Part shown: positions 1-64,000 of the stretch, in pieces
Layout of the letters: the number at the start of each line of letters is the position of its first letter
Position numbering within the stretch: position 1 is the first letter of the stretch
NCBI RefSeq assembly: GCF_006345805.1
Contig: NC_043002.1
Coordinates: 76,694,001 to 76,758,000, forward strand
From: Octopus sinensis
Lineage: Eukaryota
Length of the DNA: 64,000 bases
Direction: 5' to 3'
Position numbers and translations under genes: made by a program
Notes under the pieces: generated by a model
Databases searched by the model: none
What the model was told of the DNA's origin: nothing
The model's input: only the letters and a program-made list of their open reading frames with translations

Positions 1-589
1 GCTCATAATAATGAAATTTTTAGTCTTCTGACCTTTGTTTCCTTAGCCCTTTCTTTGCTATATTGTTAACTAGCTTTTCAGTGTGTGTTATATTACAAAC
101 ACACACACACCTGCATATCATACTAAAGTAGTTTTGTGAGTTCTAAAGATATCCTGATTTCCAGAAGTTGCCTTCATCTCCACATATTTCATAGACGTTC
201 ACAGGAAATCTTGTTAGTTAGCCTCAGGTCGAGCAAACCAAACTCGGTACATTGATGATTGTCTTATCCAAAGTGTCCTCTCTACACCCGTTTAGCTTTT
301 GTGATTTGAAGAAGATTGAGCTGTTATTTTTAGCAGATTGACTAACGGCATAAATGCTCCTTTGTTAGCTGCTTTTGGTTAAATTATTTTGCGACAGCAG
401 AAATGCCTGGCTGTAGATGCAAACTTGATTTTGTTCGCATACATTTGTATGTGCGTATGTGCATATATATTTACACACACATTTGCTTCTCTGTTTGTAT
501 GCATGCATCCACATACACAAACTAAAGATGAACAGCAAAACAAAATCTAGTAATGATTTTATTAATGTTGCAACAGTTTACAGAACATT

Positions 590-593
590 TCCT

Positions 594-625
<32 letters not shown>

Positions 626-712
626 CTCTCTCTCTCTCCTCTCTCTCTCTCCTCTCTCTCTCTCCTCTCTCTCTCTCTATATATATATATGTATGTATGT
701 ATGTATGTATTA
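590..712. repeat. Compound microsatellite (CT)n with TCC interruptions, then (AT)n and (ATGT)n
   Basis: Direct reading. Confidence 0.95.
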
Positions 713-991
713 TTATTACTGGCCTAATTTTAGGGAGAAACATATTGATTTTATTTATTTTATAGTTTCAAGTCTGCTGAATAATTAAATTTGATATTTT
801 ATGTATTGTAAAGCATTGTATTGTCGAGTCCCCAAGGAGTGCCTGTGTTATCATAGCAATGCTAAGCAACCTCTCCCCTTAGAGACTATCCAGAAACTCT
901 GGTCTCATCATGCTAGTTTTTCACAGCTGTAGGCTTATTATATTTACTCTTTTCTATTTCTCCCTCTTTCCATTTATTTATTGTTCTAGAT

Positions 992-1355
992 CAGTGGTTC
1001 TCAACTGGGGGCTATATGCCCCCCCCCCCGGGTCCATATATTTTGTTGGGATGGTGGGGTTCCACACCACCAAATAGTAAATTTGGGATCCACACTAGTA
1101 TTTTAAGGGCTCCTGAGAAAATTTTGCTTTAGATGTATGTATTGGTATTTATTGCAGGAAACTGGTGTCTTTCTCTAACATTTTACATAAGCTCCAACTA
1201 CATGAGTTTTAATGTGTGAAAAGCAAAATAGGAAATTTGAAAAAAGTTTCTATAAAACTAGTTTTCAAACATCAAATAGCTATGGGGTTCCACCAGAATA
1301 AAATAATAATCAAAAGGGTCTAAAGATATAAACAAAAAATGGTTGAAAACCCTTG
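992..1355. mobile_element. Non-autonomous hAT (Charlie-like) MITE
   Basis: Ends CAGTGGTTCTCAAC ... GTTGAAAACCCTTG (degenerate TIR). The 8-bp flanks ttctagat and tcctaaat match at 6/8, consistent with a decayed hAT TSD. Confidence 0.75.
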
Positions 1356-3444
1356 TCCTAAATGAAATATTTCAACACTTTCTTTAGCTTTGGCATAACA
1401 CGGCATTTGAACTCTTACTTTTGCTAACTATTTTTTTTTTTGCATATATTTTTTAGTCTTCTCACAAAGCCCATCCCTTTTATATTTTTTCTTGGATTTT
1501 TTTTTTTGTTTTGTTTCTTTTCCCTATTAAGTACAGTCATTTAAGAAGCTTTATTTTTACAACAGTTTAGCTATTTTAGGATGCTATATTTTGTTTCCAC
1601 TTGATATTTTTTGTGTATTACATTGGGAAATCTCCTCTTAACATCAAGTAGCTCTTCCATAACTTTTTTTTTTTTTTTCAGAATTACATGATGCACATAT
1701 ATATATATAATAGTTTTTTTATGTATTTGTAACATTATACATAAATCTTCCCACACACAATTTTCTCTTACTCTCTCTTCTTCCCTCACTTCTTTAAATT
1801 CAAATTGACTTGTATATTGTCAATAAATCCTATATTTAACCAGTTTTAGTAACCTGTGTATGAAAGTGCAAGCATATTTGTGTAAGTAAACCTGCAGAAA
1901 TGTCTAGTAAATAAAAATAACCTATAATGTTTGAATGAACTTTTCTCTTTGAAGTTTAAACCATGAGATAATCCTGTGTTTGATCTATAAGGGTGTGTGC
2001 ATACATAGTGAACCCATAAAATTTTTCGCCAACCACTAAGTGACCTGGCAATGTGCAACTTGGTATATGTGTCTTGTGTGCACAATTTAAAAAAAAAAAA
2101 CAAATTTACAGAAACAAGTGAACATTGTGGAGTGAAGTGGATGGTTGAATATATGCGTCTGTATGTGTGAGATATACTTGTTAGTTGCTCCTTGAGTCAA
2201 ATAACATGAGTATGTTTCTGTGATATAAAACTTGTACTTCCCTACCCTCAGCCACTTATTGGCCACTTGACAAATCAGAGAAGAGCATCTTATATATAAT
2301 AGTCAGTCTAGTTTGTATTCTTGTGATAGCAGCTCTTGAAAAAATTAAAATTCCTAATGTATATTGTACTTTCCGTTTGCTGTTTTTGTGTTTTGCTTCT
2401 TTTTTCTTCCCCCCACTTTTTTTTTGTTTATTTCTCCCCTCCCTCTTTCTCTTCTGGTAATCTGTTAAGTAATTTCATTGTATGTGGTATTTTTTCTTTT
2501 TCTTTTCTTTTTATTCATTTTCCTCCCTCTTAAGATCTGACAATCCAAGGCAGTGTGATGAGGGCTATGGTGCTTTTAGTGGAAGTCTTATTCATCCTGT
2601 TTCAAACTGATAACACTTTAATTTACAGATCCTGACAAACTGAAGTGTTTTGTTTTTAACCAGTTAGAGACTAATTTTTCTAGTCTTTTAGCATTGTTCA
2701 GTATAATTGCTAATGTACCTACTACCTCCACCACCACCACCACCATCATCATCATCATTGAATGATATTAATTATATGTCAACTTGGCAAAAAGTCTTTC
2801 TTATACTTCTGCAGTTAGCTGATTAATAAAGTGAAACAACTCTGAGTGTACCTCTCGCTACTCTAACAGAAAAGGGTCCTTGTCTTGTTTCTTTTAAATC
2901 AATGAATATGAGCTCAGTGGTTACTAGAAACTTAACTGCCATATGAGAAGTGGGCAAAGCAATCAACAGATGGTGTGGAGTTGATAATAATATTAATTAT
3001 AATAAACTAGTTATGGGGCACTTAGAGATTGTGAGGGTTATGTTTCTTTACTCAGTATAATGATTTGGACTCAGCATCATAATTTATCGTTCGTTGCTGG
3101 CTTGGGTAGGATAGTTTGACAGTTCAATGACAGTATCCTGCTCTGCTGTCTGCTTTTGAATCCTTTTTTGCCAACACACTGTACAATGTGTGCTGGGTGC
3201 TTGTTTTTATTACATGAGGTCACCATACAGCTTGCAAGACTAAGATCCCTTTCAGCTGAGTGGGGCTACAGTAGGAGAGGCGGCTTTATGCTAGATGTAA
3301 GCTATAAGTATAAAAGAAGGGAGCATTTGAGTATCCAGTTTGTTCAACCATTTGGGCAATTTACTCATTGAACTAGCAAGTGGCTGAGCACTCCTGTGGA
3401 AGTCTGGACTTGAATTAAAACTACAGTTCATCTAACTAGCCTTT

Positions 3445-3915
3445 ATATAGTTTCTGTCTATCTAAATTCGCTGTTAAGGATTGAATCGATCTGAAGTTAT
3501 GTTAAATGCCTTTGCTCAAGGTGCCATACTAAGATCACTTCCTAGCTGTGTGTTTTTGGTTTCAGCCCCACTTTGTAGCACCTTGGGCAAGTGTCTTCTA
3601 TTATAGCCTTATAAATGGGTTTGGTTGCAACTGAAAGAAATCCGTCACACACACGTCTGTCTGTCTGCACATCTGGCTGTGTGAGTAAGTTCGTATTCCC
3701 ATCATCTTTTCGTGGGTTTGTAACCAACAGCATACCTGACAGTGTCGTTTGTTTTCAGTTCTTTATGTAAAACATGTCTAGACAGTTAATTGTTCACTGA
3801 CTTGGGAGATACCATGCTTTGAAAAATGTGGAGGCTACCAACAGGATGGATATCTGCCCATAGAAAATGCTGTCCCAATAAGCTTTATTGCAACCCAAAC
3901 CATAATGGAAAAGTA

Positions 3916-3920
<5 letters not shown>
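3445..3920. mobile_element. Two abutting SINE A/A2 remnants: antisense 3445-3535 and sense 3545-3920
   Basis: tagtttctgtctatctaaat...gctcaaggtgccat, followed by gcaccttgggcaagtgtcttctattatagcc ... catAATGGAAAAGTAGACAT. Confidence 0.68.
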
Positions 3921-4002
<82 letters not shown>

Positions 4003-4020
4003 TGCATATATATATATATA
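3919..4020. repeat. (TA)n(CA)n microsatellite
   Basis: Direct reading. Confidence 0.95.
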
Positions 4021-4182
4021 AAAATATGCATAGAGAAAAATTACATCTTTATTATAGATCTGACTTTATAAAGCCAAAAGTTGTTTCTATTGCATTAACG
4101 TATATAGAAAATGTGAAAATTAATACTCCTGAAAAAATGCTAACATGTTATCAAGGCGATCCAAAATTAATAAATAAATATA

Positions 4183-4966
4183 TATATAGTGCAGTGAATA
4201 TATTGTCTCCATTACATAAAAATATTTTGGAATACTAAAGGAGTAAATTTATTCAATAAAATCACCATAGGCTTCAACCACAGCCTCCAGACGACTTCGG
4301 AATCTCCTGCAACTCTTCTGGACCGTTTCTTTATGTTGGTGAACACTGCCATAATCTTTGGTGTGTTACAAGGAGTTTTGTTGGTATCTCGCTCAACTGT
4401 GCCCCACACATAATAATCAAAGAGGTTGTGGTCTGTGGAGTTGAGTGGCCAGATGTTAGGGGTGATGTGGTTGCAGAAATTGTCTGACGGCCACAACTGG
4501 GTTCACCTGCATGTGTGGCATGGTGCAGTCCTGTTGCCAGACATGGGGTTTTCCAGTAGCCACCCCTCTTGACCCAGGACAGCATTACATCTTCCAGGCA
4601 CTTGATGTAGGCTTCCTCTGTGTTGTATCTAATGCCATGTGGAAAGATGGAGCCATAACATCGCCATCACTAGTGACCACACCATGATGTTGACTGAATG
4701 TTTGATTTTTATCACTCTTGGTATATACCCTCTGATAGACACCCAAACACATGTTTGTATTGGAGTTTCCAGTGCAAATGCCAAGCAGTGCAGCATGTCG
4801 TTTCCAAATTTCTGGCAGAGTCAATTGCATCATGGTGCTGTTTTTCTCACAGATGGTACCCAACAGACCCTACTATATTGTGTAGTCAACAAAATCAAAA
4901 ACAAACAATTTGCATGCACAAAATTAAAAATATAAAATGGCAATAATTTACCCATTGCACCCTGTA
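4183..4966 (-). pseudogene. Decayed, internally deleted Tc1/mariner transposon with a DD37D (maT-like) transposase remnant
   Basis: Minus-strand frames, with several frameshifts, give VVTSDGDVM, IFPHG..NTEEAYIKCLEDV, HVWQQD, APCHT, WPLNSTDHNLFDYYVWG. I count 37 residues between the second and third Asp. TIR TA-CAGGGTGCAATGGG at 4951-4966; the other end is degraded. Confidence 0.88.
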
Positions 4967-6359
4967 TGTATGTATGTATGTATGTATGTATGTGTATAAA
5001 CAAATAAAATGTTTCATATGATGATAGCTATTTACCAAACAGTATCACCTTAGATTTTCCAATTACTACATACTCAATCAAGGGGCACAAAAACAATAAG
5101 AATCTGCACTATCCTAGATAAGCAAACCAAATCAAATAAGGCAGCGACATAAGCAAACATCTCAACAAGAACGAAGCTCATTTAATATAACCAGCAGGAC
5201 TGGCTTTTCCCCCCCATATGCTATCAATTGGATATCGACATGACATCTTACAACAGCATCACTACGTCAAGTAGGATCGAACGTCATTATGATTTCGCGC
5301 ACGCGCACACACACACACATTGTTGGGTTATCGCTAGTTTCCTTTGTATTTGATTACATTAATAAAGCATTCTGTGTAGTTATTAACCTTATATTACATA
5401 TCAAAGTAGTATGTGTAATATTTCTGTTATTGCTTATAAAGTGTATAGTTGACTTTGTTTGACATTTGGTTAGGCTGCAGACCTTAATCATTTTACTATA
5501 GATCGGCACGGCCAATGTTTTCCTTTTTCCTCATTATATTGCTAGGTTAACTTAATTGCTTCTATACTCCAGGATATTACTGATACTTAAGAGTTACTGA
5601 CTTGTTTCTGACTCATTTTCCCATACTAGTTTGTCTAAATTTTCGAAATCATACTACCACCATTTATGTTTTACTGGTATTGTTTTTACCTAGTTCATGT
5701 GTCTTTACATATAAGTATGAATAGGAACCTGTTAACAGGTTGTTGAGAAAAGTACATTCATAGCTAGACTAAGATTTGAACCATTGTCAGTGGTTCACAG
5801 TGGTCTAGCTAATTTGCTTTATGTGCATAATTTTACTGATTTGTCATTGGACTGTGGCCATGCTGGTGTACCACCTTTATGGAGGGTATAATTGATAATT
5901 TGGAACCTTGGTACTTACTTTACCAATCCTTGGAAGCACGAAGGCTAAGTTAACTTCCTAGTATATGAACTCAAAACATAAGGCTATAACCAAAAATATA
6001 TTTTGTCTAAAATCTCTACTGATTATACTTTCCACTGCCACACACACACAGACTAAATAGCTACACATCTGTATATACGATTATTCCCCCCACCTTAATG
6101 TCTGCACAAACATTGCCTGATGAATAGAAAAGTGGAAACCAAGTCCTGAATTGTTAGATTTCATCTCTAAGTATTTCTCACATCTGCACACATTCACTGC
6201 TATATTTATGGAGACTACACCCAGGCACCTCATCTCCATTCGCTTTTCCTCTTTCCTGCTTGAGTTACCATGTACCTCCTCCATAGCAAAACCACCTGTT
6301 CCTGTCCTGCTTTCATACTTTCGCCTTTCTAAACCCAGCACTCTCACACTGTGAATGGG

Positions 6360-7060
6360 GCTTGTCCTGCATAATACTTGGTGACCCCACCAGTGCTGGT
6401 GCTACAAACATGAAAAAGAAAAAAAGCACCTATTACCCTACACTTTGTAAATAGGTTGGCATTAGGATGGCCATTTGGCTTTGGAAACCATGCCAAAACA
6501 GACAATGGAGACCAACATTGCCCTCATGCTAGTTGAATCCTGTCAAACCATTCTATCTCATGCGAGCATGGAAAACGGATGTCAAAACAATGGTGATGGC
6601 ATCAAGATGGGTGAGTCCGAAACATGTTCAGGAGATTGTTATATCCTCTACTTAATGTTACCAGCTGGTCATTAAAGCTCCATCCCAAAGTGATCACAAG
6701 CAGTTTCCACTGGCATGTAAAAAGCACCATTCAAATGGTGATTGTTACCAGCGTCGCCTTACTGGCACTTGAAAAACAATTGAACGAGGTTGTTGCCAGT
6801 GCCGCTGGACTGCCTCCTGCGCAGGTGGCATGTAAAAAACACCATTCGAGTGTGGTCGTTGCCAGTAGCACCTGAATAGCTCTCGTGCCGGTGGCACGTA
6901 TGAGCACCCACTACACTCTCGGAGTGGTTGGCATTAGGAAGGGCATCCAGCTGTACAAACTCTACCAGATCAGATTGGGGCCTGGCGCAGTCATCTAGTT
7001 TAGCAGTCCTCAGTCAAATCGTCTAACCCATGCTAGCATGGAAGGCGGACATTAAACGAT
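6360..7060 (+). mobile_element. Two tandem 3' ends of an RTE-like LINE or LINE-tailed repeat
   Basis: ggttggcattaggaagggcatccagctgta ... aacccatgctagcatggaaggcggacattaaacgat, an earlier degraded tail at 6455-6600, and internal subrepeats ggtggcatgtaaaaa(g)caccatt. The ggaagggcatccagc motif resembles RTE-clade 3' UTRs (from memory). Confidence 0.7.
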
Positions 7061-7065
7061 ATATA

Positions 7066-7107
<42 letters not shown>

Positions 7108-7364
7108 TATATATATATTAAAGATGTTATAATTCTGGAGTGAATGGTATATGACAGTACAAGAGATGTGGCACAAAGCCAATGATTATGATGGGTCAAT
7201 GATTTCATTTTAAATGGCAACATAAAGTTTTGATGCATTTATATAATGTGTCCACTTCAATTATAGAGAGCAGACGAACAACCAGAATACAACTTATTAC
7301 TTAAGGGTTCTGAAGTAAGAGTTGTAGTCACTTCTCACATTATAATGTGTTGTAGTCATTTGTA

Positions 7365-7660
7365 CTCTCTCTCTCTCTCTCATTCTTGTGTTAACGCATC
7401 TTTGCACATGTAGAGCTATACACACACAGAAACTTTTTTTGTTTGCATCTGCACACATGCAAATATAAATGCAGAAGCAAACATGCATATGCAAACACAC
7501 ACACACATGGATGTGCAAATATGTACACAAGCACACACATACACACTTGCAAGTACATGCACAAGTATATGCATAAGTAAATACAGACACATGCACACAC
7601 ACATGCATATATTACATACACACACACATACATATGTCTCTGTGTGTGTGTATACATACA
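7365..7660. repeat. Degenerate (CT)n/(CA)n/(CATA)n low-complexity tract
   Basis: Direct reading; the source of several spurious ORFs. Confidence 0.85.
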
Positions 7661-9217
7661 AAAATCAAAGTGTGGTGAATGAAGAGGAAACCATTCAAAA
7701 TATAAACGCAAAGTTAAAAAAGAAAAAAAAAAGATAAAGTAAACAAACAAATGTAAAACTTCCATGGAATTTTCTGGTTGTTTGCAGTTTATGTTGGTGC
7801 TTATTTCTCTGTCTGTGTGTCTTAGCAGTAAGCATTGCAGAGGAAAGTGGTGACGGTGGGGTTTAAGAGTTCAAAAAAAAAAAAAAAAATCATTCCTCGT
7901 TCTTACAGGAGCCTGCTTCCTTCTCCTCTTTTAGTATTTCTGTCAAGGAAAACATGATGGTGGATGTTGATGGCGATCTTGAACTAATGTTTATATAACT
8001 TATCTAATCAAACTATATCTTTTTAGAAGCAAATTTAATTTAAAGTAGTGTATGCATTTTGGCAAAGTTCGTTTTTATTATTTTTATTAGTAGTTCTATT
8101 TGTATAAACTCTGTGTATAGATATTTCAATGTAATAAGTTGTGTCATCTCTTTGAGTTTACTTCTGTTATTTGAGTTGTTAAGAAGAATTATTTTTTTTC
8201 CTTCAAGTTCTCTTTTTGTTCTTTTTGTTTTTGTTTTTGTGGAATTTATCTTTGTTGGGTCTTTTTTTTTCCTCTTGTAAACTTTTCCTTCTGCCCCAAT
8301 GTTTTTTTTTTTTGTCATTCCTTTAGAAGTAAAATAAACAAACATACAAATATTCATTTATTGATGAGTCAAAAGTGGAATGAAAACCTCCCCCAAAAGC
8401 AACAAAAAACCTCCTTAAGATATTTGAGCAAATATGTGTGTGTCTGTCTCTGTCTAAGTGTGTACATGTTACTACGTTTGTGTCCATATCTAAATGGGTG
8501 GTGTGTGTATTTATTTTACACACACATAGATGTCTTCCTCAGACAGGTTTAGTTATATTTTATTTGTTTTCATTTAGCTAAAATATTTCTCTCTGCAAAT
8601 AGTTCTTGCCAATCTTAAATGTTGGTCGGTTTGGTGCTTTAATATAATTATTTTTAGACACACACACACGCAAAAACTAAATGCATAGAATGTATTTTAA
8701 TAATTATAAAACCTCGCCCCCCTCCCTTTTTTCTCTCTCTCTTTTGCAAGTTTTCACATTTGATACCTTGTGAAAATAAAACTTTTTTTTTTACATACAT
8801 ACACTTCTTTTGTATAACTTTCCTATTTTAATGTAACTTTAAATAACTATGTTAACCTAAACAATTTTGATGTGTGTTTGTGTGTTTTTGATTATGATAA
8901 AATCGTTTTTACTTATAACACTAATTATTCATATCATCAAAAAAGCAAAATTATTTGTATTTTCAAATTAAGTAGACCTGTAACACATACTTAATAAATT
9001 GTTACTTGCAATCTATGACAAAATTTGAACCCGGGCCTTGAATACAGTGGAGCCTTTGAAAATTAGTATACAGAAAAGGAAGAAAAGCTTTGTTATGGTT
9101 TATGGTATCAGAATAAGGAATCTGGGTAGGGATTATCTACTGAAATAGTGAGTTCTTTAGATTTATGTAATTTGTCAGAAATGAAATAAATTATTTATTA
9201 ATATCATCATCATCATC

Positions 9218-9395
9218 AAAGGTAGTGAACTGGCAGAATCACTGACATACCAGACATAATGCGTAGCAACATATCCAGCATTACGTCTTGAGTTCAAATT
9301 CTGCCAAGGTCAGTTTTGCCCTTTATACTTTCGGGGTTGATAAAATAACATATATCTAATATCACCCCCCTCCCCTCAAAATTGCTGGTCTTAAT
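9218..9395 (+). mobile_element. SINE family B copy
   Basis: aaggtagtgaactggcagaatc...gagttcaaattctgccaaggtcagttttgccc...tttcggggttgataaa. Confidence 0.8.
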
Positions 9396-9402
9396 TAGAC
9401 AC

Positions 9403-9433
<31 letters not shown>

Positions 9434-9499
9434 TGGTTAGCTTGGACTTCAAATAGTCTTAGAGCAAACCTACATTTCTACACAGGAATAACATGCCAT

Positions 9500-9590
9500 A
9501 AGTCATCATTTAACGTCTATTTTCCATACTGGCATGGGTTAGACAGTTTGACTGGAACTGGTAAACTGGAGAGCTGCACCAGGTTTCTGT
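9500..9590 (-). mobile_element. RTE-like tail fragment, antisense
   Basis: catcatttaacgtctattttccatactggcatgggttagacagtttgac. Confidence 0.7.
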
Positions 9591-11559
9591 GTAAGAGAAT
9601 ATTTCAGTAACATTAAAATCCCACAGTTGAACTGCAAATGTTTTATTAATGTAAAAAAACAAAAAAATCAAAAAAAAAAACTACTAAGCATTTTACTGGA
9701 CTCAGTTGTTTTTTGGTACATTTTTAAATGTTTAAAAGTTTTTTTTCTAATGTAACATGTAGATAAGTTTTTTGACATCAACTTTTGACTGTTTTTTTTT
9801 ATCTACCTTGTAACACACATACAATGAATAGATAAACTGTTTATTATGTAGTACCAGGCAAAGTAGGTAGATAAAACAATGATAGATGAGATAAAGAGTT
9901 CTCAAGTTGGACTGGTTTGGTGGTGGTGGGGAGCAGTGGAGAAGGTAACTTACTTCACCAATCTAAAAACATGATTTGTTAATATTGTTATCACAGCAGG
10001 ACCTAACATTGCAAACGGCTACTTCAATTCATTGCTATGAAGAGTATTTCTAGTGGGACTTTGGTGTAGCCCTAATCAGTATTAGGTTCAAATTTGGGAC
10101 TGGGAAAATTTGGTCCAGTCCTCACCCGTTCTGTCTTGTGTTGTTGGTTGTTTTTTTTTTTTTTTCTATTTTAGACATAAATAAATTATCAGAACAATGT
10201 TCTTGTTCATCTACAATTATTCTGTGGTTAAGTGAGTTATGTAACTTTTTTTTTTTGACTGCATTGTAAAATACCTTGTCTAAGGGAGACATTTTAATGC
10301 TTATCACAGTATTTTCAATATATGAAATGTCAATCTGTATTACAGCTGAAATATTATTATTAATCATCAATAACTTTGGCTTTTCTATGTTTTTTTGAGT
10401 TAAGTTTCAACTAATTTCAGCAGTATCCTTTTTCATGTCTATATAGCTTTTACTGTCATGTTTCCTCCATATACCACTTACTCACACCACACCACACACT
10501 TGTGATACTTAAGTAGCAAATGTGTATGACACTCCTTGTTGATTTAGTAGTCAAAAATTTGGTTGTTCTTTATATAAGTGCCTTTATAGGATACCAAATA
10601 CGGAGTTTTTTCAAAAATATAGGCCTGTCACCTTTTTTAAAATATTTCCCCCCCTATATCCCTTTTTGAATTGTAACTAACAAATCACTGTTCATTACAT
10701 TTTCTGTCCACACTACCCCTTAAGCCACTGTTGAATTAACTGTTCTTAGAGAAGAAAAGCTTTGACCTATATTGTAAACTGGTCAGTAACACTTGAAGAG
10801 TGAATACACACACTAAATATGGTTGTTATGTATCTGCTTAGTATTTTCGTCACCATTACAACCAGCATTTCTCTACATCCTGTATTTGAAGAGTTCCTGC
10901 TTTGAGAGAGAAACAGAATGAGTAAGCCTCAACAATCCCTTGATGATTGTAACAATTAACCAAAGGTTTTATGCAACCACTGAACATGTGAGTCAATTGG
11001 TTGTGGTTATATTATAGTCTGATAAGTGCTTAGAGCATGAGAAGTATTATTGTGTGGTGGTGGTGGTCGTCAGTTGAACTGTTCAAGTAAAAAATTAGTG
11101 CTTATAATATTTTGTTTCTTATCTTATTTACTTTTAATTTTTTCTGTGAACCTTTCCCAGAATTATTTGGCAATGAAATAAAAAAAACTTTCATTTAGTG
11201 GTTGATTAAACTGATATCTTGTGTTCAAGACACCTGATACTAGCTTTGAAAATAATAATCTGCAGCAGCAGTAGTAAATAGTCCTTAGAGAAATAAAAGA
11301 AAAAAGAATTCTTAAGAACTGGTACTTAAGCAAAGTGGATCTTGGTCTAGTATATGGCTTACGTTTAGTGGAATGTTCTTGAGGGTGTATTGGTTTGGGG
11401 TTCCTGTCATTAAAAAGAAAAAAAAAAACTATTAGAAAGTCATTATTATGTCTTAATTTCTATTGTGTTGTACTTCATATCAGGCTATCTTTCTCCATTA
11501 AAGAAAAAAAGGATGCTGTTAGCATTCCCCAATGATCCTTTTTTAAAATCAGTTCCAAA

Positions 11560-11712
11560 AGATACAGAAAGAGAATTCATGCCAGCCCCTTAACTAGTAC
11601 TTGATCAATGTCAGCTGAACCTCAGTGGGATTTAAGCTCAGGATGCAGATAGACAAAGAATACCACTAGGCATTTTATCCAATGCTTTAACAGCTCTGTC
11701 AATTTGTTACCA
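11560..11712 (-). mobile_element. SINE family B copy (degraded, antisense)
   Basis: gggatttaagctcagga...gaataccactaggcattttatccaatgctttaacagctctgtcaattt corresponds to the family B head. Confidence 0.6.
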
Positions 11713-12594
11713 CCCGACTTAAACTAATCTATGGATTTTACATGTCAGAAACAAGTGTTTGCATACATGCTCTTCCTTTTTTCCAGACTATTTCTTTTTA
11801 CTCTGTCTACCATAGTAGATTCACATTCATGCTCACAATTTTAGGATGAGGCCATGTTTTGTTATTTTTCTTATCTAACTATATTACTGATATTTGGTAA
11901 TGTACTCCTCCTAACATAGTGGAATAAGAGCCTAAGAGCTTCTCTCCAGTCTCTCCTATCAAAGAATTTAATCTCAGAACTTGAAAATCTAACAATATAA
12001 ACTAGACCTGCTCCCAACAATCTATGCCACATTCTGTGTGCGCACACACACACTCACACGCTCTCTCCTTCTCTCTAAATAGACAGTTGGTTGACTTATT
12101 GTAATCAGTTGTTCATCAATGGTTGGTAGCCCTGTTAACTTTAGGAGTCCGAAAGGATACTGGAGGTTTTGTCATACATGCCTTTCCCAAGGGTCATAAG
12201 GTCATGTGAAAAACATTCTCTCCCGACCCCACTTCACCCCATCCATCACATTGTCAAATTCACTTCTTCCTAAGTTGGATCTGTCCTGGTTACAGCCTGC
12301 TAGCTACAACCAGCAAAAGATATCTTACTGCTCAAAGGTTGTTTTTTGGTTCCTTAGAATCCCTTTTTATATTTATATTTTCACATGCAATAGATAAATA
12401 AATAAAAAATATTTGCATTATGGGCTAAAAAGTCTATTTCTTGTTTTAAAATTGATTATTTCTAGTCGGCTAGGAAAAGACTTAATTTACACTTTGTTCT
12501 ATTATTTTGGCAATTATCATTAAATCGCTTGTAATTTTATATATTGTAGTAGTATTAGTTGATAATAAATCATAATTTTTTTTCTCTTTTGCAG

Positions 12595-12639
12595 TACTAT
12601 GAAATGTCATATGGTTTGAATGTTGAAATGCATAAACAG
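12595..12639 (+). CDS. gro: Groucho/TLE exon, Q domain (YYEMSYGLNVEMHKQ), 45 nt, phase 0-0
   Basis: ttttgcag acceptor and gtaaat donor; peptide nearly identical to the TLE Q domain. Confidence 0.97.
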
Positions 12640-15055
12640 GTAAATATTTTTGGCTTTTCTTTTTAGCATTTTGTTTCCTGCTAAATATTGTTTATATTTT
12701 TTTAATCTTTTTATCAGCATTTAATCTTTTTTGCTTTTGTTTCCCCCTTAATTATCGTCCTCCTTCCATTTTCTTAAAAGAAAAAAAAAAAAGAAAAAGG
12801 AAATATTGTGACTCATTCACTTTAAGAAACACAAGATATTGTCCCCCTTTTTTAAAGTTGCCATCCTCAACCTTCCATCTTTTACAAAAGAAGGTAAACT
12901 GTTATTAATTTTAATAATGTGGTAGTTTCTACTAAACAGAAAAGATTGTTTGCTTGTTATTTCTTTTTGCCTTTTCTTCACAATGAATTCTCACTACTTT
13001 ACCTTCCATTAACATTGTGGCATCTGTATTTTTATTGGTATTTTAATTATACACTTTTGGGAATTAAAGGCTTCTAGTCTCATTTGTAACAAAAGATTAA
13101 AAACACACTAGCAAACAATGTATAAGAAGGCAGTTAGGCTGGAGTAAAAGCATAGAATGATATATGTAAAAACTGGAGGTGGTTTGATGAAGATGACTCA
13201 GGATATATCTTGACATCCCATTGCTCAGTAAGAGAAGAAAGTGACTAAGGTATTTCTCATGTTAGTGGCACAAGGCTACTAATATTTAAGGAAGAAGTAT
13301 TAAAACCACAAATTTTTCTATACACATTCCCGAGTATGGTGGGACACTGGTGAGGCTTGAGCATAGAATGAAATAGGGCTGAACTAAATATGATTTTCTT
13401 AAATCAGAAATTCTCAGACTGACAAATACCAGCACAGCAAGCCTCCATTTCCGGTCATTTTATAAAAAAAAAATGACACACTGTAGTCCTAGATAAACTA
13501 TGCCTCAAGAAAAAAGACTGGATGCTCTTTCTTGGAGTAACTTTGATCAGGGGTTCTGCTAGGTCAGCACTAATTTAGGGCTAAACTACATTTTCCAGGT
13601 AGTCACGCAGACCATTGTCATGGGAGGGTTCATAACTCATGCAAATTAAGTATACATATATTTTATTTGCAGTACCAAACACTAGCTTCAAGATGGAATC
13701 TAATATCTAAACTTTGATAATTCCACCATCATTTTACATTTGCCTTATATGTTGGCATGATTTGTATTTGTTAGTTCTTGTTTGGAGTTTTTGCCTCTCC
13801 TAGATGGGTCTAAGATCATACCTTGTTCATACATTTTGTTTTTGGTATGGGTTTTTACAGTGTACTGGATGTGGGGTGCATTTTATTGCAGTACTGCTAG
13901 ATTGGTTGTCTTGCTCCTAAGAAGACTGGGCTTCCTCTATGTTGTCTCCGTTCAAGGCACTGTGTTTGAGAGGATGACTAAAAGAGTGAAGTAAAGAGAA
14001 CTGCTACGAGAGATTGATCGAAGTGAAATTATGACAGAGGAAAGTGATAGGAAGGAAAGGCTAATAGAAGAAAATAATAGACGAGACAGTAATAGCCAGC
14101 CACATATTGGTTATTGAATAGAAAATCAGCATGAGCAGTGTGATGGAGGAATGTACAACATAGCATGATTTTTTTTTCTTTTTAATTTGATATATATGGG
14201 TGAGAATTAATTCCAAAGAATATGGCCATTTAATATTGTTTATATAAAATGGCAGCTATTAATCTGTGTGTGTGCGTTTGTTTAGTGTGTTTGTTCAAGA
14301 TATTTTTAAGCTATGGTCAACATTTGTAATGTCTAAGATGTTTTTAAATATATATAAATAGTACTGAAGTTTAATTTTATTACTTTATTGACACAGTTAA
14401 TTGAAATGTTAGATTGGTTTATAGAGCAATGTGGCCTTTTGATTATAAATTGCTCAGCTCTGACATGAAGAGAAGGATCTGTGTTGGTGGTGGTGGGTTT
14501 TTTTTCTCTTCTTTTTTTTTTTCAGTTGGGTTGCTTTTGAAATTGGTAGTTACTTATTGGAGATCTTGAACTGATGTCATATTTATTGTACACCATCTAC
14601 ATTACACACTCAATATGTTAATGATGAGCATAGTTCATTTATTTTTATTCCATTATCTGGCTGGTGATCTCTTCTTGTCTCATTCCTTCCTTTCCTTCTT
14701 CCCACATCTGTTTTCTCTCCCTAGATCTCACTCTTTTGGACTGCTCCTCTGTCTTTATATTACAACCTCTTCTTACTCTCTCACTTCCTAGCCACTTCCT
14801 CAAATATTTTATGATACAATTGTTCAAATTTTAAAACAAAATTGTAGTGAAATTCTTGTGTAGTTAATGGATATGATTTTTATTCCTCCTCCTCCTTTTT
14901 TACTCTATCAAGTCATCTAAATTGAGGTTCGGTTTTTGTTTCTTCTCTTTCCATGTTATCTCTTTATTTCTTTCAACTGTGTTTGCCAAATTTATCAAAT
15001 AATTACATAGTAAAGAACAACATTTTGTTCTAATGATTTATAATATGAAAAGAAC

Positions 15056-15403
15056 ATAGGCTGTGTGGTAAGAAGCTTGCTTCTCAACCGCATAGTTCCG
15101 AGTTCAATCCCATTGTATGGCACCTTGGCTGAGTTTTCTACAATAGCATTGGACCAATCAAAGCCTTGTAAGTAAATTTGGTAGACAGAAACTGAAAGAA
15201 GCCCATTATTGTGTGTGCTTGTCTCCCCACTACAATCGCTTGACAACTGGTGTTGGTGTGTTTACATTCCTGTAACTTAGCAGTACAAAAGAGACCAATA
15301 GAATTAGTACCAGGTAAGTTCTGGGGTTGATTCATTCAACTAAAAATTCTTCAAAGCAGTGCTCCAGCATGGCTGCAATCTAATGACCAAAAATATATAA
15401 GAA
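15056..15403 (+). mobile_element. SINE family A copy
   Basis: Colinear with the 52651 copy from ggctgtgtggtaag to gctccagcatggctgca. Confidence 0.85.
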
Positions 15404-15549
15404 CAATGTCAATAAATACGGCTGAAAAGAAAAAGGTATCAAGGAGAGGGAAGGCAACAGGGGTGGGGGATGGGGAAGAATATATTTCTCTATAAATTAA
15501 CCTTATGTATGAAATTTAATCCTTAGGGCAGCATGTTGTCTACCTCTTT

Positions 15550-15790
15550 CTAGTGGCCTAGGAGCTAGGAACAATGTTGTCTCAAATTGTAAGGTCATAA
15601 GTTGAATTTCTGGACTATGTGGCATGTTGCTTCCTTGAGCAAAGCACTTCATTACATGATGCTTTCAATCCATTCCGCTGAAAACAAGTGCCAGCTTCAG
15701 CTGGGGTTAAACTCTGTGAAGGACTGGCATCTCATTTCAGGAGAAATCTTGTACTTTCAGTTGCTTGTACACTGTGGAGGCGAAGTTAAG
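15550..15790 (+). mobile_element. SINE family C-related copy (degraded)
   Basis: tagtggcctagg...gttgaatttctggact...cttccttgagcaaagcacttcattacat...gaaggactggcatctcatttcagg. Confidence 0.6.
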
Positions 15791-15854
15791 CTCCAGCTTA
15801 AATTTGCCTGTAGGCTCATGACAGACTAACTTCATATTAATTATTTGCAAACAG

Positions 15855-16183
15855 ACATGGGTGTGTGGTTAAAAACTTCACTCACCAATCACATGCTTTT
15901 GGGTTCAGTCCCACTGCTTGGTACCATGATACATCCTCAGGTTAACCAAAGCTTAGTGAGTGGATTTGGTTGGTGGAAACTATAAGAAGCCTGTCGTCTA
16001 TATATGTGTGTGTGTGTGTGCATTCTAATCTTGACATTATGTGATAGTTGTAAAAGAGTGTCACTGTTATCAACATGTTTAGTGGTGGGCAAGTTGACCA
16101 GAAGAAAGGTATCTGGTTATAGAAAAATTCCATTTGACCTATGCTAGCATGGAAAAGTGGACATCAAAAACGATGATGATGAC
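15855..16183 (+). mobile_element. SINE with a family A head and an RTE-like tail (subfamily A2)
   Basis: Head gggttcagtcccactgc...gaagcctgtcgt; tail gacctatgctagcatggaaaagtggacat...gatgatgat. Confidence 0.78.
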
Positions 16184-16249
16184 ACTGAAATAGCAGTCAT
16201 TTACTCCCACTTTCGCTCAAACACATTCACTCACAATGCAAACATATCT

Positions 16250-16644
16250 TTTACTATCTACTTGTTTGTCATGAGACTACAGCCCCGCTGGGGCACCGCC
16301 TTGAAGAATTTTTAGTCAAATGACTCCAGTATTTTTTGTTTTATTTTAAGCCTGGTACTTATTCTGTCTCTTTTGCCTAACTCTTAAGTTATGGAGAGAC
16401 ACACACCAACACCAGTTGTCAAGCAGTGGTAGAGGACAAACACAGACACAAGGAAACACACACACACACATTATTTTATTTATATGCATGTGACAGGCTT
16501 CTTTCAGTTTCTGCCTACTGAATCTACTCACAAGACTTTGATCAGCCCAAGGCTATAGAAAACACTTGCCCAAGGTGCAATGCAGTATGACTGAACCCAG
16601 AACCATGTGGTTGGGAAGCAAACTTCTTACTACACAGCCACGCC
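16250..16644 (-). mobile_element. SINE family A copy, antisense
   Basis: ctttcagtttctgcctac...cacttgcccaaggtgc...gactgaacccagaaccatgtggttggg is the reverse complement of the family A head; the tail is also present. Confidence 0.85.
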
Positions 16645-18741
16645 AGCCGTTCCCCATCCCACCCTCCTCAACAATGTGCACTTCTTGGCTTCTTCACAGC
16701 AAGCTCTTATTTCTTCAAGTGTTTTAGTCCACTATAATACTTTCCTTCAGTTTAGTGATTACTAACTACTTGTACCACCGCCACTATTATTACTACTGCC
16801 AGTAATGATACCGCTTAGCTCATTTAATTAGCATTCCATTTAGACTAGCCACAGTGTCCTATAATCACTCATTTCCTAAACTATTGGAATTAACCCTCCA
16901 CCTAACCTCCTAGTTTTTCTTCTTTTTCCTGTGTCTGTTTTATTTAAAATTTTATTTCAAGATTTGCTGGAAAGTGACTTATAAGAAAATTGATTCTGAT
17001 ATCTTTGCTCTTGTTGTTGTTTAGGAAATAATTTTCTGCTAGCATTCAAGGAAATCTTATAGCTGGGCAGATATTTTCTTTCTACTTCAAGGATAAAGAA
17101 TTCAGTCGTAATTTTGTATTAGGAACATTCAGTAAAAAATAAACTAAATAAATATATAGAATATTTTCTATAACTTTATATAAACTCTTAAAGTATTTGT
17201 ACCAAATGTTAACCCGTTATACAATAACAAAAACAAGCTATATATTTTATTAAATTTCTCTTGAATCTTGATTTCTTATTACGATAGTAAAGGGTTATTA
17301 AAGATCTTTTCACTACTCAAGAAAGTAAGGCAAAAATGTTTGTACAACAAAGAAGTATATTCCATTTTGTTTCACTTTGCCTGTATGAACTTGTATTGCC
17401 ACAGTTCAATTAAACTAGCTTGCAATTTTTTTTTTCCCATGCAAAATGTGTGTCTGTCTGTCAGTCATTTCATGTCCACTTTCCGTGCTGGCATAGTATA
17501 TGTGTGTATACCTGCCTACACACACGCACACCTTATTAATTGTTACATATGAATTATTGATACATTCCTCTGATAGTTTAATGTTGTTAATTGTATGAAT
17601 ACTCACTTATATGCACTCTCAAAGATGAAAATAAATATCAGAATTTCTGTTAGTTATTGCTTCTTTCCCCCCTCCCCCCCATTCTCAACACCTACCTACT
17701 CTCCATTCTTTTCACTTGAATCTCCTTGTTTTCTCACTCTTGACAAATATGTATGCAGAGATATTGCCACCGGCAAACTGCAGAAGATTTATTAACCGTG
17801 TAGTATATACAAGACTGCTTGTTATACTTTCTTACTATCTTTCTTTCACTCTCTCCCCTATCTTCTCTCTGTCTCTCTCTCATCATCTTGAACACAAAAA
17901 GGCTTGTTAAGCCTGAAGCAGTGGTGGCACTCAGGCTGCAACTTGTTGAGGGCTCTCCAACCATTGCTTGAATGGTATAAACCACTAGTCTGCTTGATTG
18001 ACCAGCTCTGCTAGTATTTTGCATAAGTGGCTCTTTTCAGCTGCCTATTATGGTAGTGGACAGGATCCTATTTACAGTTGTTGCCTGTCACTGCCTCTTC
18101 AGCCAGTTTACTTCAACTGTTTTTGGACCACTGCCAACAGGAAAAAGGGATTGAAGAATCTAGTGCCTATGAAAGAGGCACTTTTGTCACCAAGTGGTTA
18201 GTCTAACAATTGTCCAACAATATTCATGGAATGCTTTTAACCAAATACCGTTCTTTGGTGCAAATCTTGAAAATCTGTAAGAAATTGGTTTACAGAGCTG
18301 TTAGTTGTTAGATTCCACAAAGTAATTCTTACAGCTTATCAACATTTCTAAGTAGCTTTTGCTTCAACAAGGTTCTTCATATTAATGTATTTCATATATT
18401 CTGGAATTATCTGAAGGATATCTTTAATAAAATCGCTGTCAATCCATTTCTGCAAACAAGTTCAAGATAATGATCAAAGGAAAACATTCTTTTTTTCTTC
18501 CTCCTCTTCTTTTGTAACTTGACTTTTACTTTAATTGCTTCATGGCTAATTCTCAATTATTTGCCAAAAGTCTCCACTCCATAAGTTTGCTGTATAGGAT
18601 CTGTAGTACTCCAATTTATTTGTATTGTGTGAAAGTGCTCTGTGCCAGATAACAGGGATATCTCTGCAATGTGTTACACATGGGCTGTTGCTAGGTTACA
18701 ATTATGTATTCACCATCAATTAATATTGTGTATCTGTCCAA

Positions 18742-18870
18742 GATGTTGAGTTGGCAGAGTTGGTTAAATGTCAAATAGAATGCTTTTTGGTATTTTCTCG
18801 TTTGTGGTTCAAATCCTGCCAAGGTTAATTTTGCATTTCATCCTTGAGCTTGATAAAAGTACCAGTATTA
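18742..18870 (+). mobile_element. SINE family B copy (degraded)
   Basis: gagttggcagag...ggttcaaatcctgccaaggttaattttgcatttcatcc...gataaaagtaccagt. Confidence 0.72.
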
Positions 18871-19281
18871 AAATAACTACCTTCTCTCTTTACCTTGTCC
18901 TCTTTTTTTCTTCTCTCTCTCTCTCTTTCTCTCTGTCTCTGTGGAAGAAATCAGATATGTTAAAACCTGGTGGAGGTTCTATCAGTTTTAAAATGCCCAA
19001 GATAGTGTGTTATGATGACTTTGTCAGGATTAGAGAACCCATGGAAGAAGAGATCTGTTCTTTTCTAATGTGAATAGAAATTTCATTAGAATATTGGGTT
19101 TTTTTGGGTTTTTTTTTTTTAAATGCTCTTACTCTGCTATTAATAGAAATCATTAATTTCACTGCTGTAGTGTTGTTTGTAATTTAAACCCTGCAACATA
19201 CTCCTTCACATCAGATTACATAAAGGTGGTATTCTCTGAAATCTGCAAATGTTTACAAGAAAACAAGCGTGTACACACACA

Positions 19282-19316
<35 letters not shown>

Positions 19317-20168
19317 GATCCTTAAATATCACTCTTCATTCATGGATTGACATTTGAAATGTACTAACATCCATGGACACAAAATAGCATTCCCTTTAAA
19401 CCACCTACTTAAAAAACTACTGGATGCATTTCAACACATGTAACAGATTTTTTTTTTTTAAATATCAACATCTACACTTTCGATTAATTTTGATATTACT
19501 TTCTAGTCTCATTCCCTCTCTAAACCTTTTTCCCCACCTCATTTCAAACATCAAACTATATTATGTTTCCCACTCTTACACACACTCTCTCTTTTTTTCT
19601 CCCTCTTGTGTTTGTGTGTGTACATCTTGATGGTTGACCCAAAGTTCTTAGATAAAAATATGATTTGCTTCATGTGTGTATCTGTTTTACTTTAAAGGCC
19701 ACCACCTCCCATTCTTCCTGTTTCGTAATTTACTGAGAAATGCCTTATGCACCAGGGAAATGTCTCAAAAGAGCAACACACACACACACCTTGTTTTTTT
19801 TTTTTTTGTTTGTTTCTGTTGGATGGGTGATTGGTTTCTGCTCTCTTATTTTATTTTTGTTTTAATCATCAAGCAGTCTTTAAGGTCTGAAATAGGTTTT
19901 GAATTGAGGAACTATGGCATTAAGTTGATGGCTATTAAAAGTAGAGATTGCAGAGTAGCTAATGGCAGTCTTAGTGCTTCCTTTGTCTATAAGGTGACAA
20001 GCAGTGAGTTTTAAAAAAGAGAATGAGAAGAAACCACATACATACATTTTCCGTCATTTTTTCTGTTTTTTTCTTTGTTATTGCATATAGATTCGTTTTT
20101 TTTTTTTTTTACTTCATTATCTTTCTCTTTCTGTTTATTTCTGTAGTGTGATATGTGTGTATTGAAGT

Positions 20169-20170
<2 letters not shown>

Positions 20171-20249
<79 letters not shown>

Positions 20250-20250
20250 T
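20171..20250. repeat. (TA)n microsatellite followed by poly-T
   Basis: Direct reading. Confidence 0.95.
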
Positions 20251-20671
20251 TTCTTATTTAACAAGACTTTGATGACAACTGCTTGTATATATTTCTTATC
20301 AGGTGGTTTTATATATATTTAGAATCATGTCACAAGGTATGTGTGTATCTATAATACATGCCAGTGGAAGCAGTTATTATATTCACTTTCAACAACAACC
20401 ACATCCTTCAAATTGCTTTGCCTACCAAGTTTTAATGGCCTCACAAACCCAATCAAAGAAAATCAGATAGATTCCATGCTGATAATGATTTCTTCGAAAT
20501 AGCTGTAAGAAAGAAGAGAGAGAGAGAGAGGTGGGGATGAAAAAAAAAAAGAGCAAATTATTTGAGGTTGTCTCCCCTCACCTCACCCCATCCTCTGCTG
20601 AATCTGCTTTTATTGATTGCTGCTGGCTGAAATATAGTCACCCCCCCCCCCTTTATTTTCTGATACCTTAA

Positions 20672-20890
20672 TGTTGTTTAACCCCAGGTCATCCCCGATT
20701 GAGCAAGCCTGTGATCAAAGCATTGCATCTATAGCCACACCATATTTTTTTTCTTATTTATAGGAAATTGTAGACCATATTATACATGTTCCCCTTCCCC
20801 CATTTTTTTTTTTATAGAAAGTGGTATGTGATTTGAGGTAGATTTGAGTGCTATTCATTGTAGCTTGAGTGTCCATGTAGTGGCTCCCTC
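20672..20890 (+). repeat. Unclassified dispersed repeat family G (other copies at about 205-360 +, 28205-28372 +, 40410-40580 +, 59215-59395 -)
   Basis: Shared block gtgatttgag..agattt..ctgctattt.tagca..ttgag..accatgtag..gctcc in several copies. Confidence 0.65.
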
Positions 20891-21026
20891 ATTGGCTTGG
20901 TTAATTTTGTAATAGTGAGTGAGGCTGGTTAATTTAAATGTAATTTATTCCTACATAATCACACTGGGTTAATTATTGACATTAAAGATGTGAACTTTTT
21001 TTTTTTAGTTCTGTTTTATCTCTCTC

Positions 21027-21063
<37 letters not shown>

Positions 21064-23555
21064 AACCCAATTAGATATAGAATATTTCACTTTTGAAGTG
21101 CTGAGCTGTCTTTTAATGTTGCTTAGTTCTGACTATGAAATCTTGGTGCTTTTTTTTTACTGTAGAAATAGTTGATTTAACTAAAATAATGAATGCATAT
21201 GATCCTTTAGGGTTTTTTTTTTTTCATTCACTTTTATTTCACTAACTAATTCTGTACTGAGTTACCATGGTACTTAGTAGAGTTGGTGCCATTACCATAA
21301 TTACAATTTTCTCTGTCATTTCCTCTCTCTCTCTCTCTCTCTCTCTTGGATGCACCAATCTGTATAGTCGGAGCATTATCTCCAAACTAGAATTACAGCA
21401 TATATAATATTTCTGAAAATAGAAATTGTATTTTAAAGATATTGACAATCCTTCTTCATTTTCCACCTTCGTTTCCATTTGTCTTAATTAGCTGTAAAAT
21501 GACTTCTGTTACCTACCACATACACACATACTCTTGCTCAGAGGCATATATGATGTTTTGGAGTATTTACAAAAGTGATGCACCTGTAAATGGAACTTTG
21601 AATCAATCCAGTCTATTTTCTGGGTAGCTAGTTAGCTCTGAGCTCAGAAGTCGATGCTTTCTCTCTGTCTAGGCATGGCTGCCATGTTTCGATTGGGGTG
21701 TCCTGCCACGCATAGGGATGCTCTTCAATCTATAAACAAAACTGTGTTGAAGGTTAATTTGTTTTGTTAGAAGCATTTCATATTGTTAACATACTTTGAA
21801 TGGATTTAACTTCAATCTAACAACCAGCAACGAAGCTAATTATTGTATTTGATGGCATAAAAGATATACAGGCATATTAGATACATCCCAATGTCAACTA
21901 TGCATATTCAGGAAAAAGTGAACATCAGGGACAAAATTAGCTTATGGGAGATCCAACTCCACATATAGGGCCCAGGGGGAGGGTGCACCTTATATGCTAC
22001 CAAATGCAGTACAAAAGCTGCTAGTAAAATGAATCTTATTGCCGAATTGTGATCTGCAATGTATGGTTCTAAATCCCTAAATAACAGCAACAATAAGTGT
22101 GCAGGGATTAGCAAAAGAGTCTGGAGAAGTTGGTACTTCATTTTCGCTTGGTTACCACCACCAGTAGTTGTAACTCAAGGAAACTCTGGACCTTTTTAAC
22201 ATTGTAAATACTATCTAAACCCCACTCCATTCAGTTTGTAAAGGTAGTTTGGATGAGAGTAGAGTGGAGTAGGACAGGTGTTGATTTTTAGATAATTTTG
22301 TGAAAGTTAATGATTAGAGAAAAATTGGTCCTTTTCTCAATTTTTTATTTGGGAGGATATTTCTCTTTTGTAAACTCAGGCAAACAAAAATTTTCTTCAG
22401 ATCTTCATTGTCATCCCAGTAAATTTCATTAAATGTAATTCTTTTGTGAAAATTGTTTCCTGTATGTTATTTACTCCCGTAATTTTCTTTAAATTCTCAG
22501 CTTTATTTCTTTTCCCATGAACTGTAGATTGTTTTACTGTTAGAGATGATGCCATCCTGAATGCTAACTGTAATAATCAGTTGTCAAGAAGTAGTAACCT
22601 TTTATTCTCAGTTAGATTAGAGAAAATACACAATCAAATAGTTTTATAAGCATTTGCACTCTTGGCCTTTTCAGCATGCTTGCACCAGGCTTCAACAGCT
22701 GCTGCCTGTGAAGTCAGTATACGAGGCAAACAACAGATGAGTTTCCTCTTTCCAGCGCTGTTGACTCTGAGGTGGTGCACCTGCTCTATTGACTGTATTC
22801 CCAAGAAAGCTTCTGCAATAATTCCTTTCTGCATTATGTCTCTGGCATATTGTTAAAAACTAAGCCCTCTCTTTTTCCTTCTCTTATAACTGCCACTACC
22901 ATAAGAAATTTTGTTGGTTGTGTTTTTGTCACTCCTTTATCTTTATTTTGAACCATCAATGTATAAATTGCTCTGTCTCTTTGCTTCTGTAACATTTGAA
23001 ATTCCACATTACATGCTTGCCTCCCTCGTGTGTGTGTGTATGTATATAAATATGTATGTATGTTATGTATGATAAGCATCCTCTTTGTATATATTAAAAG
23101 TGGTAGATTGCTACATGAGGGGAATTTGACTACTCTTTCTAGCAGATTGAGGGAATGACCTTTAGATGCTCACCCGTTGGAATCTAAATATTATTTAGAA
23201 CTAAAGGACAGTCAATTAAATCAGTCTTATTGGTTTGTACATTATTTCAGCACACCCCTGAAGGATGAAAATCTAAGTTGACCATAGCAGGATTTGAACT
23301 CAGAAGTTAAAGTGTTGAATTGAACTAAATATCAGGAGGCATTTTGTCATAATAATAGCAATTTCTTTAGACAACTTATCATGTTTTGGTCCTAAATCAA
23401 ATTGAGAGAGCAGACTCAAACAATCCCAGAAATAGTGTAGCTGGCATACAATATCTAATGTTTACTTCTTTTTGTAAGTCAGCATGGTACAATTTAAGGG
23501 AAATTTGTTGCTATTTCTTGCAAATAAAGCTACTACATGGAGGCTCCCTTGATCC

Positions 23556-23772
23556 ATTCTTTTCTACTCTAGGCATAAGGCCTGAAATTTTGGGGGAGGG
23601 GGCCAGTCAATTAGATCGAACCCAGTACACAACTGGTACTTTATCTATCGACCCCGAAAGGATGAAAGGCAAAGTCAACCTTGGCGGAATTAGAACTCAG
23701 AACATAAAGACAGACAAACTACCGCTAGGCATTTCGCCCTGCGTGCTAACGTTTCTGCCAGCTCGCCGCCTT
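23556..23772 (-). mobile_element. tRNA-derived SINE family B, well preserved, with target-site duplication
   Basis: Minus strand reads aaggcggcgagctggcagaaacgttagcacgc...gagttctaattccgccaaggttgactttgcctttcatcctttcggggtcgatagataaagtaccagt. CCTTGATCCATT is directly repeated at 23547-23558 and 23769-23780. Confidence 0.88.
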
Positions 23773-23995
23773 GATCCATTAGCATTCAGATTACTCTGTC
23801 AAAAGTAATGCTTATTTATTCCACATTGTTTTTAAATTCATCTTGCATTATTTTGTGGCTTTGAGAGTTTGATGAGCTGTTAATTTTTAGAATGATATTG
23901 TAAGGTTGGTGAAAGAAGTCAAATCCAACCAGTCTGAGCATAAAACAGGTTGACTATTTTTCCTGGATAAGGCCAGTTTAAATGCTAGAGGTTCA
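23771..23995 (-). mobile_element. piggyBac-type MITE family D copy (degraded)
   Basis: ttgatccattagcattcaga ... aaatgctagaggttca; interior is the reverse complement of the 30369 copy. Confidence 0.75.
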
Positions 23996-24509
23996 CAGCA
24001 AGTAGACTTTATTCCTTTTGCTGTTCAAGGGGGCTCAAAACCTCACAATTCAATATGGCAGGAGCCGATAATTCAGTGATTTAACCAGTGAGCTACTGTA
24101 GAAGGTTTCTGAATTATTTGCACTGTCTTCAAATAAAAATAAATAGTTGCATTAATTACTTATTGCTTTAATGTCATTTTATCTTGTGATAGCTTCATGT
24201 TGTTGTTTATCTTGTATCTAGTTTTATAGGATTTGCAATGCAGTTAGATATGCTATTATAGATATATAAGACTCCAATAAAGAGAGTGAGGCAGAGAACA
24301 ACACAGCTAATCTATAATTGGATGTGGTGGAGGTGAAGGAGGGGAGGGTTAGATAAATCTAAGATGTTTCTTTAAGAGAAAGATGTGTGTGCATTGATCT
24401 TTTTTTCCTTTTTTCTTTTCTTCTTTTGCTTGTTTTATATCTTGATCAATTTCTGTTATATCAGCAAACTAGTGCCATTTGTGTAGTTGATAAACATATA
24501 TGTATATTT

Positions 24510-24547
<38 letters not shown>

Positions 24548-25839
24548 ATACATACATGCACACACTCATACATTAACACATGCATGCAAACATGGTGGGA
24601 AGACAAAAAGAAAGAAACTAATCCATTTTGTAATGTTGGAATATTTGGCATGTCAACATTCCCCGTTGCCTTCCATTGCTCTCTATTCAAGTTTTCTGCC
24701 CTTTTTTTTTTACATTATGTAACCCTCTCTTCAGCTTTATTGTTACAGCTGTTGTCTTGGTAGTGATGGTGGTGCTATTGGTAAATATACACGTACCTCC
24801 TTCCCACATACACAATACAATATATACATATATGTACATGTGTGTGTATGTATGTAATATAAAACACTAATGGCTACCATATTGATTGCAATCTTCTCTC
24901 CACCTAAATGTCCATTGTTTTCTTTCCACTTCCTCTCCCATTAGACTGCCATATATATATCTGGTAGTCAGTATCTCTCTCTCCCTCTTTTGTCTTATTT
25001 CTGCCTCCTGGTCTTCTTTACTCAAATTCATCTCCTCTGTGGTTGGCAACACATCTTGCCAATCATCAATGTTGGAAACAATGGAGAAAAACAGTTTGTG
25101 CTAGATTATTTGACAAGATAACCTTAATATATGATTTCTCTCTCTCTCTCTCCCTCCACATTTTTTGTTCTTGTTTTTTTTTCTTCTTCTTTGTATTCAT
25201 TTGTTTAATTTACAGATAGGAGAAAGACTTAACTAATCTCTCACTTGTGTGTCTATACATATTTCATTAGCTGCCAGTTTTATCATCATAGAAATGGATA
25301 TTCAGATATAAGCTGCTGTTTCTGTCAGTGACACACCATTTGTGTTGCTGCAATGGCATGTTGCTGTAAGCTGAGGTCCTTGACTCTATGCCGGGTGGGC
25401 CATTGGACATTGGGTAATATGTAGTCAGTTAAGAATACAGGGATATCTTGTAGCTAGCTATAAGCATCAGGTGCAAAGGTATACTGTTAGGAAAGTTTTA
25501 TTGTTGTATATCCCCAGATCAGTATAGAAAAAGCAGATGTTAATCAGATATTCCAGTTTTGGCCGTCTTATAATATTTTGTCTTTTTGGGTATCCTTTTG
25601 TAAGATGCTAGATATTCTCATTATTATAGTTTTCTGAAACACACACCCATATTCATCATCATCATCATTGATTTTTTTTCTTCATCTGTTTTTTTTCTGA
25701 TGCCAACCCTTACGGCTGGGCATTTTGTTAATAGTTGACATAAATGCCACTGTTAGCCACTAGTAAAGTGATGCCGATGCAAAGTCATGAAGAGACAAAT
25801 ATGCATGCACACAAACACACACACACATGCAGGCTTAGA

Positions 25840-26023
25840 AGACTTAGAACTGGCTTCCATACAGTTTCTCTCTACCAAATGTTTTCCACTGGACATTGGT
25901 CAGTCCACAGATATATAGAAGATGCAGACACTTGCCTATGTGCCATGGAGTGTGATTGAATCTAAAACCACAAAGCTGGAAAGTGAAATTCTTAACCTCA
26001 CAGTCATGCCTGCAGTTTATCTA
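25840..26023 (-). mobile_element. SINE family A-related head, antisense, degraded
   Basis: ggcttccatacagtttctctctaccaaat...cagacacttgcctatgtgcc...cttaacctcacagtcatgcctg. Confidence 0.65.
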
Positions 26024-26189
26024 TTTTAATTTACCTTACTGTTACCTTGATCCAAAGACCTGTCATAGATCCACAGAAGCTTTCTGTGGTAGTGTTAGAA
26101 TAAATTTATTTGTATATGCCTTTCGCTATTATTGATCATCTTTTGAAGGAAACAACTGATAATGATTTCAACATTATCAACTTAAGAAG

Positions 26190-26400
26190 AACATGGCATG
26201 AAACAAAAGATTTGTCTTGCGGCATTTGTTGACCTACAGAAGATATTTGGACAGGGTGGCACCTACTTAAGTGTCATGATCAGCAGCATGAAGGTTAAGT
26301 ATCCATGAGTGGCTTGGCTATGAGAAACATAAAAAAAGGGGGTTGTGTGTGTAAATGTGAGGATTAGTGGTGTATATTAAATGGCCAGATTAAACTTCAG
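26190..26400 (+). pseudogene. Decayed LINE reverse-transcriptase fragment (RTE-like)
   Basis: Frameshifted translation AAFVDLQKIF/DRV ... RLSIHEWL ... NVRISG resembles the RT segment AFVDLEKAFDRVP...RKLGIxEWLV...xVRV. Confidence 0.62.
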
Positions 26401-26925
26401 GTAGACGATCACATTAATACCTCCATTCCTAATCAAAAAGGCTATTTACATTCCAATATTAGGATTAAAAGCATCCCTCTCAGTTAAACTACTGAAGATC
26501 ATTGGTAGTGTAAGATCTCTTGTGAAATACTTGTCTTTCTTAGCTCAATGATTAATGAACTGAGCATGAGCTACAAAGGAAAATTGTTAATTTTGGTAAC
26601 CCGTTTCTTACTAGTGTGAACATTCTTATAGTGATTTGGCATTATTAGAGGAATTTTAGAATCTTAATGTCAAAGCACAGAAATTTGCATGGTAATTTTT
26701 ATCTGTTAAAATTATTAACTCTCAAGTCTCTCCTTATCATCTTGTATTAGAAGAGAAGCATGTATTGGATGATGTAGTCTGTCCAAGATACACTCTTCAG
26801 GTAAAGATGGGAATGGCATCTTGCATCGCATACCTACTTCTTAAGGGTACACCTAGGGTCAACAGTATTTAAATAAGTCTTCTGGTCAATATTGAAATAA
26901 CCAATTGCTTGGTTGCAGGAGGGAG

Positions 26926-26954
26926 GTGTGTGTGTGTGTGTGTATGTGTATGTA

Positions 26955-27038
<84 letters not shown>
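26926..27038. repeat. Compound (GT)n/(GTAT)n/(TA)n microsatellite
   Basis: Direct reading. Confidence 0.95.
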
Positions 27039-27041
<3 letters not shown>

Positions 27042-30000
27042 GTTGACCTTCTCATGTTGGTAACCTAGCTTGCTGGTAAACCAAACACTTATGAGGATAT
27101 CAATAAATTCTCAAAGAGTTAATGTTTATTCCTTTTGTGTGGAGTGATCCAATAAGCTAAATAGACAGAATTTCTATATTTCCTATTTTCATTTCAGATA
27201 ATTTAAACTAAATTCATCAAACACGCACACATGTATGCACATCTCCACTCACTCTTTGTCTTTCCCTCGTTTTCTAGCCTTTTCTCCATCTATTTTCTTA
27301 AAAATTTCTCTCATCATCTCTATCCGTTTTCTTCATCCTTTTATCTCTTTCGTTTCATTTTGTCTTTCATCTTTTCACTCTTTTATCATCTACCCCTTCC
27401 CTCTACCTCCCACTTCATGTAAGACATTCTTCAACAAAATTCCTTACGTTATCTCTACTTATAGCATTGATTGTTTTTAAAATCTCAACAAGTCTGTAAT
27501 GAACTCAATTTTATACTTGTGTTATTATGACATTTACTACTGGAATCTCAAACTTAAATTAATTAAATGAAGGCCAAAGATACATAAAAGGTCCTTGATT
27601 TTTAAGCACTGGAATAATTGCTTTCCACAGATATTCATCTACAGCTGCTCCCATACTCCCCACCGACTGCTAACAACTGTAGACTATAATCAGTGGCTGT
27701 CCTCAAATTTATTTTCTTTTATTTTCTTTTTAAAGGTTGAAATCAATTATCAGAACTGAATCTATTTCTTTTATGTTCATTCCTATTATACGCTTGCATT
27801 CCCGCATGCATTTCACATTCTACTCTCAAACCACTCATCTTTTTTTAAAACAAACAAAGAAATTTTCAACAGTTTATATTTTCTGCTTTTGGTTTTTCTA
27901 CATTTCTTTTTGATTTTTGTTTTTTGTTCTTTCCGCTTGTCTTTTGAAAAATATTGTTTATTTAATTATGGAGAAAATATTTCTGTTTTATTATTGATTC
28001 TTTAACTCTTTACTTCAAACTTCGTGTTAGTGGTGGCAAAACACCTCATATTTCACTTTTCCTCCTTTGGAACTTTGGCGGCTGCTATTGCAATCTGATT
28101 GATTTTTTACTTCAAACTCAGGAGCTGATTAAAAAAAAAATATTAAACATGTAATGTAGTCAATCCACTCCACTTTTCCTATGCCCCTCCTACAAGTTAT
28201 ATTTTATTGCTGTTTAAACTCTAGACTATCCTTGATTCAGTTGACATAGGACCATCCCCATCTATTTTTCAGACAGTATCTTTGACTACATTAAAATGGT
28301 AGGGTGTAGTTGGAAGGAAATTTTGGCTGCTATTTCTTGCAGGTTGAGGGACCATGTAGATGCTCCTTTGTTTACTGCTCCATAAAAGTTTAGTAACCTC
28401 GTATCAGTATGAGATGTCCTTCTTTAGATTCATGTTTCTTCTTTTGTCCCAAGTGTTTCATTTCCCTCATCATCCTTGTTGATGTTACATCAACATAGGT
28501 TTGCTCTGCAGTTTGAAAAACTAGTTTGGCATGGCAGAAACATGCCCTCTTCCAGGTTTCCTTCTTACACAACATGAAACCTTTAGTTAATTGCCACACC
28601 TACTAATATTCTCGTATTACCTTTCCTGTAATTTCTCCATGAACTGGTGCTAATCTTGCTTGTAATAACTACAATTCTACTACTGTGTTCACCCAAACAG
28701 TTTATGACTGCAAATGGCTATTGTTATCTTCTGCCACACAATCCAGTCGACAGAAATTTATTAATAACGCCACTTGTCTGCATTACTGTATTGAATCTAT
28801 CTCTGGCCATATTGTTCTGACATTTTATACTGTGCTTGTTCTTAGTTACAGCTTTAGTTCTCCTCTTCTATTTCCTTTCCCTCTCTCCTCTGTCTCCTTT
28901 GGTAAAGTCTGTTGCACTGAGAAGTTCTGACATGCTTGATAACCATCACTTGAACTGTCAATAACACCTATTGATAGAGCTTGATAGTTCACTTGAAACT
29001 TGTCCAACCATTAACAGTGATTAGTTTGTCCTTACCAATCATTTTAGTGGAATTCTAAATTCCTATAAAATCTCATTTACTAGTCAGTACTTCATCATCT
29101 CAAATTTATTCATAATTCCAAACTACATGTTTAATCCCATCCGTTTCTCCTTTATACAGTAAGCTTCATGATTAAATTGCCACATTACAAACCACTTATA
29201 AACTATAAGCCCAAAATTTTGTCTGTAAATGTAAATGCTTCCTAATCTCAAAGGACTTTGCTTGTTTCTAGTTTTATGGTGTTGGGGCAGATATGATAAA
29301 TATCTCATACTTAGGATGCTGGATTGTCTCAGTTAACATTTTTTTGATAGTGTGCCTGTTCCTAACAGTCAGGTAAATTAGGACAATGTAAAGTGATTTT
29401 TTCCTCCACTTCTAAAATAATTATATATTTGTGGTGAATTGGAACTCACCACATATGAGTAATGAATCCCCATACATTATTCATTGTTGTTTTACCCCTG
29501 TTACGTCTTTACCCCTCCTGCATTATTTCATGTGTATTATCTTTCCCACCCACCTATCTATCAGGTATTTTCACTTAATAGTTTGTTATAAGAAGAGCAT
29601 GAAGCAAAAGAAAAACTACTTCTGCAAAATCATGCAAGTTACCTGTAAAAATGAGTGTAGAATGAATTCGGAAAGCAATTTGTATATAACATCTACATGA
29701 ACTTAAATATATTTTGGTGGGGTGGTGGTCATGGTATATGCTGGGGAAACCCACCCCATCACCATCACCTATTTTGGTGGGACTGATGTTCAATTTTGAA
29801 TAGCTTTAAGGGACAGATGCACATGAAGGGATTCTAGTCAGTTGCAACACTGATGATGAAAGATTACGGGAAAAGTGTTTGGGTGCAGAATTTGGAAAGT
29901 GATACTATAAAGATGATTAGCAGGAAAACAACTTGGGGCTGTGAAGATTATTTTGTAACATGCCATGTTCAGTGAGCAGATGTCATGGCAGTGTCAGTAG

Positions 30001-30368
30001 AAGTCTAAAGAGTAACCTTAAAGGGTTCCAGAGAAAATTTCCCTATTTTGCCTGTGAAATTTGCATAAACTCTGGGTGTTGTGAATTAGTATTCAAGCAC
30101 ATGTTGCATTTGGTAGTGGTAGTTGTGTGTGGTTTAGTAAGATCTGCTTGCTGCCACTTCTGGCATAGAATCACTGATGGATTGATCACCTGGAGTAACC
30201 TGTAAAAATCCAACCCTTGTGAAAAGGTTTTGCTGTTTATTATATTTTATTTGAAATGTAAAAATGTTTTGAAAACAGTGAAAGCTTGCAAAGGCAACAT
30301 GTAAAGTGTGTTTGTTTGTCTTTTAAATTCTCTCTTGTTTCACATTTGAATTTTTCTGGGTGATCATG

Positions 30369-30593
30369 TTGCCTTTAGCACTTAAACTGACCATATCCAG
30401 TCCAAATATTCTGCCTATTTTGTGTTCAAACCAGCAAAGTCCAGCCTCTCACACCTACTTTACAATGTCATTCTAAAAAATGCTATCACATTATTGAAAT
30501 CTCAAAGCTATCAGATAATGTATGATGAAGCTAAAACAACGTGAATAAATAAACATTACATTTGACAGAATAATCTGAGTGCTAAAGGGTTAA
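30369..30593 (+). mobile_element. piggyBac-type MITE family D copy
   Basis: gcctttagcacttaaac ... gtgctaaagggttaa; shared interior ccagcctctcacacctac/caatgtcattctaaaaa. Confidence 0.82.
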
Positions 30594-30844
30594 ACACTGT
30601 CTGACATCAACCAAATACAAATATATTAAGCCCTGGCCTGAGTTGAACTTTTATAATTTTTTTTTTTAGTCTTGTGAACATTCTATATTTTGTACAATGT
30701 TAACTGTCCAGAAGGATAAAGATGTACTATTATCCTAAGTTGAATACCTAAACTGCTGGAAGGAAGTGAAGTCGACAGCAAAAATATTCGAGCCTCAGAT
30801 AAAATACTTTGCAGTATTTGTTTCAGTTTTTTTTTTCTTTACGG

Positions 30845-30918
30845 CTTCACAGACCCCAGTTGAACCGTCCAACCCATGCTAGCATGGAAAGCGGACGCTA
30901 AATGATGATGATGATGAT
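30845..30918 (+). mobile_element. RTE-like tail fragment
   Basis: gaaccgtccaacccatgctagcatggaaagcggacgctaaatgatgatgatgatgat. Confidence 0.75.
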
Positions 30919-31525
30919 TCTGGATTTAAAACTTCATTTGAGGACAGTTTTATACTTCATCAATTAAGTACTGGGGGAGGGGGTTTAGTTTAATTGATTA
31001 CCAAACAAGAACTGAAATCCCCAAGGTAGCCTGTTTTAGCCTTCAGTTTCATACTGACAGCTTCCTATAAACAGCATTGGTGACAAGGAGAGAAATATCT
31101 GCTCTACTTTGTGGGTGAGTGGTGGCCTTCCATACAACCTTACCTGGGCATGTGCACTGTGGAAAACACTCCAGTGTTGTGTACCACCTTCTACAAACCT
31201 AAACTGAAAACAAGCCACAGATCATTGATCTCACAAGATATGCCAAAGATTTCAGATGAGTGTAAATATAATTTTGTTTCATTCTTCCTGGCTCTGTCAT
31301 TTCATATCTTATTAAGATAGCCAAGTGATGATGGTATTGTGTCAAAGTACTTTTTCTTGGGATAAGCAATTTTTTATTTTATTTTTTTCTTTAAATCTAT
31401 TCTTTCTTTGTCAACCTATTCACTAAAAGTTCCTTGGAGTCACTTTCTGACTTCTGGAATTGAACTAATATTTTATATCTTTTATTGTTGATTTTATATT
31501 TGCTGTTATTATACATGTATGAATG

Positions 31526-31569
<44 letters not shown>

Positions 31570-31689
31570 TGATTATTTTTTTCCATTTCATTTTGCTAAT
31601 CTGATCTTTTAAATTCAGTTTAACATGTTTCTTACAATTTCATTTTTCTCTCATTTTCATTTTTTTCTTTTATTTTGTTTGTTTTACAG

Positions 31690-31752
31690 ACAGAGATTGC
31701 AAAGCGGTTGAATGCAATCTGTGCCCAAGTTATTCCATTCTTGTCACAGGAG
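31690..31752 (+). CDS. gro: Groucho/TLE exon, Q domain (TEIAKRLNAICAQVIPFLSQE), 63 nt, phase 0-0
   Basis: ttttacag acceptor, gtaaga donor; conserved peptide. Confidence 0.97.
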
Positions 31753-32106
31753 GTAAGAATATAATGCAATGCTTCAGTTTTAGTGATGCTCATCTGAAGA
31801 AAAAAGCTCATTCATTTTGTTATCACTCACCTTGTTATTTTGGCATTTAAAAAAAAAAAAAAGAAATTTGTCTGTATTCATTTTCAATTTTCACTGATCT
31901 GCAATTGTATATTGTCTTGTTGAACCACATACCCACCCACCCCTCTCTCTTACACACACACACACACACTGCCTTGAATTTTTAGCCAAGTGAATTGACC
32001 CCCAGTAGTTTTTTTTAAAGCTCAATACTTATTTTATTGGTCATTTTTGATGAACCACTAAGTTATGGGGACATAAACACACAAACACACAACAGATTAT
32101 TTTTCT

Positions 32107-32245
32107 TTTTCAGTTTCTGTCTACCAAATCCACTCACAACCCGAGGCTATAGCCCAACCTGAGCCTATAGCCCAAGGTGCCAAACAATGTGACTGAACCC
32201 AGGACCATGTGGTTGGGAAGGAAGCTTCTTACCACACAACCATGC

Positions 32246-32249
<4 letters not shown>
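32107..32249 (-). mobile_element. SINE family A head, antisense (the tail continues back to about 31985)
   Basis: cagtttctgtctaccaaatccactcacaa...gactgaacccaggaccatgtggttggg...accacacaaccatgcc. Confidence 0.82.
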
Positions 32250-32296
<47 letters not shown>

Positions 32297-32299
32297 GGT

Positions 32300-32590
32300 A
32301 TCCAAATCATGTGCTTTTGGGTTATGCCCCACTGCGAAACACCTGGAGTTGACCAAAGCCTTGTGAGTGGAAATGGTAGATGAAAACTGAAAGAAGCCTG
32401 TTGTGTGCATGTCACTGTCTTACAATGTTGGTCGTTTCCAATTATTCATGAAAACATAACCGACCTTTGGGTAAATATTACTTTGTTTGGAAACTGCTGA
32501 GAGTTGTCAGCTGAAAGGGAATTCAGCCATAGAAAATATGGCTCAGTGAATTGTCTGACCCATGCAAACATGAAAAGTGGATGTTACTCT
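32300..32590 (+). mobile_element. SINE subfamily A2 copy (A head, RTE-like tail)
   Basis: gaccaaagccttgtgagtgg...aactgaaagaagcctg and tail gacccatgcaaacatgaaaagtggatgtta. Confidence 0.72.
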
Positions 32591-34453
32591 ACAAAGATCA
32601 AATTTGTACGCTTGGTTATGTTTACTATAAAGAATTTAAGTTTCCTTTTCTCCACTCAAGTGGGATTAAGAAAATAGTGCAAAAGAAAAAAAAAATCTCT
32701 TCTAACTTCGTCAGATCCTTTAAGTTTATAAAAGTCCGCCCTTCTATGCACGCTTATATTTAGTCTCTCACCACGCACACTATAAAACTTAAATACTAGA
32801 TCTAATAAATATTACTGTAGGTTGAAGTTCTGAAAGCTCTTATCACTTTATACATTGTGAGAGGGTCTGTTCAAGCTGTAATAACATTAACATTTTGCGG
32901 CGATGCAACTTTCTCTTGAAAAAGTAATATATGTGAGAATTAAACATGATTTTTTAATAATTTTTTTTCTCTTCTTTTGTACGCATGTTGCTAAATCATT
33001 TCTGCTTATTTGCTATATAATCCATCCTGTACCATGTGTGCAGGTTCCACTGCATACAGCTAAGCAGTATTAGCAGTTCCGGTGATGAAGTCGCTCACTG
33101 CAGCTGACATTCAAAATACACTCTGCACTACATAGTTCTCTCCCTTGCTCGTGAACCAAAAGATTTCTTTCTTTCTTTCTGGGAACAATTAATAACGTGA
33201 TCCACTTGAACGTTTTCAAAACATTGTTTTCCTAGAACCACTATTGATAACTTGATAGTTAATTGTATCATTTGATGCTTAAGAAAAACAATAGCAGTAT
33301 TTGTAGTATTATATAATTTTTCGTTTTGAGTGGAATATATTTATCAAACGACTATATATATGTCCCGACTCCCTTTTCCAAATAAATGCTGTATCATAAC
33401 CGATAATTCACACGCTCTATATTAAAGCATTTGTAAATTATATTGTTTTTTCATTTTATTTTATTTCTTCCAACAAGTCTTTTATAACATATCATTTAAA
33501 AGAGAAAAGTGTAAATTAAAATTACTTGTATTTATTTTCTGAAATAAGTTCTGAACAAAAATTTTAAACAAAAAAAGACAAAAAAAAAATCTTTTTATTG
33601 CTTTCGAACAAATTTTCTTTTTCACCTTGTAAATTCCTCCGAGTTGTTTCGTTGCTTTTTTTGTTGTTTAAAAACTTGTGTATTTTTTACTTTTTCTTTT
33701 TTCACCCGAGATTGTCTGTAGTAAATTTATTTTATTACCTGTCTTGTGAATTGTGTGTGTGATGGGGCGGGGAAAAGGCCAAATGTAATTTTAAAACAAA
33801 AAAAATATCGTTGAACAAAAGAAGGGGTTTAAAATGACGCAAGTTAATTTTGAATTCAAAACTAAAAACCAATTGGGAGGTGTAATGTAATATTGCAAGC
33901 TTAAATCTTTAAAGAAAGGTCTAATTATTAACTCTTTTATTGCAATAATCTTTAAAACATTTAAAGCTGAAATAAAATTTGGGGGAATATATTAAATTAT
34001 TCCAGGTTACTATAATTTCTACTTTAGCATGTAATGTTTTATTAAGCTTGCTTTTAAATCAATAAGGCATCTGTTTTTTTCTTTTTTATTTCCTTTTTGT
34101 ATTAATATTCTCACTAGCACTTTAAAATGGGTATTTTATTTCATTTAGTATATTCTCATCGCCATCAAATTTTGAAAGCATCCATTTAAACCAAGTTTCA
34201 TCATCGTTTCTGGGCCAAATCAACATTTAAAACTTGCATTAGATATCAATTCCTCTTCTCTGTATATATTTTTATATAGATAGATCTATCCATCGTTATT
34301 TTGAGTACAACGACGATGGCTTCCATCCAGAGACAAGGGTATTCAATGAGTTGACAATCTCTTTTCCTCTCGTCTCTTTCTTGGCTTCTAAAGTTGTAAT
34401 CACCACACAAACTACCAGTTTTGTTATTGTTCTGTTTCCTCTTTGTTTTGCAG

Positions 34454-34528
34454 CATCAGCAACAGGTTGCAGCTGCTGTAGAACGAGCCAAACAGGTGAC
34501 CATGGCTGAACTGAATGCAATTATAGGG
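34454..34528 (+). CDS. gro: Groucho/TLE exon, end of Q domain (HQQQVAAAVERAKQVTMAELNAIIG), 75 nt, phase 0-0
   Basis: ttttgcag acceptor, gtatgt donor; conserved peptide, also visible inside ORF 34421..34648. Confidence 0.97.
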
Positions 34529-35306
34529 GTATGTTTCAGTGAAGCTGCCAAGCACTTTGCCCTCCCATTCCTTCATGTTATTTTCCCCCGATTTAACTTT
34601 TTTTTCTTTCCAATTTGTTATAAATTTTCATTACCAAACTCCGACTAATTTTTCGAAGATTGATTATAAAATAGATTCAAAGTAATCATGTGTTTAAACA
34701 TTTCTTCTGCTGCCAAACAACAGTGATCTCCCCTGAGAATGTCCATCAGACTTCTCCTCTTTAACGTCCAAATCGAAGAAACTTATACTCTCATTCCTTA
34801 ATACCACAAAATTATAAAATGTACAGGAAAGTAAGGCAGTTAAAAAGATTAGCAATTAAGTTTTCATATAATTCCAAAATACTGAAAACCTAAGAAAAAC
34901 AAAAGCTTTTTATATATCTATATTTTTGTTTTTGTAGCTTTTTAAAATTTTATACATTCCTCACTTTTTGGTGCTGAAATGAATGGACAGACTGTAAAAA
35001 CTATCACTAAACTCTTGTTTAATCCAAACATGTAGTATAGACACACATATACATGTTTTTAGTCTTGGACGTTGCATGTCACATGATTTTTATACCTTTT
35101 GTTGAATTAGTTTGCCTTGTGTTTTTTTGTTTCCTTTTTGTGTTATTTTATCCACGCCCCCTATTATTATCATCATCATCATCATTATTATTATTATCAT
35201 TTTTATTATTATTAGCAATCATTATTATAATTAGCACATTATCTTGTAATAAGTCTTTTTTTGTTCTTCTGTTCTTTACATTTGGACATTTGTATATTGT
35301 TTTCAG

Positions 35307-35484
35307 CAACAAGTTCAGGCACAGCATCTCCCTCATGCTCACCCACCAGCCATTCCAATACCACCTCATCCTGCTAGTTTACAACCCCCTGGAATTCCAG
35401 TATCAAGTGGATCAGGACTTTTGGCACTTTCAGGCACATTTCCTGGCAACCCACATTTAAGTGGATCTTTAAAAGAAGAGAAGG
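35307..35484 (+). CDS. gro: Groucho/TLE exon, GP domain ([31 protein letters not shown]...SLKEEK), 178 nt, phase 0-1
   Basis: ttttcag acceptor, gtgagt donor; QQxQAQHL start and Gly/Pro-rich content typical of the TLE GP domain. Confidence 0.93.
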
Positions 35485-36298
35485 GTGAGTTTTCAAATAA
35501 CATTTTTTTTTTCTCTTTTAAGCTGTTTAAGAACTTTTTTTTTTAAAGAGCTGTCTAGTTTTCAGTTTGGTGTGAATGCATAGAAAATAATACTAAAAAA
35601 TAAAAAAAGTTAGGATTTAATAAAAGTTTGCTCAAGTTAATTATCACTGAATTGCTATGACACCTAACTTCAAAATTGTCAATATATTATGGCAACAATG
35701 ACTGAAGTTTTGTAAGCCCAAAGATTTCCCAGCAGGAGTTTTACTGCCTGGAGGTTAATCAGTTTGTCACCCTTCCAGTGGACTCATTAAAAGTATTCTT
35801 TCTCTCCAATAACTGCTACCAAAATATATAGCTGAGTAATGAATGACTTTTTTCCCCTTCAAAAGCAATATCCAAAGCATTGTCAAATTTACCTTTAAAG
35901 GGTAGGAGCCAGCAGTGTGCTTATAGCATGAGTGGAGGTGAAGTCTTTCTGGTAATACACGAAGTGATTATTTTGCATCGCTTTATCACTAATCCTGATC
36001 CTATTAAAGAATTAATTTTGAATTCCTAAGTATTCAGTCTAAATAGCATTAAGACTTATTACTGATAATTGCTGACCTTGTTTTAAATCATAATAATGAC
36101 AATGCTCTTGCTCACTCACTCCATTTGCATATTTCTTTCTTTCACCTTTGTGTGGGTAAAGTTTAGAAACTTTTTTTGAAATAGTTAATACTGGTTTGCT
36201 TTCTAAGATATTAAAAATTTAATTTAAAATCTAGACATTGGTATTTAATTCTTTCTTTCTTTCTTTTTTTATCTTTCATATAACCTTTTGGATTATAG

Positions 36299-36309
36299 AA
36301 GAGAAACAC
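36299..36309 (+). CDS. gro: Predicted 11-nt micro-exon (AAGAGAAACAC, completing E-E-K-H), phase 1-0
   Basis: About 45-nt pyrimidine tract ending in tag, perfect gtaagt donor, and exactly the phase change needed between exon 35307-35484 (ends phase 1) and exon 51880-51984 (starts phase 0). Confidence 0.75.
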
Positions 36310-38736
36310 GTAAGTAAACACAGTTCTATTGTTGAAAACAGTGAAAAAGGAAGTAACTTGTAGTGTTTGGATCCGAAGAACTTCATCTCTGCAATGCTGT
36401 GAAATTTTATATTTTTAATCCATACTTACTGGCAAGCATCTTGCCCACTGTGGAAGCCAAGCAAAACATTTAAAAAAAAAAGTGAGAGAGAGAAAAATAA
36501 AACATTTGTGCGTGTGTCTTTTAATGCCAATATTCTTCATAAATATTTGGAACAATCAGGAATAGGTGCATTCTGACTTTGGACACTTCTTATCAAGCAA
36601 TATTTTGTATATAAATTGAACATAACTTTGCTTGATAATTACCTTGGCATAAATAGTGCATCTTTGGGATTCTTCAAAACAGTACTCTCTTGTAATAAAG
36701 GGTTCATCTTTCCAAAAATCATGTCTGTCAATTGTATATTTTCAAACAAAACAAAAAAAATAACAACAGTGAAAGAAACAAACAAAACAAAACTTTTTTT
36801 CTGCCAGAACTTCTCTACAATTCATATCAGTTACTTGCTTTTTACAAAACAAGTAAATCTTTTCACTTAGTTCTTATCTTAAACTTTAAATTATTTATCC
36901 AAAGAGGTTGAAATGGTAAAAGATTACTAAATCTTTCTTTTCAACAAATAAAATTGATAAAGTTTAATAACAACTGTATATAATAACAAAACAAGGATGT
37001 TAGTTTTTCCATATTTTCTCTCTTAAAATTTCCATGTCAACCTCTTTGGTATTATTACAATCTGTGATAATCAAATTTTATACAGTTATTTTTAATGCCT
37101 TAATATTTTTTCTATCATCATGCTTCTCTTAAATTTTGTTTCCCTCCTCCTCTTAATTTAATCATTAATTATTATTAAGTGCACATTTCTAATGCACATT
37201 TTGAACATTCCAGATAGTTATACTTTTTATAAATTTGAAATTCTTGTTTTATAACTTAAATAATCTTGATAGCTATACCTATATATGCCTTTCTATTTTC
37301 CTTGTGTCTTTTTAAACATGAGACAAAATTTGAATGGCTAGATGAAATCTTGAAGTAATTCTGTAATAAATTTGATATTAAAGTAGCCCTTTTCCAATTA
37401 AGAAAGAAGTTCTTGTTGAATTCTGTTGCTTTTACCCCATCACCATTCTGAACAACTTGAAGGAATGTATTGGTCTTGTAGGACCATAGATAAAATTATC
37501 TTTTTTTTTTTAAAAAAAAAAAGCTTATTATTGACCTATTTGAAATTTGGTAGCAATGAAGTGAAATTCAGTTGGTTAGAACAACCTAATTCAAATTGTT
37601 TGATTTTAAGAAAAATTATTTTTTATCTTCTTTTGCTGTTTTATATTCACTTACATATGTATGTGCACTTGTGCGCATGTGTTAGTTTTCCAACTAGCTT
37701 AACTTAGTGTCCAATTACTGAATGCAATGTCTATGAAAAAGACTGGTCCTTTAATTTCTTCACAATAAGCTCAATTTAACCAGATTTATCATAAAGTTGT
37801 CATCAAACTTTGCTATCAAATAGTTATGTTACACAACCACTTGACAGTCACCTGCTTTTAGTTTATCTTTTAACCACGTGAATTCTAGTTTTACATTTGG
37901 TGTTTTTGATTCTTATATTATTTTATCTTTACTTCAAACCCAACATTTAGTGTGTGTGGTCTTCTTTTTCTCCTAACGGCGTCCAAAGTTTCTTTAATCG
38001 TGATCATTACATTTTCGGGAATAAGAATTCTAAGTCAGAACCCTGTGTTTCAAACAGGATTAAATACTGGAAATTAGATATTCTACTTTCACACTAGTGT
38101 TATGCAGTACACTCACATCTTCACTGTTTCATACAGTCAGGCACCAGCTTATGTTAATTTATTTAAGTTAAACAAGCCTTACATAACTGAAATTGCAGTT
38201 TCATTCTCTCAATTGACTCTTACATGTCAAGGGTTTGATAATATTAGTTGACTGATTGCTTTCAAAGCCTGCTGCTATGTACAGTAGACTACTTGAACGA
38301 AATCAGTTTGCAAGAGGTAATATCCTTGTTTCTTATATAAATTAACGTATATGACTACACACCTTAAACATAAAGTTGTATTGCGTACTTATGTCTTTTT
38401 CTTGTGCTACACAATACAAACAAAAACTGTATTTCTTCATTCTTTTACTGGTTTCAACCATTAGAATATGGCTCTGCCTTCAAATGTCTAGCCAGTCATA
38501 TTAATCTAATACTTCTTTCAGGCTGTTACTTCTTTGTCAATCTATGGTAGTCGAGTAGATAAGCATATATGTATTTGAATGTGTATGTGCGATGGGTCTC
38601 TACACAGTTTCTGCCCTCCAAATTCCACAAGTCTCTGGTAAAAGACATTTGCCAAGGTGTTGATGTGTGGCGATGAGCCTAGAATTGATGTAAAGCAAAC
38701 TTCTTACCATAAAGCCCTGATGATGCTCCAGATGAG

Positions 38737-38797
<61 letters not shown>

Positions 38798-38824
38798 CCA
38801 CATTACTCCATAAGGATCATAGGG

Positions 38825-39000
38825 CCAATTTCTCTGGTTTATACACCCCTTCCTGGATAGGATACCAGCTCATCACAGGATTACACTAGAGCAATGTGAA
38901 ATGTTTTGCTGAAGAACACAATGCATCACCCAGTCTAGGAATCAAAACCACAATCTTATGATTATGAGTCCAACACCCTAACCATTAAGCCATGTGCTTC
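38825..39000 (-). mobile_element. SINE family C copy, antisense
   Basis: ttttgctgaagaacacaatgc...ggaatcaaaaccacaatc...caacaccctaaccattaagccatgtgcttc. Confidence 0.8.
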
Positions 39001-39666
39001 TACTATATATATATATATAATGAACTAAATGGAAACACTGTAAAGTTTTAAATCTGTTAAGGAATTGTATTAATTTAGAGTTAATCATTAGCTCTGGTGT
39101 CAGTAGCATTGACTCAACAGGCCAAGTTATCTATGAGAAAGAATGCTGATTTTCCCTAAGAAAGCAGTGTACTTCGAAGCAAGAAGGATTATCTTGTTTG
39201 GATATAAGGAAATAGCTACGAGAGATTACTTATGTATACTATATGAACTAGTACTAGCGCTCCAATATATAGAGGTATCTATATATGTTTGTTCATTTAA
39301 CATCTGCATTTTCACTGGTATGGAATGGGTGAGGACTATCTAAGGCAGCATTTTCATTTTTTTCTACTGAATACCTATCCTGTTACCAATTCTTATGTTT
39401 TTCAAGTGAAGAGCAACTAGTTGAAATGTCAACAATGAATGTAAACATCACCATATGGCTCAACTTGTGACAAGCAAAAGATGTGGAATTTCAACATGTG
39501 TATATACACACACACACACACACAATGGGCTTCCCTGTAGTTACCAACTTGTCCCACTCAATACTTTAGTTGGTCCATGCTACTGATACCAGAGCGCTAA
39601 TGATTAACTCTAAATTAATACAGATTCTTAACAGATTTAAAACTTTATGTTGTTTCCATTTAGTTC

Positions 39667-39709
<43 letters not shown>

Positions 39710-39776
39710 GAAGCACATGGCTTAGTGGTTAGGGTGTTGGACTCATGATTATAAGATTGTGGTTTTGATTCCTAGA
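39710..39776 (+). mobile_element. SINE family C tRNA-like head only (67 nt)
   Basis: gaagcacatggcttagtggttagggtgttggactc...ggttttgattcctaga; 64/67 identical to the reverse complement of 38934-39000. Confidence 0.82.
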
Positions 39777-41431
39777 TGCTCAGAGTGGGACTGAACTTGA
39801 AACTGGCTGCGAAGCAAACTTCTTAACGATGGGTGCCATTTTTGCACCTATCTGGACTTGAGTCAAGTCAATTGCAACTCCTGTTGCAATTGACTTAAGA
39901 TATATTTCACTCCAAAGAGATTATCATAGCAACCTATCTGTAGATACGTATATGTTTGTGTGAAGCCAATGTATGATAAATATTATCTCATAGCGATAAG
40001 CATTACATTCAGTATTAAATCAATTTTTAAAATGCTTACATATTATACACAAAGAACATTTCAAATTAAAATTGAAGCTGAGTATTAAAACTAATGTATA
40101 TTTTATTGAGTTGATCAGTTAAGGTAATTTGTAAACTTCAATTAGTGAATGGATTGGTACAAACAATTCAAACTCTTCCTTGATTGACTTTTACATTTAT
40201 TTCACCTGTTATATGCTTCAGCATTTTGGATTGATTATAAACTAATCTCTTTCAAAATGCACAAGCCAAAGAAATTACTATCATCACCTTCATGTGGTCA
40301 TGTTGGTTTTGGAATACTGCTAGATTAGAGTGCTCAGTTTGGTACCTAATTCTTCTGTATTTAAATGTTATCACTTTGGATATACGAAATGGAGATCAGT
40401 TTTTGATGAAATTTTATCATCTCTGATTGAGCAGGCTTATATCAGAAGGCATTTTCATTCAAGTACAGTATAAGTAGGACTTCATTATCCAATGTGCCCC
40501 CGCTCTTTTTTTTTTTAAAGACAGTTGTATTATTCTTTGAAGGGAAATTTGCTGCTATTTCTAGCAATTTGAGTGAGTTAAATCACACCTGCTCTCATTA
40601 ACAATAAACATTCCATTTTGCAAGAAAACTCCATCACATTATTAGACCCGTATCCCACGGACTTATTTCTGTTTTTTTTTTTTTTTTTTTTTTTTGTCTA
40701 AAATTCCCTACTTATTAGTTTTTAATCACCTCTTTAGCAGATTTTACTATTTAAGATAAATACAAATCTATAAATTGCTTTTTTTATTTACAAATATTTT
40801 CTTTTATTCAGATTTTCGTGTTTTATTGTTGCTTCATTTTCCCCGAGTTAAAAAGTTGTACACGAATAACATTCTTTTTAACCATATTAACTCTACTGGT
40901 ATTGGCTACAAACAAAGGAAACAAATTAACAGTTTATAAATCTATCAAATAGCTACCCGCATTTCAAATTATTTAGTCCATTGCTGCATTTTATTGCTTG
41001 ATCTGTAAACTTATCAAACAGTTATATCCGATAGTATTATTTCGAGATTTCTGGGCAGTATATGTAGTCTGTTTTAAGAGGTCAATATCAAAGTGATGTC
41101 ATGTATTATATCCATTTATATGATGTATATAAAGTATTAATTTTGATGTTTATAATGTAATAAACATCAATAACTTTTAATTTACTCTCTCTTTTTTTTT
41201 ATTATTAATATCTTGTTCACTAGCTCAACCCATTTGGTTACCCCCCCCCCTTTTTTTTTTAAAGGAAAAGTAAGCATTACAAGTATCCTGATGACTGCTA
41301 TTCATCATTAATAGATTGCTTATTACTGCTGTTAGAGACCCTCTTTCCATTAGAGGATGATAATGATTTTGGTAAATTTTTAGTTACCGAAAAAATTCCT
41401 AGAATATAACTTAGAATTTATTATCACTGAA

Positions 41432-41669
41432 GTTCAGTTTAAACATTTAAACTGTCCATATCCGGCCCAAATATTCGGCCCAAATATTCTACTTGTTTTA
41501 TGTTGAAACTGGCTTGATCCAGCCTCTCATACCTACCCTTCAATGTCATTCTAAAAATAACCACATCATCAAAATCTGTGAAGGTACAAGGTACTATATG
41601 ATTAATTTTAAAAAATGCAGATAAATAAGTATTATGTTTGATAAATTGATCTAAATGCTAAAGGGTTAA
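41432..41669 (+). mobile_element. piggyBac-type MITE family D copy with an internal 13-bp tandem duplication
   Basis: Ends aatgctaaagggttaa; shared interior; cggcccaaatatt x2 at 41463-41488; left TIR degraded. Confidence 0.8.
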
Positions 41670-44600
41670 GTCATCAAACTAGATACATTATTGTAACCAT
41701 TTCTATGTTCTACTGTCTTGGTTAGTTCTGGTTCCTCTGCTCGTATAGTAATATATAAAAACTGGATTCTGTTTTTTTTTTTCTATTTGAATAGGTGTTG
41801 TATAGTCAACACTTGGTAAATGCTTATATTTATTTATTTATTTACTTGATTTATTTACTTGGAGCTATTAGTCATATTATTCAGGTTATCATAATGCAAC
41901 AGGAAGACGTTGAGTAAATTAGTTTAGATTATAATCTCGGAACTCTTTGCTTTGCTGACATGTAGTATTTTATTTACAATGACCATATCTCTCACTTGTG
42001 TCACCCTATGTTTGCTGTTATGAAGACCATCTCCATTTATTTATTTTTCAATGTTATTTCTATCTCCTAGGCACTTAAACCTGATGCACCTCACTTTGTA
42101 CACAACTGACAGCTTTGTGAACACTGACTACTTGTTAGAATCACTTTCCAAACCATTCCCTTCTCTACCTTATTTAGTATGTGTGCGCAAGGCTTTGGTT
42201 CGGCTTACAAGCAAATAGATGTTTCTTACTATTCCAGTTTACAAAGCTAGTAGCGTCATCTCATTAAACACTGAAAAGTCACTTCAACAATTGCCAGCGT
42301 TTATTCTACACAGTTGGAGACTCCAAACAAACAGAATGCCATCTGTCCTATAATGTTTGTCTATCCATTTTCTCCTTCTCTGTTAGTTTTGTTACACAGT
42401 CTAAATTACTTGCTCTCATCAATTTTTCTAAACTTTTTCTAGTCATAATAGTGTTCTTCATCTCATAAATTCTGTCCTTCGCTTTTGTCTACATTTTCTC
42501 TGCTTGTTCAGATGGCAATTTTTTTGTTTCTCTGCTGTTTTATCTTTTCTTTATCCAATAAATCTGTATTCTTAGCTCTTAACTCTTTTAGTTTTATTTG
42601 GTCATTTGTTTTGCAATTTCTGAACAGGTTTTTATTTTTATCTTTAAAAGTGCATTTTTTTTTTTTAATGTTAGAATCATTTCTTTACACTATACACACT
42701 GGCTATTTTATTCTTTGAAATAATCATATATTTTTTTTGTCTTATTTTTATATTGATATTTGTTATTTTAGGTCATCCTATTGTTCATTATCAGTTTACT
42801 ATTTTGTTTTGACTATTTTCATTGGTAACATCTAAACATTATCAACACCTTTGACCCATCTTAATTGGATTACATTGTTGAAATAATTACTAATCGCAAG
42901 TTATTAGTATTTTCAGTGATGTCTTTCAGTGGTGTCTATGATGATAGGATCCATAAAGAACACCAAGCTTTTTACCCTCAATCCCCTTTGCTGTTCAGTT
43001 TGTCATCATTATTACTCATTTACAGCTTCACTTCCTTACTGATGCTTCCATCCCATGACATCTGTTAGTGCCATTTAGTATATACGTTTGTTAGCATCAT
43101 ATAGTATAACTAACATTTGGTAGTATCAGTGTTTCAATATTATTTCACTTACACCTACTTAGCCATGTTGTTAAAGCAATTATCAGGAACATTAGATGTT
43201 AGGCTGTTATCTTCAGGTAATCTCTGTTGGTAGCACCTGACTAATGCACTGAATCAGTGACTGAGCAACTGCTGAGATCTTAGAATTACCCTCCTTGTTT
43301 CACCATTAAATTTGGTATATAAACAGATTTGATAACTGGAGGTACCAAACCCAAAGTAGTTGTATCAACATTACTACAATATTTTTTTCTTTCTGAGCAG
43401 CATTGCATAAACCAAAAATGTTTCTTTACTAGATATAGAAGCCTTCTATTTTAAAAGTAAAAATGGGGAAATGGCATTTATTACTAGTCATAAGAGATTT
43501 GCAATCTAGCTAAAGTGAAATGGTTTTAATATGGTGTGTAAGTAAAGTTAATTCCAGAAATATGTTGTTTTGATTAAAATCTTTTTGTGGTCATATTTGT
43601 AATGAAATACACTCTCTGTTGTTTCAATTAATTTTGAAAATAATCAAAAATTTGTAGGGAAGTAGAAAAATAATAAACTGGTGTTTGGAACATAAAAATT
43701 TCACATAGGATTAAGATGAAATGTTTTAAGCTAAATCCAAATACTTCTACAATGAAAGGCTTCTATCGTTAGATGCAGAGGTGGTATTGAAAGGGTTAAC
43801 CAAAAGAAACCAATCTTGCTCTATAGAATATTAAGAGGATTAAAAGAGCAGAGGATTAGAAGATGAAATAAACTTAATTTTATTTCAATAGAAATTTACT
43901 AAAAAGAAATATTTTTGTTTTTACTTAATTGGTTTATATAGAATCAAGTTCAATCCTAACTAGCTGCTAACATTTGACTTATTTTTTTCTTTTAAATTAA
44001 ATCTGATTTTAGAGCTTAACCTCTCCTTTTATTTGTTTGTTGACTTTAAAAAAAAAAAAATTTATATTATGTCATTCCAAGTTTTTTCTGGAAATAGTGG
44101 GAAGTCTTTTTGAAAAGAAGACACATTTGTTAATCTATTTTAAGTACCTCACTGTTTATCCTGATTTTAAAATTTCTTTGTAATTTTATTCCTTCTATAA
44201 GATTTAGGGCTCTTACAAAGATCCCTATAATAATGTATTAGGCATTCAACACTCAAACAATTGGGAGAATTTTCATGTGATGGTTTGCATGCTTAAAAAA
44301 GCAGGTTCAAAAAAACAAATCTTTTCTTGATCTGCTTATTGACAAAAATAGTTAGAGTGAAATTGGATGTAATAGAAGAAAAAAAGGGGGGGGGGAATAT
44401 AGTGTGTATTACTTTGTATCTGATTTTATTTTGCAGTAGTTTTAATTCTTTGCTCTCAAGATTTTTTTGTGGTGGTGGTGGTGGTAGATCAGTGAGGAGA
44501 GAGAGAGAGATCAACTTTGTTTACTTTCTTGATATTCCTAAGATGAATTTAAATGTCAAGAAAAGTATCAGTCACAAATTTCCAAAAAATTTAGAGTGAT

Positions 44601-46733
44601 GCTTGTGTGCTCTGTAAATTTTTTCTTAAAATTATATCCAATCTTTTTTATTTAAAGTTCTTGTTAATGTTGATTGAGGTTGCTGTACCTGTTGCGTTTA
44701 AACACAGTTTCCTGGAATTTCAAATAAAAATATATTTTATTCATAGACTCTATCCTCGTGTTTGTTTAGCTTTAAGAAACAGTTATTGGTATTTTTTAAA
44801 CTATATCTTCTATATATTTTATATTTTCGTTTTTTTTTGTTTTTTTTTATATCTCCACAAACGAAAATAGCCGTAGGAGTGGAGAATCTGAATTTCTTTA
44901 GATACCAATGTCAGTCAAAACCACACTGCATTCTGTAGAATGTTCCCAAGATGTCAACTTCATTGATTTTTGTTCAATACCTGCACAAGTTCCATTTGAA
45001 GTAAAAATTACTTTCATATTAGTAGACAGGACAGTTTATTGTTTTTACATTCTGCTATAAATTGGGTTGAAATTATATATAAATTCTTATGTTGATGTAA
45101 ATAGTTATGATTTTTTATTTTTTCTTCTTCATTAAACAAATTTTTGTTTATCTATACTTTGTAAACAAAGGTTAGCCTTCTCTTTTTGTACTTTTCATAT
45201 GCCGAAAAGTTTGTCATAAACCTTTCAATTTTAAAATTTAAAGTTAGTTCTAATGAAACTTTTCTGTTATACAAAAATCTTAATTCCATTTCTCTTATAT
45301 TTTCCTTATAAAATTTAATGTAAAGAATTTTACCTAATTTCTACAAAAAATAGGTGTGCATATGCATGCACTTTTTTTGTTTTATTTTTTTCATCCCCTC
45401 ATTTAAATCAACCTACTACATCCTGAAATATTTCACACAGGTCTTAGTGCAAGTTGAAATTTCTTCTATATATATTCTGATTCATAGAATAGTTGTCTAT
45501 TGGTAATCCCTCAAATGTTTTTATATTTTTTGTCCCTAATTTTCTTGTGTTTGAAGGGTTTTTGCCTCCAGCAGCTTAATGAAAAAAATAACTTAAAGTT
45601 AACTTGGTTTGGGTGTGTGTGTGGGGGGGATCATTAACTGTCCATATATCCATCCTAGGTCAGGTTAGCTATATAGAGATAATTTATAGCACTGGGATCT
45701 GTTTCTGATAAACATTTTTTTTTAATATCTGCTTGTGGAAAACAAAATGTTTAATACAGATGTGAAGTGAGGTCATTGGATTTTCATCAAATTTGTCTAC
45801 AAAAAGAATTATAAAATTATTAAAAATCAAATAAAAATGAAAGGCCTTCATTGGAAGTCTGGAAAATCTGTTTAACTTTTATTTATATTTACACAATGCT
45901 GTTAATTACAAGTGGGATAAATATTGATATTCCCTCCTTTTTAGAAAGAAAACCAATTGTGTTTTTGACAATTCCTGCTTGGCATTGTTTACTTGTACTT
46001 TAAAAAAAAATATTTTATGAATAAAACTGCAAATTATACCATGATTAATGGCCATATTCCTGTGTGAGTTTCTTTTGACTATTGATATATATATATAACT
46101 TCCTCTTTTTTTCTGGTTATCTCTTTTGTTGGTATCATTAGAATTTAACAATGCTACCGACAAGATGTTTTTTTTCTCTCTATTTTTTTAATCATTCCTC
46201 ACAGCTTGGTGAATAGTGTAGGTTTGATTTTTTTTTCCCCCTCCCATTACATGATCAGCAATAGACCTATTGAAACTGGGTATTTTTTGTTCTACCACAG
46301 TTTAAACAAACACTGTTTGATATCTTCTCATTTGATATACATAACTGACATACAAGTTAATAGAATTAATGCAACTTTCATAACTTGTCTTCCAAAATCT
46401 CCTTTGCGCTTCTTTACCAAAAAAAATAAGAAAAAAAGTTTTTTCAGTCCAATTGTGCTCTGCTCTTTGTCTTTTCTTTGGGCAATTTCCAAGTTTTAAA
46501 AATATCCATGGGGCAATTTATCTCTTCATTTTCAGTATTGATTTCTTTTGGATGCTTTTATTCCTTTGTGTGTGGTTTAAAAAACATTTTTTTTTAATTG
46601 ATTTATATCCTGACTCTAATAGATATTGCTGTGATCTGAATTCTGTATTTTTCCCCACCTAAATCCTATTTGGTGTTCAGATATGATCTGACATTTGCCT
46701 TGTAATCGCCATTTAACATAGATTATTGGAAAT

Positions 46734-46787
46734 GTTGCTTCCAATCATAATTCTGCACAAGTTGCTTCCAATCATAATTCTGCACAA
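46734..46787. repeat. Perfect 27-bp tandem duplication (GTTGCTTCCAATCATAATTCTGCACAA x2)
   Basis: Direct reading. Confidence 0.95.
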
Positions 46788-49700
46788 TTTAATTCTTTCC
46801 AAATTTGTTTTGGGGACATAATACAGTGTATAACCAACCATACTTGAGAATGTTTTCCATGAAATACAGACTTCCCAACTGTTTTTTTATGTTCTGTTTT
46901 TCTTTGTTATTATTATGTTTCTCAATAGTAGAAGTTTTAGGATGATCCATTAACACTTTAGCTGTGCATTATGTCTTCCATCTGTCAAAATCAAGAAATG
47001 TCCTTGTTATTTATATCTGAAAGAAACAAAAGAATTTTAAGATTATTTTTTTGAGATTAAGCCTTGATATGAGTTTTCTTTTCCAGATTTAAACAAATCT
47101 GTTTCAAAGATAAATTTATTAGGTTTTACAGAAACAATAATATATTTTCTCAATAATTAGTCTTCAAAACACTTATGTGAACAAGTATTTGATTATGTAG
47201 TGAGGTTGTACAGAAAATCAGTGCTTTGACAGCAATGAATTAACCAACTGTTTCTGGATATTGGCATTAATCCAGTTGCATGTCTGCAATAGTCTTTGTC
47301 TCTGAGACAGACCCTCTTTTACTGTTGTTACATTACTTAGCATAGTATCTCTCTCTCTCTCTCACACACACACTCACACACACTCTCTCTTTATTCAGGT
47401 GATTAATTTCAATGTCCTCAGAGAAGGAGAATATAATTTTAGGTGAATAATACCATGACCTCAAGAACCTACTTTATCTGTCGCCTTTTGAAATTTACAA
47501 CCTAAATCTAGACTCCCTGCATGTCCTCGACTTCTGTTAACATTTTCTCCTTGCCAAATTCACTCATGAAATTTCCATATCTTTATTAATTAACTGTAAC
47601 TCTATACATTTGAAACCTGACATTGTCTCATGTCACCTTTTGGTTTAAGAATGGCAGGCATTTGTAAGATATAATTCCAAACAATTAATTTGCTATTACT
47701 TGTGACAGTTTCCTGTTTCACTCTTATACTTTATAGCTTATTCCTCAACTGGTTACTTATTTCTGGTTACAGCAAAGACATCTCCACACAAACTCACCAT
47801 TTCACTCCCACCCCTATTTTCTTCCTTTTCCTCCTCTTACCTCTTGCATTGCTCTCTTCAAAAATTATCTACCAATGAAAATGTCATTGCTAATTTCTCA
47901 TCTTGCTTAACTTTTCTACATCAAAGCCTCTAGCTGGCTCTGGATGATTCCAAGATATCTGAATCCCTCGTAAAAATACCAGCCACCACATTTTATATCT
48001 GTCTGCCTTATTTGCATCATATAAATTTATGGTTATAAATAGCCATCATACTAGCTTATAGAGGAATTATACTGTGAAAGAGTTCTCAGACCCATTGGGA
48101 CATAAAAGTTTATTTTTTGTACTTTCCCTGATATATGCCATTAATATCATTTAGTTTGTTGAGAGTGAAGTGTAATAATAAAAAAAGACTTGGTATATGA
48201 AACAACTTGACATTGAACCTAGATTGTAATTTTAATAGCTCTCCTCCTTCTGTACAGGTTTGTTGTGGCAGTAGGCTGTATTTAGATGTCACTGCTGCTT
48301 GTATGATATTTGTTCTTGAGAAGTTGTACAGGCTTTTAATTCAACTGACTCTATTGGGGAAAATTCTTAATATATTTATTTTATTAATAGGAGTGACTAG
48401 ATAGTTTAAATAATTTTCCTTTTTCACAATGCTTTTAAAGATTTTCTTTTTTAGTTTTGTTATTTTCTTTACTCGGGAGCTTTTTGTTTTTGCTTTTTCT
48501 TTTTGTATTGTTTCATTTGTTTTAACAAACGAGATAGATGTAGATAGAAAGATTGATGAATTGAATGTTTGTTTGGTCTGAATATATTGACTGTGTTAAC
48601 AAAGATTCCCTTCTTAGCCAGTTGCTTGAATTGGTGTCTTCTCCAGCAACTGAATTACATTAAGTAGCAAGAATTCAGTGTGAAAATCAAACACTGGGGC
48701 TCACAGGAGTGTTATTACAAGATATTAGATGTTTGCCCCTGAAGTGCAAAGCTAATATTTGCTACAATGTTGGTGTGGTATGATGAGGTAAGATGTGTAG
48801 ACTCTTTCTCTGCCTCTCCTCTCCTCAACTCTTTCGTCCTTGCTCCCCTTCTTTAAGCTTAAATTGAAACCTTCATCTCCTCTTACACCCACAAATATAC
48901 ATACACACACACACACCTTCTCTCTTTCTCTCTCTCTCTAAATGAATGGAAAGAGAGCAGATCTGTGCAAACAGTCATTGGTAGTAGTACTTTTGTTAAT
49001 GTTTGCTGATGGCCACTGGAATAGGATTAGACAGCCGTCTCCTTTGAGAAAAGATTTCTTTGCAGCTTCAACCATTGAGCTTGTTTACTTCACCCACTTC
49101 CATGTCCCTTTTGAGCTGTGTATTAGTTTCTGGATAACCAAAAGATGGACACATGAATCACATAGACACACACACACTGAAACATATTTACTCTCTCTCG
49201 TTCACATCTGTTATTGACTGATGTTGCACCTATCATGACAATTGCAACTTTTCTTAACATCTTCTCTGAATTGATGTTATTTCTTGTCACAGAACAAGCT
49301 CCCAGTTAACTATTAATACAAGATTAGTTAGGGTGGGATGGTGTATACTGTGTATTCTAAAATATTTCTTTTTGTTGTTGCATTTACTTTCTATATATAT
49401 ATATATATTTTTAACTTGCCTTAGTTATTGAGTAATTCTATTCCATTGTTGACTAACCAGAAGACTATCAAACTTGATTTATTATTCATGCACAGGCTTA
49501 ACATGCTTATGTACACCTATCAACTATATTGCTGTCCCTACCACCATGAGTCCCCATAAGTGGAGGAGAGTGAACGGGAGTTGTGCACATACAAATTAAT
49601 CTGCAAGCGTTGGCTGTTGTGATAATTTCCTGCCAAACTTTTTTTAACAATAACCAAGGTTTTGAGTTGCTGTATATGATACAAACTAAAGCAGAAAACT

Positions 49701-51879
49701 TTGATACTAGATTTCTTAATATTCTCAAATTTTTACATCCACACAAATTATGCTTATTATCTTATATATATATATACACACACAAGCCTATTTGAACAAA
49801 TGGTTCCACATCAACTTTTTTTAAAAAATTTACTTTATTCCAACCAATGTTGTAAGAATTGAAATTTGACTATTTTGTGGTTTTTAAATAGAATTTTTTT
49901 TTTTTTACATTTCTTACTGCAATTATTATTATTATTATTATTGCACAAATATATCCTTTCATAAAATCTGCCTTGCTAAATTGTCAAGAATTTATATGGG
50001 AGTGTGTGTGTGTGTGATTCATAACATTAGAGTATAGATTTTAATTCATGTCTATATATACATACAATTACTGTGATCAAATTCTTGAAAACCACTTTTT
50101 TTTTTATTAATCTTAAATTCAATCTTAATAGTTCCATTTATGTTACCTTTAGAAGATAAAAATATTCTTAAAAGTGTGTCCTAGCCCTTCATTCACCATG
50201 TTCATTTCCTAATGGCTCAAATTATTATTATTATTATTTAAGTAAAATGCAACTTTTTTTTAAAATTATACTCAATTCTTTTTAATGGTTTTTTTTTTAA
50301 TTTCCCTTTCCCCTAATTCTGTTTTTCAAATTTTACATACAAATACTACATTAGAGATTGCCACCACCCACCCTGCTCCATACCTTCAGTTCCCAATCAC
50401 CAACTCTTTATTAGTGATGAAAACATTTTCACTATTAGTGATTCTCCCCCTCCTCCTCTCCCTCCATTCACTTTTGCTACCAAAGAAGGTCAAGAGGTAA
50501 GGTTAGGCTAAGAGTAGGGGCGATAGGAAGATAGACTGAAGTAGGAGTTGCCTGTTAAGGAGTTTTTTCTTTTCCTTTTTCTGTTTTAGATTGTTGCAGC
50601 TTCGCATTCTCTTGTTGAAGTTCTCTGTCTCTCTCTCCCTCCTTACTCATTTCTTCCTCTCCTTGTCCTTCTTCACACAAAAGCTGTAGCCAGCTGAACA
50701 AATACATTTTTTACTTTCAATCAGTTCAGGATCTCCATCTTCTCAAACTCAAAACTATCGGTCTCCTTTCTCCAATTTATATTCTATTTAAGTCTCACTA
50801 TCTCACACCCACCCACTAACCTTGCTTGTTTTTTTTCTTTTTTTCTTCTTCTTCCTTAAGATATTGATTTATCATATTGCTGCAAGCAAAGAATGTTAAT
50901 CTCTTGAGAAAATGGTTTTTAGTGAAGGGAAGCAAGAGAGCGAGATCAAAAACAAAACAAAAACAAAAACCTCTCTCTTTTTCTCTCTCTCTCTCTTCTC
51001 CCCATCCATTTAGTTCTCAATAATTTCCTGTTTAAAACCTCTCGGCTATTCTAGACTTTCTTATTGTTCCTTACTCCATTTACTGATAAAAAGCACACTC
51101 TGAACGAGAGGTGGTTGGGAGCGGAGACGGAGCTGAGAAATCAGTGTATCCCAAGTTTTTACATCATGATTCTCTGGAAAAACCCTTCATTTGGAAATAT
51201 TCTTAAGCCACTCAAAAAGCTCAACACAATCTCTACAAGCATCATTCATTCTCTATATTGGTATTTGAATAACATTGATCTCCCTTCTAACTTTTTATCA
51301 CCCCACCAAATATAAATGAACAAGTTATTGAAAAATTTACTAACAGAGATTGTCTTTTTTCTTTTTCTTTTTTTCTTGTTTTTAAACGTTCCCATTTGTA
51401 AAATGAATATTTTCATAATATTACTTAACTCCTTAACTACATTATTAGTAATTATCAAAATACGACTCTACTTCTTTCCTCATAAATATCATTTAGTAAC
51501 ATTAGTTCTACAATACTGCAATTTTCTCCCCGCCAAAAATAAATAATAGTAATAATAATTAAAGAAATAAACAATATAGATGTGAATTATGAATGAATTT
51601 TTGCTTTATTTTTGTATTCTATACTTGTTCTTCCATTCAATTTCTCCTGTGATGTCTGAAACTGAATTGGATTCTGATTTGTTTTTTGTTTTTTTTTCCT
51701 ATACCTATATGTATTTTTTTTTTCCTTGCTTGGTTTCCACCCAGTGGGTATCGTTCTACAAGTGAAGTAGTTTTAAGTTAAATGACCCTCAGCATGCAAC
51801 CTAGCAAATGCTATATATCTTTAGCATTGTTTCCAAAGATCTTCAATATGTTTTTTTTTCTTTCTTTTCTTTTCTGTAG

Positions 51880-51984
51880 AGAGCATCCGCATCACCAGCT
51901 GATCGTGACAAGTATAGACATCGAAGTAGGTCCCCTGAAGTAAATGACAGCTCAAAAAAGCGAAGAGCAGAAGAGAAACCCAAT
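51880..51984 (+). CDS. gro: Groucho/TLE exon, CcN region with NLS-like KKRR (RASASPADRDKYRHRSRSPEVNDSSKKRRAEEKPN), 105 nt, phase 0-0
   Basis: Long pyrimidine tract plus ctgtag acceptor, gtaagt donor; basic cluster corresponds to TLE SKKxKxEEK. Confidence 0.92.
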
Positions 51985-52436
51985 GTAAGTGACTATATGA
52001 ACTGCACATTTCTCCTGAGGAGCTTAGATATCATTTGAGTGAGTGTGTGAAAGCGAGAGACAAGAAATGGACAGAATATTTCATTTTCTTAATTTCCTGC
52101 CATAGAATTAAAGAATTACACCTACATGAATAAACCTACCTTTACACACAAGAATAAATCCAGCCATACACATATAATTTTGTATAATATTCATAACATA
52201 TATCTCATATTTTTGTTTCATTGGAATGTATCTGTATTTATCTGGCTATAAGACCACTAATGGTGGCCCATTGTTAAAAAAAAATTCTCCAGTCATTGGC
52301 TGGCTAGTCTTATTAGTTTCAAGATTCTGTTTTTCTTTGCAATATTTTTATAACTGTTGAATTATATTTGTGCTTCTTATAGCTTCTTGATGTTAAAATC
52401 TAAAAAAAAATTTACCTTCATTTCTATCTTGGTTAG

Positions 52437-52487
52437 GATAGTGATGGCGAGAAGAGTGACCAAGATCTCGTAGTTGATGTAGCAGAA
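52437..52487 (+). CDS. gro: Groucho/TLE exon, CcN CK2-site motif (DSDGEKSDQDLVVDVAE), 51 nt, phase 0-0
   Basis: ggttag acceptor, gtgagt donor; hallmark DSDGEKSD..LVVDV motif. Confidence 0.96.
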
Positions 52488-52650
52488 GTGAGTATTACAC
52501 CATCCTTCTCCCCATGTCAATCAAATTCTATACCTCATAAATCTTCTGTAGCCAATGATTCTTTAATCTAATTTAATCTTTACTTCTTTTACATTAGCAT
52601 AAAATTCAGTATAAATTTCTCTCAAGAAAAAAGTAAAATAAGACAATCAT

Positions 52651-52811
52651 GGGTGCAGGAGTGGCTGTGTGGTAAGTAGCTTGCTTACCAACCACATGGG
52701 TTTGGGTTCAGTCCCACTTCGTGGCACCTTGGGCAAGTGTCTTCTACTATAGCCTTGGGCTGACCAAAGCCCTATGAGTAGAATTGGTAGACAGAAACTG
52801 AAAGAAGCCTG

Positions 52812-52872
<61 letters not shown>

Positions 52873-53074
52873 GTGTGTGTCCTCACCATCGCTGGAAATC
52901 AATGCTGGTGTGTTTATGTCTCCGTAACTTAGCGGTTCAGCAAAACAGACTGATAGAATAGGTACCAGGTTTACAAAGAATAAGTCCTAGGGTCAATTTG
53001 TTCGACTAAAGGCGATGCTCCAGCATAGCCACAGTCAAATGATTGAAACAAATAAAGAGTAAAATAAAAAGAGA
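52651..53074 (+). mobile_element. tRNA-derived SINE family A, near full length, with internal (GT)n(AT)n
   Basis: A-box-like TGGCTGTGTGG (52662) and B-box-like GGTTCAGTCC (52705), ccttgggcaagt core motif, A-rich tail; multiple homologous copies in the window. Confidence 0.88.
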
Positions 53075-54089
53075 AAAAAAAACCCCAAGAATATGTAGTT
53101 TATTAAAACTTTAAAAGATAGAAAGAGAATAGACGGTTTCTGGGGGCAATATGTTGTGGGGCATTGGGTCATTCAGCATTTATTTTTGATTATGCTCTTT
53201 TTTTTTTTTTTTTTTCTTATTCATAAGGTAACTTTTTTTTCCCATGCAATACTGATATTGAGTTGTGTTATTAGTTTATTATTATCATTTTCATTTACTT
53301 TCTAACCTCTACCACCAGTGATGTTGCAGACAACTTGCTGGTTAATCAGTTGGTTGTGAAATATATTCTTGTCTGAAGACCTACGGGCTTTAGTTGATTG
53401 AGATGAAAATCCAAAATGGTTGTAGCACAAGTTAACTGTTACTCATTTTTTTTTTTCATTCCTATATTGAATCTCATCAGTTTAAATGGATGTTTGTGAA
53501 ATTACTGGGGCAGGGGGTGGGGAAGAAAGTATTTTCTTTTATTCGGCTTCCTATTGTCTTTTTTCTTTCTTTCTTTCTTTTTTATAAGATATGAATTTAA
53601 GAATTGAATGATCTAGAAATATTCTGTCAGTTAAGACTTGGAATTGTGCTTGAGAGCAACAGCCCATATTCAACAGACTAGATATGCTATAGGCTGATCT
53701 TTGACTGAGGACTCTATGGTACATTGACAGTGAATCATTTGTTCCAAGATATAACAGGGAAAATGAAAACAGTTTGCATTCTGTCATAAAAATTGAAATG
53801 TTTTCTGTAATATTTCACTGTAGATAGTTCTGCAGATTTTACTGGGTAACTTAGTAGGAATGTGGAATGAACCAATGCCAAATGGGTTCAGCTTGGTCTG
53901 CTCAATACCACCACAGCCCTAACCAGGATATAGAAATTCTAACAAAACTTTGTGTTAAATGGAAAGCTGTTAATCTCCAATAAAACAATTGTCTATTGTT
54001 TTTTTGTTGTTGTTAATGTTTGTTTGACATTGCTACAATGTAATAGATAAAAAGAAAACCTAATCAGTCATCCTTTCTCCCTGTCTCAG

Positions 54090-54227
54090 GACACATCACC
54101 TGTAAATGGAGATTTATCACCCAGAGAAAAAGTTATGAAAGATGCTCATAAAAAAGATGACAGAAGTAGTCCACGAAGCGATTCATCATCACATGCAAGC
54201 ACAGCTTCATCTTCAAAACATAAAGAG
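54090..54227 (+). CDS. gro: Groucho/TLE exon, CcN/SP region (DTSPVNGDLSPREKVMKD...SSSKHKE), 138 nt, phase 0-0
   Basis: ctgtctcag acceptor, gtatgt donor; open frame; SPRE and S-rich content aligns with the TLE SP domain. Confidence 0.92.
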
Positions 54228-54698
54228 GTATGTGCATCTTAGACTATACTTTATATACTTGTCTCAATAATATTTGTAATTGTGTGTGCCTGTGTATATT
54301 TATATATACATATATAGATCTGTGTTTATAAAATGTATGTAGTATGTGTATATTTCTGTGTATTTATATAGCTGAACATTAATGTTAATTTCATTGTCAT
54401 TTAGTGTATGTATGAGGCATATAAAAATAGAATTCTATATATTTTGAAAAATCTGTACTCAATTTTCACATATAAAAAATAGTTCAGACTTATCCTGCTG
54501 CAATCATTGAAGGCAATCTAAAACATAATGTCGTTGTAAGGCATCACTTTAAGATGTCTAGACAAGATAATACTTACCAAAGTTGGTGAAATGCAGGTAA
54601 TAAGGGAAGTTTTAGTTTAAAATTTCCCTCTAATATGTATTAGAATTTATCATTCCAAAATTCCTTTAAATCCATACCCACTTATAATTCCATTACAG

Positions 54699-54810
54699 AA
54701 TGACAAATCTGGAACACCTGTATCAAAGTCAATAACCCCTACCAGTTCCGGCAGTGTCACACCCGGCCCCTCCAGTGGGCTAAAACCTATAGCAAAAGCA
54801 CCTCCTTTAA
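54699..54810 (+). CDS. gro: Groucho/TLE exon, SP domain (NDKSGTPVSKSITPT...KAPPL), 112 nt, phase 0-1
   Basis: cattacag acceptor, gtaagt donor; corresponds to TLE NxKSxTPVSKSxTPT. Confidence 0.93.
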
Positions 54811-54910
54811 GTAAGTTTTACAAGTTTTGTATTACAAACATTGATGTTGTCTTTGTGAAATCTCTGCCTCCCAGACTTGAGTATCAGCATGATGACCTTT
54901 TTATGTGTAG

Positions 54911-55050
54911 AATTTCCATATGTTTCAGGCGCGTACCCATTCATGCCACATGCTAGTCACGCAATTTCAGCTGAACTCAGTCCTGGAGCTTACAGTAATA
55001 ACATGCTTCATAATAGTATATCATCCAATAGTTATTCCAGAGGACCAATG
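54911..55050 (+). CDS. gro: Groucho/TLE exon, SP domain (KFPYVSGAYPFMPHASH...YSRGPM), phase 1-0; the 5' boundary could instead be 54875 or 54929
   Basis: gtaagt donor at 55051; ELSPGAY and YSRGPM correspond to TLE LTSPGAY and YGRSPM. Three in-frame acceptors make the start ambiguous. Confidence 0.85.
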
Positions 55051-55109
55051 GTAAGTCTTTTGTTTACACCTTCTTTGAATGAAAAATCTCCAAATAATGA
55101 TTCTATCAG

Positions 55110-55290
55110 CATTTAACATCTGTTTTCCATGCTGGCATGGGTTGGGTGGTTTGACAAGTGCTGGCAAGCTAGGGAGCAGCATCATGTTCTATTGTCTGCT
55201 TTGACTTGGTTTCTATTGTTAGGTGCCCTTCCTAACGCCAACCACTTCACAAAGTGTACTGAGTGCTTTTTTACATGGCAGATCACCAAG
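55110..55290 (-). mobile_element. RTE-like tail fragment, antisense, 60 nt downstream of an exon
   Basis: atttaacatctgttttccatgctggcatgggttggg ... gtgcccttcctaacgccaaccac. Confidence 0.75.
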
Positions 55291-57401
55291 GAACTTGCAA
55301 GATGAAAACCATTGACTGGGAGTGGAAGTAGTATTTAGGGAGGTGGCTTTGTGCTAGTTGAGAGGTTAGAGTATAATAGAGGGATGCAAATAGGTGTCTT
55401 GCTATAAAGGAAATACTTGGCTGCCCCTGTTGAAAAAGAAAGATATAAAGTTAGAGAGGAAGATAGGCTGGCACAGAGAGAAGGAAAAATGATGGTGATG
55501 TTGAGTGAATAATAATATTCCAATCTACCTAATGATTATTAACTACCTTTTTCACATAATTGCATATCACAGCAGCATGAAACAGCCATCCACCTTACAT
55601 TTTTTCTCAGTTTTGCATTGAGATCTCCTCAAAAATATTTCATTTAAATATTTTGTTTCTAGTGATGGATAAATGTTTGTAGGCTATTAAGTTACATTTA
55701 AGCTGATATCTGTCCTCTGCAATTTAAAGAACGGAGCCAGCAAACATCACTTGATTTCAATATTTACATGGCCAGTATTTTAAAACAATTACAAATTTGA
55801 AGTACTTGGCACTTTGATCTGTCTAACAATTATTATTATGTTTGAGTTGACCAACATAGATTAGGTGCCTCACAGTATGAGGTTGTAATTTCTAACTTCA
55901 AATCTTTCATCCCAGAACTGTAAAACAAAAACTAGATGGAGTTATTAATTCAGACAGTTATTCTTTCTCAGTGAATTGTAGCAATGTAATAAGTTTATTT
56001 TTACTGCTTTGTGTTTTGTGAACTGGCATGTTATAAAGTATTGAGGTTTGTCATTCTCTATTGTGATGTGTATATGAGGTGGGGTGGGGGGTGGATTCAC
56101 ATTTCCTCTGTGTCAATTTGATAGTGCTGCCAATGTTTATATGTACAAAGTGCCTAACAATGTCATATCAGTTGGTGTGTTTGTGTGTGCATGGACCTCA
56201 TTCATAGGCTAGTTAAGGCATCTATATGGTCTATCGTCTCTTCATAATCACTACATATTCAACACTTGCTATTTCTGTTTTTGCTTTGGCCAAAATAACA
56301 ATATTCTAATGGATGTTAATGGCCTTTGATCTACGGTATAATTGAATTTGGCAATATCCAATCTCTCTGTTGCCACATCCTGTCATGTGGGTTGTAATTC
56401 AATATTGCTTGTTGTACCTACCAGGACTTCCAACTGTATAATAATCACTTTTCTCATCCAACTTCCTTTTCCACCTTCTCTTCTCGCTAATTTAGTTAAG
56501 TTTCACCATATCTTTATTCTGACGATTAGGCAAGAATCCAATCAATGTAGTTTTCAGCTCAATGATTTGCAACATCCGATCAATAGTGATGAGGGCATTT
56601 CTCTTTTCTTCTTTTCTTTTCTCTTTTAAATAACAGCATTGCCCTTAAACATTATTCAAATCCTTAATTTGGGATTTGTTGAATCCTTTTCTTTTCTCTG
56701 TGTGGATACCAGTGGATATGGTGCCAATTAATTGTCTAAACATCTTAACTTGTACGATCTGTAAATGTGCTATAGTTTCACATATAAAACTCTAATAAAA
56801 ACAATGAGTTTCAGACAGGAACTCTTTAGATCTGTGACCCCTCCACACATACACACACACACACGGGCTGTCGAAAGTATTTTATCATGACTTGGTTGAT
56901 TGATATTTATACTTGTGCATACCTGTGTAAAAATCCACAGGTGATAAAATATTCTTGTATAACTATGTTGAAAAGGGTTATATAAATAAAATATGCTCCT
57001 TTTTATCAATTAATAAATAATAAAACAACATATAGATACACATATACACCCTTTATGTATAGACAGTTAAACAGCTTTACATTTCTTATCCAATATTCAT
57101 CCAACTAAACTACCTGTTGATGTTTCCATAAAATACATATTGAAGGTATTATAACTCAGCCAATAAAACAAACCATAAGTTTTTCCGTATTCAGATATAA
57201 TGAATCTCCAAAGCAGGAATATAGACAGAGATGAAGACATGTCTGCTAATTATGTGAAATATACAAGTAGATTATATTGCTTTTTGAATTTAATGTAAAT
57301 TCTTCTTTTCTATCCACATATAGTTTATCATTGAACAAGATTTCATCTAATATTATGGTCTAAAAATCTATTAATCTGTATTATACAAAATCATGGGTAA
57401 A

Positions 57402-57720
57402 AAGGGTAAAGGCCCTTTCTCTCATGAATGACCATCAGATTGCACCTAGAAAGTTCCTCTCTGAGACACAAGTCCAGGCAAGGTTGTTTATGGGATGACC
57501 AGTTACCCATGCATACCAGCCTCCCCTCTCCACACCACTGATGTTATCCAAGGGAAAGGCAAAGGTCAATATATTTTTGCACCAGTGACGTTGCAATTCA
57601 TTTCTACAGTTGAGTGAACTGGAGCAACATGAAATAAATTGTCTTGCTCAAGAACACAACACACAGCTCAGTCTGTGAATCGAACTCACTACCTTGTGAT
57701 TGTGAGCCATGTGCCTTTGC
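57402..57720 (-). mobile_element. tRNA-derived SINE family C, antisense
   Basis: gtcttgctcaagaacacaac...gaatcgaactcactacc...gagccatgtgcc (B-box GTTCGATTC on the minus strand) plus a long tail beginning aaagggtaaaggcc. Confidence 0.8.
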
Positions 57721-57859
57721 TACAAAATCATGACTGAAATTATTATTGCTTTCCCTTCTGTCTGTCTGTCTCCCTGTTTTAGAAATTCATTTGAATTTTC
57801 TCCTTACTCCAATCAAAACTTCCATTTAATTATTGCTTTTATATATTTTATGTTTTCAG

Positions 57860-57924
57860 GGGGGATTTGATCCACACGGCCACATGAGAATGCCATCTTT
57901 TAGTGGATTTCAAAGTGGGAAACC
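57860..57924 (+). CDS. gro: Groucho/TLE exon (GGFDPHGHMRMPSFSGFQSGKP), 65 nt, phase 0-2
   Basis: ttttcag acceptor, gtaagt donor; GFDPHxHMR and GKP motifs. Confidence 0.95.
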
Positions 57925-58031
57925 GTAAGTACACAAAATTCTCATATTTTCTCTCCACCCTACCTTTGTGAGTTAAAAATGTTGGTATTGAGAAGAATCT
58001 ATACAGGAAGTGTAAACTGAGTTCATTGAAC

Positions 58032-58032
<1 letters not shown>

Positions 58033-58087
<55 letters not shown>

Positions 58088-58187
58088 ATATATATATATA
58101 TAATATATATATATATATGCATACATACATACATACACACACACACACATACATACATACATACATACATACATACATACATACATA
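58033..58187. repeat. Compound (TA)n/(GT)n/(CATA)n microsatellite in a 428-nt intron
   Basis: Direct reading. Confidence 0.95.
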
Positions 58188-58251
58188 CTGTAGTCTTCAA
58201 TAATACAGTCTAAATGACAAATGTACTGGAATTCAATTTGAACAACTTTAA

Positions 58252-58542
<291 letters not shown>

Positions 58543-59536
58543 TAAAAATTATTAAGTTATCAGTGTATTCTAGCTTCTTTGCTGCTGTTGTTGTTGTTGT
58601 TGTTATGTTACGTTACACAAACATTTATCTTGAACGAGAATTTCTTTCATATTGAGGAAAGTCTTTCTTCATGTTATCGATTATACCTCTGCTCTTACGC
58701 CATGCTTGTATGAGTTGACTGAGTATCAAAATTATCACCTAGTCTTGTAGTCCTTTGTTACTTGGGACCTACAACAGAGAAAATCAACAGTTTCTGTACT
58801 AAACATATAAGTTATTTTGGCTTTATGTGGTAACGTGTTTTGAGTGTAATCAAAGTACAGGAGAAAATGGGCAAACTCACTCATGAAAAGTCGTTTATCT
58901 TTCTGTTCTTGATTGGTGTGTGTGTGTAACTAGATTAAGAGTTTCAGATAATCAGTTGCTACAAATGTTTATATAGCAACAAAATTTTGCCAACAGTTTT
59001 CCAATTCACCATCACTAATAGAGGATCTTATATTTTAATTACTATTATATCTTATATCAGAAGTCAAATTTGATTGAATTTCTTAAATTGTAGCATGTTT
59101 GTCTTTGGGAATATTCTACAATAACTCTTGTAAAGAACATTTTTAATGAGTAAATCATTCCAACACTTTAATAAACTTTGCTAATATCAGCACTGAAAGT
59201 CAATAAGGAAACTGTTACATGGTCACCCAACCCACTAGAAATAGGAGTCAAATCTTCAATTGTATCCTAATGTCTTAAAAATAAGGACACATTGAATAAT
59301 ATAGTCCCAGATACTCTGAATAAAATATGGGGACATTTGTGGCTGGAATATTTTTGATCATGAGTCTGTTTGTGAAGAGTTGACCTGGAGCTTAACGACA
59401 CACCAGCACTCTTATATTGCCTTATCACAATCCTTAGATGTTTTGTAAAATATGTGCCCCAGCAGCATTTAGATCCATGATTTACTCTTCTATATTCATT
59501 TACATCTCAACTATAACAATCTCTGAAGGATGTGCG

Positions 59537-59760
59537 TTAACCATTTAGCATTCAGAGTTTTCTGTCCAGTGTAGTACGTCTTAATTTACATTGTTTTAAA
59601 TTAATCACACATTATCTTGTAGCTTCGAGATCTTGATGGTATAATTGTTGTTTCTTGAATGACATTGTAGGGTAGGTGTGAGAAGCCAGTTCTGGCTGGT
59701 TTGAACATAAAACAAGAATATTTGGGTTGGATATGGCTGGTTTAAATGCTAAAGGGTTAA
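59537..59760 (-). mobile_element. piggyBac-type MITE family D (about 225 bp; TTAA-CCCTTTAGCATT TIR)
   Basis: ttaaccatttagcatt ... aatgctaaagggttaa; the interior is homologous to three other copies in the window. Confidence 0.85.
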
Positions 59761-60161
59761 AGTGAATTCAAATTTGTGTGAAAGAGCCCCCTTATTAGCT
59801 TCAGAAAATCTTACATGCATTGTAAAACACTAACATTGAGATAATAAATGTTTTCAGTGAACCTCTCAGATAACTTTATAGTTTTATGTTTAAAAATATT
59901 GGTTATTTTCTCATGATGTTTCGTGCACCTTAATTTGTTCCAAGCATACATTTTGTGCTTTATCAAATTGTTTCTAATTAGCGACACGTTTTTTTTTTTA
60001 TTTCCTACTCTAATTTGTTGACCTGAATTATTTTTAACCATCTGCACTATTTCCAAATTTTGACAACTTATGTAAGTTGTGATAAATCATGTGTGCTCAG
60101 CTACAGGATTTCCATTTTCAGCTTGTATTACTCTAAGATGAAGTTTCTATGTTGAAGATAG

Positions 60162-60269
<108 letters not shown>

Positions 60270-60511
60270 TGATGCTATATATTCTCAAAAAGATAACAGT
60301 TGTATTACTCAAGTTTATTAAGTCACTGTGTTTGAAGTTTAATATGTAAACAGAGTTGTGAGGATAAATAAACTACTATTCATGTATTTTAGTTAATTAA
60401 TTCCATGTATTTTAGTTAATTAATTAATTTCCATGCTTGCATGGAATTTATTTTAATTTTGTGTTTATTTTATTCATCTATATATTGTTTTTGTTATTCA
60501 TCTCATTATAG

Positions 60512-60631
<120 letters not shown>

Positions 60632-61745
60632 TAAACTTTTTACTTTTGTTTTAAAGATACTTGAATGGTTTTCTTTGCTAACCCCTAGATGGGTTTACAA
60701 ATTCAAATGTATTGCACGAATTGTTGAATAATGTCCGCCATCTTTACTTAAGCAGTTTGATTCAAATATGCAGTTCTCCATTTTAAAGATAGAACCCGTT
60801 GAATGAAATTTGGTTGCCATAGAAGTTACTCAAATTAGCATATATGGTTTTATTGGAGTAGGTGTTGTAAGAGTTATTCTTCACATTTATTAATGCTATC
60901 TTTTTAACTCCAATCTGAAATGGATACTGATCTTCAGTTGGAAACACTGAGACAGAATAACATTTATTTTGCCTAAGAACAATCCAGTGTGATTAGAACT
61001 TAATGCCTTAAATATATCAGTGATTTCATAAGATTTTCATGTACTTTATTATGACAATGTATAAATAACATTGTATTACAATCATTACTGTTTATAAGTT
61101 ATTTGGACATGTAATGAAAGAACTATTAAAATTTCTGTGTCCTTAATTCCAGTAATTCTGTTTTATCACATGATCATTCTTTTAAAACTTGAGGGGAAAG
61201 ATGATATATTGAATAAAGTAATCCTAGATACATTTGTACCTCAAAACAAAATGATGGGCTTTGGAAAGTCTTTAATCATAGGTCTGCTCAGTCAGAGCCC
61301 GAGCTGTAACTTTAGTCATATCGCTTCCTGATATGGGTATGATGACTATGTGCCTAAGACTTTGCTGTTTTAATATGATTATCAATTATTGATTTCCTGT
61401 AACAAATGGGTTTCATTGATTTCTTAGGAAGCATGGGTGACCTGCTGCACTTGGTGTGTGTGTGTGGGGGGGATGCATATACCCCTCAATAACTTTCGTC
61501 TGGATATGCATTATGTCACGATTATATAATCCTAGCATTTTACTATGATTTACTTAATGTAATAAATGATGTACTTTGTATATGTTTGGTAAATTATTTT
61601 AGTTTAGTGGCTCAAAAGTCTGCTATTAGAAAGGTTGCTCTGCCTTGTCTGTATTAACATCACATCTTCATTATGTTTTCTATCTTCATATTATTATTAT
61701 TGTAAAGGTTGATTATTTTTTCTTTTATGCTTTTTTTTAATCTAG

Positions 61746-61892
<147 letters not shown>

Positions 61893-62220
61893 TGAGTCTT
61901 CTCTCTGTCTCTCTCTCTCTCTCAATTTGTTAAAATTTTATCAACATTAAATTTTGCTGATTAGGGAGACAAATTTCATTAGCTCATTTTATTTAAGATT
62001 TATTATGCACTCCATATCATCAAAAACAGATATAAAAATGATACAGAATTGCATTTTTATGTTTGCTTTTCCTTGATGGTATGGGTTGGCCAGGATTTTT
62101 TGAGGCAGTGTTTTGTAGCCAGGTGCCCTTTCTAATGCCGTAATTCATGAAATAAAATATGCTAGTCAAAATGATAAACCCTCTCGTGTGTCCAAACCAT
62201 TTTTAAAAAAATAGCTTTTA

Positions 62221-62537
62221 TTAACCCCTTACCCGACAGAAACGAATATATTCGTTTTGACCGAAATCGTTTTTTTCTATCTCTGGCGAGTTAACTCGTC
62301 AAAAGATAGACTCGCCAAAATCGACAGCAAACGATTTCCTTCGTCTAAAAACGAGTTAACTCGTTTCTGCCCAAAGCGGTAATTTAAAATCAATATTATT
62401 GAATTAAAATTCATAATAAATAAGGTTTGAAATATACCTCGAAATCACCATTCAAAACATAGTAAAATAAAACAATCAAAAAAATATGTCTGAAAAAATA
62501 CATTTATTTTCAAAATAATTGTTGGGTAAGGGGTTAA
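62221..62537. mobile_element. Young piggyBac-type (TTAA) MITE, 317 bp including both TTAA
   Basis: TTAACCCCTTACCCGACA at the left end and TGTTGGGTAAGGGGTTAA at the right end (17/18 inverted match); CpG-rich interior; no ORF. Confidence 0.85.
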
Positions 62538-62604
62538 ACGTTGGTGTGAATAGAGTGAGCTGAATTATTTATAGAATTTTTTCTGTTGGGAATTTACAAA
62601 ATAA

Positions 62605-63192
<588 letters not shown>

Positions 63193-63649
63193 CAAAATGG
63201 GACAAGAACACAAAACCAGATAGACGATACAAAGAAAACAAGGATGGATCATTCGAAGTTTTCTTTCCTGAGTCAAGCACCAGATTATCGTCGCAATTTC
63301 GACTGATTATACTGAGATTGCTCCAATCTGGCCAGCCTCAAGGAAAAACTAAGCCAAGAGCATTAGATTCCTTGGAAGAAAGCAGCAAATGTATGCAAAA
63401 ACAAGGACGGAAAAAATGGACATTACACAAATAGAATAAAAATAACAGCATACACACAATACACACACACATACATTGGCTGAAAGTTTTTTTTTTATGG
63501 ATTGAACACTTTTTTTGAATTGTTAGCTCTAGTATTTTACATCTACTTCTCCAAACAGGTATTGGTTGGACAGGTTTTATGCCAATTATAAGATAACCTC
63601 ATGAGTGCTAGTACTATAAAATGAACATCCAGTATATTCTTTAAAGTGG

Positions 63650-63780
63650 TAGATGTTAGGAAAGCTATCCAGTGCCAAAACTGAAAGATTAGAGCATGAT
63701 ACAGTCATCTAACACATCAGATTTTATCAAACTGTCTAAGCCATGCCAGCATGAAAGGTGGGCATGGAATGATAATGACA
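63650..63780 (+). mobile_element. RTE-like tail fragment (degraded)
   Basis: gttaggaaagctatccag ... aactgtctaagccatgccagcatgaaaggtgggcat...gataatgac. Confidence 0.62.
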
Positions 63781-64000
63781 ATTCCAACTGTTAAATTAAG
63801 TTGGATTCAACTGACACAGTTTTCTGATGTTTTATTGAAATTATTGGTCATTCAAAAATGGATTTAGTTTTGTTAATTCGATCTTTGAGGTGGGCTTTGT
63901 TAACTGAGGCACTTTATATTTAGAGCAGCTGTGAATTTTGTTTAAAATGTAGGTTTTACTTGCTAACCCTTCAACTGTGGACAGAACTGCATCTGTTGCT

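Follow-up and report, generated by a model that had tools for sequence, protein, structure and literature searches.

Positions 36299-36309 of the window, by which we mean the whole 64-kb stretch of Octopus sinensis DNA analysed here, very probably hold a true coding micro-exon belonging to a mollusc Groucho/TLE gene, and sequence comparison suggests that this exon is orthologous to a known ancient TLE micro-exon and has become shorter in this lineage. The sequence, the reading frames, the homology and the exon in the gene models and mRNA of relatives were observed directly, and we infer that the exon is included, and constitutively so, in Octopus sinensis mRNA. In the mechanism that we propose, removal of an intron of 814 nt would join the GP donor at 35484 (phase 1) to the TAG acceptor ending at 36298, the 11 nt would be kept in the mRNA, and removal of a second intron, 15.6 kb long, would join the strong GTAAGT donor at 36310 to the acceptor at 51880 (phase 0). 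In the protein, the exon would place four charged residues, EEKH, in the linker that separates the GP region from the CcN region, and the chief consequence of its inclusion would be that the CcN, SP, and WD40 parts stay in frame.

The gene lies on the + strand and occupies most of the 64-kb window (33% G+C), with its first coding exons and its last WD40 exons falling outside. Its proposed identity as groucho/TLE is supported by a Pfam TLE_N match to the N-terminal part (E=1.6e-35) and by CcN, SP, and WD40 exons that match TLE proteins at 80-100% identity when taken together and at 95-100% for the WD40 exons, and the domains follow the order of Groucho/TLE: the Q domain (TLE_N), then GP, CcN, SP, and a C-terminal WD40 propeller (Table 1). 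Long microsatellites of the TA/CA type and tracts of low complexity also occur in the introns of the window (~3900-4000, 7030-7240, 7400-7700, 58030-58200), and overlapping open frames with the motif ...LFDYYVWGTVER... are found at 4215-4870 on the minus strand; a guess that ~4215-4870 holds a transposase remnant was dropped, two pieces having been tried with no Pfam match.

Table 1. Features of the Groucho/TLE gene in the window, and the corresponding small exons in other animals (a slash marks an exon boundary; locus handles are explained in the text)
Feature	Positions	Strand	Remark
Q-domain exons	12595-12639, 31690-31752, 34454-34528	+	mapped
GP-domain exon, 178 nt, phase 0 to 1, end ...AAA GAA GAG AAG G/GTGAGT	35307..35484	+	same ending in relatives
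Upstream intron, 814 nt	35485..36298	+	
Branch-site-like TTTAAT (36244-36249) and pure 22-nt pyrimidine run (36249-36270)	36244..36270	+	
Acceptor AG of the candidate micro-exon (TATAG/)	36297..36298	+	
Candidate micro-exon AAGAGAAACAC, 11 nt, phase 1 to 0, E-E-K-H with the carried G	36299..36309	+	sequence, frames, homology
Possible 8-nt variant via the second AG of tandem TAG/AAG, frame-restoring, E-K-H	36302..36309	+	
Donor of the candidate micro-exon, GTAAGTA	36310..36316	+	GTRAGTA invariant in four aligned species
Downstream intron, 15,570 nt	36310..51879	+	
Tandem AGs of the CcN acceptor (T-AG-AG-AG): first gives start 51880, PWM +9.0; third gives start 51884, PWM -0.9	51878..51883	+	
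First CcN exon, 105 nt, phase 0 to 0: RASASPADRDKYRHRSRSPEVNDSSKKRRAEEKPN	51880..51984	+	
Second CcN exon: DSDGEKSDQDLVVDVAE	52437..52487	+	
SP exons	54090-54227, 54699-54810, 54929-55050, 57860-57924	+	
WD40 exon starts	58353, ~60186, ~60512, 61746, ~62638	+	
Candidula 17-nt exon, tttcag/GAGCTGATGAGAAGCAT/gtgagt, between phase-1 GP and phase-0 CcN exons	L005 29700-29716		
Plakobranchus 17-nt exon, tcag/CCAACGATGAAAAACAC/gtgagt, ANDEKH	L001 39388-39404		
ENA contig 17-nt exon, gcag/GTCACGATGACAGACAT/gtaagt, GHDDRH, 678 nt past the phase-1 GP exon	L004 1007-1023		
Bird TLE3 17-nt exon, gaag/AGCGAGACTCAAGTGCA/gtaagt, ERDSSA	L006 7661-7677		
23-nt micro-exon of the second bird TLE paralogue	L002 6924-6946		

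The junctions of the gene are phase-consistent except for one, that from the GP exon (phase 1) to the CcN exon (phase 0). The start of the latter at 51880 is preceded by TTTTCTGTAG (tgtag/) and reads AGA GCA TCC (RASASPADRDKYRHRSRSP...) in phase 0, and because the two phases are 1 and 0, a further exon whose length is 2 mod 3 nt is required between 35484 and 51880. The 11-mer, flanked by ...GGATTATAG before and GTAAGTAAA after, has the make-up of a coding micro-exon, tatag/AAGAGAAACAC/gtaagt, with an AG acceptor, a GT donor, and a length well below the limit of ~30 nt. When 35484, the 11-mer, and 51880 are joined, the reading is ...SLKEEK-EEKH-RASASP... without a stop (RASASPADRDKY after EEKH), the computed junction being ...GAAGAGAAGG-AAGAGAAACAC-AGAGCATCC... 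(full string ATCTTTAAAAGAAGAGAAGGAAGAGAAACACAGAGCATCCGCATCACCAGC), whereas 35484 joined directly to 51880 (computed string ...GAAGAGAAGGAGAGCATCCGCATC...) reads ...KEEKESIRITS and then stops at the TGA of 51900-51902, 82 nt ahead of the next junction. The initial annotation had claimed both the phase mismatch and the restoration of the frame by the 11-mer, and the exon sequences agree with it on both; its account of the splice signals stands for the TTTAAT, the TAG, and the GTAAGT, but the pyrimidine tract does not end in the TAG as it had stated, ~20 nt of mixed sequence (ATAACCTTTTGGATTATAG) lying between the two. The 62 nt upstream of the acceptor AG are devoid of any AG.

Each of the two acceptors has its AGs in tandem, with TAGAGAG before the CcN exon (51877-51883) and TAGAAG before the micro-exon (36296-36301), and together they offer alternative starts of 2, 3 or 4 nt, two combinations being in frame. 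At the micro-exon, the tandem TAG/AAG could give a minor 8-nt form encoding EKH, with ...GAAGAGAAGGAGAAACACAGAGCATCC... as the computed inclusion junction. At the CcN exon, the tandem arrangement bears on the earlier description of the 11-mer as frame-essential, which is correct for the canonical acceptor at 51880 but not for the third AG of TAGAGAG, since a start at 51884 keeps the frame too. The existence of these tandem AGs therefore allows a reading in which the 11-mer is unused and the main mRNA joins 35484 in frame to 51884 (computed string ...GAAGAGAAGGCATCCGCATCACC...), so that the peptide would be KEEK-ASASP (KEEKASASP) in place of KEEKEEKHRASASP. We consider this highly unlikely, because the acceptor at 51884 is a GAG/, with the least favoured base at -3, and follows a strong TAG at a distance of 4 nt (-0.9 versus +9.0 on a position weight matrix, PWM), because the CcN exon of Candidula offers no equivalent in-frame shortcut within its first 12 nt, and because an unused 11-mer would not retain 17/18 matches to a gastropod exon-plus-donor pattern over >500 million years.

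Splice signals alone do not single the micro-exon out. Intron candidates were defined as AG..GT pairs that restore the frame without a stop, and were scored by a crude generic splice PWM; the 16.4-kb intron holds 725 such candidates, and the micro-exon ranks ~17 among them (acceptor -3.6, donor +4.6). This low rank is not counter-evidence, because the true 17-nt exon of bird TLE3 ranks only 14/475 on the same PWM (the Candidula 17-nt exon ranks 1/550), and the generic PWM was dropped as a discriminator; since splice signals alone do not discriminate, independent evidence was sought in other species. A further reading is that one or more other exons in the 16.4-kb intron restore the frame, for example 41265-41269, 50390-50496 or 50486-50496, all of which stand above the 11-mer on the crude PWM, and the extra segments around GEKH in a bivalve-like transcript described below do point to additional cassette exons in some molluscs. 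We find this scarcely credible, given that these three candidates bear no resemblance to any relative's sequence, that tblastn of the bivalve insert against the intron returned nothing, and that the bird example shows PWM rank to be a poor guide. As to chance, a frame-restoring candidate ending in EKH was present in 8/300 dinucleotide shuffles of the intron, and in none of them with an equally good donor.

The evidence from other species comes principally from molluscs. The layout of a phase-1 exon, a micro-exon, and a phase-0 exon is found in two gastropods, Candidula unifasciata (L005) and Plakobranchus ocellatus (L001), and in one invertebrate ENA contig (L004; ERZ24900295 ctg6540l, 1.23 Mb), with the 17-nt exon in all three sharing position, phases, and the donor GTRAGTA with the exon of the window. 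The three relatives' exons read ..GATGA-A--CAY/GTRAGTA and encode ..DEKH or ..DDRH, and it is their 3' nine bases, encoding (E/D)(K/R)H, that correspond to the window, where the exon lacks 6 nt (two codons) at the 5' end and the downstream intron is much longer (15.6 kb versus 2-9 kb). In Plakobranchus, the phase-1 end of the GP exon reads GAT AAG G/GTGAGT, and the phase-0 start of the CcN exon reads cag/AGA AGA TCA GCA TCA CC. The contig L004 is labelled a metagenome assembly but is plainly animal and contains the middle region of TLE complete with its introns; the CcN exons of L004 and of the window share 83% identity. The phase-1 GP ending AAG/AAA-G/GTGAG is common to Plakobranchus, Candidula, L004, birds, and a further invertebrate contig, L003, at the end of which an 8-nt AAGGAATG candidate was rejected, being without similarity to the other micro-exons.

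In an alignment of four genomic regions, the conserved block is GA-GA-A--CAY GTRAGTA. The pattern ATGAVARRCAYGTRAGTA, built only from Candidula, Plakobranchus, and L004, with the window excluded, and allowing at most one mismatch, has a single match in the whole window on both strands, at 36299-36316 with 1 mismatch over its 18 nt, as against 0/100 dinucleotide-shuffled windows and 1/3000 shuffled introns. From the conserved block and the pattern match it follows that the exon of the window can be read as the relatives' exon with its acceptor shifted 6 nt (two codons) downstream, and once other species are compared, the micro-exon exceeds what chance would give. Sequence similarity in this comparison is to the lophotrochozoan exons and does not extend to the vertebrate ones.

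At the protein level, a search with the 35-aa CcN exon gave two matches. One, the annotated protein CAG5114671.1 of Candidula unifasciata (P0242), reads ALKEDK-GADEKH-RRSASPLDRDKYRHRS; its gene model (L005 19330-27800) joins ...ELNAIIG to VSGLQPPIPP..., the first part of the GP exon being missing through either an alternative acceptor or an annotation error. The other is a bivalve-like transcript ORF (P0243; 774 aa, from a 3478-nt Logan contig) reading ...KDEK-GSPTGAPGVRRNMYPWSEG-GEKH-ISDRDH...PSST-RSSASP..., and because it is a transcript ORF, EKH is present in a real mRNA. The peptide of the micro-exon is thus seen as GADEKH in an annotated protein and as GGEKH in a transcript ORF. In P0243 (residues ~195-250), GEKH is flanked by the extra segments GSPTGAPGVRRNMYPWSEG and ISDRDHMTVVRWLNGQDAKNSDISPRIRPSST, whose lengths fit cassette exons of phases 1-1 and 0-0, and in molluscs the GP-CcN linker may be particularly prone to alternative splicing; the insert specific to this bivalve-like sequence had no tblastn match in the window's intron, and no further cassette exons were detected by homology in the downstream intron 36310..51879. 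Arthropod proteins read ...PEERL-RSSVSP and ...SSEDRH... at the junction. A protein-database search with the peptide of GP, micro-exon, and CcN gave no match, the protein-database searches that returned many TLEs had no cephalopod TLE among them, metagenomes scanned for the spliced junction EKH-R-x-SASP yielded 26 matches, all at chance level and none of them TLE, and nothing specific was found in the literature on a TLE/Groucho micro-exon.

In vertebrates the same place in the gene is also held by a tiny exon. The GP exon of Prunella (bird) TLE3 (L006) ends GAC CAC AGA G/GTGAGA and its CcN exon begins acag/AAT AAT TCC GTG TCC CCC in phase 0, with the 17-nt exon of Table 1 between them, so that the 17-nt phase 1-to-0 micro-exon that the initial annotation had given for vertebrates is directly visible in bird DNA. 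The human TLE4 isoform P0122 has the shared sequence as far as ...DHQRDRDSIK, beyond which it differs, as would be expected if DRDSIK came from a 17-nt exon. A comparison of intron phases with TLE orthologues, proposed earlier as a check, gives the same phases in Candidula, Plakobranchus, L004, bird TLE3, and the second bird paralogue (L002), and the architecture of phase 1, 17 nt, and phase 0 is common to gastropods and vertebrates. The 17-nt exon of vertebrate TLE1/3/4 and the exon of the window share their flanking exons, the phases 1 to 0, and the GP ending G/GTGAG, and in both cases the next exon begins at an (S/R)-S-(V/A)-SP motif; the vertebrate genes differ in carrying a KDEKxHH motif inside the GP exon and in the length of the micro-exon, 17 nt as against 11 nt in the window. 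The suggestion that position and phase were kept while length was not is accordingly borne out for the octopus gene, which has 11 nt where the others have 17 nt. No sequence similarity is recognisable between the vertebrate and mollusc micro-exons, and because of this the cross-phylum homology rests on gene architecture; the homology of the window's exon with the vertebrate 17-nt exon is less certain.

The region upstream of these exons also has a characteristic organization. A distal pyrimidine tract and an AG-free zone of 51-117 nt are found in the window (36235-36298), in the orthologues L001, L004, and L006, and before the 23-nt exon of the paralogue L002, while Candidula has an AG-free zone of 46 nt without a long pyrimidine run; the distal tract and the long AG-free zone suggest that the branch point lies far from the acceptor. 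Like the SRRM4/eMIC neural micro-exons, the exon of the window is at most 27 nt long and is preceded by an extended pyrimidine tract. Those exons, however, are usually frame-preserving and tissue-regulated through a UGC near the acceptor, whereas the exon of the window is 2 mod 3 in length, is required to make the full-length protein, and is without a TGC within 80 nt of its upstream side, and we do not assign it to the SRRM4/eMIC type.

The frameshift on skipping raises the possibility that the micro-exon is real but acts as a regulated switch, in which skipping would lead through the KEEKESIRITS reading to the stop at 51900-51902, 82 nt ahead of the next junction, and hence to an NMD target or to a short Q+GP (AES/Grg1-S-like) Groucho. 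There is precedent for such a product in Grg1-S, a short Q+GP Groucho that is documented to arise through alternative splicing (PMC3698143), and the short Grouchos Grg1-S, AES/Grg5, and sea-urchin AES197 have the Q+GP make-up predicted here on loss of the micro-exon (PMC3698143), although AES is a separate gene, unlike the predicted skipped product of the window gene. The grass carp TLE3a isoform X1 (P0129, 231 aa) reads ...KDEKNHHDLEHR and then EQLHLSIRQSAHNQRETPW..., resembling the CcN exon out of frame after GP, and on the basis of this protein its tail looks like that expected from a skipped 17-nt micro-exon. Transcripts running beyond the GP donor are also seen in other animals (P0121, P0128/L003), but the short forms known here are produced by intron read-through or alternative terminal exons, as distinct from demonstrated micro-exon skipping, and the window has no UGC (SRRM4/eMIC-type) motif from the pyrimidine tract to the AG. 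On this balance we regard a regulated switch as plausible by analogy but unlikely.

The read-through ORFs deserve a description of their own. In L003 (JGI contig Ga0187728_1089055, 419-1063 onward), an invertebrate ORF of 214 aa runs past the GP donor into the intron and comprises Q+GP only, and P0121, a vertebrate TLE1-like ORF in a cluster of 38 member sequences, has the same structure; such ORFs may reflect intron retention or naturally occurring short isoforms of Groucho. In a broader evolutionary form of the switch, which we put forward as rather doubtful, the micro-exon would be a bilaterian-ancestral 17-nt exon (>550 million years), its regulated skipping or read-through of the preceding intron would be an ancient and widespread route to AES-like Grouchos or to down-tuning of TLE by NMD, and the octopus lineage would keep an 11-nt version of the switch. 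Our preferred reading remains that of a coding micro-exon whose main effect would be to hold the downstream parts of the protein in frame.

An exon of 11 nt is easily missed by aligners and gene predictors, and a TLE model that lacks it would be split in two, frameshifted, or pushed onto a poor acceptor. The initial annotation had suspected that automated annotation misses this exon, and in other genomes that is what is found, with the models of Plakobranchus, Prunella TLE3, Allacma, Crotalus, and Tupaia breaking at this junction (proteins P0125, P0007, P0045, P0036, P0029). In Plakobranchus, the annotation divides TLE into two genes at the micro-exon junction (L001 36393-41656), the ATG of the downstream annotated gene lying 13 nt upstream of the 17-nt exon, so that, read from this ATG, the first coding exon of that gene would end at the micro-exon donor. 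In Allacma, Prunella TLE3, Crotalus TLE4, and Tupaia TLE4, the model begins at the CcN exon or shortly upstream of it, and some of these models include residues derived from the intron.

As the shortened counterpart of a 17-nt exon in snails, sea slugs, and vertebrates, the exon of the window amounts to a useful annotation fix and not to a new type of biology. Its practical value lies in annotation, where the pattern ..GAYGARAARCAY/GTRAGTA between phase-1 GP and phase-0 CcN exons could help to correct the TLE models of lophotrochozoans, and its biological novelty is modest, the view of Groucho function being left as it is unless regulated skipping is demonstrated. For the gene family, the finding would mean that a tiny exon whose length is not a multiple of three has kept its position and phases in animals as far apart as molluscs and vertebrates, at 17 nt in most lineages and at 11 nt here.
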